From NCBI GenBank assembly GCA_977017645.1, contig OZ360220.1, positions 207,700,001 through 207,764,000 on the forward strand: 64,000 bases of DNA, read 5' to 3'. The stretch is from Torpedo marmorata. Lineage: Eukaryota. Below the pieces are notes generated by a model, which worked only from the letters and a program-made list of their open reading frames with translations, had not been told where the DNA came from and made no database searches. Position numbers and translations under genes: made by a program. Positions 1 through 64,000 of the stretch are shown in pieces (within the stretch, counting starts at the first letter, position 1; every line of letters begins with the position of its first letter).

Positions 1-449
1 CTGTGTGCTTGTCACTTCAGTGGATGCAGCCTCAATGTTGTGTAATTGAAGATGCATAATTCTCTGATGTGCAGCTACCAGACTGATTGAGACAGAAATA
101 AATAGGTTCCTGTCACACCACTCCAAGAGAACCTCAAAAGGAAACCTGTGGATGTCAATTAAACCTTTTTCCTGTGATAGATCTGAACATAAAAAGGTAA
201 TGGACAATAAGGTGCTGAATGGCAGTTAAGACAATCAAAAGTTGTTAGCAGATTTAGTGCTCTGCTAGCAGTGTAAGTATTCTGTGATGCTCAGAATCAA
301 CATCATAGGACCTAAAATCAGTCCATTACCAAGTGTTAATTTAAGGAAGAAGTCAAAATCTGTTTTGTAGCTTTAGGAACTTCCCAGCACCATTTCTGGA
401 AAAAAAAACTTGAAATAGTGCAAGATACTGTTGTGGTTGCAACAAGCAA

Positions 450-1640
450 AACATGAGTGGAAAAGGAACTCAAGTGGTCAGGCAGCGTTTGTGCAGGGAA
501 ATGGAGAAGTGACATTTCAGGTCGAGCCCCTTCATCAAGACTGAGTGTGCAGTAGGAAGATATCCAGTATAAAGAGGAGAGGAGGGATGGGTGAGACAAA
601 GTGATTGGTGGACTGAAGACAGGGGAAGGTAATGAACAGAAGGAGCCAGTGGGGGAGGGAGAGAGTGAATGGAGTTGGGAGACAGAGACAGGTGAGCGAT
701 GGGTGGCAGACAAATAGAGAGAGAAAAATAATTAAATGAAGATAGGAGAAATAAAGGGGCAGATGGAGCCAGGTGAGGTAGAGTGGGGTGATCAATTGGC
801 ATAGAAAGGCTGGGAGGTGATAATGTGAAACATCAGGGGATAAGTGAAGGTTAGGCAGCCAGACAAGAGAGTGGGCAGTAGGTGGATGAGACTGAGGGGG
901 ATGAAAATGGGTGATTAGGGACTGGATGGGGTATTATGGGAACAGGAACAAGAATGGGAGGATGGCAGATGGATAGGAAAGAGCTAGAGATGAGGTCACA
1001 GGAGGTAAGCATCACCTGAAACATGTAAATACTGTATAATGTTCATACCATTGAGCTGTAAACTACCCAGGCAGAATAAGAGGTGTTGGTCCTCACTTTT
1101 GTGTTGGGCCTTGTCTTGGCAGTGGAGAAGGCCAAGGATGGCCAGCTCAGAGTGGGAATGGAAAGGGGAGTTGAAATGACATGCAACCAGGAGTTCGGGA
1201 TGACCATTGTGGACAGGCTGCAGGTAATCTGCAAATTGGTTGCCTTGCCTGTGCTTGGTCTCCCTGATCTACAGAAGACCACATCAGGAGCACTGATCAT
1301 CAATGTAGAGGAAGCTAGATTGGGAGCACTCCATGGGAGTCAAAGATTCACAAGATTAGAGGCAATGCTCGTGAATCTTTGCCTCACCTGGAAGGGCTGT
1401 TGAGGTCCCTGAATGGTGGTGAGAAAGGAAGTGTATAAACAAGTTGCAGGGGAAAGTGCCAAGGGGTGTGGGGTGGATAGGGATGAGAGGACCAGGAGAT
1501 CATTAAGGTGGAAAGGGTTGAGAAGGGTAAGGTGTGACTGGTGGTGGGATGCTGTTGCAGGTGGTGGAAATTGAGAAAGATGATGGCTGGATGTGGAGAC
1601 CAGTAAAGTAAAAGTTATGAACTAGGAGGAATCATCTCTG
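450..1640 (-). mobile_element. Degenerate Penelope-like retroelement (3' part)
   Basis: Minus strand near 1045-1095 translates to EDQHLLFCLGSLQLNGM, matching the C-terminus EEQHLIFRLGTLQPDGI of the Penelope copies at 52430 and 54730. A degenerate hammerhead-like motif lies at ~510-545. Boundaries are approximate. Confidence 0.65.
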
Positions 1641-2744
1641 TTCTGTTTGGGGTTGATGTGAAAGTAATGTGAGCAAGAGCTTCATTGCATCACCACCCAC
1701 CTTATTCCATCCAGGTACCAGGAACTCCATTGGAGTGAAACATGAAAGTCTGCAGACACTGTGATTGTAGTAAAAACACAGAGATGCTGGATCCAATTAA
1801 CACCTTTTGTCTGTTGTTCTGCACTCCGTCCCCTCCCATTCTTCCCTTTTTCCACAGCCTTTGAATACAGATTCCTTTCTCTCTCTTTTTTTACTTGTAT
1901 GTTGAGGAAGGGCTCAGGCTCGAAATGTCAGTAATATATCTTTACCTCCTATGGACGCTGCGAGACTGGCTGAGTTCTTCCAGCATTTCTGTGTTTTTAC
2001 CAGGAACTCCCCTATTTGGTTCCATCTGTCCTTCACCTCTCCCCTAATGGTGCCTGTTATCACCTTTCTTACTCATCCTTTATGTTCCTGCTTAATATTC
2101 TCCAGCAATGACTCTACTTTCACTTTCCTTCCCACTACCTGGCTTCATCTGTCACTTTTGTCTCTTCTTTTCTCTTTCCATTTGTCTGCCACCCCACTCA
2201 CCCACCCTGTCTTCCAACTCCACGTGCTCTTCCCCTACCCATCTAGATCCCTCTCTTTGTTGTCTTTTACCCCTCCAGTTAAACAAGAAAATCTGCTATG
2301 CTAGAGCCTAGTGTGATACAGAAACACGCTGGAGAAACTCAGCAGGTCATGCAACATCCATAGGAAGTAAAGGGTGGGCAAAGATTTGGGGTTGGGATCT
2401 TAGACAAGGTAAAAGCAAAAACAGGCAAGCGCATGAATAAAAGGTAGGGAGAGGGGGAAGAGGAGAGGAGAGAGGAGGGAGGAAGAGGCAGGGGAGGAGC
2501 ACAGGTTAACAGGTGAGAGGTCTTGTCCACCAATCACTTTTTAGCCCCAGTCTCATCCTTTCCCTCTCCCTTTTAAAGTGGCTTTCTTACCTCTCCTCAT
2601 TTAGTGTCAACGAAGGTTTTTCAAACCTGGACTTTCCACTTCTTTCCACCAATGCTGACTGACCTACTTGAGCTCCCCCAGCTGCTCTTTTTCTATGTTC
2701 CAGATTCCAACATTTAAAGCCTCTCAAGTCTCCATTATGTAAAT

Positions 2745-3050
2745 CACGAAAATTTGTAGACACCATGGTTGAAGTAAAAACACAAAATGCTGGAGAAGCT
2801 CAACAGGTCAAACAGTGTCCTTTATGTAGCAAAGGTAAAGATACATAACCGACGTTTCGGGCTTGAGCCCTTCATCAAAGTATGAGAAAATGCCAGTAGG
2901 CGTCCGAACAAAAGAGTGGGGGAGGGGGTGGTGTAAAGGGGTGGCAAAGGTAGGAGATGATAGGTGGAGAAAGGAGGGAGTGGACAGCAGTAATGAGGGG
3001 GAGGAGGGATGGCTGGGTGGGTGGAAGAACTGGACAGACAGGACAGGGGT
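2745..3050 (-). mobile_element. Penelope 3' terminal (pLTR) fragment
   Basis: Highly similar to 54390-54650 and to the reverse complement of ~52540-52835. Confidence 0.8.
2844..2885 (-). ncRNA. Minimal hammerhead ribozyme motif (Penelope-associated)
   Basis: Reverse complement reads catactTTGATGAagggctcaagcccGAAACGTCggttatg. Confidence 0.6.
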
Positions 3051-5100
3051 CGCATTACTTGTATCACTCCTTGATGTTGTGCAGGAAGATTGTGCATTAG
3101 ACCAAATGCTTTGCCTACTCTCCAAGTCATGTAAGCCAGAAATAACTATCATTCAGTTACTGCTAAACCTGTCAGCAAATCACAATGTAGAAAGAAAATA
3201 AATGGCATGGAATAGTGGTTGGAATTTGACAGCAGCTGCAATTAATAAAGAGGTTCCTGAATTTCACAATCTGCAGTCTCCCTTCCTGACATGTCAACAT
3301 AAGGGGTAGTAGTGGAATTAGGCTGGTTAGCCTCTCAAGCATGTACCTCCATTCAATGAAACCATCCATTCAACAACATTTCCCTGCTCTATCTCTATTC
3401 CCATGGTTCCTCTGTTGAAAATAAATACCTCAATCCTCAGGTAATCAGCTGTGACTGGTCTCCTGCGGTGCATCACTTTTAATAAATCACCTGTTATTTT
3501 GAACACCAACACCAACAGTGCCTTTCTGGTTGCTCCTACACTTGAAACAGCAACCAAGATATGAAAAGAGTCATCCTACTCTCTTCACTTTCTTCCCGTC
3601 AGGAAAAAGATTCACAAGTGTGAAATCACGCACCACCAGATTCATGGACAAACTCTTTCCCACTATTATCAGACTCCGGAATGAACCTCACACAAGTAAA
3701 ATAATGTTGTTTTTGCTCTGCATGGTTTCCTTGATGTGCTGACTCCAGGAGAGGTCCTGTGATTTGTAGACACCCAGGGACTTGAAGGATTGCTTCAGTA
3801 GTGAGAATGGTAAATCAAAGCCAATGTACCTAATGAGCAAAAAAGTGTTTAGTTTGGTGAAAGAGAACTGTTTTTGGTCATCTACATTTTTCACCTCATT
3901 AAACTAATTTTTGCAAATGAGAGGAACATAAGTATGAGGGTGGACTGTTTAGGTGCCATAGGTGCTCTATCGTTAGTAAGGGATTACTTAAGGTGGTATG
4001 TGATTGGGAGAAAAGGTTGAGAACCACTGGTTTAGAAGAATAACTTGTTTATGTGCTGCAAATAGAACTATGTTTGGAAGATAAAGCAATTATTGCCAAT
4101 TAATATTTGTCAAATGCAATTTCATTGGTGAGATATTGTGTTGGACAAGAAGGTTGTGAGTTTAATGACTACCTAATTTTCCTGTTGACCTGCTTGTTCA
4201 GTACTGAAGGTGTGCTCTGCTCCACAGAAGGCCATCTCCCTGATGCAATTCTGGTGTGACTTACCTCTCACAGCAGGACTCATGAAGCTTTTCAAGAGCA
4301 GGGAAATTCTTCTGGTATTTGGGACAGCATTAACCTATCAACTTTATCTCTGAAACAGGTAGTTACTCATGGGATCTTGCTATGTGCAAATGGCTGTATT
4401 TCCTCTATTACAAAAACACACCTGACATGTTCAGAGGTAATGAGAGATCTTACATCAATACAACCTTCCCCATTCAGATTGGGGTTTTTGCTTTTCTTCA
4501 TTTATTAGGATGTATTTCTATTTGTATTCAATCTAAGATGACGGCTCAGATGAAATTATTTAATCTTTCATGTGAAAAGCCAGTACAGAATGATCATCAC
4601 ATAACATACTCTGAAGCTGGTTCTAGTTTGTAGGCAAAAAGGGTGGTACAGTATGCACCAGTTTAGGAAAGTGTCTCGTTTGGAAGTTTGTGAAACAAGA
4701 AAGCCTGCAGATGCTGTAATTGTAGTTCATGCACAAAACTACTGGAGAAACTCAGCAGGTCCCACTTTTTCAGCACTTTTGTATCCTTGGGATGCTTATT
4801 TTTTATTCAGTCATAGCGGCATATAGCAAAGGACAATGCCCTTCCACCCATAGAGTGTACAATGGCTATCAAGCATCCATATGCAAAAACCTTACATTGA
4901 TCTCATTGTTAAAAATTTGGTTTGCATTCTCATCAGTTCCTCCCAGAACAACCCATCTCATCACTTCAAGTCTGCATAACTAGTGCAATGAACTCATTAC
5001 CACATATTTTTTCTCATCTGCTGCCAATTTTAGTATTAGTGCAAAACAAGAGGATAATCTCAACTATGTTTATATGCCAAACAATGTTTACAGGAGAGTA

Positions 5101-5486
5101 GATTTCAGATTTCAGATTTATTGTCAGAGTACATACGTGATATCACATACAACAGAGATTCTTTTTTCCTGCGGGCGAGGCAGAATTACCACTTATTGGT
5201 AGTGCAAAAAATAAACTGTACACAGCGTACACATGTAAACAAATAAAGAACGGTAAACAGATAACAAATGTAAACAAACTGACTGTACAATACAGAGAGA
5301 ATAAAAAAAGTCAATAAAGTACACAAGTAAGAGTCCTTAAATGAGTCCCTGATTGAGTTGTTGTTGAGGAGTCTGATGGTGGAGTGGTAGCAGCTGTTCC
5401 TGAACCTGGTGGTGCGAGTCTTGTGGCACCTATACCTCTTTCCTGATGGCAGCAGTGAGAACAGAGCATGTGCTAGGTGGTGTGGA
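5101..5486 (-). mobile_element. Rex1/Babar LINE, 3' end (split by the LTR element)
   Basis: GATTTCA-repeat tail and 3' UTR closely similar to 8682-9070. The sequence resumes at 12804. Confidence 0.85.
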
Positions 5487-6580
5487 TGCGACGTGCTCCC
5501 ATTTTTCAGTTCATTTTCATTTGTGTGGGACTGTCACTTTAAGAGAACAGATTTAACAAAAGCCTGCAGGTTTTGGAGTGACTGTGAACTGCAGGCAGGC
5601 AGAAGACAGCATGTTCCTAAATTGGATACAACTTGCAGAGAGAGAAAATCCCAGGTGCATGTTGACCAGCATGTTGAAGAAGCAGTGCACAGCTTTGTTT
5701 GTGGGCCATTTTAAGGAATCAGCACAGGAGCAAACAGCTCTTGAAAGAAATACTGTGCTGGATTGGCCTCATATGTCGTTATAGACAATCTGTCTGATTT
5801 CCTCCTGTTTGTTATAGAGCAATGAGAATATAGGCAATCTGTCTGATTTCCTCCTGTCTGTTATAGAGGAATGAGAATACCTCTCTGTGACCAAAAGGGT
5901 GAAGGTCACTTTTGTTTGGCTGACCCACGGAATGGGTTCTGAAGGCAGAAGAAACACTGCTCTTGGATCGTGACCAGAGTAAGTTCGGCTTGAGTTTGGC
6001 TGACCCACGAAAAGGGTTCTGGAAGCTTTGTGAGCATCACTTGCTTTGTGTCCCCTACGCCAAAGAAGAGGGGAGTTTTGGTTGGCACTCATCTAAAAAG
6101 GACATTTCGTTGGAAGCCCCTCCACAAGGGTTTTGTGAGTTATAAATATTCTGTCACCCCCAGTCTCTTTCACCCACTTCATGAACTGCGTGTCTCATCC
6201 ACTTAAAGCCTGCGTGTCTCATCCACCTAAAGCCTGCGTGTCACATCTATCTAAGGCCTGCGTGTCGCATCCATCTAAGGCCTGCGTGTCGCATCAATTT
6301 CAAGCCTACGTGTCATCACTGAATTTCTGAAACTGAACTTTGAACTTTGAACTGCCTTTCGAGAATTGTGCCTTGAGCTGTGGTGGCTTGGGGTATTCTA
6401 CACACACACCAGTATATTCGCGCATAGTTGGGGGTTAAGTTAGATAAGTCTAGATAAGTTTAGATAAGTGTAAATAAATTAGATAAGGTGTTATATCATT
6501 GTTAATTAATAAGTAAAAATATTATTTTAATTATAACACCATCCGGGCTAATTTCTATTGCTGCTGTCTGGTACGTAACA
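5487..6580 (+). repeat. 5' LTR of the Gmr1-like element
   Basis: Direct repeat of 11657-12803, running TGCGACGTG...GTAACA. Confidence 0.92.
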
Positions 6581-6584
6581 AAAT

Positions 6585-6602
6585 TGGGGGCTCGTCCGGG
6601 AT
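6585..6602 (+). promoter_or_regulatory. Primer binding site, tRNA-Pro
   Basis: TGGGGGCTCGTCCGGGAT, 4 nt after the LTR, is the canonical tRNA-Pro PBS. Confidence 0.92.
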
Positions 6603-6704
6603 CACACGAAATTGGGAGCCGAGTGATCGATTAATATTTAATTTGACTGATTGGAATTATTCTTTGAGCCAAATTAAAGGCTTGTGTGTGGAACAATAGC
6701 AGCG

Positions 6705-8680
6705 ATGGACATTGCTAAGTTTCTGGGATCGCCCACCCTTGCAGATTTGCAGGGGGCGAAAAAGAGTGAGTGGTTGACTATCGCACAAAAGTTGGAACTT
6801 GCGGTGGTGAAACAGTCGATGAAAAAGGCAGAGATTCAGAAAATTATCGGGCGCTATTATGTAAGAGAAGGGAAGTTTGGAGAGAAAGAACAAATGCAGT
6901 TTGAATTAGAAAAACTTAGGTTGGAGTTTGAGAGAGAACAAAAGCAGGCTGAGCTAGAATTAGAAAAACAGATTAGCAGTAGCAGAGAGGAGAGGGAGAG
7001 AGAACAAAATGAATTAGAAAAACTTAGGTTTGCAGAGAGGCAAAGGAGATTTGAGGTGGAGGAAGCCAAGAAGCAAGGAGATTTGAGGCTGAGGAAGCCG
7101 AGAGACAAAGGCAGCTAGAATTCAGAAAACTTAGAAGGGAGAAAGCCGAGAGGCAATGACAGCCTGAGGAAGAAATGGAAACTTGTCAAGAATCTGCTGA
7201 AGTGGCGGGTGAGTATTAAGTTAAATTTGTGCCAAGTGGAGCCTTCCTCCAGAGGGTTGAATTTGTGCCAAGGAAAACCTTCCAGAGGGGTAATGTGGAA
7301 TGTCAACGTAAGTTAGAAAACATATCGGGAAGTAGTGCTAGGGGTAAAGATGAAGGAAAGCAGGAAAAGGAAAAACCTTCAGGTCCCCTGTGCTACCATT
7401 GTAAGAAGCCTGGTACTGTGATAGCGAATTGTCCCATGTTGAGGAAAAAGAGAGAAAAGGAGGCAGCGCCAGTTGCCTGTATTCAAAAAGTTGGAAAACA
7501 TGGAAACCAAGAGAGTTCCAGACCTGCTGGTAATATTAAGGAGTTCAAATCTTTTGCGTCAGAGGGTTTGGTTTCATTGGAGGATGGGTCACCACAAGTG
7601 ACAGTGCAAATCCTTCGAGACACCCGTGTTGGACAGTGTTTTGACATTTGGCGATGAGACTGCCATGGGTGACATAAATTTGGTCTGAGGTTTTGGGGGT
7701 GACCCAGAGTCGATACCTCTGCACAGTAGAATATTTAAATCACAATTAGCTAATGGACCTATTGCGATAGGGATCCGATCAAGTTTACCAGTGGAGGGGG
7801 TCTTGTTATTACTAGGGAATGATCTTGCAGAGGGTAAAGTTGTCCCTGCGGTGAGTTTGACTGCCAAGCCAGCCATTGAGCAAACAAAGACAGATTCGGA
7901 TACATATCCAGCCTGTGCAGACGGTTTGGACCAGAGTTCTGGTGGTAAACCTGAGAGTAAGGACGTCGTTGTCCAGAGAAGAGTTTGTGGCAGGGCAGAG
8001 CAGAGATCCTGATCATGCTGAGGGGAGAGATAAGGCTCTCTCTGAGGAGGAAATGAAGAAAGTGTCACTTGGAAACACTAAAGCTAAGACAGTGTCAAGA
8101 GCTCTTGTAAAGCTTTTCACTTTGTTTGGTTTGCCTCCCGAGACCCAGTCAGACCTGGGAAGTAATTTCATGATGGGATTGTTTCAGCAGATAATTCCTG
8201 AATTGGAAGCTAACCAGATCACGTCATCTGCATATTATCCAGAGCCTCAAGGGGCCTTGGATAGGTTCCATTCGACTCTCAAAACCATGAGGAGGACCTA
8301 TTGTGTTGAGAACGAGAAGGACTGGGATGAGGGTGTCCATTTGCCCTTGTTTGCAGTAAGAGAGACTGTACAGGAGTCATTAGGCTTTAGCCCTTTTGAG
8401 TTGGGGTTTTGACAGCAAGTTAGAGGACCTTTTGTGTTGTTGAAGGAACAATCGGTTAATGAGGATGTGCAGTTGAATTTGCTAGATTATGTCTCGAAAT
8501 GTAAAATTTGTTTGCAGAAAGTCTGTGAATCGGCCCGAGCGAAATTATTTGATAAACTTTCAAAGGCCAATCTTACTGATAATTTGGCTAAGAGTGAATT
8601 TGGCCATGCTACTGTGACTTACCTCAGTTATGTAGTTGGTCAAGGCAAATTGGCCTCTGTCCAGTTCAGACCATTTCTGA
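6705..8680 (+). pseudogene. Disrupted gag-protease-integrase-RT of the Gmr1-like element
   Basis: Coiled-coil Gag; knuckle CYHCKKPGTVIANC; protease ILRDT; integrase QSDLGSNF...SSAYYPEPQGALDRFHSTLK; then RT C-terminal KSEFGHATVTYLSYVVGQG. Confidence 0.85.
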
Positions 8681-8681
8681 G

Positions 8682-11425
8682 TTTCAGATTCAGATTTCAG
8701 ATTTATTGTCAGAGTACATACAAGGGTACATTTATTGTCACATACAACGCTGAGATTTTTTTTTCCTGCGGGCGTGGCAGAACTACCTCTAATTGGTAGT
8801 GCAAAAAGTAAACTGTACACAGCGTAAACATGTAAACAATCAAAAGAACTGCTAACAGGTAACGAATGAAACTGAAAATGAAACTGACTGTGCAATACAG
8901 AGAGAGCAAAGAAAAATCAATAAAGTGCATGAGTAAGAGTCCTTAAATGAGTCTCTGATTTGATTTTGTCGTTGAGGATTCTGATGGTAGAGGGGTAGCA
9001 GCTTTTCCTAAACCTGGTGGTTCGAGTCTTGTGGCACCTATACCTCTTTCCTGATGGCAGCAGCGAGAACAGACCGTGTGGGTCTTTGATGATTGCTGCT
9101 GCCCTCTGATGGCAGAGTTCCCTGTAGATCTACTCAATAGTGGGGAGGGTTTTGCCAATAATGTCCTGGGCTGTGTCCACTACCTTTTGGAGGGCTTTAC
9201 GCTCAGGGGTATTGGTGTTCCCATACCAGACCGTGATGCAGCCGGTCAGCACACTTTCCACCACACATCTGTAGAAATTTACCAGGGTTTCTGGTGTCAT
9301 ACCAAACCTCTGCAAGCTCCTGAGGAAGTAGAGGCGCTGACGTGCTTTCTTCACGGTGCCATTGGTGTGTTGGGTCCAGGAAGGATCCTCCGAGATAGTG
9401 ACTCCCAAGTACCTAGATTTTCTCACCCTCTCCACCTCTGATCCCCCAATGATCACTGGATTGTATACCTCTGGCTTTCCTTTCCTGAAGTCAACAATCA
9501 GCTCCTTAGTTTTGGTGACATTGAGTGCAAGGGTGTTTTTGGTGCACCATTCAGCCAGGTTTTCAATCTCCATCCTGTATGCTGACTCATCCCCTTCCTT
9601 TATACAACCTACTACCGGGGTATCATCGGCAAGTTTGTAGATGGTGTTATTGTCATTCCGAGATACACAGTCATAGGTGTAAAGTGAGTAGAGCAGGGGG
9701 CTAAGAACACAGCCCTGTGGTGCTCCAGTACTGATGGCGATTGTGGAGGAGAAGTTCTTACCAATCTTCACTGATTGAGGTCTGGACGTGAGGAAATCCA
9801 TGATCCAATTACATAGTGGGGTGTTAACTCCCAGGTCTTGGAGTTTGATAATCAGTTTTGAAGGGATGATGGTGTTAAATGCCGAACTGTAGTTGATAAA
9901 GAGCATCCTGATGTATGCATCTTTGCTGTCCAGGTGTTCCAGGGCTTTGTGTAGAGCCAGTGAGATGGCATCTGCTGTAGACCTGTTGCCGCGATAGGCG
10001 AACTGGAATGGATCCATGTCACCGCTCAGACAGGAGTTGATATGCTTCATCACCAGCCTTTCAAAACACTTCATCACTGTTGATGTAAGTGCTACTGGTC
10101 AATAGTCGTTAAGGCAGGTTACTGAACTCTTCTTGGGCACTGGTATGATTGACGCCTGTTTGAAACAGGTGGGTACCACGTCTTGCTGGAGTGAGATATT
10201 GAAGATATCCGTGAATACCTTGGTAAGTTGCTCAGCACAGATCATTAATACTCGGCCAGGTACTCCATCCGGGCTGGATGCTTTCCTCGGATTCACTCTC
10301 CTGAAGGCAGCACGCACTTCATCCTCAGATACGGACAGGGTGGGATCATCAGGGGACATGGGGGTGCAGAGGGGTGGTTCTTCGCTGTTACTGTCGTCAA
10401 ATCGGGTGTAGAAGGCATTGAGTTTCTCTGAGAGAGAAGCTTTGCCGTCAGCTACTTTACTGGATTTGGTTTTGTAACAGGTTATGGCATTTAGACCCTG
10501 CCACAGCTGTCGGGAATCCCTTATTGTTTTCATTTTCATCCGGAATCTCCACTTCGCCCGGGAGATAGCCTTCCGGAGGTCATACCTGCTCCTGCTGTAC
10601 TGATCTGGATCTCTGGACTTAAATGCCTGCGATCTGGCTCTCAGCAGGTTCCGGATTTCACTGTTCATCCAGGGCTTCTGGTCGGGGAACACCCTGAATG
10701 ATTTGGTGGGGACACACTCATCCACAGCTTTTTTGTGACAGCCTCGGTGTACTCGTACAGATTCTTAGCAGAGTTCTTGAACACCGCCCAATCCACTGAC
10801 TCGAGGAAGTGCTGTAACCATTCTTCAGCCTCCTGCGACCATTTCCTACCTGTCCTAACCTCCAGAGCCTCTCTCTTTAGGCTCTGTCTGTATGAAGGCA
10901 GAAGGAGCACAGCCAGGTGATCAGACTTGCCAAAGTGCGGTCTCGGGAAAGAACGGTAGGCCTTCTTTATCTTGGTGTAGCAGTGATCAAGTGTGCTAGT
11001 ACCTCTGGTACAGCAGATTACATGCTGGTGGTAGTTAGGCAGGGTTTTCTTGACACAGGCCTGGTTAAAGTCGCCGACTAAGAATTGTAGTGCGTCGGGC
11101 TGGGCCGTCTCTTGTTTACTGACCAGATCATGCAGCTCCGCGAGTGCCTGCTTGTAATCGGCATCGGGAGGGATGTAAACTCCAGTGAGAATCACAGATG
11201 AGAACTCACGGGGTAGATAGAAGGGTCTGCATTTATTCGAGATTTGCTGTAAGGCAGTAGAGCAGGAGGTTGACATAACTCCAATGTTCGTGCACCACTC
11301 TGTATTAACGAAAAAGCACACACAGCCTCCTCTCCCTTTTCCAGAATCCGAGTTCTGATCCAGACTATGGATGGTGAAATTGTCTGGTCGGATAGCGGTG
11401 TCTGGTGTGTTCTCTGTTAGCCAGG
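8682..11425 (-). mobile_element. 5'-truncated Rex1/Babar LINE nested in the Gypsy pol
   Basis: APE endonuclease (GDFN, TLDHCY, SDH) in ORF 10665-11438 and RT ([22 protein letters not shown]) in ORF 9130-10077, with frameshifts and a TTCAGA tail. Confidence 0.92.
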
Positions 11426-11656
11426 TCCCGGTTCCCATGGGTAAGGAAGTAATTGGGAGATTTCTGGGAATGGTTGGGTGTTAAAGAGAATTCTGTAAAA
11501 AAAATTGCTGATTGGCTTTCAAGATGTTAAGTTTGCAGCATTACGGAAAAATGTATATTTGTCTGTATTATGTCATGTAATGTATTATTTCAAACATTGT
11601 GGGTTGCAGTTAAAATTTTGCTCTTACAGCTCAATTTTTTCTTTGATGGTGGGAGG

Positions 11657-12803
11657 TGTGACGTGCTCCCATTTTTCCATTCATTTTCATTTGTGTGAGA
11701 CTGACACTTTAAGAGAACAGATTTAACAAAAGCCTGCAGGTTTTGGAGTGACTGTGAACTGAAGGCAGGCAGAAGACAGCATGTTCCTAAATTGGATGCA
11801 TCTTGCAGAGAGAGAAAATCCCAGGTGCAGAGACCATGTGACCAGCGTGTTGAAGAGGCAGTGCACAGCTTTGCTCGGGGGCCATTTTAAGGAGTCAGCA
11901 CAGGAGCAAACAGCTCTTGGAAGAAATACTGTGCTGGATTGGCCTCATATGTGGTTATAGGCAATCTGTCTGATTTCCTCCTGTCTGTTATAGAGGAATG
12001 AGAATACCTCTCTGTGACCAAAAGGGTGAAGGTCACTTTTGTTTGGCTGACCAACAGAATGGGTTCTGAAGGCAGAAGAAATACTGCGCTTGAATAGTGA
12101 CCAGAGAGTCACTTGAGTTCAGCTGACCCACGAAAGGGTTCTGGAAGCTTTGTGAGGATTATTTGCTTCATGTCCCTTATGCCAAAGAAGATGGGAGTTT
12201 TGGTTGGCACTCATCTAAAAAGGACATTTCGTTGGAAGCCCCTCCACAAGGGTTTCATGAGTTATAAATATTCTGTCACCCCCGGTCTCTTTCACCCACT
12301 TCATGAACTGCGTGTCTCATCCACTTAAAGCCTGCGTGTCTCATCCACTTAAAGCCTGCGTGTCTCATCCACTTAAAGCCTACATGTCTCATCCACTTAA
12401 AGCCTGCGTGTCGCATCCATCTAAGGCCTGCGTGTCTCATCCACTTAAAGCCTGTGTGTCTCATCCACCTAAAGACTGCGTGTCGCATCCATCTAAGGCC
12501 TGCGTGTCGCATCCATCTAAGGCCTGCGTGTCACATCAATTTCAAGCCTACATGTCATCACTGAATTTCTGAAACTGAACTTTGAACTTTGAACTGCCTT
12601 TCGAGAATTGTGCCTTGAGCTGTGGTGGCTTGGGGTATTCCACACACACAACAGTATATTCGTGCACAGTTGGGGGTTAAGTTAGATAAGTTTAGATAAG
12701 TGTAAATAAATTAGATACGGTGTTATATCATTGTTAATTAATAATTATTTTAAATATAACACCATCTGGGCTTATTTCTATTGCTGCTGTCTGGTACCTA
12801 ACA
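11657..12803 (+). repeat. 3' LTR of the Gmr1-like element
   Basis: Preceded by the PPT and followed by the TSD GTGGA. Confidence 0.92.
12309..12560. repeat. 24-bp minisatellite within the 3' LTR (~10.5 units)
   Basis: Unit TGCGTGTCTCATCCACTTAAAGCC. The 5' LTR has ~5.5 units at ~6187-6318. Confidence 0.9.
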
Positions 12804-13600
12804 GTGGATCCCTGATGATTGCCGCTGCTCTCCGACAGCAGTGTTCCCTGTAGATATTCTCGATAGTGGGGAGGGTTTTGTCTGTGATGTCCTGGGCTGG
12901 TCCACTACCTTTTGGAGGGCTGTACATTCATGGGTATTGGTGTCCCCATACCAGACCGTGATGCAGTCAGACAGCACACTTTCCACCCCACATCAGTAGA
13001 AATTTGCCAGGGTTTCTGGTGTCATACCAAACCTCTGAAATCTCCTGAGGAAGTAGAGGCTCTGATGTGCTTTCTTCATGATGCCATTAGTGTGTTGGGC
13101 CCAGGAAAGATTCCCCGAGATAGTGACTCCCAAGAACCTCAATGATCACTGGATTTTATACCTCTGGTTTTCCCTTCCTGAAGTCAACAATCAGCTCCTT
13201 AGTTTTGGTGACATTGAGTGCAAGGATGTTGTTAGTGCACCATTCAGCCAAGTTTTCAATCTCCCTCCTGTATTCTGACTCATCACCTTTCTTTATACAA
13301 CCCACTACCGTGGTAGCATCGGCAAATTTGTAGATGGTGTTATTGTCGTACCTAGCCACACAGTTGTAGGTGTAAAGCGAGTAGAGCAGGGGGCTAAGAA
13401 CGCAGGCCTGTGGTGCTCCAGTACTGATGGAGATTGTGGAGGAGATATTCTTACCAATCCTCACTGATTGTGGCCTGTTGGTGAGGAAATCAAGGATCCA
13501 ATTACACAGTGGGGTGTTGAGTCCCAGGTCTTGGAGTTTGCTAATCAGTTTTGAGAGTATTATGGTGTTAAATGCCAAACTGTAGTCGATAAAAAGCACC
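12804..13600 (-). mobile_element. Rex1/Babar LINE, RT part (continuation of 5101-5486)
   Basis: ORF 13156-13599 contains [17 protein letters not shown] and KFAD, collinear with the copy at 9070-9910. Confidence 0.88.
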
Positions 13601-15366
13601 TTGCCATTTTTACATGCACTTCATTCATTGAGAGCATTTAAACCAGGTGACCTTCCCATGCACTTCTGATTGTAAGGGAAGGCAAGTTCAGATAGAAGGC
13701 AGGTGCAGATCATTAACTGTCAGTCGTCCACAGTTAGTCCAACACACATCAGAACATATCTGGGATGTGAACGAATTAGTATAAGCTTATAAAATAACGT
13801 CCACCCAAAGAATCTGGTCAGGATGCGGAAACAGGCATATATTTACCCACCGGAGAAACTAAAAAAAAATTACATGAATGATTGTGAAAATAGTAAAGAT
13901 AAAGAGTGCTGAAGTCAAGAAGATGTCATTTGTGTGATCTTTAGAGGAGAGGCAGTCATTTCAGCTGCTCTATCGAGGCACCCCCAGAACACCTCCTGAA
14001 TCCTATACTCAGGATGCTATTTGCTAAGAAATGGCAGGTAGTGTTTTTTTTCAAGCTGATAGGATAACTGTCTCAGATTTGGGAGGGAGAGATTTGCAGA
14101 GCTGTTGGATGGAGGATGCAGAAGGACATAACTGGCCAAGATACGAAAAAAGTCTACACTGCAGGTCAGTTTCTCAATTCCATGCATGAATTCTGCCATC
14201 AAATTGCCTTCAGCTGAAGGCATTTTAAATCTGTCATAGTTCAAGCCTCAGGACATTTCATGCATTGTCTCTGCAGTCAAGAGAAAACAATATGAAGTGG
14301 TGTGAGTATCCTCTCTTAGATATTATTGGGTAAATGCCTTGTTCTAAAGAGATAATTAGTAAGATTCAGAATTTTTCCCCATTTCAATCTATACATCATG
14401 AAGTTAAATACTTCTGACAAGGTTTATTGCAAAACAGAAAATTAAAGTACAAGGTGAGTAAAACAGAATGATGGAAGTGATAAAAAGGACCAAATATTGT
14501 TTTTTAAGACTATGAAAGCAACCACAGCAAAATGATAATGATTCTGATGGATTTGAGTTTTCATTTGGGTGATTTGTGATTCCAGTGAAAATTGCACCTA
14601 AAATTATGGCTGTTTTCCTGCTCAAACTCATTTGACTATTACCAAACAACATGGACCAGCACAACCAACCAATATTTCAAGATGTTCAATTGTTATTAAA
14701 TAAAAACCCATGAACATATTGTTTGATGTATTTGATAACAGTAACCAACTGTAGTTTGAATGCAGCTGAAACTGGGTTTATCACAAATAATAAGCATTTT
14801 TAATCAGAGTCAAAATATTAACTGTGATTAAATTAATGACAATAACCCAAAACTAGCAATTGTTGCTATGAATAAGCGAATTAATACATTCTCAAAAGTG
14901 CTCCAGTGCTTTCAGTATCCCTGTGTACTAAAATGAATGATTAAATAATTTTAACAAAGACTTCACCTCAAATTAAATGCAAATATGAACTGAATTGAAT
15001 TTACTACTCCATTGCCAACATAAAGTGAAAAAAAATTGTTTTGTATGTTTTCCATGTTAGTCAACCTATCCTTAAGTACCACAGGTCATGCAAAACAAAA
15101 GTGAAAAAATAGAAATGAATCGTAATAAAATATAGGAAAATGAAAACTATAATCCGTGGGAAAGATTGATGCAGCATCTCTCATTAACTCAGGACATTTA
15201 TAGTGATGATCAGACGTAATTTCATAATGGAGGATGCATAACCATTTGCACCCAGCAAGATCCCGTGAGTAGCTTCCTGGCGCTTTACAATGGACTTTGA
15301 TGGAGGTCGAGAAGCCACTGAGCACACTTAATTGAGCACAAAACTACTCACTCTTTTCTTTCCTAC

Positions 15367-18300
15367 TGATAGGCCTATCAATAATCACTCAAGAGACTAT
15401 GAGTGGAAACGAACCATAGGCTTTTATTAACTATAAACACAGCTACAGTTGACCTTCAGATCTGATCCCGGACTGGGGGCGGAGCGGTGGCACAAGGGCC
15501 TTTATTCAGGTGAGGAAAGGGGAGGGATTACCGGGACAACCAGGGGAGGGGGAGGAGACACCGGGACAGACAGCAGGACATGCCCATACTACACCCTAGC
15601 ACAAAATACACCTAAACAGTGGTTTACCACATTCATCCCTCCTTTTAAAAGAGTCCAGCGAGGTGACGTGACCACAGTGACTATTTTACAGACACAAAAC
15701 AGATATATTTACATTCAATTTTACAGGTCAAGGTGATCCGGTGGTCTGATTCGCCGCTGCGACCCGCGCAGTACCCGTGGTGACGGGGCGGGTTGTGGTG
15801 ATGGGGGAGATGGCAGGATTGTCTGCAAGGTCGCCTCCTGCCTGGCTTCTTGTGGCGTATCCGGTCCCGGCGAGGGTGCTGGGGCTGACGTGCTGGGAGG
15901 GGGAATGGGGAGGGGCTGCAGCAAGTGGTCTTGCCCGTCGAGGGTTTCTCCCGGCGCTCCAGCGGGCGCTAGGTCACAAATTGACACCGTGTCCTCTCGC
16001 CCATCAGGGAAGACCACGTAGGCATACTGTGGGTTAGCGTGCGCTAACTGCACCCTCTGGACCATCGGCTCATATTTGCTGCTCCGAAGGTGGTTGCGGA
16101 GCAGCACAGGTCCCGGGGACGTCAGCCAGGCAGGTAGGGTGGTTCCGGTGTTCGACTTCCTGGGGAAGGAGAAGAGTCGTTCGTGAGGGGTTGCATTCGT
16201 GGACGTGCACAGCAGGGACCGGATAGAGTGGAGGGCTTCGGGGAGGACCTCTTGCCAGCGGGAGACCGGCAGTCCCCTGGACTTGAGAGCCAGGAGCGCG
16301 GCCTTCCAGACAGTAGCATTCTCCCTTTCCACCTGTCCATTTCCCCGGGGGCTGTACCCTGTGGTCCTACTAGTGGCGATGCCTCGGGTCAGCAGATACT
16401 GTCGAAGCTCCTCACTCATAAAAGCTGATCCCCGGTCGCTATGTATATAGTTCGGGAAACCAAATAGCGTAAATACCTGGCGAAGAGCTTTAATGGTTGA
16501 GGTAGCCGAAGTGTCGGGGCAGGGGATGGCGAAGGAGAAGCACGAGTACTCATCAATAATATTCAGAAAATACACATTGCGGTTTGTGGAGGGAAGGGGG
16601 CCCTTGAAGTCAATGCTGAGACGTTCAAAAGGGCGGGTGGCTTTGACCAGCTGTGCCTTGTCGGGGCGATAGAACTGAGGTTTGCACTCCGCGCAAACCC
16701 GACAACTGCTGATCATTGTCCTGACCTCTTCCAGGGAGTATGGCAGGTTCCGTGACTTCACGAAGTGAAAGAGCCTGGTAACTCCTGGGTGGCAGAGGTC
16801 GTCATGTAGGGCGTGTAACCGGTCGATCTGCGCGCTGGCGCATGATCCCCGGGATAGAGCATCGGAGGGCTCATTGAGCTTCCCGGGCCGGTAAAGGATG
16901 TCGTAATTGTAGATGGAGAGTTCTATTCTCCACCTCATGATCTTGTCATTTTTGATCTTACCCCGCTGCTGATTGTTGAACATAAAAGCCACAGAGTGTT
17001 GATCTGTCAGCAGGGTAAAATGCTTACCGGCGAGATAGTGCCTCCAGTGCCTGATGGCTTCCACTATGGCCTGGGCTTCCTTCTCCACCGCGGAGTGCCG
17101 AATTTCGGGGCCTTGGAGGGTCCGTGAGAAAAACGCCACCGGCCTTCCCGCCTGGTTGAGGGTAGCAGCCAGCACGAAGTCCGATGCGTCGCTCTCTACC
17201 TGAAAAGGTGTCTCTTCATCCACCGCGTGCATTGTTGCTCGTGCAATGTCCCCTTTTATAAGGTCAAACGCCTTACGTGCCTCCGAAGCAAGGGGAAATG
17301 CGGTGGATTTTACAAGGGGTCGGGCCTTATCAGCATAATTGGGAACCCACTGCGCATAGTATGAGAAGAACCCGAGACATCGTTTAAGGGCTTTGGGGGT
17401 GTGGGCAAGTGGGAGTTCCAGCAGGGGCCGCATGCGGTCGGGGTCGGGTCCAATAACCCCGTTCTCGACCACACACCCCAAAATGGCGAGGCGGGTGGTA
17501 CCAAACACGCATTTGTCTTTATTATACGTAAGGTTTAATGCTTTGGCCGCCTGCAGGAACCTCCGAAGGTTGTTGTCATGGTCCTGACGATCATGACCAC
17601 AGATGGTAATGTCGTCCAGGTATGGAAAAGTGGCTTTAAGTTTATAGTGATCAACAATCCTGTCCATCTCCCACTGGAATACTGACACACCTTTTGTGAC
17701 CCCGAAAGGGACGCGCAGGAAATGGAACAGCCTGCCATCCGCCTCGAACGCGGTGTACGAACGGTCCTCCCGACAGATAGGGAGCTGATGGTATGCAAAT
17801 TTTAGGTCTATCGTTGAAAATAGCCTATACTGGGCTATTTGATTCACTATATCCGCTATTCGTGGTAGCGGACATGCATCCAGCTGCGTGAATCGGTTAA
17901 TGGTTTGGCTGTAGTCCACCACCATTCTACTCTTGGCCCCTTTTACTACGACTACCTGGGCTCTCCAGGGGCTATTACTTTTCTCAATAATCCCCTCCTG
18001 TAATAATCGCTGCACCTCCGCCTTGATTAACGCTCTGTCCCCCGCACTGTATCGCCTGCTCTTGGCTGCCACCGGCTTACAATCAGGGGTCAGGTTGGCG
18101 AATAACGACGGGGGCGAGATCTTAAGGGTGGAGAGACCACAGGTAGTCTGAGGCGTGTTGTCCAGGAACTGGTGGTTCGCTACAGTGATCGCAGGGTGGG
18201 GACCGTCATATCGCATCGTGACACTCCATAAGTGGCTCTGAAAGTCAAGACCCAGTAATACCGGCGCACACAAACGATTCATAATAAATAACGAGAATTG

Positions 18301-19902
18301 CCGATACTCTGTTCCCTGTACTACAATGTTCGCCACACAAGCCCCCCGGATGTCTGTTGTGTGTGACCCGGACGCCATGGCCACCCTCTGGCTTACCGGT
18401 ATGGTAGTCAGGCCACAGCGCTGAACAGTGTCCGGGTGAATGAAACTCTCCGTGCTGCCAGTGTCAAATTGGCAAGTGGTCTTGTGCCCCTCCACCAGGA
18501 TGTCCATCATGGATCGCGACAGCTGGTGGGGAACACTCTGGTCGAGAGTGACGGATGCTAGGGTCGGGATGTAGTCGTCTTGATCCGAAGCTGACAAAGA
18601 TGGCCGCTCCCGTGGGTTGCACGTGTCGCTGCTGCTCGCGCTGCAAGATGGCGGCGCCGGAAGTGCCGGAAGTACAGATGTCGTGCTATTAGATGGCGGC
18701 GCCGGAAGTGCCAGCATCAAAGATGGCCGCCTCCACTCCTCACACGAGGTCAACGCCGGAAGCGACAGCACGTTAGATAGCCGCTCCCGTATCTCGCACG
18801 CGGCGCTGCTCGGACCCGCGCGTGGCTTAGAGCGGCAGGCCTTTGCATAATGGTCTTTCTTGCCGCAGCTAGAGCAAGTCGCGTCGCGGGCCGGGCAGCG
18901 TTTTCTTTGGTGCTTATCGAGCCCGCAGAAGTAGCACTTCTCGGGCTCGCAGTTAACGGCTGCGGCAGTGAGTTCGAGGATAGCGGCGGCTGCGATTGGG
19001 TCGTGGCAAACGGCGGCGGCGGTCAGATGGCTGGCAGGGTTGGGGGATGGGGCTGACCACGCGGCAGGCTTGAGGTCGCGTGCCTGTATAGCGTCCGAGT
19101 TCCGCAGCGCGGCCTCCAGGGTGTGGGCCATTGCAACCGCGGTACGGAGGTCCAGGTCGGCGTGCTCCAGCAGCCGCTGGCGCACGTATACCGACCTGAT
19201 CCCCATGATGAACGTGTCCCTCTCCAGCAATTCGGCGTGTTCCTCTGCAGTCAGCGCCTTACAGTCGCACGCTCGCACCAGCGACTGTATGTCCCTGACA
19301 AACTCAACGATCGACTCCCCGGCCCGCTGTTTTTGCGTTAATATTCGGTACCTTGCGTAGACCGAGTTAACAGGTGTAACATAGATTCTCTTCAGCGCGT
19401 CCATCGCCTCCGTGTAGGTTTTACAGTCCCGAATCGTCGAGAATACCCGAGGGCTTACCCTGGACACGAGGAACTCCAATTTCTGGTCCTCGCTTTCTGC
19501 TTTGATCGTCGTCAGAAAGGACACGAAACTGCGTAGCCAGTGTTCAAAAGAATTACCGGCATCAGGAGCTAGAGGGTCGATGTCCAATCGGTCCGGTCTT
19601 AGAGCGCTCTCCATTGGATTTTAATAGTTAATAAAATTGATAGGCCTATCAATAATCACTCAAGAGACTATGAGTGGAAACGAACCATAGGCTTTTATTA
19701 ACTATAAACACAGCTACAGTTGACCTGCAGATCTGATCCCGGACTGGGGGCGGAGCGGTGGCACAAGGGCCTTTATTCAGGTGAGGAAAGGGGAGGGATT
19801 ACCGGGACAACCAGGGAAGGGGGAGGAGACACCGGGACAGACAGCAGGACATGCCCATACTACACCCTAGCACACAATACACCTAAACAGTGGTTTACCA
19901 CA
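15367..19902 (-). mobile_element. Young full-length Gypsy (Mag-like) LTR retrotransposon
   Basis: 265-bp LTRs at 15367-15631 and 19638-19902 with 3 mismatches by eye, 5-bp TSD CCTAC, PPT AAAAGGAGGGATGAA, and a single gag-pol ORF. Confidence 0.96.
15721..19614 (-). CDS. Gag-Pol polyprotein (2 CCHC knuckles, protease, RT, RNase H, integrase), 1297 aa
   Basis: CYFCGLDKHQRKRC and CSSCGKKDHYAKAC; FDTGS; YLDD; ESDAS...EKEA...TDQ; HHCC, IDFKG, HSDRG, GNGQVER. Confidence 0.95.
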   Translation of the reverse strand: MESALRPDRLDIDPLAPDAGNSFEHWLRSFVSFLTTIKAESEDQKLEFLVSRVSPRVFSTIRDCKTYTEAMDALKRIYVTPVNSVYARYRILTQKQRAGESIVEFVRDIQSLVRACDCKALTAEEHAELLERDTFIMGIRSVYVRQRLLEHADLDLRTAVAMAHTLEAALRNSDAIQARDLKPAAWSAPSPNPASHLTAAAVCHDPIAAAAILELTAAAVNCEPEKCYFCGLDKHQRKRCPARDATCSSCGKKDHYAKACRSKPRAGPSSAACEIRERLSNVLSLPALTSCEEWRRPSLMLALPAPPSNSTTSVLPALPAPPSCSASSSDTCNPRERPSLSASDQDDYIPTLASVTLDQSVPHQLSRSMMDILVEGHKTTCQFDTGSTESFIHPDTVQRCGLTTIPVSQRVAMASGSHTTDIRGACVANIVVQGTEYRQFSLFIMNRLCAPVLLGLDFQSHLWSVTMRYDGPHPAITVANHQFLDNTPQTTCGLSTLKISPPSLFANLTPDCKPVAAKSRRYSAGDRALIKAEVQRLLQEGIIEKSNSPWRAQVVVVKGAKSRMVVDYSQTINRFTQLDACPLPRIADIVNQIAQYRLFSTIDLKFAYHQLPICREDRSYTAFEADGRLFHFLRVPFGVTKGVSVFQWEMDRIVDHYKLKATFPYLDDITICGHDRQDHDNNLRRFLQAAKALNLTYNKDKCVFGTTRLAILGCVVENGVIGPDPDRMRPLLELPLAHTPKALKRCLGFFSYYAQWVPNYADKARPLVKSTAFPLASEARKAFDLIKGDIARATMHAVDEETPFQVESDASDFVLAATLNQAGRPVAFFSRTLQGPEIRHSAVEKEAQAIVEAIRHWRHYLAGKHFTLLTDQHSVAFMFNNQQRGKIKNDKIMRWRIELSIYNYDILYRPGKLNEPSDALSRGSCASAQIDRLHALHDDLCHPGVTRLFHFVKSRNLPYSLEEVRTMISSCRVCAECKPQFYRPDKAQLVKATRPFERLSIDFKGPLPSTNRNVYFLNIIDEYSCFSFAIPCPDTSATSTIKALRQVFTLFGFPNYIHSDRGSAFMSEELRQYLLTRGIATSRTTGYSPRGNGQVERENATVWKAALLALKSRGLPVSRWQEVLPEALHSIRSLLCTSTNATPHERLFSFPRKSNTGTTLPAWLTSPGPVLLRNHLRSSKYEPMVQRVQLAHANPQYAYVVFPDGREDTVSICDLAPAGAPGETLDGQDHLLQPLPIPPPSTSAPAPSPGPDTPQEARQEATLQTILPSPPSPQPAPSPRVLRGSQRRIRPPDHLDL

Positions 19903-20740
19903 CCTACCTTTGCTAAATTAGGGTGGACTGAATTACAAAAAATAAAGCAACTGAATGAAAACTACAGGCCGATGGATGCATATCCAAAAATAGTCTTCAT
20001 CGCTATCCATCACATCCTTGATATTAGTGATAAATAGTCTGATCCAAAGTATAAATATGTAACCAAGGAAAAAAACGCTGTCTGGTTATAGCAACAGGCT
20101 CAATAAAATGCATGTGCTTTTGTTTCTTCTTGTTACTTTTATATTCTGTCGAGGGGCTGTAATTTTCCGGAACATTGAATTGTGCCCTGCATTCTGTTGA
20201 TATTGGGATAGGGTTAAGTGTCTATTTATCTTGGGACGTTAGGGTCAGAAGGTAGTGTTTGCATTGCTGATGGTTTTTATTCAAATCATTTCAGTTGGAT
20301 TGCTGTCATGCAGCTCTTTCCAACAGTGGCAGCATAACTCAAATGAATGTATGATTAGCACCTGGGCCATGTTACCAGCAGCATTACAAACTGGTATTGG
20401 CAGCTCCTCCAGCTTTTATATTGGATTACCTCAAAGGAGCAAGTAACAGCAGAGCCAAATGTAAATTTTAAAATGTTCCCCTTCTGGGTTTGGCAGAAAC
20501 CAGTTCCGTTGTCTTCAATGAAAATAGCCGAGAATTTCATTTGTGTAATTCAAGTCTTTTGTGCTCCACTGGATTCAACTGTGGAGTAAAAATGGTTGTT
20601 AAACCCGATGTGGCTGGAACCTCCCAGCATATGCTTTTGATCACTTCTAAGTGTGAAACATTCCCAGATGAAAATGTTGCTGGCATTGCAGCCTTGGTTT
20701 ATGAACTGATTATAAACTACCAGTTAACAAATTACAAACC

Positions 20741-20995
20741 GGGGCGGCACGGTTGGCGCAACGCCTTTACAGCGCCAGCGATCGGGACTGGGGTTCGAAT
20801 CCCACGCTGTCTATAAGGAGTTTGTATGTTCTCCCCCTGTCTGCGTGGATTTTCCCTGGGGGCCCGGTTTCCTCCCACCATTCAAAATGTACCGGGGGTG
20901 TAGGTTAATTGGGTGTAAATTGGGCGGCACGGACTTGTGGGCCGAAATGGCCTGTTACCGTGCTGTATGTTTAAATTTAATTTAAAATTTAAATT
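20741..20995 (+). mobile_element. tRNA-derived V-SINE (HE1-like)
   Basis: B box GGTTCGAATCCC and V-core GGAGTTTGTATGTTCTCCCC...GGTTTCCTCCCAC. Similar copies at 48755 and 55994. Confidence 0.85.
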
Positions 20996-21074
20996 TAATC
21001 AGTTTATTAAAAATTAAAGAAATAACTTACAATAATGCTTGGCACTGCTTCCCCTTCTTTGGAATACAAATATT

Positions 21075-22068
21075 ATACAATCAGGCAGAAAAGTTGGTCC
21101 ACAGATCGGAAACAACGTCTCCTCCTCACTGACAATCAACACAGGCACACCTCAAGGATGCATGCTTAGCTCACTGCTCTACTTGCTCTACACCCAAGAC
21201 TGTGGCTAGGCACAATTCAAATGCCATCTACAAATTTGGCGATGACACCACAGCTGTCAGCAGAATCACAGACGGCAATAAGAAAACGTACAGGAGGGAG
21301 GTAGATCAGCTCGTTGAGTGGTGCCACAGCAACAACCTTCCACTTAACATTTAGCAAAACTAAGGAGTTGATTGTGGACTTCAGGAGGACAAAACCAGGA
21401 GAACACAAACCAGTCCTCATCAAGGGGTCAGCAGTGGAAAGGGTTAAGAACTTCAAATTCCAGGGTATCAAAATCTCTGAAGACCTATCCCGGGACCATT
21501 ATGTCGATGCAATTATCAAGAAGACACGTCAGCGGTTATATTTCAGTATGAGTTTGAAGATATTTAATATGTCAGCAAAGACTTGCAAATTTCTACAGGT
21601 GTACCGTGGAGAACATTCTGACTGGTTGCAAATCTGTCTGGTATGGAGGTGCCAATGCACGGGACAGGAAAAGACTACAGAGAGTTGTGAACTCAGCCTG
21701 CACCATTATGTGCATCAATCTTCACTCCAATGAGGACATCTACAAGAGGCAGTGTCTCACGAAAGCAGCCTCTATCCTCAAGGACCCCCATCACCCAGGC
21801 CATGCCCTCTTCTCACTGCTACCATCAGGAAGGAGGTACAGGAACCTGAAGATGAACACCCAGCAGCACAAAAACAGCTTCTTCCCCTCTGCCATCAAAT
21901 TTCTGAATGGACAATGAACCACAGACACTACCTCACTTCCTTTTCTTTTTGCACTGATTTTTTTATTTTTTATATGTAATTTATAGCAATATTTGCACCT
22001 GTTATGTTGCTGCAAAACAACTAATTTCATGACATGTTCATGACAATAAATTCTAATTCTGATTCTGA
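21075..22068 (+). mobile_element. Rex1/Babar LINE 3' fragment (second subfamily)
   Basis: [35 protein letters not shown], and an ATTCTG tail. Confidence 0.85.
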
Positions 22069-22914
22069 CCTGCAGAAAGCAGTTTTTCTTCCATAGATGC
22101 TGCCTCACCTTCTAAGAATTTCCAATATTTACTGCTTGTTTTAGATTCCAGCAACTTCCTTTTTCAGCTACTTATAGTATATTGAGTTCTTCATTGTATA
22201 TGTCTGCCTTGATTTGCCAGGATGCTAGCTTATTAGCAGTTAACCAGAAGTCCATAAGACTATATAACCTAGGAGCAGAATTACGCCATTCAACCCATAT
22301 GTCTGCTCCACCATTCAAATCATAGCTGACGTATTTTTTTCTCCCCATAACATTTGACATCCTTACTAAACAAAAACCTATCAACCTCCGCTTTAAATAT
22401 ACCCAATCATTTCCTCCTCAGGTTTCAATGGCAATGAATTCCATAGATTCACCACCATGGAAGAAATTTCATTCACCATGGAACAAATTTCTCCTCATCT
22501 CTATTCTGTAGGGACATTATTTTATTCTGAGGCTATGCCCTCTGGTCCGAGATGCCCCCACAACTGGGAACATCAGTATCAGAGAATAATAATAAAGATG
22601 ACTAAATAGAGTTGAGCAGCATATGTCCCCCTCTCCGTATGATTATAACCGAGATACTCGTGTGTGCCACTTAGTCACATTATTTTTACTTTTTTCATTC
22701 CCATCATTCCAACCCAACAATTGCTTTGCTTTTTCTTGCAAATTTTCAATATCTGGAAACATCTCAGCCAGAGGAGAAATGGAAGGAGATTGGCAGATGA
22801 AGAGTCAGCATTAATTTACTCTTACAACAGCCTGCTGCACGGTGCACGGATATGAAAGAAGAGTGAGCTTGACATGGTGAAATACCAATCCCATCCTCTC
22901 TCTCTGTTTCACAT

Positions 22915-23008
22915 GCACATGCTCACGCTCATGCTCACACTCACATTCACACACACACATATACACACACAGACACGCAGACACACACACACAGATGCAC
23001 ACACATAC
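22915..23008. repeat. Imperfect (CA)n microsatellite
   Basis: CACACA tract. Confidence 0.85.
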
Positions 23009-24491
23009 AGGAAGGGAAAAAGATGTTACAGCAGTCAATTTATAGGAGGAAGAGTTTGCAGTGGAGTCAGATGAGGATTTTGCAATGGCAACTGCAGGCA
23101 AATGCTAATTTATTTAGGTCTCCCAAAATAAATGGTGACCACATGGAAAGCATTCTATGAAGCCTGTGCCTGATGACATGAAATGTACCCATGTCCAGCT
23201 TCAACTTGACACAGGATTACCTGCAGAACCAGGAAGCTGTTCTTAACTGCAAGAAATAAATTGTTGTCTTTGTCAACATAACTCAGGAGCCCATCATGAT
23301 GAAATCCGTGCTAAATAATGAGAAAGGTCCCAGCTTCCACTGTTGTGTTTGGTATTTATTTCATATATCTGACTACTGCACTGGGGAATCAGTGATAAAG
23401 AGATAAAGAATAAAGGGTCCAGACCCGAAATGGTGACTGACCATTTCTACCCACGTACTGTATGCTGTCTGATCTGCTGAGTTCCTCCAGCAATTCTCTG
23501 ACTCTCGATCGTCTGTCCTATCCATTGCCTCCTGCCCCACTTGTGGCAGAGTCTGTGGATGCCACATTGGTCCCATTGTCACACCAGAACATTCAGATTT
23601 GGAACAGCATCAGGTCATCTTTGAATTCAAGGGTCTGTCTGGGAAGAAGAGGATAGCAAGTCGGAAGCCAGGTTTTATCCTTGCACAGAAACGCTTCGGT
23701 TCATCCAGGTCAGCCATCATCTCCAGTATCATAGCTGAAAAAACTTCCATTTTGGATTTGAATTTGCATTTGTTTTTGTGTTTCATTTATATGTTGAATG
23801 GAAGGTGGAAACTGAGATGTTTCTTTTATTGTAATAAAGAAACCTGGGTTCTTTTAAAACAACTATATTTATTAGCTAAACCACACACAGAAAGAGGTGG
23901 GTACCACGCCCTGCTGGAGAGAAATATTGAAGATATCCGTCAATACCTTGGTAAGTTTATCAGCACAAATCTTTAATACTCGGATGTGGATGCAGAGGAC
24001 TTGAAGTCGCATGTCAAAAATCATACTCTTCTGCAAAGTTCTGGAATTCTCTACAGCTGAAGCATGGTCCATTGTCACTGTAGACAATTTGAGGAATTCC
24101 ATGTCTTGCAAAGATCGATTTCATATATTTGATCACACAAGCAGCAGACATATTAGGAAGCAGCACAATCTCCGGATAGTTCGATAGATAGTCAATAACC
24201 AGCAAGTAATTATTTCCATCCATGTGGAACAGATCAGTCCCAACTTTCTGCCATGGTTCTACTGGTACGTCAGTTATTATCATGAGTTCCTTTGCCTGCT
24301 TTGTGTGATGCTTCAAACAGGTCTCACAGCTGGAAACCATCCTGACAATGTCAGCATTTATCCCTGGCCAATAAACACCAGTTCTGGCCCTCCTCTTGCA
24401 TTTTTCCATTCCAAGGAGCCCCTCATGCACCCTTTTCAGCATCTTTTTTTCGCAGTGATTGAGGAATGATAATTCTGCTCTGTCTGAGTAG

Positions 24492-24612
24492 AAGCCTTGG
24501 TTATGTATTTCTACCTTTGCTACATAAAAGACACAGTTTGACCTGCTGAGTTTCTCCAGCATTTGTGTTTTTTACTTCAACCACAGTGTCTACAGATTTT
24601 TGTGTTTTACTT
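24492..24612 (+). mobile_element. Short Penelope 3' fragment inserted in the Gypsy integrase region
   Basis: Matches 52724-52837. Confidence 0.8.
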
Positions 24613-26172
24613 CCCATTGACAACACTCAGCTTAGCTCTGATGTTGTAGTATGGCTGACATTCACCTCTAGCCCATCTTTCATTCAGATTCTTGATGACC
24701 TTCTGTAGAACTGTGTCCTTTTCTGTTTCAGCTGCTATATGCTTGGATTTCATGTCAGATATGGGAAGAGATTCAGTGATTAGGTTCACGTGGAGATTCA
24801 CATCTGTCTCTGTGGAACTCTCATTGTGTGCTTCACTCTACGTCATTGCCCTGGATAACGCATCAGCTAACACAATAGTTTTACCTGGTGTGTACACCCT
24901 CTTGACTAGGCTTAAGTTTTCACATGCTTTGTCACCAAGCAGTGATTCATGTCCATCTGGGACTACTGTGAATCTGAGGTGGTGCTCTTTATCTTTAACT
25001 TTTACCTTAAGTTTACATGTACCTTTTGTGTCGATGCTCTGTCCATTGTAGGCTTTGAGCTGTACAGGATTTGCATGGATGTATGGCTTTATCTTCATTG
25101 CCCTGATGTCGCGCTCACAGATCAAATTGCCCTATGCCCCTGTGTCCAGCTTGAAAGGAATATTTCTTCCATTTGTATGCAATGACACAGTCCACTTATC
25201 CTGCTCTACTCTGTTCACACTTGACTGTTCAGTGTCTGTTGGTTTATAATCTTCCTGCACTACCATGCCAATGAAAAGTGTGTCATTGAGAGCAGTTTCT
25301 TCTATAGTGTGTACAGTGTCTTCTATAGTGTGCACACTTTTACTTCTGTGTTGTTTCCCTTTGGAAAAACATTGCTTTGCGTAGTGATTATGCCCTTTGC
25401 ACTTATTACATACTTTTCCATAGGCTGGGCATTGTTTTGGTGCATGTTGAGTGCCACATCGTTTGCACTTGAATGTCTCTCCATCTTTTTGTTGTTTCCT
25501 ATATCTTGTTTTTTGTTTATGTGTGTTGACACACACTGTGGCTACGGCTATACCTTCGTTTTCACTGGCTTTTGTACTCTCACCAAACTTTTTCGCGTGC
25601 TGCAGAGCTAAATCACTGGCGTGGCATATCTTCACAGCTCCAGCTAAGGTAAACTCTGTCTCTCGCATCATCCTCTTTCTCACTTTCTTATCAATAATCC
25701 CGAACACAATTTGATCATGGATCATTGAATCTTGTAGCTATCCAAAATTGCATGTTCTTGCTTTTAATTTCAAGTCCGTTAAAAAAGTATCAAAGCTCTC
25801 TCCCTGCAGCTCCGTGCGCGAGCGAAACACGTACCTCTCGAATGTTTCATTTTTCTTTGGTGAACAGTGTTCATCAAACATCTCGATAACCTTGTTAAAC
25901 TTTCCCTGGTCATCTGCCTTGGCAAAAACAAATGTATTGAATACCTCTAGTGCTTGAGGTTCCGCCACGGTAAGTAGCAGTGCAATCTTCCATGCATCAG
26001 GTTTGCTATCGAGTCCAATCGCTTGCAGGTACAGCATGAGTCTTTGTTGGAACAGCCTCCACTCGTGGTCGACATTTACAGTCCAATTTATAGCATCTGG
26101 AGCCTTTACACTCTCTTTGTTTTCTCTGCTAATAACGACTGATACACACTCTGCACACTCCTGGTGTTTCTT

Positions 26173-26187
26173 CCACTCCTGGTACCA
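26173..26187 (-). promoter_or_regulatory. Primer binding site, tRNA-Leu(TAA)-like
   Basis: TGGTACCAGGAGTGG immediately after the 5' LTR. Confidence 0.75.
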
Positions 26188-26480
26188 TGTGATGTTTCTT
26201 TTATTGTAATAAAGAAACCTGTGTTATTTTAAAACAATTATATTTATTAGCTAAAGCACACACAGACAAGACCTCATGGAGGCATCCATTTTGAATCCCT
26301 GAGCTGCAACAAACTAGTCTCATACTCCCTCTAGTGGTCAGGAGGATCACTAGCACTCTATCACTACAGGAACAACAAAGATTTTCAGAGAAAGGATGAG
26401 GTGATGATTAATGAGATATGAAAGATAGTGTGTGAAACTGTTGGTGAATGGGGATTTCTTGTAAATGGTAGGTCCTAGTG

Positions 26481-26703
26481 CAGTGATTCCCAACCAGTGG
26501 GCCATGGCCTACTGGTGGGCCACACCAAGTTTCATGTGGGTCTTAAAAATGTTAAATAAAATAATTTAAATTAGATAAATATGTGTTTCTTACAGAGCTG
26601 CCTTTGACTTGAAAATATTGCTCAGTCCTTGCCACCAGTGGGCCATGGCATGTTAGTCCTGAAACCAGGTGGGCCCTACACTGAAAAAGGTTGAGAAGCA
26701 CTG
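26481..26703. mobile_element. hAT-like MITE
   Basis: Imperfect TIRs CAGTGATTCCCAACC / GGTTGAGAAGCACTG. No clear TSD. Confidence 0.6.
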
Positions 26704-26937
26704 TCGAGAAAGGATTGATGTACAGAGAGAACTTGAGATACAACTTTAAAGATCCCTGAAAGTAGATACAGGTAGATGAGATGGTGCTGGACTTCATTGG
26801 ACATGGCATGGAATATAAGAGCTGAGATGACATGGTTAGGTTACACCTGGAGTATAGAATGGGTTCTGGTCACACTGAAGAGGGCATAGGATATTCGCTA
26901 AGATGTTGCCTGGATTGAAGCATTCCAGTTAAAAGGA

Positions 26938-28270
26938 AACTATTAGAAACTTTAGAAACTATTATCTAGCTGCACAGATGCGATTTATTATATCTTTTTT
27001 TGAAAGGGTTAATACACCATCTTGGATACAACTTGGTCTGTATCCCTTGAAAGAAGAAGTTTATAGTGATTTTATATATAAATGGAATATTAAAACTATA
27101 ACTAAAATAACTGATAATTCAATTTTAAAACATTTGCTTAAGATTTGGTGGGATATCCATGAAGGTTTGGGAATTAAAAAGATAGTGTCACCTAAAACAA
27201 CCTTAAGAAAGAATGAACTTATACCTATGACTCTTAATAATAGTGCAATGGAAATTTGGAATAGTAAAGGAATTAGATATATAGAAGACTGTTATGAAAA
27301 TGGACTTCTCATGTCTTTTGAAGGAATGAAAGAGAGGTATAATTTACCTAATAGAACTGTTTTTTGCTATTTTCAGTTATGTTCATATCTTAGGAATACT
27401 TTAGGACCTGATATGGTCCTACCCTCATTGACAGATGTGGGAAAAATACTTCAAGAAGGAAATAAGTATAAATCTATTTCGAGAATGTATTTGTTGTTAC
27501 AAGATCAAGAGCTTAAATTGGGACATAATAAGTCCAGGATAAGATGGGAATCAGTCTTAGGTATAGTAATTGATGAAGAATTATGGTCAGAATTGTGTCA
27601 GAATAGTATGTTAACTACTATAAATGTACATTATAGATTGGTTTCCTACAATTTTCTTCATCAATTATATTTGACTCCACAGAAATTACATAAATTTAAA
27701 CCAAAATTATCAGAGATGTGTTTTAGATGTGGAACGGAGGTTGGTTCTTTTTTACATTCAACATGGATGTGCTGTAAGTTGAGACAATTTTGGCATAATC
27801 TCTGTGACATCTTATCTAAAGTTATTGGAGTTACTCTAATGTTAGATCCAGAGATATGCCTTTTGGGAAATTTTACTACTATTAAGGACACCTTAACTAG
27901 ATATCAAATTATATTTTTGGGAATAGCTTTTTGTGTGGCTAGAAAGTGTTTAATGACTACTTGGAAGTCAGATTCTCCATTGTCTATTGATAGATGGACC
28001 ATTAAAAATAAACAGGTTATTTTTTATAAAATTTGGCAACCTTATTTAGATTATTTGGGGTCAGGATAAATTAAATCAAAGAAGATTTGTTATTAATTTG
28101 TTTTGGGTTCCTTCACGCGATAAGCCCTGTTGCCGGGAAGCATTGGAGTTTTTCTTTCTTTTATATTTTTGAAATTAGTAATTATATAAACATTGTATTT
28201 TATTATATTTATTTTAAATGTATATATTTATGTATATATGTGATTATATACTATGTATTGTGTCTATGAA
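26938..28270 (+). mobile_element. 5'-truncated L1-clade LINE (ORF2 C-terminus and 3' UTR)
   Basis: ORF 26978-28069 with YNFLHQLYLTP and CFRCGTEVGSFLHSTWMC, homologous to the C-terminus of ORF 40284-44102. Confidence 0.88.
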
Positions 28271-28271
28271 T

Positions 28272-30040
28272 CTTTGAATCAGAATTTATTGTCATGAATA
28301 TGTCATGAAATTCATTGTTTTGCTGCTGCATTACAGTGCAAATATTGATATAAATTACATTTTTTAAAAATAAATAAATTAGTGCATAGAAGAGAAAGTG
28401 AGGTAGTTTCTGTGGTTATTTTGTCTATTCAGAAATCTGATGGCAGAGGGGAAAATGCTGTTTTTGTACTGTTGGGTGTTCATCTTCAGGCTCCTGAACC
28501 TCCTTCCTGATGGTAGCAGTGTGAAGAGAGCATGGTCTGGGTGGTAAGGGTCCTTGAGGATAGCCTCTTGTAGATGTCCTCGATGGAATGAAGACAAATG
28601 CCCATGATGGTGCTAGCTGAGTTCACAACTCTCTGTAGCCTTTTCCTGGCCCGATGCATTGGCACCTACATACCAGACAGTGATGCAACCAGTTAGAATG
28701 TTCTCCACGGTACACCTATACAAATTTGCAAGCGTCTTTGGTGACATACCAAATCTCCTCAAACTCCTCACGAAGTATAGCTGCTGGCGAGCTTCTTTGT
28801 GATTGCATCACCAAGGAGGCTCCAGAATAGGTCTGCAGAGATGTTAACACCCAACAATTTAAAGTTCTTAATGCTTTCCACTGCTGAGCCCACGATGAAG
28901 ACTGGTTTGTGTTCTCCTGATTTCCCCCTCCGGAAGTCCACAATCAGTTCCTTAGTTTTGCTAATGTTGAGTGCAAGGTTGTTGTTGCGACACCACTCAT
29001 CTAGCTAATCTATCTCACTCACTCCTGTACACTTCCTCATTGCCGTCTGTGATTCTGCTGACAACTGTGGTATCATTGGCAAATTTGTGGATGGCATTTG
29101 AATTGTGCCTGGCCACACAGTCATGGGTGGAGAGCGAGTAGAGCAGTGCGCTAAGCACGCATCCTTGAGGTGCGTCTGTGATGGTTTTCAGTGAGGAGAT
29201 GTTGTTTCCGATTCATGCTAACTGTGGTCTTCTGATGAGAAAGTCAAGGATCCAGTTACAGAGGGGGCTGTAGAGGCCCAGGTTTTGGAGCTTGTTGACC
29301 AGTGTTGAGGGTATGGTGGTGTTGAAAGCTGAGCTGTAGTCAATTAAAAGTCACCTGGTGTACATGTTGCTGTTGTCTAGGTGATCCAGAGCTGAGTGAA
29401 GAGCCAGTGAGATTGCATTTGCTGTGGAACAATTGTGGCGGAAGATGGATTGCAGTGGGTAGAGATCTTTACTTAGGTACGAGTTAATTCTGGCCATGAC
29501 CAACCTCTCAAAGAATTTCATCACAGTAGATGTGAGTGCTACTGGGCAATAGACATTGAGGCAGCTCACTCTGTTCTTCTTGGGCACCAATATGATTGAT
29601 GCTCTTTTGAAGCAGATGGGAACCTCTAACTGCAGCATTGAGAGATTGAAAATGTCCATGAACACTCCGGCTAGTTGGTTGGCACAGATTTTCAGTACCC
29701 TGCCAGATACGCCATTAGGGCCTGATGCCTTATGAGGGTTCACCCTCTAGAAGGATGTTCTGACGTTGGCCTCAGAGACAGATATCACAGGGTCGTCGTC
29801 TTCTGCAGGGATTCTCATTGGTACCATTGAGTTCACCTTTTCAAAGCGAGCATTAAAGGTGTTCAGCTCATCGAGTAGTGAAGCATCACAGCAGTTTATT
29901 ATGTTCGACTTCACCTTGTAGGATGTCATGGCCTATCTCTAGCTTCCCTCAGAATTTCCTCTTTGCTGCTGAGATAGCCTTCCATATGTCATACCTGGAC
30001 TTCCTGTAGAGATCTGGAACACCAGTCTTAAATGCACCAT
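28272..30040 (-). mobile_element. Degenerate Rex1/Babar LINE
   Basis: [48 protein letters not shown]. Confidence 0.88.
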
Positions 30041-30774
30041 GGTCCGGAGAAATACTGTTTCATTTGGTTGTATATGATCAGTCAGATGATAATAAACTTG
30101 AACTTCTGTCTCAGTAATCTCTGATTTTAGATAAGTCCACTAGAAAAAATATTCTTCCTGCTTCCACCAAGTCAAGCCATGTCAGAAGTTTCATTGAGAT
30201 CACCTTTATTCATCTAAACATGAGAGAATAGAGTCCCAGTCTAGTTAATCTTTCCTCATATAGCAAACCTGCCAACTCTAAAACCAGTTTGATAAATCTT
30301 CAGTGAACTCTCTCATAATAAATATGTCCATTTGCAGGGAAGGAAATCAGAACTGTGCAGAATACTCCAGGGTGCACAAGACAATTGCCTCCAGGATTGA
30401 CGTAAAAATCAGTAAGGACATTCTCCACCCTTGACTTCTCGCCCCCACATGGCCCAGAAACCATTTATATACACCTGCTGACGTACAAGAGACTGCAGAT
30501 GCTGGAATCTGAAACTAAATCTGTGGAGGAACTCAGCAGGTTGCATACTCTTCTCCTCCCCTTCCCTTTCATACTCTGACCTGCCTGTCCTGTGTCTTCT
30601 CCCCTGCCAGAGTTAAGCCCAATGTAAACCAGAGGAACAACACACCATATTCCATATACAGTATACAGGCCAATGATATGAATACAGAATTTTCTCCTTT
30701 CAGGTAATGAGTCCCCTCTCTCTTTTTCTGTACCCCTTTTGCTCTTCCCCATCCCCATTTAATTTTAATTTACA

Positions 30775-31010
30775 TTAAAATTTAGAGATACAGCATGGTG
30801 ATAGGCCATTCTGGCCCATGAGCCCGTGCCACTCAAATTCACCCATATGACCAATTCAGCTACTAACCCCGTATGGCTTTCGTATGTGGGAGGAAACCAG
30901 AGCACCTGGAGGAAACCCACTTGGTCATGGAGAGAAAATATAAACTGCTTACAGACAGAGGCAGATTCAAACCTGGGCTGCTGGCACTGAAATTGCCTTG
31001 CGCTAACCTA
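30775..31010 (-). mobile_element. Diverged V-SINE
   Basis: GTGGGAGGAAACCAGAGCACCTGGAGGAAACCCAC core. Confidence 0.7.
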
Positions 31011-32310
31011 CTCCTTTTTGTTCCCTTTCTCACCCACACCCACCCATTCTCAGCCCCCTCTTTTTGGCCCCATTCCATACAACCCACATTTCCACACAGG
31101 GATTCTTCTGTTCCCTTCCCCCCTCCTCCCCCAACACACCTCTGTTCCATCTGTTCTCTCTTTATACCATCATTCTCACCTTAACAAATTCCAGCATTGG
31201 CAACCTTTGTTTTCTAAGCACCCACTTCACCCTCTGTGTCTCATCTTACTCCACCTGATCCCTTTGTTTCTCTTGCCCTTCTCTCCCCTTGTCTGCCAAT
31301 CTACTGCCTCTGTCCATCATGCTTCAACTCTTCCTGTTTCATCAATCCCACACACGGCCCCAGTCCCACCCCTTCCACCCTGTCTTCTTCACACTGGCTT
31401 TTCTCCAGTCTCAATAAAGGGCTTTGGCTCAAAAACGTCATTCTTTTTCTCTCACTGATTTTGCTTGATCCACTGAGTTCCTCCAGCAATGTTTAGATGC
31501 TAAGCCAATATCAGGTCATAGAGACAGCACAGAAACAGGCTCCCTGGGCCAACTTGACCATGCCGACCAAGTTGTCTACCCAAACTAGTCCCATTTGCCT
31601 GCATTCACATCTCATCCCTCTAAGCCCCTCATATCCATGTACCTGTCTCATTAAGACTGAATTACCGCATCTCTACCTCAAAAAGCAAGTCATGATACAT
31701 TTCATTTCACACTTCAGAGGATACATCTCATTCCAAAACATCAAAGTGATCTTCAGTACTCTGCCTGGTATCTTAATTTGAAAGGGAATTGATAGTGCTT
31801 TGGTTTGTGATATATATATTTTTTTTTTGTAAATGTATTTTGCACATGTATTTTGCCAAGGAACCGTGTCTTTTTCTTTTGAGAGTGGTGGATAATAAAC
31901 ACCTGGATGCTTCCGAGTATTCGCGATTCCTAGTATTTCCCTGCCAAATGCTTTCAAACCTCAGGTTTAGACTTTACATTTAAATGTATAACAAATAAAA
32001 CAAAATAACCTTGAGAGTAAGGACTGGGAAATCTGGGAGAGCACAATTGTCCCTGATGACTACACCTGCAAGAGGTGCAACCAGCTGCAGCTCCTTACAG
32101 ACAGAGTTGGGGAACTGGAGCTGGATTAACTCCGGATTATTCGGGAGGCAGATGGGGTAATAGAAAGGAGCTTCAGGGAGACAGTCACCCCCAAAAGTCA
32201 GGAGGCATGTAGCTGGGGACTGTTAGGAGAGGGAAGGGGAAGAGGCAGTCGGTACAGAGCATCCCTGTCGCCATTCCCCTCAACAATAAATATACCATTT
32301 TGGATACTGT

Positions 32311-33830
32311 TCACAAGTTCACAAGATATAGTTGCAAAAGTAGGCCCATTGGCCCATCAAGTCTACTCCGTTATTCTAATCATGAGCTGATCCATCCACC
32401 TACTCATCCCCACTCCCTGGATTTCACCCATAACTATTGATGCCCTGACTAATCAAATGCCTGTCAATCTCTGCCTTAAACACACCCAACGACCTCACTT
32501 CCACAGCTGCCTGTGGCAACAAGTTCCACAGACTCATGACCATCTGACTAAAGAATTTTTTCCGCATCTTTGTTTAAAATTGATGCCCTTTTATCCTGAA
32601 GTTATGCCCTCTTGACCTAGAATTCATTACCATGGGAAACATCCTTGCCACATCTACTTTGTCCATGCCTTTCATCTTTCAAAATGCCTCAATGAGGTTC
32701 CCCCTGATCCTTCTGTTCTTCAACGTGTACAGTCCAAGAGCCGACGATCATTCCTCATCTACTAAACATTTCATTCCTGGTATCATTCCAGTAAATCTTC
32801 TCTGAACCCCCGCCAACGCCAGCACGTCTTTCCTTAAATGTGGTGCCCAAAACTGTACACAGTACTCCTTGTAATGGCTCACCAGTGCTTTATAGAGTCT
32901 CAACATTACATCCCTGCTGTTGTATGCTCTCCCTCTAGAAATGAATGCACACATTGCATTCGCCTTCTTCACCACCGACTCAACCTGGAGGTTAACCTTT
33001 AAGCTATTCTGCACGTGGACTCCCAAGTCCCTTTGCACCACTGCATTTTAAATTTTCTCCCCATCTAAATAATAGTCTGCCCATCTATTTCTTCTACCAA
33101 AATGCATGACTGTACACTTACCAACATTGTATTTCATCTGCCACCTCTTCGCCCATTCTCCTAATCTATCCAAGCTCTCTGCAGCCTTTTGGTATTCTCA
33201 GCAGCACCTCCCCTACCACCTATTTTGGTATCACCTGCAAATTTAGACACAAAGCCATCTATTCCATAATCCAAATCATTTATATACAACTTAAAAAGAA
33301 GCGCCCCCAACACCGACCCCTGCGGAACACCACTGATAACCGGTAGCCAACCAGAATAGGATCCCTTTATTCCTACTCTGTTTCCTGCCGACCAGCCAAT
33401 GCTCTATCCTTCCTGTAATTCCATGGGCTCTCATCTTGTTTAGCAGCCTTATGTTTGTCACCTTATTGAAGGCCTTTTGAAAGGCCAAATACACAACATC
33501 CACTGCATCTCCCCTGTGATCTCTTCAAAAAATTGCAATAGGTTTGTCAGGCATGATTTTCCTTTAAGCAAACCATGCTGACTTGGGCCTATATTTTCAT
33601 GCACCTCCAGGTATTCCGTAATCTCATTCTTGACAATCGACTCCAACAGCTTCCCAAACACCGACGTCAGGTTAATAGGTCTATAATTTCCTTTCTGCTG
33701 CCTCGCTCCCTTCTTAGAGGAGTTACATTCGCGATCCTCCAGTCCACCGGAACAATGCCAGATTCCATTGATTCCTGGAAGATCATTACCAATGCCTCCA
33801 CAATTTCCACAGCTACATCTTTCAGAACCA
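32311..33830 (-). mobile_element. Antisense CR1 3' fragment inserted in the CR1 ORF1
   Basis: NYRPINLTSV, DVVYLAFQKAF, QRDLGVHV, YCVQFWAP. Confidence 0.85.
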
Positions 33831-34454
33831 GAGGGGAAGGGAAAGGAGAAACACACGCCAGTGAGGGTAGGAATAGGAAAATGTGGCAGATGAATGTGTG
33901 GCTGAAGAGTTGGTGCAGGAGGGCAGGGATTCAGATTTGTGGATCATTGGGATCTCTTCTGGGGAAGGTCTGACCTGTACAAAAAGGATGGGTTGCACCT
34001 AAACAGGAAAGGGACCAATATCCAGGCAGGCAGGTTTGCTAGAGCTTTGGTGAGGGTTTAAACTAGTTTGGCAGGGGATAGGAACCAGAATGTGAGGGCA
34101 GAGAATAGGGCAGAAAGTGAAAAGGATGATGCTATGTGTTCTGAGTTTGTGAGGAAGGACAGGCAGGGGAGGAAGCATAAAATAAGTCAGTTGGAGGGTT
34201 GAAATGCATCTATTTCAATGTAAGGAGTATTAGGAATAAAGGAGATGAACATAGAACATGCATCAGTACATTGAATTATGATGTTGTGGCCGTTACAGAG
34301 ACTTGGCTGGCGGAAGGACAGGATTGGCTGATGCAGGTACCGGGGTTTAGGTGTTTTAAAAGGAATAGAATGGGAGGTAAGAGAGGGGGTGTGGGGAGTA
34401 GCATTACTGGTCAGGGATGGTATCATGGCTGTAGAAAGGGAGGACTCTGTAGAG

Positions 34455-35132
34455 CAGGGTTTCCCAAACTGGGTTCCGTGGAAAAGAGTAAGGATTCCAT
34501 AGAAAAAGTGATCCTCACCCCCACTGCCCGCACATCCGAACTCGCGACCACGGATCCTCATCCCAGCTCCTGCCCATCCGAACTCCCGACCGCGGATCCT
34601 CGCCCCGACGCCCGCCCATCCAAACTCACGACCGCGGATACTCGCCCCGACGCTCGCCCATCTGAACTCCCGACCGCGGATCCTCGCCCCGACGCTCGCC
34701 CATCCAAACTCCCGACCGCGGATCATCTGAAAGAATATTCAGAAAATTATAGAATATTACAATTTCTTAGTAATACAGAATTATTAGGGGCTAAATAAAA
34801 ACTAAACTTAATTCCTTTGAGAATAAATAAATACACGTAAGTATAAAAAAGGATTCCACTTTTTCATCACTTTGTATATTTACACATGCATTATTTAAAT
34901 TTAAAAGTAAAAAGATTAATTCCCAAATCACACTCGTTTCAACCTTTGTTCAAACACAAGGTAAATTATTTTATTTATCTCTTATTATTATCATTACTTG
35001 CAGGGTGTTTCTCATTATTGTAATAACGAGGGAGCACTGTACTTCCGCAAACTGTACATGAAGATTAGGGTTCCGCCATTTCCAAGTGTTCCCTAAAAGT
35101 GTTCTGTGAGCTAAAAAGTTTGGGAAACCCTG
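34455..35132. mobile_element. Non-autonomous hAT (Charlie-like) DNA transposon
   Basis: Perfect 16-bp TIR CAGGGTTTCCCAAACT and 8-bp TSD CTGTAGAG (34447-34454 and 35133-35140). Confidence 0.93.
34522..34725. repeat. 42-bp CpG-rich minisatellite (~5 units) in the hAT element
   Basis: Repeating GCCCATCCGAACTCCCGACCGCGGATCCTCGCCCCGACG. Confidence 0.85.
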
Positions 35133-36564
35133 CTGTAGAGGGAGTATCTACTGAGTCGGCGTGGGTGGAAATCAGAAATAGGAAGGGAGCAATCACTGTA
35201 CTGGGAGTAGTCTATAGGCCCCCAAATAGCCCTTGGGACACCGGGGAGCAGATAAGCAGGCAGATTTTGGAATGGTGCATAAATTACAGGGTTGTTGTTT
35301 TGGAAGACTTCAACTTCTCTATTATTGACTGGCACCTCCTGACTGCAAGAGGGATAGATTGGGCAGAATTTGTCAAGTGTGTCCAAGAAGGATTCCTGAC
35401 ACAGTATGTGGACCACCCAACTAGAGGAGAGGCCATTCTAGATCTAGTACTGGGTAATGAACCTGGTCAGGTGACAGACCTCTCGGTGGGGGAGCATTTT
35501 GGTGAGAGTGACCACAACTCCCTGAGCTTTAGCATAATTATGGATAAGGATAAAAGCAGACAAAATGGGAATGTGTTTAATTGGGGAAGGGCTAATTACG
35601 ATGGAATGAGGTAGGAACGAGGGAGAGTAAATTGGGAACAGATGTTCAAGGGAGAAAGCACAGAAGTAATGTTGAGCATGTTTAAGGAACCACTTGTATG
35701 GGTTCTGGATAGGTTTGTCCCACTGAGACAGGGAAAATAAGGAAAAGGGAACCGTGGTGGACAAAACAGGTGAGGTAATTGGTTAAGAAGAAGAAAGAAG
35801 CATACATTAGATTTAGAAAGAAAAATACAGGAAAGGCTCATGAGAATTATATGGTAGCCAGGAAGGAGCCGAAGAAAAGGCTCAGGAGAGCTCGAAGGAG
35901 GCATGAGAAGGCCTTGGCAAGTAGGATTAAGGAGAACCCCAAGGCGTTCTATGTGTAGAACAGAAGGATGACAAGAGTGAAGGTAGGGCCGCTTAAGGAT
36001 AAAGGAGGCAAATGACGGAGCAAACTCAATGGGCCAAAGGGCCTACTTTTGCTCCTATATCTTGCTTCACCAGAGAAATGGACCTTGAACAAGGTGAGGT
36101 TAGAATAGAACAAGCTTGCGTGCTGGACCATGAAAGAGGAAGTGGTGGATCTTCTTACATTAAGATTGATGTCTCTGGTGCCGGACGTGATATACCCCAC
36201 CCCAGGTTGTTATGGGAAGGAAGGGAAGAGATTGCTTGGGCGTTGGTGATGATCTTTGAGTCCTCCTTGTCCACAGGGGAGGTGCTGGAGGATTGGAGAA
36301 TGGAAAATGTGGCCCCCTTGTTTAAAAAATGTAATAGGGAGAATCCTGAGAATTATAGACCGGTGAGTCTTACGTCAGTGGTGGGCAAACTATTGTTGAG
36401 GATTCTTAAGGAGAGGATTTATGAGCATTTGGAGAAGTACAGTCTACTCAGGGATACTCAACATGGCTTTGTGAGGGCAAGGTTGTGCCTCATGAGCCTA
36501 ACTGAGTTTTTTGAGGAGGTAACAAATGAAATTGATGAACGTAGGGCGGTAGATGTGGTATATA

Positions 36565-37233
36565 TGTGAGAAAGTAGAAACAAGAGTTCTTGTCTCTCCT
36601 CCCCTAAGATATTCTTACAGTTGGGATTTCCCTGATTCGTGTAAACTATATGGTTCCAGAGAGAAAATACATTTGAATATTTATCTTAACAATGCTATAG
36701 TTGGGGGCATGTTGTTTGTGGTGGGGCCACAGGAACTGATCCCACCTTGTGAATGTAACCTTTGAATCTCACAATTAAAGCAATGGTTGACAACTGTTTA
36801 ACTGGACAGATAGCCAGCCATGTGACAAACAACTTTAGAGGCAATTTCAGGTCAGGAACCATGGGGAGATAAGATGTTTGAACTCTACATAATTTATAGT
36901 GGTCATTCTGATAAACAACTTTTGATGAGGACTGTGGGACAGGATAGCTGACTTCACATATTGCTTTGATCCTGCTTTTTGATGAATTGTTTAATTACCA
37001 GTTTTATGGAGGAAGGGTGGTTGTAAGATGGTGTAACAAGGAAGCCAGCCTGTATAAATATCCATGTCTCGGAGCACTAAGTGGGCTTTCTTGTTGTAAA
37101 ACCCAGTTGTTAGTTACTACGGCTTTGCTCACAAGAAAGTGCCCGATTACTTTATAAAGTAATAAAATTGCATTGAACTGTTGATATGGGTCTGTTGTTT
37201 TATTGTGTCCTCTAGACAGAATTTACTTTAACA
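36565..37233 (+). mobile_element. Solo LTR inserted in the CR1 RT
   Basis: TG...CA ends, TATA on both flanks, internal TATAAATA (~37053) and AATAAA (37161). It interrupts the DVVY-D-SK motif of CR1. Confidence 0.75.
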
Positions 37234-40200
37234 TATAGATTATAGTAAAATATTGGACAAGGTCCCCCATGAGAGACTCGTTCAGAAAGTCCTGAGGCAT
37301 GGGATCCATGGAACTTTGGCTGTGTGGATTAAAAATTGTCTTGTCTGTGGAAAGCAGAGTAGTAGTGATTTAAAAAGTATTCTACCTGGAGGTTAGTGAC
37401 TCGTCGAGTTCCGTTGGGATCTGTTCTGGGACCCCTGCTCTTTGTGATTTTTATAAATGACTTAGATGAAGAAGTGGAAGGATGGGTCAGTAAATTTGCG
37501 GATGATACGAAGGTTGGAGGAGTTGTAGAGAATGTTGAATGTTGTCGTAGGTTACAAAAGGATATAGACAGGATGCAGAGTTGGGCGGAAAAGTGGCAGA
37601 GGAAGTTCAATCCGGATAAGCGTGAGGTGATGCATTTTGGAAGGTCAAACCTGAATGCTGAGTACAGGGTTAATGGATGGACCCTTAACAGAGTGGAGGA
37701 ACAGAGGGACCTTGGGGTCCAAATCCATACATCTATCAAGGATGCCGTGCAGGTTAATAGGATAATTAAGAAGGCGTATGGGATACTGGGCTTTATTAAT
37801 AGGGTGATTAAGTTCAAGAGTCGAGAGGTGGGGGGACGTCACGTGATGCCGTAGAGTTAGGACGCAGTAACCCGACCCTCCTGGGATTGTTAAAAAAAGT
37901 TCGATTAAAAAAAACGTTTTTTAAAAGTTCTAACTTTCTTAAAAAAGTATTTAAGTACCAGGGAGAAAGTAATGATGCCTCAAAAAAAAGATAAAACAGC
38001 CAAAGCCTTACAAGATCCTGACTGCAAAAAGGCCTCGACGCCTGGGAGCTGAAGTTCAAACGGAGCCCCAAGAGGAGGCACCGCTGATGGGGACATCTGC
38101 TGGCACTGCTCGTCCTCGACGGCAAGAACATGGCGTCGGGGAGGAAGTCGGGCCGGCACTGTCCATTTCTCCAAGTCTTCTTTAATTTTTTTAAGCAATG
38201 GTAGATAATTCAATTTATATAAATTTTTAAATTTATTATCTGTTCGAACCCCAAGATATTTTATTCCCTTATGTGGCCATTTGAACTGGGTACTTCTTTT
38301 ACATAAAGTTTAATGTCCCTCTGTAAGGGGCATAATTTCACTTTTATCCCAATTTATCTTATAACTATAGACTTTCCCATATTCCTCCAATTTAAAATGC
38401 AATCTTTGCAAAGAAGTCTCAGGCTCCGTCAAATATATTAAGACATCATCCGCAAATAAACTAATTTTATGTTGCTCTTGACCAACTGTAAATCCCTTAA
38501 TTGCCAAATCACTTCTAATTGCCTCTGCTAATGGTTCTATAGCTAATATAAATAAAGCTGGTTACAACAGGCATCCCTGTCAGCTAGATCTTGTCAGGCA
38601 GAACGAAGTTGATATTTGTCCATTAGTCACTACTTTAGCTTTTGGAGCATTATGCTTTAATCCAATCTATATAAATCTTCCCAAATCCAAATTTCTCCAA
38701 TACTTTAAACAAAAAGTCCCACTCCAGTCTATCAAAAGCTTTCTCTGCGTCTCTCTGCTACACTTAGTACTTTTTTTTTTGAGCTAAATGAATAATACTA
38801 AGTAACCTTGCTACATTGTCGGCTGCTTGTCTCTTTTTTATAAAGCCTGTTTGATCCATATTTACTAATTTTGGCAAAAATGTTGTTATCTTATTTGTCA
38901 AGATTTTCGCCACAATCTTATAATCTGCATTCAATAATGAAATTGGTCTATATGACAACAGTTTCAGAGGGTCTCTATCTTTTTTTGGTATTACTGTAAT
39001 TATTGCAGTAGATAAAGATTCTGGAAGTGTATGAGTCACAGACGCTTGTTGTAACATATCCATGAAAATAGGAATTAATAATTCCTTAAATTCTTTATAA
39101 AACTCTGGTGGAAAATCATCCTCCCACGGTGCTTTATTACTTTGTAATGAACTCATTGCGTCTTTCACTTCCCTCTGCGTAAACTGGATACTTAATTCTA
39201 ATCACTCTTGCATATTTAATCTTGGTAAATTTATCTGTGATAAATATCCATCAATTTTACTATCATCTTGCAGAGATTCTGATTTGTATAAATCAGAGTA
39301 GAATTTTTTAAAAGAATCGTTTATTATTTGAGGTTTATAACTAATAACATCAGCCTCAATTTTATCTGCATTAATTGTTCTTGATGCCTGTTCTGTTTTT
39401 AATTGCCATGCTAATACTTTATGTGAGCGTTCTCCTAACTCGTAATATCTTTGCTTAGTTCTTGTAATAGTCGTCTCTGTTCTATAAGTCTGTAACATAT
39501 TATATTGAAGTTTTATATTAGTTAATTGTCTAAGTTTATCTACAGAGCTCCTCTGTTGTAAATCCTTTTCTAGAATCGTTATTTCTTTTTCTAATTGATC
39601 TATTTCTCTCATATAATCCTTTTTAATTTTTGAAGACTAACTTATGATTTGACCTCTTAAATATGCTTTCAAAGTTTCCCATATTACAAATTTATCAGGC
39701 ACGGAGTTTAGATTTGTTTCACAATATATCTGAATTTGCCTCCTTATAAAATCGCAAAAGTCTATTCTTTTTAATAATAAAGGATTTAATCTCCATCAAT
39801 GCCTTCTTTTCTATTTTTCTTTTAGTTTTTAGTAAGGGGAGGGAATTAAAGGGAGGGGAAGGGTGAAGGGTGGGTAATTTTATAGAGAGTGGGTTAAGAC
39901 TGGGGTTAGATACACCGTAATACAAATTATGTCTTTTATTTACCGGAATTAATAATGTATATTACGTATGTTGTATTACTTTTTTTTTTTTTTATATTTT
40001 ATTTAAGTTTTTAAATCACACATTACATAAAATAATTTGCATATAATTCTTAAAAAATACATGTGATTACATTTTCTCCCCCCCTCGTCCCACCCTCCCC
40101 TCCCTAACCCCTATACCCCCCTAATCTAATTAAGATATAATATAATAAAATAATAATAGTAAAAGAAAAAGAGAAAAAAAAGAGATAGAAAGATAGAGCG

Positions 40201-40283
40201 AGGAGTCAATAAGCTTAAAAAAAAACCAAAAAACTAGTATATCTTAGAGGTTATTTTGCCGGTAGGTCTAATATCCAGAGAGT

Positions 40284-43200
40284 TCACAATGTTAAACCCA
40301 TAATCCTCGTATATGGGCCCCAAATTTTCAAAAAAGAATGATATTTATTTCGTAAATTATAAGTAATTTTTTCCAATGGTATACATGACCGTAACTCTGC
40401 ATGCCATCGTTCTAGATTTAAATCAACATCCGATTTCCAAGTAATAGCTATACATTTTTTCGAAACTGCTAATACTATACGTAAAAATTCTACTTGATAC
40501 ATATTCAATTTATGTCTAATACTAAAGTTTTTAATATCTCCAAATAAAAATAACATAGGATCCATTGTAATTTCAACACTAAAAATTCTTTCTAAAAAAT
40601 TCTTAACTTTCAACCAAAAATCTTGAATTTTTGAACATGACCATGTACAATGTACAAAAGATCCTATTTCAGTTTTACATCTAAAACACATATCTGATAA
40701 CGCTGAATTAAATTTCTTCAGTTTTTTAGGTGTCAAATACAATTGATGAAAAAAATTATATTGTACTAATCTATATCTCACATTAATAACTTTTGTCATA
40801 CTTAGTTTACATAAATCTTTCCAATGTTTTTCGTCTATATTAACATTCAAATCTAATTCCCATTTCAATCTAGACTTATGTTCTCCTACCTTAGACATCT
40901 TTCTTTGAAACAACTTATACATTTGTGATATAAATTTATTAACATTGACTTTGGTAATTAATAACTCCAATTCATTTTGTCTTGGTATTGTTAATTCATT
41001 CCCTAATCTCTCAGTCAAAAAAGCTTTAACTTGAAAATAAACTAACATTGTATTATCTAATATATTAAATTTTTCTTTTAACCTCTGAAAGGTAACAAAT
41101 CTACCTGCTTCAAAACAATCTTTTAGTGTCTTAACTCCCTTTAAAAACCATAACTTAAGTAACTGATTATCCATAGAAAATGGTAAAAGCGGATTCTGAT
41201 ATATTGGTGTATTTAAAGAAATTAATCCTTTTTGACCTATCTCCTTATCTACTTGCGACCAAATTTCCAACAAATATTTAATAATTGGTGTTTTTTTCTT
41301 TTTAAGTAATAATAATTTAGGATTCCATTTATAAATAATATCTTCTTTATGTATTTCTCCCATATTATTCAATTCTATATTAATCCAAGCAGAAGATTTA
41401 TTTAAATCAAAAAATTCATTAATAAATTTTAACTGAGCTACTTTATAATAATGTTGAAAATTAGGAAGTTGTAATCCTCCCATCTCATAATTCCATGTTA
41501 ATTTATCTATACTTACTCTTGCTAACTTTCCTTTCCATAGAAATTTCCTAACAATAAATTTTAAATCTTTAAAAAATTTATTTGGAATACCATAAGGAAT
41601 CGATTGAAAAAGATATTGAATTCTTGGAAAAACATTCATTTTAATACAATTTACTCTTCCCATCAACGTTATAGGTAAGTCTTTCCAAAGCTCTAAATCT
41701 TTTTTTTTTTTCGTAAATAAAGGTGTATAGTTTAATTTATACAAATTTTCCAAATTTGTGTCCACTTTGACTCCCAAGTATTTAATACTCTCTGTAGTCC
41801 ATTTAAAATCTGTAACTTCTTTACATCTAGTGTAATCCCCTTGTGATAAAGCCAAAATCTCACTTTTATCTGAATTAATCTTATATCCTGATATCTCACC
41901 ATATTCTGTCAATATAATAGCCAATTGTTGAAGTGATGTAACAGATTTTGTCATATATATTAATACATCGTCTGCGAACAAACTAATCTTATGCTCTTCC
42001 CTACCGACCTTTATTCCCATTATGTTTATATCTTCTCTAATCATTTCTGTTAAAGGTTCTATTACCAACACAAACAAAGCAGGTGATAAAGGGCATCCCT
42101 GTCGTGTTGATCTTGATAATAAGAATTTTTGCGATATCTGTCCATTTGTAACTACTTTAGCCGTAGGTTCTTTATATATAGTTTTAATCCAATTTATAAA
42201 ATTATCTCCAAATCCAAATTTTTCCAAAACCTTAAATAAGAAATTCCACTCTACTCTATCAAATGCCTTCTCTGCATCCAATGTTACCACCAGTGGTAAA
42301 TCTTGTTTCTTCTTATATACATTGATTAAACTTAACAGTCTAGCTATATTATCTTTCGAATATCTATTTTTAATAAATCCGGCTTGATCTGAATGTATTA
42401 AATTTGGTAAATATTTAGCTAATCTATTTGCTAAAATCTTCGCCATTATCTTATAATCTACATTTAACAATGAAATAGGCCTATAAGATTCTGTTTTTAA
42501 TACATCTCTATCTTTCTTTGGTATAACCGTAATGATAGCATTTAGAAATGTCTTCGGTAATAAATGAGTTTCCTTAACTTGATTCAATACCTCCATATAC
42601 AAAGGTATCAATAAATCTTTAAATTCTTTATAAAATTCTACTGGAAATCCATCATCACCTGGAGATTTACCACTTCTCAACGTCGATATTGCTTCAGTAA
42701 CTTCTCTCATCGTAAAAGGTAAATCCAAAGAATATTTACTCTGAACACTCAATTTAGGTAAAGTAATTTTAGATAAAAATCTATTTATCTTCGTTTCATC
42801 TTGATCTGTCTCAGATCTATATAAATTCTGATAATATTCTTTAAAAGATTCATTTATTTCTTGTGGCTTATATGTTATTTCCCCAGTATTTCTCTTCCTT
42901 ATAGCATTAATTGTTTTAGAAGCTTGCTCTTTTTTCAATTGCCATGATAACACCTTGTGTGCCTTTTCCCCTAACTCATAATATCTTTGTTTTGTTCTTA
43001 CTATCAATTTTTCAGTCTTACGCGTTTGCAATAAATTATAGTGTAATTTCCTCCTTACTAAGCGATTCCTCTTAAGAATAGACCGGTTTCTCTGTGAATC
43101 TTTTTCCATAATTTCAATCTCCTTCTCTAATTTTTCTTCTTCTCTCAGATAATCTTTTTTTATCTTTGCTGAAAAACTTATTATTAAACCTCTTAAATAG

Positions 43201-44075
43201 GCTTTCAAAGCTTCCCATACCATAAATTTATCATCTACCGAATTATTATTTACTCTTAAAAATTCCTGAATTTCTCGTCTCATATATTCACAAAAATCCT
43301 TCCTTTTCAATAATAAAGAATCAAATCTCCAGTTATAAATAGTTTTTTCTTTCTCTGGGATTATACATGTCATTAATAAAGGTGAATGATCCGAAATTAT
43401 TCTTGCTTTATAAGATATCTGTGTTATTCTTTCTTGAAGTTGTGAAGACAATAAAAATAAATCTATCCTGGAAAAAGAATTGTGTCTAAATGAATAAAAT
43501 GAATAGTCCTTCTCTCTAGGTTTCAATTTTCTCCAAATATCCACCAAATTTAAATCCTCCATCAAATTAACTATCTTTTTCACTATTTTTGGTCTAACAG
43601 ATGTTTTAGAAGTTTTATCCATTATTGCATTTAAACAACAATTAAAATCACCACCAACTAAAATATTTTCTTTAGCATCTGATAAATGTAGAAAAGCATC
43701 TTGAATAAACTGTTCATCATCTGGATTTGACACATACAAATTCATAAGAGTCCAAAATTCTGAATAAATTTGACAATAAATCAAAACATATCTGCCTGCC
43801 GTATCTATCACTGTCGATTGTATCCTGAAAGGCAACTTTTTATTAACTAAAATAGCAACTCCCCTAGCTCTAGAATTAAATGATGAAGCTACAACATGTC
43901 CTACCCAATCTCTTTTCAATTTCTGGTGTTCAACATCCGTCAAATGAGTTTCTTGTAAAAAGGCTATGTCTACCTTCAATTTTTTTATATATGTCAAAGT
44001 TCTTTTCCTTTTAATTGGATTATTAAGCCCATTTATATTAATACTAACTAAGTTTATACTCTTAGAATCCCCCAT
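40284..44075 (-). CDS. Intact L1 ORF2p (APE endonuclease, RT, CCHC)
   Basis: Open frame from ATG 44075 (MGDSKSINLVSININGL) with LQETH, GDFN, SRID, SDH, RQGCPLSP, FADD and CFRC...HCTWSC. Confidence 0.95.
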   Translation of the reverse strand: MGDSKSINLVSININGLNNPIKRKRTLTYIKKLKVDIAFLQETHLTDVEHQKLKRDWVGHVVASSFNSRARGVAILVNKKLPFRIQSTVIDTAGRYVLIYCQIYSEFWTLMNLYVSNPDDEQFIQDAFLHLSDAKENILVGGDFNCCLNAIMDKTSKTSVRPKIVKKIVNLMEDLNLVDIWRKLKPREKDYSFYSFRHNSFSRIDLFLLSSQLQERITQISYKARIISDHSPLLMTCIIPEKEKTIYNWRFDSLLLKRKDFCEYMRREIQEFLRVNNNSVDDKFMVWEALKAYLRGLIISFSAKIKKDYLREEEKLEKEIEIMEKDSQRNRSILKRNRLVRRKLHYNLLQTRKTEKLIVRTKQRYYELGEKAHKVLSWQLKKEQASKTINAIRKRNTGEITYKPQEINESFKEYYQNLYRSETDQDETKINRFLSKITLPKLSVQSKYSLDLPFTMREVTEAISTLRSGKSPGDDGFPVEFYKEFKDLLIPLYMEVLNQVKETHLLPKTFLNAIITVIPKKDRDVLKTESYRPISLLNVDYKIMAKILANRLAKYLPNLIHSDQAGFIKNRYSKDNIARLLSLINVYKKKQDLPLVVTLDAEKAFDRVEWNFLFKVLEKFGFGDNFINWIKTIYKEPTAKVVTNGQISQKFLLSRSTRQGCPLSPALFVLVIEPLTEMIREDINIMGIKVGREEHKISLFADDVLIYMTKSVTSLQQLAIILTEYGEISGYKINSDKSEILALSQGDYTRCKEVTDFKWTTESIKYLGVKVDTNLENLYKLNYTPLFTKKKKDLELWKDLPITLMGRVNCIKMNVFPRIQYLFQSIPYGIPNKFFKDLKFIVRKFLWKGKLARVSIDKLTWNYEMGGLQLPNFQHYYKVAQLKFINEFFDLNKSSAWINIELNNMGEIHKEDIIYKWNPKLLLLKKKKTPIIKYLLEIWSQVDKEIGQKGLISLNTPIYQNPLLPFSMDNQLLKLWFLKGVKTLKDCFEAGRFVTFQRLKEKFNILDNTMLVYFQVKAFLTERLGNELTIPRQNELELLITKVNVNKFISQMYKLFQRKMSKVGEHKSRLKWELDLNVNIDEKHWKDLCKLSMTKVINVRYRLVQYNFFHQLYLTPKKLKKFNSALSDMCFRCKTEIGSFVHCTWSCSKIQDFWLKVKNFLERIFSVEITMDPMLFLFGDIKNFSIRHKLNMYQVEFLRIVLAVSKKCIAITWKSDVDLNLERWHAELRSCIPLEKITYNLRNKYHSFLKIWGPYTRIMGLTL

Positions 44076-44376
44076 AATCAAATAATAATCCTTCCCTGTC
44101 AATCAGATCCACCAGCGTGTCCCTCTTACTCATCTGCATATATATGTCCTCCTCAGTTAGAATGAAAGAAAGAAACATTAAAATAAGAAAAAAAAACCCT
44201 ATAAAGAACACTGGTCTTCTATTCCCAGTGTTACCCCCCTCCATTGTTCGAGAAGCGGTTCTCGCCGCTAAAGTGGTGATAGGTTCGGAAGAAGTGCTCG
44301 TACACCCACCTCCCCCCAACAGATTTATATAATATCCAAAATGTTTTCAATTAACGTCTCCCACAATAATATTATC

Positions 44377-45105
44377 TCATTCTTCTTCAACTTGAATTAA
44401 AGTATTTTCTCCTGATATCCCGGGTATCTCATAATCTCGGTGTACTTGATTTCTCTGATCTTGTTGTTCTAAAGTATTCTGAAAGTTTCTTGATCGACGC
44501 GGAAGAGCTTTTGCATGAGAAAGCGCCGCTTCATGATCCGTAAACAATATAAATATTTCATCATTGTCCTGGATCCTCAAACTTGCTGGATATTTAAACG
44601 AGAACTTATATCCTTTATCCCATAATATAGCCTTTGCTGGATTAAACTCTTTTCGTTGCTTAACCACCATTGTGCTTAAATCAGGGTAAAAGAAACTCTG
44701 TTTCCTTCCATAACCATCGGGCCTCTATTGTCCCGCGCTTTTTGAATTGCCATCTTTAAGATTTTTTCCCTATCTTGATATCTAAGGCATTTCATCAAAA
44801 CTGGACGAGGTCTCCGGTCCGCTTGGTTTCTCCTTCCAACTCTATGCGCTCTTTCCAATTCCATTGATTGGTCAAGATTAAATGTCTGCACCAACCAATT
44901 CTGAAAAAATCCTGTTGCGTCCTGTGTCTCAGTTCCTTCCGGTATTCCCAATATTTTAACATTATTTCTTCGACTTTGATTTTCCATCGGATCCATCTTC
45001 TGCATTAAATGATCACGTTGTAATTGCCAGCCCGTAAAAGTATCTTCCATAGTGTTCACTCTCTCTTTGCAATATTCAACATCCTCTTCTACTTGTTTTA
45101 CTCTA
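44377..45105 (-). pseudogene. L1 ORF1p C-terminal part (coiled coil, RRM, CTD), frameshifted
   Basis: MENQSRRNNVKILGIPEG, ERAHR, RPRPVL, YPASL, with a frameshift near 44680. Confidence 0.88.
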
Positions 45106-45240
45106 GTAGGGGGGCGTGGCGTGATGGCATAGGAAGAAGACGCAGAAGAACACCACTCCCGACAGATAAAACTAAGAAGACTGTTTAATTAACCTTCTTT
45201 ATAAGTTAGAATACTTTGAATAGTATTAACAGCTGCTACA

Positions 45241-45837
45241 ATGGCCACAAGAAAAAAAACAAAGGAACAGAAGCCTAAGAAAAGTTCAAAATCGGTAAAA
45301 CAGTTATCCAAAGTATATGAAGAAAACAGGCCTACCTTTACTTTGGATCCGGGGACTGAAGTTGTGATGGAGCCCAAGGTCCAGCGGAGGATACGGAAGG
45401 AGGAGTCGGTGGTGACGGCGCCAGCTCCGCAGGGAGCTGCGGAAGATGGCGCCGACACCCGACGTCGGACTACAAGAACCAGCATGGAATCACTGCGCAC
45501 GCGCGAACCGGCAGGACTCGGCAAGCTGCAAAAACAGGCAGCTGGATCAGAAATGACGTCTGTGAGGACTCCTCAGGCTATACTTCAGCCTGAGGAGCTG
45601 GAAGGATCGTTAGAATCAGAAGAAGAGAGAGAGGAAGACAGTGATGATGATGATGAAGAAGAAATGTCTTCTGAAGATGTGCAAGTTATAAAAAAGGTAA
45701 CAGGAGCAGATAAAGAAAATTTTAAAACTGTATTATTGGCCATTGTAAAGTTAGATAGAAGTGTGAAACAAAGATTTACTCAACTTGAATATGAATTGAA
45801 AAAAGAAATTCGGGAAGTAAGAAAAGACATGAATAAA
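45241..45837 (+). pseudogene. Inverted N-terminal part of L1 ORF1p
   Basis: MATRKKTK..., an acidic tract and the start of a coiled coil, preceded by a 5' UTR starting GGGGGGCGTGGCGTGATGG. Confidence 0.8.
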
Positions 45838-48754
45838 ACGTATGTTGTATTACTGTGAGAAAATTTAAAATTCAAAATAAAATAATTTAAAAAAAAGAGT
45901 CGAGAGGTCATGTTGCAACTTGAAAAATCTCTGGTGAGACCACACTTGTATTGTTCTGGTCATTTCTGGTCACCTCATTTTAGGAAGGGTGTGGAAACTA
46001 TGGAGAGTTTGCAGAGATTTACCAGGATGTTGCCTGGATTGGAAAATAAGACTTATGAGGCAAGGTTGGCAGAGCTGGGACTTTTTACTTTGCGGGGGAA
46101 GGATGAGAGGTGCCTTAATAGAGGTCTACAGGATTTTGAGAGGCATAGATAAGGTAGACAGACAGCACTTTTTTCCCCATGGTGGATGTAGCAAACACCA
46201 GAGGACATCTGTACAAAGTGAAGGGAGGAAAATTTAGGGGAAACATCAGGGGTAATTTTTTTACACAGAGAGTTGTGGGTGCCTGGAATGCCTTGCCAGA
46301 GGTGGTGGTGGAGGCTGAAACATTAGGGGCATTTAAAAGGCTCCTAGATAGGCACATGGATGAAATAAAAATAGAGGGTTACGTGATAGGAAGGGGTTTA
46401 GTATTTTTTTATTGGAATATATAGGTCGGCACAACATCGAGGGCCAAAGGGCCTGTACTGTGCTGTAATGTAATGTTCTATGTTCTATGTTATGAGGTGC
46501 GGGTTTTGATGTATCTTTCCAATGCATTTAAAATTCCAATCAGCTCCATCAGTAAATTCATTGATGAAGAGAAATAAAATGACTCAAAGAACTGTATCCA
46601 ATGGAAGATTTGGTAGGATTCAGCGTAGATGGACTAAATGCAGGCAAAGGGGACCAGCCCAGAATGCCAAATTGCTCGGAATGGACATTGGGTAAAGGAG
46701 CTGTTCAATGCTATAACTCCATGAGATGAGAAGAAATCTCTTCACCCAGAGGAGAGTGAGCCTTTCAAATAATCTACCTAAGAAAGCTGTGGAAACTGAG
46801 TTGCTGAGGTTATTCAAGAAACCCCCCACCCCGCGATAGTTTGGACATGAAGAAATCTGGGGTTAATGCAGAATAATGGTGTTGAGGTAGAAGATGAGCC
46901 ATGAGCAAATGGCTTATTCCTGCACTATTTCTTAATGTTGATTTCTTGAATGTGTAGAAATCACCTCTCAATTTCAGGAGTGTGATAAAATATTCTTCAC
47001 CAGCATGAACAGGTGCAGGTACAGCTATCCAGGACAAATTAATATATTCAATTGGCACCCTAGCCATCATATGAACATGTTTTCCTGGATCCAAAGCTTT
47101 ATTTTATGTTGTCATATTTTTGCCCAACTTTCCTGTCAACATTCATTTGAAACCTGTCACAATGAAACCATGCTCTCCTGCAAATTGGAGATATTATGCT
47201 GAATAAGAAAACATCCATCACAGATCAAGTATCACGCTGAGGTGCGATGAACTACAATGATTTTTAGTGAAAGCCAGCATATTTGAGTATCAACACTGCA
47301 GTGATTTTTCTCTGTTAGATTTAACTAATTAATTTACAATGTGAATTTGTCTTGATGAAATCCGAACTAGGCTGTTCAAATGTGAGATGACCATTGGAAT
47401 CATTTTCCTGACCCCAGACTATCTGCACAACACCATGGAGGTCTATCTTGCATATTCACATCTATAAAGTAAGGAAGAAATGCTTGCATTTTTGCGTTGA
47501 GTATCAGAATCTCAGATGCTAAGGTGCTTTTACGGCCAATAAAGTACTTTTGAAGTGTTTGCAGTGTGGTCATTAGTGTGAGAAATAGATAAACTAGTCT
47601 GAGCGTAGTTGTTCCAACAAGTCAGCAAATCTTCTGTACATTCCTGACATCACTTCTCAGCTTCTTTCTCTTCTACCCTCCAACCTGTTAGCCTGTGCTC
47701 CTCCTCTTCCCCTTCCTCCCCCCTCCCCCTCTGCCCTTATATTCAGGCATCTGCCTGTTTTTCGACATTCATGACAAAGGGCTCAGGCCCGAAATATTGA
47801 CTGCCTTTTACTTCTTATGGATGCTGTGTGACCTGCTGAGTTTCTCCAGCACTTTTGTGTACTGCAGTTAAAATCTTAGTGACCTGAAGTTTTTTGAGAT
47901 GTTAACTGAGGAATAAGTATTGAGCACGACATTGGGGGAAACTCCTCTGCTGATGGCCTGAAAGGACAGAGATTTACTTTTAACCTCTCATCTGTAAGAA
48001 TCACCTCCAACAATACAGCTCTCCGATTGTACCACACTGATGACTTAGCCTACATTTTGCACTGAAGTAGCTAGATAATATTTTTAACTTGCAACAAGCA
48101 TGCCAGAAGTCGTTATTCATGTGTTCACTGTCAAACATCCATCCTAACAAATCTCAAACCTGCTGTGAATGCTATTCTAAGGAGAAAAGACAATTCAGGC
48201 AGTCCACGCTGAGACTGGATCTGTTCATTAACCCTTCGGAGTCCAGCCATTTTTAACCTTTCAGAATACATACTCCAGACTGGGTCCAAGGGTAAACTAC
48301 AGTACGGACACCAGTATGAACCAGCTGGTAGTTGGGTATAAAACAAGTCCCAGAAAAAGGGGACACGGAGTATATGCACTTGTTGATAGTCCCTGAAAAC
48401 AGGGACACGGAGACCAAAGGGTTAAGTTTCAATTCTACACGCCATTATGTAACAGACATAAGGAGGAAATGAATTTCTGGAGGTGGTCAAATTTGAGAGG
48501 GATACTTCACAGCTCATCTAGATTGATAGATTCAAGAACTTTTCTGAGGTCAGTGAAAGCCCATGTATAATAGTTGCTGTTACTCCCCACATTTTTCTTG
48601 GAGTTGGCAAAAAGTGAAGATCACATTCCACTGTGTCTCCAGATGGGCAAAATCCATCATGTAATTTGAGTTACATCTCCATCCTCTGGGAGATGATAGT
48701 TGAGGAAGATTGTGGTGATGATTTTTCCTGCAGTGATCAGCAATGAGACCCTTC

Positions 48755-49001
48755 TTAAATTTTAAATTTAGACATACAGCACGGTAACAGGCCATTTTGG
48801 CCCACGAGTCCGTGCCGCACAATTTACACCCAATTAACCTACACTCCCAGTACGTTTCGAACGGTGAGAGGAAACCGTAGCCCCCAGGGAAAACCCACGC
48901 AGACACAGGGAGAACATACAAACTCCTTACAGACAGCGCGGGATTCGAACCCCAGTGCTGTAAAGGCATTGCGCTAACCGCTACGCCAACCATGCCGCCC
49001 C
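48755..49001 (-). mobile_element. tRNA-derived V-SINE (HE1-like)
   Basis: Reverse complement of the 20741-20995 family. Confidence 0.85.
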
Positions 49002-52000
49002 TCTGATATCATAGTAGGATTTGTCTCCAGCCATGAAGGTGGTCATGACTATAGTGTCGCTGAAGTGTGGGAGATGAGGTTGTGCATTTGTGACTGAAGT
49101 TCCTCTTCTTCATTTGGTCCTGGGAGAGATTTCACAATCCAATCTTTATTTTTTCTTCTGCGGTGCACAAAAATACTTGAGAAACTCAGCAGGTCACACG
49201 TATTTTGTTCTTGAACTGATATGACAGCAGTTCTTCTCTGGCATTCTGTCTATTTCATTATTCATTCTGACATTTTATTGGTTCAACAGACAAACCACAG
49301 GACACAATGTTAAAGAAATCTCTGATGAGGGATAAATGACAAAAAATATCCGTTTCTTGCACTCTCTCTGAGACTCAATTCACTAGGATTTTCTAGACCA
49401 TTATTTCACTTATTTATGGAATCAACTTAAGTAGAATCATTCAGGCACTTGATAGTGATCAATATCCCTTTCACAGGGATGATGAAGACTCCGTCTATCA
49501 TTAGCGGCAAGCGCCAACATTCAAAACACGCTGGCTGTCCTTTTATTTTACTGGTTTGAAAATAACTTCTGCCATTACTTTCTCAGGATCTTTGTCCAAT
49601 GATTTCCAAAACTCTTTTCTTGGCACCTTATTTTGGGAACAAGAGAAACATTTTGCAGATGAAAATGCTCTGAAATAAGGATGGAAGACTGACAGAATCG
49701 GCTTCGATGTAGACAGAAACAGAGCTAATGATTTAAGTCAATGATCAGAACAGCCTCACAAGGAGGCACCTAATAAGATAACACAGGTGGTTGTTTAGTG
49801 CATCATACCAATTTAACTTGATCCAAGGCACACGAAAAATGCAAACTCAAACGTTAGCAGCAACTAGGCAGTGCTCATTACATCATACTTTAGGTCAAAT
49901 TTCATGATGGGTTTACACAAGTTCAAACTAGTGTAGCTGGGTATGATGCTTATACAAATTGCTGATGATACCACTGTAGTCGGCTGTATAAAAAGGGGCG
50001 ATGAGTCAACATACAGGAGGGAGATTGAAAACTTGGCTGAATGGTGCACTAACAACAACCTCCTGGCCCACAGGAAAAAGAACGTCATGTTTTATGTGAC
50101 GTCGTGTATGTAACACTGATAATAAATTTGAACTTTGAACTTTAGTTGGTGTTCCTTGAGCCTCCCTGTGCACAATTTAAAGGGCACAAGCTTTTTCCTA
50201 TTGATATTAGAAGTTATTTCAGTTTCTCAGAGCTTGCTGTAAATCAGGACCAAGAAAAGACATTGAAATCTTTTGGTACAGGTCTGGATGCCTTTGGATG
50301 AGGGTAGGAGGAGGAAAGTGGCATTTACTTAGGACACAGGAAACCCTCCAGGTCAATCGTGAAGTAATCTGGAGAAGGTCACATGAAGAACTGAGAATAT
50401 GGACAACATGCAGGTAGATAAATAACCTCACACAAGTGGTCAAGAAAACTGAAGATATAATATAAATCATGTCACCCTATAGCCTCAAACATAGCTTTAA
50501 AGTATATATCTTTTATTTATTTTCTCAGTCTTTATTAAGTCTTTAGAGATGGGAAGAGGAAAATGACATCAGTTTGCAAAGCATTATCCAGAAAAAGTGG
50601 TGAAAGCAGATCATGGAATTGTAAATGCAGAGGGAATACCAAGTGTCTAAGTATGAGTGGTATAAAGGAGTAATATTTGCATGTGTAAGGACAGTGATTG
50701 TATGTGCTCATTGTCTTCAGTTAATTAACAGCTAGTCCTAGAGGGACTGCAGGATTAAGACATTGGGAGGAGGGGGGAGGGGGGCAGAAGAAAAGCAGGA
50801 TGATAAATTAGAGATAGGGAGTTTCTCCCACTGGAATGCCCTTGGCAGTGAGTAATCAGAATTAAGACTGCAGAAGCTCCCTGTTTTAACAAATGTAGCA
50901 GAGACCACCAAGGCCCCCTGGAAAGAAAAGTAGATGTGGAGACAAGCAGTCTATTTATGATACAGCATATAATCATTGCAGGAGACACATTCCATTTGAG
51001 GCTCTGGTGGAGGCAGAGACCAAAATGCAATGACATCAGCAACCACAGATCACAAGCTACTTTCTACCAGACTGGCTCTTTGCTGATAAGAGGATGTCTA
51101 GATTAGGTGAAGATGCTCAACCATGTATCTGACTATGTGACAAAATGCCACACTCTGTACAAGCAGAGGGAATTCATTAAGATGCCAGTGTGAAATCAAT
51201 CAAAATAAATGCACTTACGCTTGAGTCGAAAAGTGCGAGTAATTATTTTCTCCACTACAGTAACTTTCAAAAGTGAAATGGATAGATAATTTACAGAGAA
51301 AGTGTCCAAGACCAGAGAGAAAAAGCAGGGACTAAGTATTTTTAGAGAAAAAAAATATCCAGTGACAACACATTGGGGTGATTCAGCCATAAGAAGCTTT
51401 CCACCGACATTTACTACAAACCCTCCAACTCCCACAACTATCTGGACTACACATCCTCACACCCTGTCCCCTGCAAGGACTCCATCCCCTTCTCTCAATT
51501 TCTCCGCCTCCGCCGCATCTGTTCCCAAGATGAGGTGTTCCACTCCAGATCTTCTGAAATGTCTGCCTTTTTCCACAAACGTGGCTTCCCCTCCACCACC
51601 ATCAACTCAGCCCTCACCCGCATCTCCTGCTCATCTGCCCTGGCCCCCTCTGCCCCCAGACGCAACAAACATAGAATCCCCCTCATCCTCACCTACCACC
51701 CCCGGAATTTCCGGCACTTACTACAGGATCCCACCACCAGACACATTTTTCCTTCTCCTCCCCTCTCGGCCTTCCGTAGGGACCGCTCCCTCCGCGATTC
51801 ACTCGTGCACTCATCCCTCCCCACCCATCGCACCCCCGGAACCTTCGGCTGTGCCCGCAGGAGGTGCAACACCTGCGCCCACACCTCCCCCCTCACCACG
51901 GTCCAGGGCCCCAAACAGGCCTTCCAAGTGAAACTACACTTCACTTGTACATCCAGAGAACTTATTTACTGCATCCGGTGCTCCCGTTGTGGCTTTCTAT

Positions 52001-52163
52001 ACATTGGAGAGACCGGTCGTAGATTGGGAGACTGCTTTGCTAAGCACCTCCTCTCCGTCCGCAACAACAGCGACCTCCCAGTAGCCAACCAGTTCAATTC
52101 TGGGTCACACTCCCACACTCACATGTCTGTCCATGGCATCATGTACTATCCCACCCAGACTAC

Positions 52164-52411
52164 TGTGGTAAACCACTTTGTTTGTATTGTGGCCTGAGGC
52201 AAGTATGACCATGACCTGTCTGTCTGTCCCGGTGACCCCTCCCCCTTTACATGGAATAAAGGCATTGAGCCAGCTACTCCTCCCCCAGTTCCGGGACAAT
52301 CCAGCAGGGATCATCAGGTCAAGGTGTATTAGCCCTGGCTTTGATTCTGGTAATAAAAGCCTATTAATTCCTGCACTTCTAGACTCGCGTCTGTCATTGA
52401 TAGGTATATCA
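52164..52411 (+). mobile_element. Solo LTR related to the Gypsy at 15367-19902
   Basis: Starts TGTGGTAAACCACT and ends TTGATAGGTATATCA. Flanks ACTAC/ATTAC. Absent from the homologous Penelope at ~54765. Confidence 0.88.
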
Positions 52412-52688
52412 ATTACCCGCAAATTGGAGGAACAACATCTCATATTCCGTCTCGGCACTCTCCAGCCAGATGGCATTAACATTGACTTTTCTGCTTTCCA
52501 CTAAACCTGCTTGTCATTCCCTTCCCCTCCCCCCTCACCTGTCCTTCCTGTTTTTCTCCAGCTACCTAGCCATCCCTCCTCCCCCTCTTTGCTGCTGTCC
52601 CCTCCCTCCTTTCTCCACCTATCATCTCCTGCCTTTGCCATCCCCCTTCCCCCCTCACTCCTTTGTTCGGATGCCTGCTGGCATTTTA

Positions 52689-52730
52689 TCATACTTTGAT
52701 GAAGGGCTCAAGCCCGAAACGTCGGTTATG
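52689..52730 (+). ncRNA. Minimal hammerhead ribozyme motif (Penelope pLTR)
   Basis: TTGATGA-a-GGGC-tcaa-GCCC-GAAAC-GTC with flanks CATAC / GTTATG. Confidence 0.62.
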
Positions 52731-53111
52731 TATTTCTACCTTTGCTACATAAAAAACACTGTTTGACCTGCTGAGTTTCTCCAGCATTTGTGTTTTTTAC
52801 TTCAACCACGGTGTCTACAGATTTTCGTGTTTTACTTCATAAGAATCTAGTCATTGACTCCTTCAAAAGTTTTGGTAAAGATGTCATTAAGCTCCAGGTT
52901 AATTTGATGGGTACAAGATAGTTGTCAGATAAGAAGTGCTTAAACAGCAATAATAAAGAAATCAGGGAGCAATGGATGTTAAACATGCACTTGCTCTTAC
53001 ATTAAGGAACAGGATAAGAAGCAGAATCATGAATAGGCCAATCAGTCCTTCCAGCCTCCTCTGCTATCTAAGATCTTGGCTGATTTTTTTGTCTAAAACA
53101 TTCCTTTAATA

Positions 53112-53330
53112 CAGTAAAACCCCTGTTATCCGGAAGTCAAGCAACCGGCAGCATCAAGCAACAGGCAAATAAAATTGTGGAAAATAAATGTAAAAAATAC
53201 GGAAGTTTAAATTTGGTGCGCCTCACAGTTAGTTTGCCAATCACAAAACACACAGTCTTAAGCAACAGGAAAATTCACTTATCTGGTATAAACCAATCCC
53301 CATAGGTGCCAGGTACCAGGGGTTTTACTG
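53112..53330. mobile_element. Tc1/mariner (Tigger/pogo-like) MITE
   Basis: TIR CAGTAAAACCCCTG / CAGGGGTTTTACTG with TA on both sides. Confidence 0.88.
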
Positions 53331-54387
53331 TATTCAGGAATCCATCAATTTTTGTTGAAGAAGATGAAGAGAAGAAAATCAATTCCAGCAGGACCAGGAT
53401 TAACAGGCACAGATCCAGCACTTATTTTTAAATGCCTCATGATTTCTAGTTCTGCAATTCTAACTCAGAATATGGAATATAGTCTGTAGTGTCAGCCAGT
53501 CACTTCTGAGTATTTTGACCAATTTGGCATTCTTGTGCTGTTCAAAACTCTGTTATGCACAAAATATTTTCCCAAATCAATAGACTAATGAGTTTATCCA
53601 TTTTCTTACAAACTCTTCAAATGCTACCATATGGAGTTATTTAATAATAACAATTCATACATGAAAAGAAAATACTGCAGAAATACACAATGACTTTTTT
53701 ATTTATTGATGAACAAATTGCAGAAATTGTACATGCCACATTGAAATTATTATGTAAAAAAGATTTATCACCTCAATTATGAAAGAAAATAAAGCAGTCA
53801 GAAAAACCTTGAAATTATTTAATTATTTTTGCAACAAGGACACCCATACTGAAATTAAATTTATTAGCACGGTACAATGGATACTCTTTGCCAATATACA
53901 ATTCTTTGTAAATTAGTATGTGACATTGATGTAGAATTTTTATAAAAATCATCCTTTGTGAATAACAAATTGTAGCAATCAGCACAGGGTTGTTAAAGCA
54001 ATAAGTAATAAATGTCTTGAATGGCACTGACATTACTATGTAACATTTTATGATGCATTTTAATCATCATATCTCCCAAGGGTAACCTCCCATTTTCTTG
54101 TTAATTGTCCATTTTCATTCTATAGCAATAATCAGTGATTAGGAATTCAATTCCCTGTCTCAAGGCCTGAGGACAGAATTGACGTTGATGTTTCAGTGGA
54201 GTAGAGCAGGGGTGGTGAATGCTGGATGTGTCAGCTTTGACATGAGACATAAAAACATGGTTAATATCTGAATGCTCTTACATCAGTGCTGAAGATCCCA
54301 AATGTCTGGTCAATATTTATCTTGTCATGGTATCTAAAATGTATCAACATTGATGTTCTCATGACATACAGTAAAAGGGGGCATTTA

Positions 54388-55003
54388 AAAAACACAAATG
54401 CTGGAGAAACTCAGCAGGTCAAACAGTGTCTTTTATGTAGCAAAGGTAGAAATACATAACCGACGTTTCGGGCTTGAGCCCTTCATCAAAGTATGAGAAA
54501 ATGCCGGCAGGCGTCTGAACAAAAGAGTAAGGGGGGAGGGGTGGCAAAGGCAGGAGATGATAGGTGGAGAAAGGAGGGAGGGGACAGCAGCAAAGAGGGG
54601 GAGGAGGGATAGCTGGGTGGGTGGAGAAAAACAGGAAGGACAGGTGAGGGGGAGGGGAAGGAAACGACAAGCAGGTTTAGTGGAAAGCAGAAAAGTCAAT
54701 GTTAATGCCATCTGGCTGGAGAGTGCCGAGACAGAATATGAGATGTTGTTCCTCCAATTTGCGGGTAGTCTGGGTGGGATAGTACATAAGGCCATGGACA
54801 GACATGTGAGTGTGGGAGTGTGACCCGGAATTGAAATGGTTGGCTACTGGGAGGTAGGTCACTGTTGTTGCGGACGGAGAGGAGGTGCTCAGCAAAGCGA
54901 TCTCCCAATCTACGACCGGTCTCTCCGATGTAGAGAAAGCCACAAAGGGAGCACCGGATGCAGTAAATAAGTTCTCTGGATTTACAAGTGAAGTGTAGTT
55001 TTT
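54388..55003 (-). mobile_element. Penelope-like element 3' part (GIY-YIG and pLTR)
   Basis: LIYCIRCSLCGFLYIGETGRRLGDRFAEH; near-identical to ~51930-52790 in inverted orientation. Confidence 0.9.
54455..54496 (-). ncRNA. Minimal hammerhead ribozyme motif
   Basis: Core identical to 52689-52730 on the minus strand. Confidence 0.6.
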
Positions 55004-55993
55004 GATCTCTCAAGCTTATGCCAACTCCTAAAGCAATCGTCTCAGTAATATTCCCTCTTTTATTTCCCTGTAATGCATTCTTTATCACATGCTCATCAAT
55101 CAGCAACCCAGCAGTGCGTGATTCTCCCACCACCCAGCTAAACCAGGGATGATTGACAGTTGTTAATTAACCGACCAACCGGAATGCTGTTGGGTAGTGG
55201 AAGAAAACCAGAGAATCTAAAGAAAACCCACATAGTTATGGAGAGAACTGGCAAACCACAGCATTTCCAGGTCAGGATTGATCTTGGGTCACTGGAATTA
55301 TGAGGAGGCAGCACCATCTACTGCAATGTTGACATCCTGTGCCATTTGCATTGCATTGTTGTTGGTGAATCATCTGTGCTCAAATTCACTTCTGCATTTT
55401 ATATCTCTATCTAGATAGTTGCAAAGCACTTTGGGATATTGTGTGTAAAGCACAAAATCAATGAATTAATAAAGAACCAAGACAGTCCTTAAGAAAGTGA
55501 AGGGCCACAGAGGACAAAAAACATCTCTGATTTGGTTCTGATTTGAGAGTGCTGCAAAGGGGAGCCAGGTAATGGAAAAAATACGACGTTGATAAGGAGT
55601 CTGATTCTCGTCTAGTCTGAGATGGGAGCAAGTTGGGGATGTGTGATCAGGTGTTACTTTGCTGTTGACTGCCATCATCACTGATAAGACGGGATTGGAA
55701 AGCTTGCACCACTCCTCCAGTACTCTACAGCAACATCAACCTCAATCTTGACCTCAACTCTTAAAAAAGAGAATTGAATCTCTCATCCCTGAGTGAAATG
55801 CACTTTCTGCTCAATAACTCCCAAGTTCATCTAAAAAAAAAAATAGCAACACAAGACTTCTTTTTACAAACCAGTTGTTGAAAGTGTTTCAGCATGTAGT
55901 GACTTCAATCCAATAAATAGTCACTTGGAGGCTAGGTGAGACACTTGTTCTTGACGCGTTTCAATTAATTTACTAACAAAGTCCAATTTGTTC

Positions 55994-56250
55994 TTTTTAA
56001 AAAAATTTAGACATACAGCACGGTAACAAGCCATTTCGGCCCACGAGTCCGTGCCGCACAATTTACACCCAATTACCCTACACCCCCGGTACATTTCGAA
56101 TGGTGGGAGGAAACCGGAGCCCCCGGGGAAAACCCACGCAGACGCGGAGAGAACATACAAACTCCTTACAGACAGCGCGGGATTCGAACCCCGGTCCCGA
56201 TCGCTGGCGCTGTAAAGGCGTTGCGCTATCGCTATGCCAACCGCTACGCC
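55994..56250 (-). mobile_element. V-SINE inserted in the 3' LTR of the BEL element
   Basis: Absent at the equivalent position (~60320) of the other LTR. Confidence 0.9.
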
Positions 56251-56947
56251 AAATGTTTATTAACACATGATGACTTGTAGCAATCTTCAATAACTTAAAT
56301 ACCTTCTTTAACGAAATGAAGACAATCCTTGATAACGATGCTTAATAACGATTCTTAATAACGTTCCTTTAAAACAATTATTTATAACTTCCTTTAAAAT
56401 GGTCAATGAAAACTATGACGATCTCACTCACCCTCCTCTAGGTCGCCATATTCTATATATATATATTTCTTCCCCGATTCGCGCGCATGCTCCAACACGC
56501 ATACTCCACCACGCATGCTCCAGCCACTTCCCCACTGCGCATGCGCCCGTCAACACACCTGCGCATGCGCAGAATGGTCAATAGGCCCAGCATGGCCTGC
56601 CAAACTCCGCGACTCCTTCGACACCCGCTGGATACATCGGAACGGCACGATAAAGGTAGGAACCGAGCCTATGGCTCTTACACTGGCCCCTAATTATTAT
56701 AACGAGACGCAATGTCTTAAATAATAATTACACTATCAATTACAAATAACAATAACTATATAACATTCAAACAATATACAAATCTTCTTTCTTCATAAGA
56801 CCAGAGTTTACCATAACTCTGGATCAATAAAGTCTGTAACCTGTATAGTATACAAAACAACAAATACAGTCAGTTTGTACTTATCAAAATTCTTTTATCT
56901 CCAGAATCTTTGAGTTAGAACGTCGACCAGTGAACCTCAAATCTTCC

Positions 56948-57703
56948 TCAGACAAAATAGATAGTTTTTCTTTTGAATTTAACACAAGGTACGTCTTCAG
57001 CATGTTGTTTCGCTTTATACCTTTCTTCAACATTCCACTTCTCATATGAAGAATTTAAACTCTTAGAACCAGAATTTGAATATATATCTGATCCTCTCGA
57101 TTTTAATAAACGAGTCTCTTTAATCTTTCCTGCATTCAATTCTTTCAATAAGAAAGTACTTCTCTCATTATCTTCCGAGAAATTAATAACTTGATCTGAA
57201 GTGAAAATATCATGTGATACATTGGTACTTCTATTGTCAACCTTGCTGTGGTAAACTTGAAAATTTCGAATTTCTTCATCTTTCCTGTTACATTGCTGCA
57301 ATGCAGTACCACTTTCTTTCTGCATTGTTAATAGCTGAACCTTCAATATACATTCTTGATTGTTTTCTATATTCAGCTGTTTTGTGTTATTAACCAATAA
57401 CTTGTTCTCTTTCAAAAGATGAATCTCTTCCTCCAACCTTTTACATCTTGATAATGCTGAATCTCTTTCCTCAATAACTGTATTTATTTCTTCAGCAGTT
57501 ATTCTTTTCTTCCGCTTTCTGACTTTGCAAATTTTATTTACAATTAAATCTTTCTGATTACTGTTTTCATGATTATCCAATATTTCCAATTCCTTTTTCA
57601 ACATTTTGTTCTCTGAATTCAATTGCATTAAATTATCATTCACATTCTTCTTTATTGCATCAGCACAATTTTCTGCTTTCATCAGTTTTACATCACGGTG
57701 CAA
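56948..57703 (-). CDS. Coiled-coil ORF containing a captured MIPOL1-like segment
   Basis: RITAEEINTVIEERDSALSRCKRLEEE...ENNQECILKVQLLTMQ...EEIRNFQVYHS resembles vertebrate MIPOL1 as I recall it (RITAEEMSALIEERDAALSKCKRLEQE...ENNQERALKAKLLSMQ...EEIQTLRVYYS). Confidence 0.78.
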   Translation of the reverse strand: MHRDVKLMKAENCADAIKKNVNDNLMQLNSENKMLKKELEILDNHENSNQKDLIVNKICKVRKRKKRITAEEINTVIEERDSALSRCKRLEEEIHLLKENKLLVNNTKQLNIENNQECILKVQLLTMQKESGTALQQCNRKDEEIRNFQVYHSKVDNRSTNVSHDIFTSDQVINFSEDNERSTFLLKELNAGKIKETRLLKSRGSDIYSNSGSKSLNSSYEKWNVEERYKAKQHAEDVPCVKFKRKTIYFV

Positions 57704-57959
57704 GATTTCTTCATTGACCTTATCTGCTGTAACCTCTGAACTACAAAATCTACTTTCAAATTTATTCTGTCATTTGTTTTATTCCTGCCTCTGATTCAAT
57801 TTCACAGGAATAATCACTAGTATTATTTGCAACATCGTCTAATACTTCATTTTCATCCATTTCTGATGAAAATAATTCCTTCAATGTTGTTTTAAATGCT
57901 TTTGATTTATTTTCACATTGATCTGTTTTCTTTTCTTCAAAAGTGACTTTCTTATTTAC

Positions 57960-59761
57960 AATCTTATGCTGTTCCCTTAACTCATCAAATTTCACAACCG
58001 AAATCCTGTTAACATTTATCGCTAACTGTTCCTGAGCAATATCATTATTTCTTTCCAATGGTCCATTAATTGTCCAACCAAGCTTGGTTCTAACAGCATA
58101 ACGTCCATTCCCTCTACTCCGTATTACTTCTAGTGGTTTCAAAACCTTTGGTACATCTGAACCAATCAGCATTTTTATTTCAGAATTAACCACAGATAAG
58201 ACAAATGAGTGTATAGACTTGGAAGATCATGAATTTTTTTGCCATGCAATCCAGCAAACTCTAAGCCTGAAACAATGCTGGTTTCAATGACCTCTTCTTG
58301 TCCCATGGTTTTCAACATAATCTTCATCTTTTTTCCTTGAATATTAAGTTTGTTCATTAGTCCCACCGTGCAAAAAGATGCAGTGCTGCCTGGGTCGAGA
58401 AATGCATATGTATGTACTGTTGCATCCCCTTTCTTGGTCTTTACTTGTACAGGCACTATTGAAAGTTTGCAGTTATCCACACCGGCCCTGGTAAGACCAC
58501 TTGTCTGAACCGAGGTTATAACATTGTTTTCTGATGTTTGCTTTGTTTCTGTTTGCTCATTTTTCAATTCCTTGTTTCTTTGATGGATATGCAACATTCT
58601 AGGATGCTTCAAATCGCATATGTTACAGTTAATTCACTTCTCGCAGTTTTTACTGAGGTGCCCTTTACACAGACAGCTAAAATATACTCCATTTTCCTTT
58701 AAGAAAGCGATCTTCTCATTATGTTCCTTCTTTTCCAACTGTAAACACATTTCCAAAGCATGTCCACCTTTACAGAACAAACAACTCTTCTCATTAGGCA
58801 AACTTTCCTTTTCCTTATTTACTTTATCTTTTTCTTTATTTATAACTGACACATTAGCAGCAAAACTACTTTTCAATTTCAGACTAGGCTGTGAGTTAGA
58901 CCTCTTTATAACTTTGTTCCCCATTGAATGGTACATGTGACTTGATAACACCACGCTCTTGGAGGCTTTGTCCTTGAATTTGCATATCTTGTACCCGTGG
59001 AACTAAAATATCTACCCTTTTGGTTGATTTCTTTTTTGTGGCTCATTTTTAAAATATAACTTCTTATCATCATACACTTTAAATAATTTACTCCGAGCAC
59101 CAGATACCATTGAGCCTTCTAGTACCTTTATTCTGGCCCTGGCAATAGCAATGTTTTCTTCCAGCTCCTGCTGCTCCTTTCTCCTTCTTAGCTGCTCTTC
59201 CTGTTCTTCTAAAAAATGTTTATCCTTAAGAGAATCTTGTCGTGCAAGAAGAGTAGACAAGTCAACTTCAATCTTTGTACGTGACGATGCAAAACTTGAA
59301 GTACGAGAAACTCTGGATCTTGAACCAGAAGAACTTTGTTTGCTTCTCCTGCTTTCAACATTTGAGACACTGTCACATACTTGTATTTTGTCCTGCAGGT
59401 CAGATGTTGTCTTCTTACTTGCCTCTTTCTCTGGCTCGAATTGTACATCCTTTGCATCTTCATCCTCTTTGTCTTCATCACCATTTGGTGACACATTTTC
59501 AGCCATTTCCACGTTGCTGTCTTCATGTTCAGTCGTAGTTCTTTGCAATAAGTTTTCAATGTTTTCATTCCCATCAACCGAAGCTGCCGCCTCTTCTACC
59601 TTTGCCAGCTTCAGTCTTTCAATGAGAATATTTTTATTTCCACTTGTATCTAGTTTCCGTCACTTCAATTCTTCTTTGAGATTCACAACCTTCATGTCTT
59701 CAATACGTTGTTCCTCAACAGCAACATCAGCGGCTTCTGCGTCAACTGCTGCTGCGGCCAT
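57960..59761 (-). pseudogene. Disrupted BEL gag-protease with an N-terminal SAP domain
   Basis: MAAAAVDAE...IEDMKVVNLKEELK*RKLDTSGNKNILIERLK, then DSVSNV-Ser-rich and KHFLEEQEEQLRRRKEQ Gag motifs, zinc knuckles and protease. Confidence 0.82.
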
Positions 59762-61649
59762 TTCACTCGTCTTGTTCCACCGTCCTTCGAGCATGCACAA
59801 CACTAGCCAAATCAACAGTCCCCAATGGACTAGCAGCAGCAAATCCAAACTGTGTTCAAACTTGCCAAAGATACACAGAAGGAGTCCACAGACTTATGCC
59901 TACCACTTCAGATGACTGTAATGTGCTGCTATTAACAAACGAGTTTCCACCGCAGCATCCGTCAATAATATCGCTGATTTTCAAGAAATGGTTTCTCCAA
60001 CGTATTTATAGAACACTTTATTATAAGATTAGAAGCTCTAAATCCCTCTCTGGCTGTTATTCATGGCAGATGAATGTGGATTAAAAACTGCCCCTAACTT
60101 GAGGCATTTCCAAAATGGCCATCATTTTATTTTAAATATCAGTCCAAAGCACAGAGAGCTCATCCTATCTTCTTTCCTTCAATTTTATGTTCCAAACAAT
60201 AAGTTTTCATTGACTAAAATGTAGTGACTTCAATCCAATAAATAATCACTTGGAGACTAGGTGAGACTCTTGTTCTTGACGCGTTTCAATTAATTTACTA
60301 ACAAAGTCCAATATGTTCAAAATGTTTATTAACACATGATGACTTGCAGCAATCTTCAATAACTTAAATATCTTCTTTAACAAAATGTAAACAATCCTTG
60401 ATAACGATGCTTAATAACGATTCTTAATAACGTTCCTTTAAAACGATTCTTCATAACTTCCTTTAAAACGATCAATGAAAACTATGACGATCTCACACCC
60501 TCCTCTAGGTCGCCATATTCTATATATGTATTTCTACCCCGATTCGCGCTCATGCTCCACCATGCATGCTCCAGCCACTTCCCCACTGCGCATGCGCCCT
60601 TTGACACTCCCGCGCATGCGCAGAATAGTCAATAGGCTCATCACGGCCTACCAAACTCCGCGACTCCTCCGACACCCGCTGGATACATCAGAACGGCGCA
60701 ATAAAGGTAGGAACTGAGCCTATGGCTCTTACACAGCATTTTGAATGAAATTAGTCAGTCACCCTCAAGGACATTTCCTTAATCATAACAATAATGAATT
60801 TAGGCATATCATTTGCTTTTAACACAAATTAACTTGAAAGATAGCTTCTGGTTTGGAGAAGACAGTGAAGGAATATTTGACGTTAAAATATAAATTCCCA
60901 ATTTTGAAAATGATGTGTAGTAATGAAGCTTCCTGTCCATGATTTGCAAAGATTTAGGCATGTTTTGTTCTTGTCCTCCACATTAATTGCACGGAAGAAT
61001 GAACAAGACGCATACACCAAATTGCAGTTAAGTGAAGTCATTAAAAGTAAATCTTCATTTTCATTTCTTTAAAGTTTGCATATTCAACAATTTAACAACG
61101 AAAGACCTATTCAGCCTTCATTGCTTAAAATAATATGATGGTTGTTACAAATTACTTTGTATTCATTGCTTCTTTTTCTAATGTCTGTGTATATTTGCTG
61201 TTATAATGGGATTACAAGTTTAGACTGTCAGTAGTTTTATCAGCTAATTAATATTACTGGAAAATACATTTTATAGTGATAAAGCAGTTAATGTGTTTTC
61301 AAACAGTTACTTAACAATCTTATTAAGTCTTTAAATTTACAAATGGCTTTCTAACCTAAATTAAGGTGGAACCTTGTTCCTGCTCCTCCCAGTCTAATGT
61401 CCTTTCAATTTGTTGGTCTGGATGTTCAGAATCAGGATCACTAATTTTTGTCATGATCATGTCAAGAAATGTATTGTTTTGCAGCAGCATTACAGGTGGA
61501 AATATTGCTATAAATTACGATTTTAAAAAATTAGTGCAATAGAAGAGAAAGTGAGGTTCTGTCTGTGGTTCATTGTCCATTGAGAAATCTGATGGCAGAG
61601 GGAAAGAAGTGGTTATTGTACTGTTGGGTGTTTGTCTTCAGGCTCCTGT

Positions 61650-62440
61650 ACCTCAGAAAAGAGGTGGAAAATCTTGTGATGTGGTCTGAGAATAAGAACC
61701 TGAGTCTCAACATGGACAAGACAAAAGAGATGAGGTGGACTTTAGGAGGACCAGGAACGACTAGCCTCCACTACACATTAATAATTCACTGGTTCCTTGG
61801 AGTCCACTGAACAAGTGACCTCTCCTGGACACACAACATCTCCTCATTTGTCAAGAAGGCGCAACAGCATCTGCACTCCCAAAGAAGACTGAAGCGGGCA
61901 AGGCTACCAGCCACCATCATGTCAACCTTCTAAGTGAGCTCTATCGAGAGCATCCTGGCTGGCTGCATCACAGTGTGGAACGGTTGCTGTAGAGAAGTGA
62001 ATCGGAGGTCAATCCACTGGACTATAAGAGTGGGAGAAAGGATCATTGGGGCCTCCCTCAACCCCATCGATGATCAACCACAATCATTGTCTAACTGAGG
62101 ACCTCTGCCACAGACATGTTTCACCTACTCCTGTCGAGAAAGAGATACAGGAGTATCAGAGCCAGTACCACCAGGCTGAGAAACAGCTTTTTTCCAAGGG
62201 CTGTGGGAATGTGGAACAACTAAATGAACTGCTCACACCAACCATCTGAGACTCTATTATTTATTAAACAATATCTATTTATTTTTATATATGTATATTT
62301 GTCCTGCATATGTATTGCTTGTCTGTATGTGTGTTACGTCTGGTTCTGTGTTTGCATGTTTTGCACTGAGGACCAGAGATCACTGATTTGTCGTGTTGTG
62401 CTTGTGCAATCAGATGATAAACAAACTTGGACTTGAACTC
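61650..62440 (+). mobile_element. Degenerate Rex1/Babar-like LINE 3' fragment
   Basis: NLSLNMDKTKEM, KKAQQHLH, IESILAGCITVW, and an (AACTTG)-like tail. Confidence 0.7.
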
Positions 62441-63166
62441 CTTTCTGATTGTAGCAGTGTGAAGACATGGCCTGGGTGGTGAGTGTCCTTGAGGATAGAG
62501 GCTGCTTTCTTGAGATTCCGCCTCTTATAGATGTTTTTAATGGAGTGAAGACTGAATCCCATGATGGTGCCAAGTTCACAACTCTCTGAAGTTTTTTTCC
62601 TGTCCTGTGCATTAGAATTTCCATACCAGACATGCAACCAGACAGAATGCTCTCCATGGTATACCTGTAGAAATTTGCAAGAGTCTTTGGTGACATACCA
62701 AATCTCCTCAGACTCCTCACGATGTATAGATGCTGGCGAGCCTTCTTTATGATTGGATTGACATAGAGGTTTGTTGACCAGTACTGATGGTATGATGGTG
62801 TTGAAAGCTGAGCTGTAGTCGATGAAAAGTTGACAGATGTACATGTTACATCCAGAGCTGAGTGGAGAGCTAGTGAGATTGCATTTGCTGTGGAGCTATT
62901 GTGGCAGTAGGTGAATTGCAGTGGGTCCAGATCTTTACTTTGGTACATGTTAAATTTGGCCATGACCAACCTCTCAAAACATTTCATCACAGTAGATGTG
63001 AGTGCTACTGGGCAATAGTCATTGACGCAGCTCACTCTGCTCTTCTTGGGCACCGGTATGATGGATGCCCTTTTGAAGCAGGTGTGAACCTCCAGCTGCA
63101 GCAGTGAGAGATTGAAAATGTCCGTGAACACTCTGACTAGTTTGTTGGCACATATTCTCAGTGCCC
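62441..63166 (-). mobile_element. Rex1/Babar LINE fragment with internal deletions
   Basis: [32 protein letters not shown]. Confidence 0.82.
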
Positions 63167-64000
63167 TGTGTTGTGTTCAAGATTAGGTTCGATGGGTTCA
63201 AAGAGAATCAAGGCTGGACACGTGTTATCAACAAACAGTGGGCATTTTTTATGCACAGGGGAATTCACAAAAGGGCACACATTCACACAGGCTAATGCAC
63301 ATTGTTCACAGGCATGGTATACTGAGAAACAAGGGTTTAACTTCTTCAGCACCCACCACCCACAGGCACGGTATACTGAGAAATGAGGGTTTAACTTCTT
63401 CAGCACCCACCACCCACAGGCACGGTATACCGCATAACTAACGAGTACATACACATGAACCTGATCTCCAGAGTCACCGCTAATCAGGATCTGGGATGGG
63501 CCCAATGAATTGGCCCTCCGGAGCTGCCCGTGGCTCGCAGCCTGGAGTTCATTAATGGTCACAACTAACAAACACATATACAGCGATAATACACAAATAA
63601 CTACACATCGGTGTGAATAAATCACAGCTAATTCGAGGGTAAAACACACAGTACCATCAACTCTCTCTATCTCTAGCAGGCACAGCACACTAACAAACAG
63701 TAAATTAATTACAACTAACAGATATATCAAATGAACCTGGTTTCCAGCATTGCCCATGGCTCGGGATCCAGTATGGGCCCATCGCATTTGGCCCTCCGGA
63801 GCTACCTGTGGCCTGTAGCCTGGAGTTCAGTGATGGTCTCCATGCAGCAGCAGCAAACAAAGAGAGAGAGAGCAGAGACTGCACATGCTCGGCTTTTTCA
63901 ATGCAAGACCCATCCACGTGACCTTTGAGGACCAATCGTGCATCAGCCTCACCTGTGGGCAGATCTAACCCTTAATTGGCGTCTTCCGACTAGGCTCCAG
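63167..64000. mobile_element. Probable LTR interrupting the Rex1 fragment and running off the window
   Basis: Abrupt switch from Rex1 sequence to TGTGTTGTG..., followed by internal tandem repeats. Confidence 0.5.
63307..63430. repeat. 54-bp tandem repeat (~2.3 units)
   Basis: CACAGGCACGGTATACTGAGAAA...CAGCACCCACCACC. Confidence 0.85.

Follow-up and report, generated by a model that had tools for sequence, protein, structure and literature searches.

Organization of the element

The window, i.e., the whole stretch of 64,000 nucleotides that was analysed, carries on its minus strand an LTR retrotransposon of the BEL/Pao type in which gag and protease are followed, in one frame, by intronless pieces of three host genes, BRCA1, MIPOL1 and ELOA (Elongin A), all enclosed between parts of the LTR element (Table 1). 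The initial annotation had described a BEL/Pao element with two LTRs and a CAGCA duplication, and this description holds: the LTR pair is identical at 480 of 514 aligned bases (93.4%), and the TG...CA ends together with the 5-bp CAGCA repeated on both sides are as known for BEL/Pao elements. The gag-protease region (57967..59761) is broken by stops, frameshifts and internal deletions and its own Pfam matches are weak, its Pao-type character being evident from 80-89% nucleotide identity to relatives with DUF1759, Peptidase_A17 and DUF5641. Pol, also reported as missing, is indeed absent, since about 3.35 kb with the reverse transcriptase (RT), RNase H and integrase of autonomous BEL/Pao elements are lacking in the window copy compared with an intact relative.

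Table 1. Features of the BEL/Pao element and its captured host sequences (window coordinates)
Feature	Position	Strand	Remarks
LTR retrotransposon, whole	55895-60733	minus	TG...CA LTRs; flanked by CAGCA
Target site duplication CAGCA, left, 5 bp	55890..55894	none	repeat of right-hand CAGCA
3' LTR	55895..56682	minus	contains an inserted dispersed repeat of ~256 nt, about 55993-56248
BEL 3' remnant (pol end and 3' untranslated region)	56685..56903	minus	85% identity with an autonomous copy
ELOA (Elongin A) cargo, two pieces, spliced host exons	56906..57127	minus	81-85% to host gene, G000:C41
5' part of MIPOL1 exon b, which in the host gene lies upstream of exon h and here follows it	57130..57245	minus	
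Back-splice-type junction	57245..57246	minus	exon h last base (57246) and exon b first base (57245)
MIPOL1 exons f (3' part), g, h, spliced	57246..57551	minus	86% to host gene, G000:C40
BRCA1 cargo, spliced host exons	57544..57971	minus	about 80% to host gene, G000:C61
BEL gag and protease region	57967..59761	minus	SAP domain, zinc knuckle, DPGS protease motif
5' LTR	60220..60733	minus	pairs with 55895..56682
Target site duplication CAGCA, right, 5 bp	60734..60738	none	repeat of left-hand CAGCA

A stop-free sense frame resembling MIPOL1 had been recognized in place of pol. In the window copy this frame extends over 56948-57769 on the minus strand and matches cartilaginous-fish MIPOL1 with an E value of 3e-36 (63% identity over 102 aa), by which a generic coiled-coil match was ruled out. 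All six matches of this search have an identical pair of Pfam labels, and the five that are named are MIPOL1; a Pfam profile search of the cargo returned no MIPOL1 family. The homologues found with the cargo region (332-1057 aa) were exclusively members of the MIPOL1 family, with no annotated chimera among them.

Other repeats lie in the neighbourhood. The dispersed repeat that splits the 3' LTR is SINE-like and has related copies near 20756-20987, 30886 and 48764, two inverted copies of one repeat, with a probable GIY-YIG-like, Penelope-type tail, occupy 51382-52840 and 54386-55001, and LINE-like fragments are found near 62334-63176.

Copy number and dispersal

The element belongs to a high-copy, pol-less BEL/Pao family with thousands of dispersed copies that have their own target duplications. 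A protein search of the same genome gave 37,212 first-look candidates, and all of the 150 places that were scored matched (the window and 149 others at 84-90%). A 21-nt junction motif was found in 5,265 exact genome matches, its reversed control in none. This motif recovers 21/30 and 6/11 known copies, but 1/4 in a contiguous host region, rates from which a total of roughly 7,500-21,000 copies can be estimated; four copies were counted in 630 kb, and at such a density the total could be higher still. Relative to host MIPOL1, host-like copies (about 95% identical) can be told from window-like ones (about 85%).

The search for other LTR-flanked copies with different duplications, suggested in the initial annotation, was successful. 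Candidate LTR pairs were present in 23 stretches and both ends could be scored in 12, giving eight exact 5-bp target duplications and three with one mismatch, all different, and one copy without. A further set of 40 copies was taken in order of position from the junction-motif matches, with 7.5 kb per copy; in this set an LTR pair (80-95% alike) lies within the 7.5 kb in 13 copies, a target duplication was seen at 3 of 7 scoreable ends, and the RT-RNase H-integrase core is absent in 40/40. The thousands of copies, the different duplications and the missing pol core bear out the earlier proposal that the element was mobilised in trans, and the switch points held in common are those of a retrocopy multiplied by secondary retroposition.

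Four cargo copies (L046, L052, L060, and L061) reside in introns of host MIPOL1 itself (G000:C40, about 64340500, 64408300, 64487600, and 64495200), three in the orientation of the gene and one opposite.

BRCA1 and ELOA sequences and probable points of template switching

The initial annotation considered MIPOL1 as the sole cargo and assigned the peptide AENCADAIKKN to its preceding segment. Neither view could be maintained, because BRCA1 and ELOA flank MIPOL1 and the peptide derives from BRCA1: the stretch before MIPOL1 matches skate BRCA1 (E 1e-55, residues about 163-388) and corresponds to four spliced host BRCA1 exons on C61, with 87-100% identity in host-like copies. This portion includes neither RING nor BRCT. 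At the start of the large exon of host BRCA1 (G000:C61:25488548) the host lacks 9 nt which are spanned by the element copies and by skate BRCA1, so that the cargo retains an older BRCA1 state.

The stretch after MIPOL1 was identified as Elongin A (E 6e-8 against PDB; E 7e-11 against Pfam in a longer copy), and it corresponds to five spliced, colinear host exons on C41 (88-99%). The Elongin A domain is lost in most copies. Apart from the C41 gene, the Elongin A family has another match with two exons, possibly a paralogue, at G000:C25:175318134-175337048.

BRCA1 and ELOA are both present in 36 of the 40 position-ordered copies, ELOA without BRCA1 in three and BRCA1 without ELOA in one. Among nine places found through ELOA, three are missing the exon h-exon b junction, two of them keeping part of exons b-c and one none. 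Common words of 2-6 nt, read by eye with no chance control, occur at four switch points, the one between BRCA1 and MIPOL1 measuring 2 nt. Where MIPOL1 passes into ELOA, the assignment of about 15 nt is ambiguous. All switch points fall inside exons, unlike the exon h-exon b junction.

One copy, L104 (G000:C59, about 59.656 Mb), resembles a relic of an earlier stage. It holds the longest MIPOL1 stretch, which runs through exon d into exon e (about 723/780 nt) and then passes into BEL sequence; it has the same BRCA1-MIPOL1 switch as other copies and is devoid of ELOA. The order of events read from this single copy suggests that ELOA was taken up last. The longer MIPOL1 form without ELOA was found in this one place, four further matches with 2 mismatches being near the control level of 2.

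A candidate helper family

The genome holds 6,618 candidates of a Pao RNase H family. Eight autonomous copies, picked for their long frames, encode 2018-2134 aa, have LTR pairs that are 97-100% alike and share their LTR start with the cargo family; the one that was domain-scanned contains DUF1759, RT, Peptidase_A17, integrase and DUF5641 in BEL order. The autonomous copies L134-L141, whose paired LTRs are up to 100% alike, mark recent activity of their BEL family and encode an N-terminal SAP domain that scores below the Pfam cut-off. Across gag-protease the window copy is 77-89% identical to the autonomous group. Thus, a related autonomous BEL family is the likely helper that spread the cargo family.

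In a protease tree the host-like copies stand apart, and the window-like ones form a grade around the younger autonomous elements, a clade to which one nested cargo copy is sister. The tree of the MIPOL1 cargo, in contrast, shows a clean division between host-like and window-like copies. These trees are midpoint-rooted, with bootstrap not settled and no clade test, and at this level their pattern fits repeated recombination with the helper lineage. At L107:1-5130 a cargo copy is nested in an older cargo copy, with a protease 93-94% identical to that of the young autonomous family; it may be the marker of a younger subfamily.

Selection and the reading frame

Selection was evaluated in the 40 position-ordered copies by comparing private variants, mostly post-insertion, with shared variants. 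The shared-versus-private ratio of N/S was 0.52 for gag-protease (p 8e-5), which is under purifying selection on the spreading lineages. The ratios of the cargo pieces were not significant (MIPOL1 1.05, BRCA1 0.70, ELOA 0.68). The open frame next to a broken gag, pointed out in the initial annotation for the window copy, is no sign of selection after insertion, as the frequency of private stops per codon is the same in the cargo (0.065) and in gag-protease (0.066), indicating that copies decay neutrally once inserted.

On the spreading lineages the picture is one of depleted stops and frameshifts. In the cargo, stops came to 28 per 333 replacements among the private variants and to 0 per 114 among the differences that separate the majority of copies from the host (p 5e-4), the latter including host-branch changes, which hold no stops (3/11 MIPOL1 residues, host-like copies); when all variants present in three or more copies were considered there were 4 per 220 (p 1e-3). 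Six common cargo deletions, chosen after looking and each present in at least 19/40 copies (24, 120, 3, 81, 195, and 3 nt), are all multiples of three, compared with 20/70 private indels that keep the frame (p 5e-4). A seventh common deletion is 111 nt long when aligned to the host, and mostly 110 when copy L120 serves as the reference. Shifts of frame are caused by a 290-nt deletion near the 3' end in 19/40 copies and by 2-nt deletions in 3-5 copies. Single natural frames cross the gap between pol and BRCA1, where the two scoring references have breaks of their own.

A protein-level explanation of these data would be that a Gag-protease-BRCA1-MIPOL1-ELOA fusion, or a coiled coil cleaved from it, aids particle assembly or engages host partners and so drove the success of the family. 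All capture junctions being in frame, the depletion of stops on spreading lineages, the persistence of the cargo on protease backbones of several ages and the BRCA1 and ELOA ratios of about 0.7 would agree with such a role. Against it, the MIPOL1 ratio lies at 1.05 and no cargo ratio differs significantly from 1, subfamilies have deleted 24 to 300 nt of cargo, in some cases across gene junctions, and the domains named above are either absent from the captured pieces (RING, BRCT) or lost in most copies (Elongin A), so that a working cargo protein is considered unlikely. The MIPOL1 ratio together with the depleted stops and frameshifts points to maintenance of the frame and not of the MIPOL1 protein; it seems that selection kept the open frame, while the values near 0.7 leave room for weak protein-level selection on BRCA1 and ELOA. 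Selection on an open frame can be separated here from selection on a protein.

Nonsense-mediated decay spares RNA whose translation ends near the 3' end, as it does in the full element. There is perhaps an even chance that a frame kept open almost to the 3' LTR lets the RNA escape this decay and supply gag-protease, the cargo residues being free filler.

Source of the MIPOL1 sequence

Host MIPOL1 lies on the minus strand of G000:C40, where the coding exons found were lettered a to i, with canonical AG/GT borders for exons b to i. Over 515 aa its product shares 91.7% of residues with a Narcine protein, the value for a Pristis protein being 79.7%, so that the genome is probably that of an electric ray. 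The cargo copies hold the ancestral MIPOL1 residue at three sites changed in the host and are without four Narcine-specific changes.

Exon mapping, as called for in the initial annotation, revealed spliced exons and also a second piece in reversed exon order. In a pairwise alignment of the window frame, residues 351-452 of P0001 precede residues 194-233, and the exon order in the element runs from f (3' part) through g to h and continues with b, c and the beginning of d. Exon h abuts exon b, last base to first base, with no gap at 41/41 loci (a count made without the host exon locus L032), and the junction is equally gapless in 40/40 longer stretches, 23 of which are new places, and in 4/4 copies within the host MIPOL1 introns. 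Contigs from four sequencing runs (organisms B, C, D, and E) cover 30/30 element bins, and among the contigs listed none spans this junction with 31 letters on each side. Of the earlier claim that spliced MIPOL1 was taken from RNA, the origin from spliced RNA stands, and a piece of plain linear mRNA does not, since the exons are back-spliced.

The host exons b-h add up to 780 nt and, read as a circle, form one stop-free frame. Exons a and i were found in 0/86 copies, and no genomic match was obtained for either linear junction, h|i or a|b, the search for a|b covering one tandem acceptor out of the two that exon b has. At this exon (G000:C40:64591883) the captured junction takes the upstream AG. 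A non-colinear junction at true exon ends combined with circle-internal exons only is the hallmark of circRNA-derived retrocopies, and the base-exact join together with the lack of exons outside b-h argues for a back-spliced circular RNA; a putative circular template is thus, with good probability, the simplest source of the MIPOL1 piece.

The same junction could be provided by a linear RNA with repeated exons, arising either by trans-splicing or from an ancestral tandem duplication of b-h that was later lost. An identical, base-exact junction would be expected from such an RNA as well, and no copy extends beyond one turn of the circle, L104 being the longest. However, the host exons b-h occur one time each in 400 kb, seven MIPOL1 proteins of the cartilaginous-fish type align colinearly with a single set of these exons, the outer exons a and i are missing from all 86 copies as stated above, and an exonic circular RNA is on record for mouse Mipol1 (PMC9888537). 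A linear repeated-exon source is consequently judged improbable. Far less credible is that two linear MIPOL1 mRNAs were joined at two exon ends by a chance template switch: the other switches in this family use no more than 2-6 nt of homology and both sites have 3 nt in common (AG|C), but both ends are base-exact on canonical splice sites while every other switch occurred within an exon. A LINE-made retrocopy dropped later into a single LTR element is the least tenable proposal and was ruled out by the copy number and common junctions, as thousands of copies have identical junctions, the cargo replaces pol instead of interrupting it and the switch points inspected show no poly(A) run.

Proposed mechanism and implications

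Based on the available evidence, it is proposed, with a probability of about 0.75, that a pol-less BEL/Pao family acquired an in-frame BRCA1-MIPOL1-ELOA cargo by template switching, with a putative circular RNA as one of the templates, and was spread by an autonomous BEL family. That the capture took place by template switching in the particle and was followed by spread in trans is almost certain. In a possible sequence of events, the reverse transcriptase would have jumped from BEL RNA to BRCA1 mRNA and from there, inside exon f, onto the 780-nt MIPOL1 circle, would have copied through the back-splice junction before returning to BEL, and would later have taken up ELOA. A circle that is stop-free and in frame would be an easy filler for keeping the frame open, and amplification in trans would have been carried out by the related autonomous family. 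The broader scenario, in which the MIPOL1 circle and the BRCA1 and ELOA pieces served as filler in place of pol and the family reached some 10^4 copies by pairing anew with successive helper lineages, appears somewhat more plausible than not.

If this model is correct, it would provide a mapped mechanism for the retrotransposition of circular RNA, and the thousands of BRCA1, MIPOL1 and ELOA fragments could feed small-RNA silencing of the respective host genes. The BRCA1 fragments are, in addition, a confounder for annotation and read mapping.

Relation to known systems

In acutely transforming retroviruses replication genes are replaced by spliced host sequence fused to gag, propagation depends on a helper and the cargo protein is selected. 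The BEL family described here differs in that the amino acids of its cargo drift and env is absent.

Capture of several genes by one LTR element and pseudogenes derived from circular RNA are each known; what appears to be new is their combination, at thousands of copies. No published account of a pol-less BRCA1-MIPOL1-ELOA BEL family was found, and one may be contained in subscription journals, repeat libraries or bioRxiv supplements. The closest precedent for multi-gene capture is maize Bs1, with three captured genes and 1-5 copies in Zea, as given in the accessible sections of PMC5131818. With more than 5,000 copies, a vertebrate host, a BEL/Pao backbone, gag-protease retained and one cargo back-spliced, the present family shows Bs1-type capture in a vertebrate, at thousands of copies in place of a handful. 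According to the same portion of that article, the Drosophila Pao element BATUMI with CG4799 plus CG11924 and the mosquito BEL18_AG are LTR-mediated retrocopies (PMC5131818). They resemble the family described here in the capture by BEL/Pao elements through template switching, which in those elements, and possibly here, took place at short common words, and, for the BATUMI type, in the presence of two parental genes in one element and the onward spread as non-autonomous elements; they are described there as young, low-copy loci, with no family-wide kept frame in those sections, and circular RNA is not mentioned in the main text.

MIPOL1 is among the top retrocopy parents in cartilaginous fishes, along with SUDS3, SDF2L1, SLU7 and ZNF276, in a preprint whose available text holds no link to LTR elements and attributes such lists to expression in the germline, followed by selective filtering (10.64898/2026.06.26.734816). 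A single captured cargo amplified by an LTR family could be an alternative source of the MIPOL1 count in that text, and the retrocopies of the other four genes may be similar LTR cargo.

With regard to circular RNA, the nearest parallel is found in the mouse circRFWD2-derived pseudogenes, of which 33 high-confidence copies are reported in the accessible part of PMC4897178, the authors calling the mechanism mysterious and leaving open the route by which circular RNA returns to genomes. In both cases a non-colinear exon junction marks the origin from a circle, a probable one in the present family, poly(A) is absent and the flanks are related to LTR sequence, being LTR-enriched in mouse (PMC4897178). 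As far as that part of the report describes the mouse copies, the present family differs in that a defined LTR element encloses the circle-type piece together with two further host cargoes, the switch points have been mapped, a candidate helper is present and the copies are at least 160 times more numerous. Owing to the circle-type junction in an LTR element, the mapped switch points and the candidate helper, the route of circular RNA back into genomes becomes testable.

Follow-up and report, generated by a model that had tools for sequence, protein, structure and literature searches.

According to the ICTV, BEL/Pao elements are primed by tRNA-Arg or tRNA-Gly, which bind an 18-nt site, and members of the Belpaoviridae/Semotivirus (BEL, Pao, Tas, Sinbad, Suzu, Dan and Flow) share a triple Cys-His box, an LDxG...LIG protease and a 5-bp duplication (PMC8742986). 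Priming by an element's own RNA is established for Tf1 and, in the accessible portions of the sources, is proposed for Tj1, sushi, Tcn1 and TAR/Houba/Osr-1 (PMC4600332, bioRxiv 2022.12.06.519325, PMC6317226). In Tf1/Tf2/Tj1, as in the Tf1/sushi group, the same sources in part describe a short site beside the 5' LTR that complements an LTR segment in place of a tRNA site (PMC4600332, bioRxiv 2022.12.06.519325), and the element described here resembles them in both respects. Beyond the Tf1 lineage, complementarity within the LTR has led to predictions of self-priming for Tcn1 (Gypsy) and the TAR/Houba/Osr-1 (Copia) plant elements; these belong to other superfamilies and hosts than our element, and the available part of the source describes neither a splice-built primer nor a U5 helix for them (PMC6317226).

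For BEL elements, no statement on self-priming was found in the accessible portions of PMC554778, PMC3118150, PMC6238403, PMC8220671, PMC5443660 and PMC3601003. A wider search of openly accessible literature likewise returned no paper on the subject. Repbase entries may already remark on it. Here we describe a BEL/Pao element from a 64,000-nt stretch of the Torpedo marmorata genome (the window), whose lineage, to judge from comparisons with its relatives, very probably uses self-priming in some form.

A non-autonomous BEL/Pao element in the window

The element spans 60733-55895 on the minus strand, is decayed and non-autonomous, and contains the following parts.

60734-60738: 5-bp target-site duplication, with its partner at 55890-55894
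60220-60733, minus: 5' LTR, 514 nt, TGT...ACA
59015-59764, minus: broken gag N-terminus with a SAP domain and an in-frame stop inside, matching P0005/P0007 by tblastn
57969-58918, minus: three Cys-His knuckles and a BEL/Pao-type aspartic protease, with one stop and one frameshift
56948-57769, minus: 273-aa coiled-coil frame with two pieces of host MIPOL1, apparently captured
56683-56693, minus: polypurine tract adjoining the 3' LTR
55895-56682, minus: 3' LTR, 788 nt with its insert, delimited by alignment
about 55995-56250: repeat insert of ~256 nt in the 3' LTR, which we would label SINE-like

The two LTRs are identical at 479 of 513 aligned positions (93.4%), and further copies of the ~256-nt insert were identified (D12, D14 and I6). 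The assignment to BEL/Pao made in a preliminary description of this DNA is supported by the TG...CA LTRs, the polypurine tract, the target-site duplication and the triple Cys-His box followed by an LDxG...LIG protease, the third knuckle of which differs from the published Suzu form. It is also supported by related polyproteins: a search with the knuckle-protease region returned 47 relatives, the best six of which are BEL polyproteins, either annotated as fish or unnamed, 60-67% identical to the query. All hits that carry a name come from fish, and PF05380 and PF03564 are present in many. Relatives of the element carry PF05380, PF03564 and PF18701, as do the Belpaoviridae/Semotivirus. Tf1 and sushi are Ty3/gypsy chromoviruses, whereas the window element is BEL/Pao and has no polyprotein of the chromovirus kind.

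Reverse transcriptase, RNase H (PF05380) and integrase are present in BEL order in the relatives P0030 and P0034 and are absent from the window copy, which we therefore regard as a non-autonomous derivative. The DUF1759 part of gag is also missing upstream of the knuckle-protease region. The start of gag encodes a SAP domain (59704-59609, minus; PF02037, E 7.7e-9) that is absent from the four related polyproteins scanned (P0003, P0007, P0030 and P0034), and a search for a longer relative of this SAP-gag piece found none, which is weak evidence. In place of pol there are two MIPOL1 pieces (57550-57248 and 57244-57125, minus), lying in swapped order inside one open frame; they share 63% identity with stingray MIPOL1 over 102 aa, with sharks and rays as best hits, which suggests capture from host RNA and a cartilaginous fish as the host. 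Two other public runs contain, at high depth, close kin of the LTR and leader; their contigs show neither joints nor pile-ups of starts or ends and are neutral as to start site and expression.

Two other elements in the window have long open frames. A LINE (40284-44102, minus) lies in very AT-rich DNA and has an open 1272-aa frame for endonuclease, RT and zf-RVT. A young Gypsy element (15367-19902, minus) has LTRs 99% alike and an open 1299-aa frame for a PNMA-like gag, RT, RH and IN. A single base separates the LTR from a 13-nt site without TGG (19624-19636) that complements the element's own LTR at 19693-19705 and 15422-15434, across an AATAAA, and 0 of 5000 shuffles reach 12 nt. This Gypsy element is a candidate for a second, independent case of self-priming.

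A candidate primer site that covaries with the element's own LTR

Just inside the 5' LTR of the BEL/Pao element lies a short segment complementary to a motif in each LTR.

60215-60219, minus: 5-nt spacer between the LTR end and the primer site
60202-60214, minus: 13-nt candidate primer-binding site, without TGG, complementary to the LTR motif
60471-60483, minus: candidate self-primer motif in the 5' LTR (12 Watson-Crick pairs and one G.U)
56402-56414, minus: the same motif in the 3' LTR (13 of 13 complementary)

The site lies where the preliminary description had placed it, at 60214-60202, 5 nt past the 5' LTR and lacking TGG. The perfect 13-nt reverse complement reported in the 3' LTR (56402-56414) proved exact, and the 12-of-13 complement reported in the 5' LTR was confirmed at 60483-60471, where the thirteenth pair is the G.U. 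Within the window, the first 11 nt of the site are found only at the site and at the LTR motif copies. When the 5' LTR was dinucleotide-shuffled 5000 times, a complement of at least 12 nt to the first 30 internal bases arose five times, and one of 13 nt once; among 1834 other 30-mers from the window, five reach at least 12 nt against the 5' LTR and one reaches at least 13 against the 3' LTR with its insert removed.

The preliminary description had named covariation between primer site and LTR motif in related BEL families as a test of its proposal. Our scans produced 86 loci, comprising 30 that were scored, 14 near-copies of these and 42 left unscored, mostly contigs without an LTR or without a primer site. 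With the window element, the scored set amounts to 31 elements in 29 families (L048, L069 and L070 being one family), many of them drawn from a small number of assemblies. The ends of the LTRs were placed by eye, in many cases once the inverted repeat had been seen, a procedure biased toward a positive result; in the window element, L012, L081 and L067, the presence of two LTR copies fixes them independently. The window element clusters with L005 and L001 (support 100/99), and the 20 elements whose complement is contiguous form one side of a 97/96 branch in an unrooted tree. A search of viral contigs for relatives found nothing, and a candidate in L078 was dropped as it sits in coding-like sequence. 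Seven animal-type BEL/Pao contigs (L080-L086) come from seven prokaryote genome bins and probably represent host contamination.

Every site was compared with its own LTR and, with equal freedom, with the 30 others, splice junctions being allowed. This analysis revealed a mean complement of 10.7 nt with the own partner versus 6.4 nt with swapped partners, and none of 100000 permutations reached the observed sum across the 31 elements. When the register was fixed, 196 of 200 positions were Watson-Crick paired over site positions 1-10 in the 20 contiguous-type elements (permuted mean 142, maximum 166), as were 89 of 90 in nine elements of the intron type described below. The proposal thus passed its test strongly. 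Perfect matches of 9-15 nt were found in 19 of the 20 contiguous-type elements, the other, L012, having one internal mismatch in 13.

The covariation can also be followed between individual elements. The site 10-mer takes 23 different forms in 29 elements, and comparison of 11 related pairs shows 22 differences in the site, 19 of which have a matching change in the LTR. The near-identical L069 and L070 differ at one position, in both site and LTR, and between the window element and L005 the site and the LTR alike differ at positions 6 and 7. In other copies, changes at site positions 11-12 had no partner change among the rows listed, for which LTR cover was low. Furthermore, the motif ends in AC in 27 of 29 elements, and the next base is C, likewise in 27 of 29 (CG in 23), and the spacer measures 2-6 nt in the 20 contiguous-type elements and 0-5 nt in the nine intron-type elements. 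Such covariation is expected under self-priming, because the primer gets copied into the new site, as described for Tf1 cDNA in the accessible part of PMC11042837.

Eleven elements are more distantly related, and in these the complement within the unspliced sequence is limited to 5-8 nt. Eight of these have a complement of 11-14 nt across a predicted GT-AG junction in the LTR, and L081 has 10 of 11 positions across its junction, with one internal mismatch; L053 and L083 have no such complement, and the LTR of L083 may be cut short. L067, examined afterwards and with its LTR end set by two copies, has 10 nt across a predicted intron of 122 nt. If splicing is real, a complement that exists only across the splice junction needs RNA to pair, which argues against a cause at the DNA level, and the pairing is probably made in RNA. 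An intron in the window element's own LTR is unsupported, as the complement there is contiguous and no junction scores better.

A predicted transcript start and a predicted helix with U5

The position of the motif in the transcript was assessed from the following features of the 5' LTR.

60519-60526, minus: TATA-like box, starting 43 nt before the motif
60490-60504, minus: predicted second helix, 5' arm upstream of the primer
60325-60330, minus: AATAAA poly(A) signal, 140 nt after the motif
60251-60268, minus: predicted second helix, U5 arm

The usual spacing from TATA to start is 27-31 nt (the TATA+30 rule), which would put the start of the window element's transcript near 60496, about 12 nt before the motif. 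The motif had been described as close to the transcription start and ~40 nt after a TATA-like box; the observed spacing of 43 nt agrees with this, but the motif itself begins some 12 nt beyond the usual start. In nine of the 20 contiguous-type elements, a pattern loosened by eye places a TATA-like box 53-67 nt upstream of the motif's 3' end; two more elements have a box at -83 and -91, and the remaining nine have none. Across families, transcription thus probably begins 10-25 nt upstream of the paired segment. In all 20 elements, the first poly(A)-type signal comes 28-140 nt past the motif; a primer at the poly(A) site was rejected, the signal of the window element lying 140 nt downstream of the motif.

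The segment upstream of the motif has a predicted helix with U5, at -20.9 kcal/mol versus -16.7 kcal/mol for swapped partners (0 of 50000), the own partner being the best in five of 20 elements. Against each element's own shuffled U5, with a U5 window picked after the swapped-partner result was seen, a signal is seen only for windows starting about 40-28 nt before the primer end, the mean z reaching -1.7 for those that start 36-32 nt before it; z falls below -2 in nine of 20 families, and the helix is weak in about half. In the window element it is not significant for the 5' LTR (36 of 300 shuffles) and modest for the 3' LTR copy (7 of 300). Pairing with U5 suggests that the segment upstream of the motif is transcribed. 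Folding of the whole leader of the window copy gave no primer helix and was no better than shuffles (z 1.05 and 0.80), and an Rfam search gave one hit, by chance.

These data bear on a strictly Tf1-like arrangement, in which the transcript would start at the motif or 1-4 nt before it and its 5'-terminal 11-16 nt would be the primer. The length of the primer fits Tf1-type primers, and in many families a pyrimidine-A step can be picked out by eye 12-16 nt before the primer end (60486-60485 here). However, the TATA-like boxes of the window element and L023 lie 41-51 nt before that step, which is too far, the segment upstream pairs with U5, and the primer of intron-type elements spans exons. In addition, the flanking helices of the Tf1 pretzel do not rise above swapped partners (5189, 3373 and 33850 of 50000, the first two being the helices on either side; short helices could be missed). 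We consider this arrangement unlikely, and the data do not support a motif that sits, as it does in Tf1, right at the start of the transcript. The proposal of Tf1-style self-priming thus stands as regards the missing tRNA site and the self-complementary primer-binding site, but is not supported as regards a primer at the RNA 5' end or the pretzel helices. Whereas the Tf1 primer is the 5' end of the RNA, that of the window lineage is predicted to lie 10-25 nt inside it; the three-duplex pretzel of Tf1 was not detected, and a helix between the 5' segment and U5 is predicted instead. The lineage also differs from Tf1 in its 2-6-nt spacer and in the intron-split primer of its distant relatives. 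The feature seems to work like Tf1 self-priming without making the element a member of the Tf1/sushi group, the position of the primer and the helper helix apparently being different.

A candidate mechanism and its implications

The account we favour, and hold to be fairly probable on the strength of these sequence comparisons, is one in which a non-autonomous element is primed by its own RNA through an internal primer and a helix with U5. The transcript would begin about 25-39 nt before the AC of the motif. The LTR motif in the RNA would pair with the primer site beside the 5' LTR, and the 10-25 nt upstream of the motif would pair with U5. The RNA would then be cut after the AC, probably, by analogy with Tf1, through RNase H supplied by an autonomous partner, and the freed 3' end would be extended across the spacer into U5. 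With U5 paired upstream of the motif, a capped fragment of ~25-39 nt would be held at two places, in a crossing, pseudoknot-like order. The variable spacer of 0-6 nt would need variable trimming of the end, and the window copy would be movable only with enzymes supplied in trans. In distant relatives the same primer would be assembled by splicing an LTR intron.

A broader reading is more tentative, and we regard it as possible rather than probable. In a BEL/Pao branch of aquatic animals, the tRNA may have been replaced by a capped 25-39-nt piece of the element's own RNA, bound at the primer site and at U5 as a tRNA surrogate. The older state would be a primer built by the spliceosome from two LTR exons, making copying dependent on splicing, and the branch of the window element would have lost the intron once.

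The primer might instead come from own sequence elsewhere (the 3' copy of R, another copy in the genome or short RNAs of solo LTRs) rather than from the 5' end of the same molecule. Covariation fits any copy equally, the perfect match in the window element is the motif of the 3' LTR, and the position of the motif before a poly(A)-type signal in all 20 elements would place it at both ends of the RNA. Decay after insertion explains perfection in the 3' LTR alone equally well, given the divergence between the LTRs, and the Tf1 precedent, in the part of the source available, is a 5' end (bioRxiv 2022.12.06.519325). This origin appears about as improbable as the strictly Tf1-like start.

Slightly less likely again is that the helix is real but structural, serving packaging, dimer formation or a translation switch, with priming achieved otherwise, for example by a tRNA bound elsewhere. 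Long-range helices do form in retroviral leaders, and six of the 30 relatives (L008, L012, L016, L021, L023 and L025) have a match of 11 nt (12 in L016) to the 3' end of tRNA-Lys(CUU), 157-422 nt past the LTR. Against this, the window element and 24 of the 30 relatives lack the match, and in L012, where both LTR copies stop 422 nt short of it, the LTR end is not defined by it. The helix at the proposed primer site is within 0-6 nt of the LTR boundary, keeps one polarity and ends at a constant AC. In the leaders, the Lys(CUU) match precedes a TGGCCA palindrome by about 40 nt. TGGCCA and a second palindrome, CCAATGCATTGG, recur in the leaders of 7-9 relatives, and in the window at 60116-60121; as a guess, these could possibly be dimer-initiation sites.

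Priming by a tRNA 3' end or an internal tRNA fragment, with an incidental LTR match, is very improbable: the ICTV assignment to tRNA-Arg or tRNA-Gly and the half-tRNA priming known, from the accessible part of PMC6317226, in copia lineages speak for it, but covariation, with each of the many site 10-mers tracking its own LTR, has already largely refuted it. In line with the earlier claim that there is no tRNA site, the 18-nt site for tRNA-Arg or tRNA-Gly described for Belpaoviridae (PMC8742986) was not found in the window lineage, TGG occurs within the first 10 nt in none of the 31 elements, and the complement of the 7-nt site core occurs in none of 189 metazoan tRNA 3' 12-mers (PMC13524379 supplement). 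A tRNA-Gly 3' end shares 7 nt with the site in the same sense, so that it cannot pair, and we treat this likeness as chance. ARAGORN found no tRNA in the window, and two in 46 loci, both in L086.

If self-priming of this kind is borne out, BEL/Pao would be the third LTR superfamily in which it occurs, and a self-priming BEL branch would be relevant to the question, raised in the accessible part of PMC3601003, of whether priming by tRNA is ancestral or a late development. It would also explain elements scored as having no primer-binding site by tRNA-based annotation. The model implies a small RNA with a defined end, for which existing gonad RNA data can be searched. For the elements themselves, self-priming would mean freedom from control through tRNA supply and, in the intron-type relatives, a reverse transcription tied to splicing.
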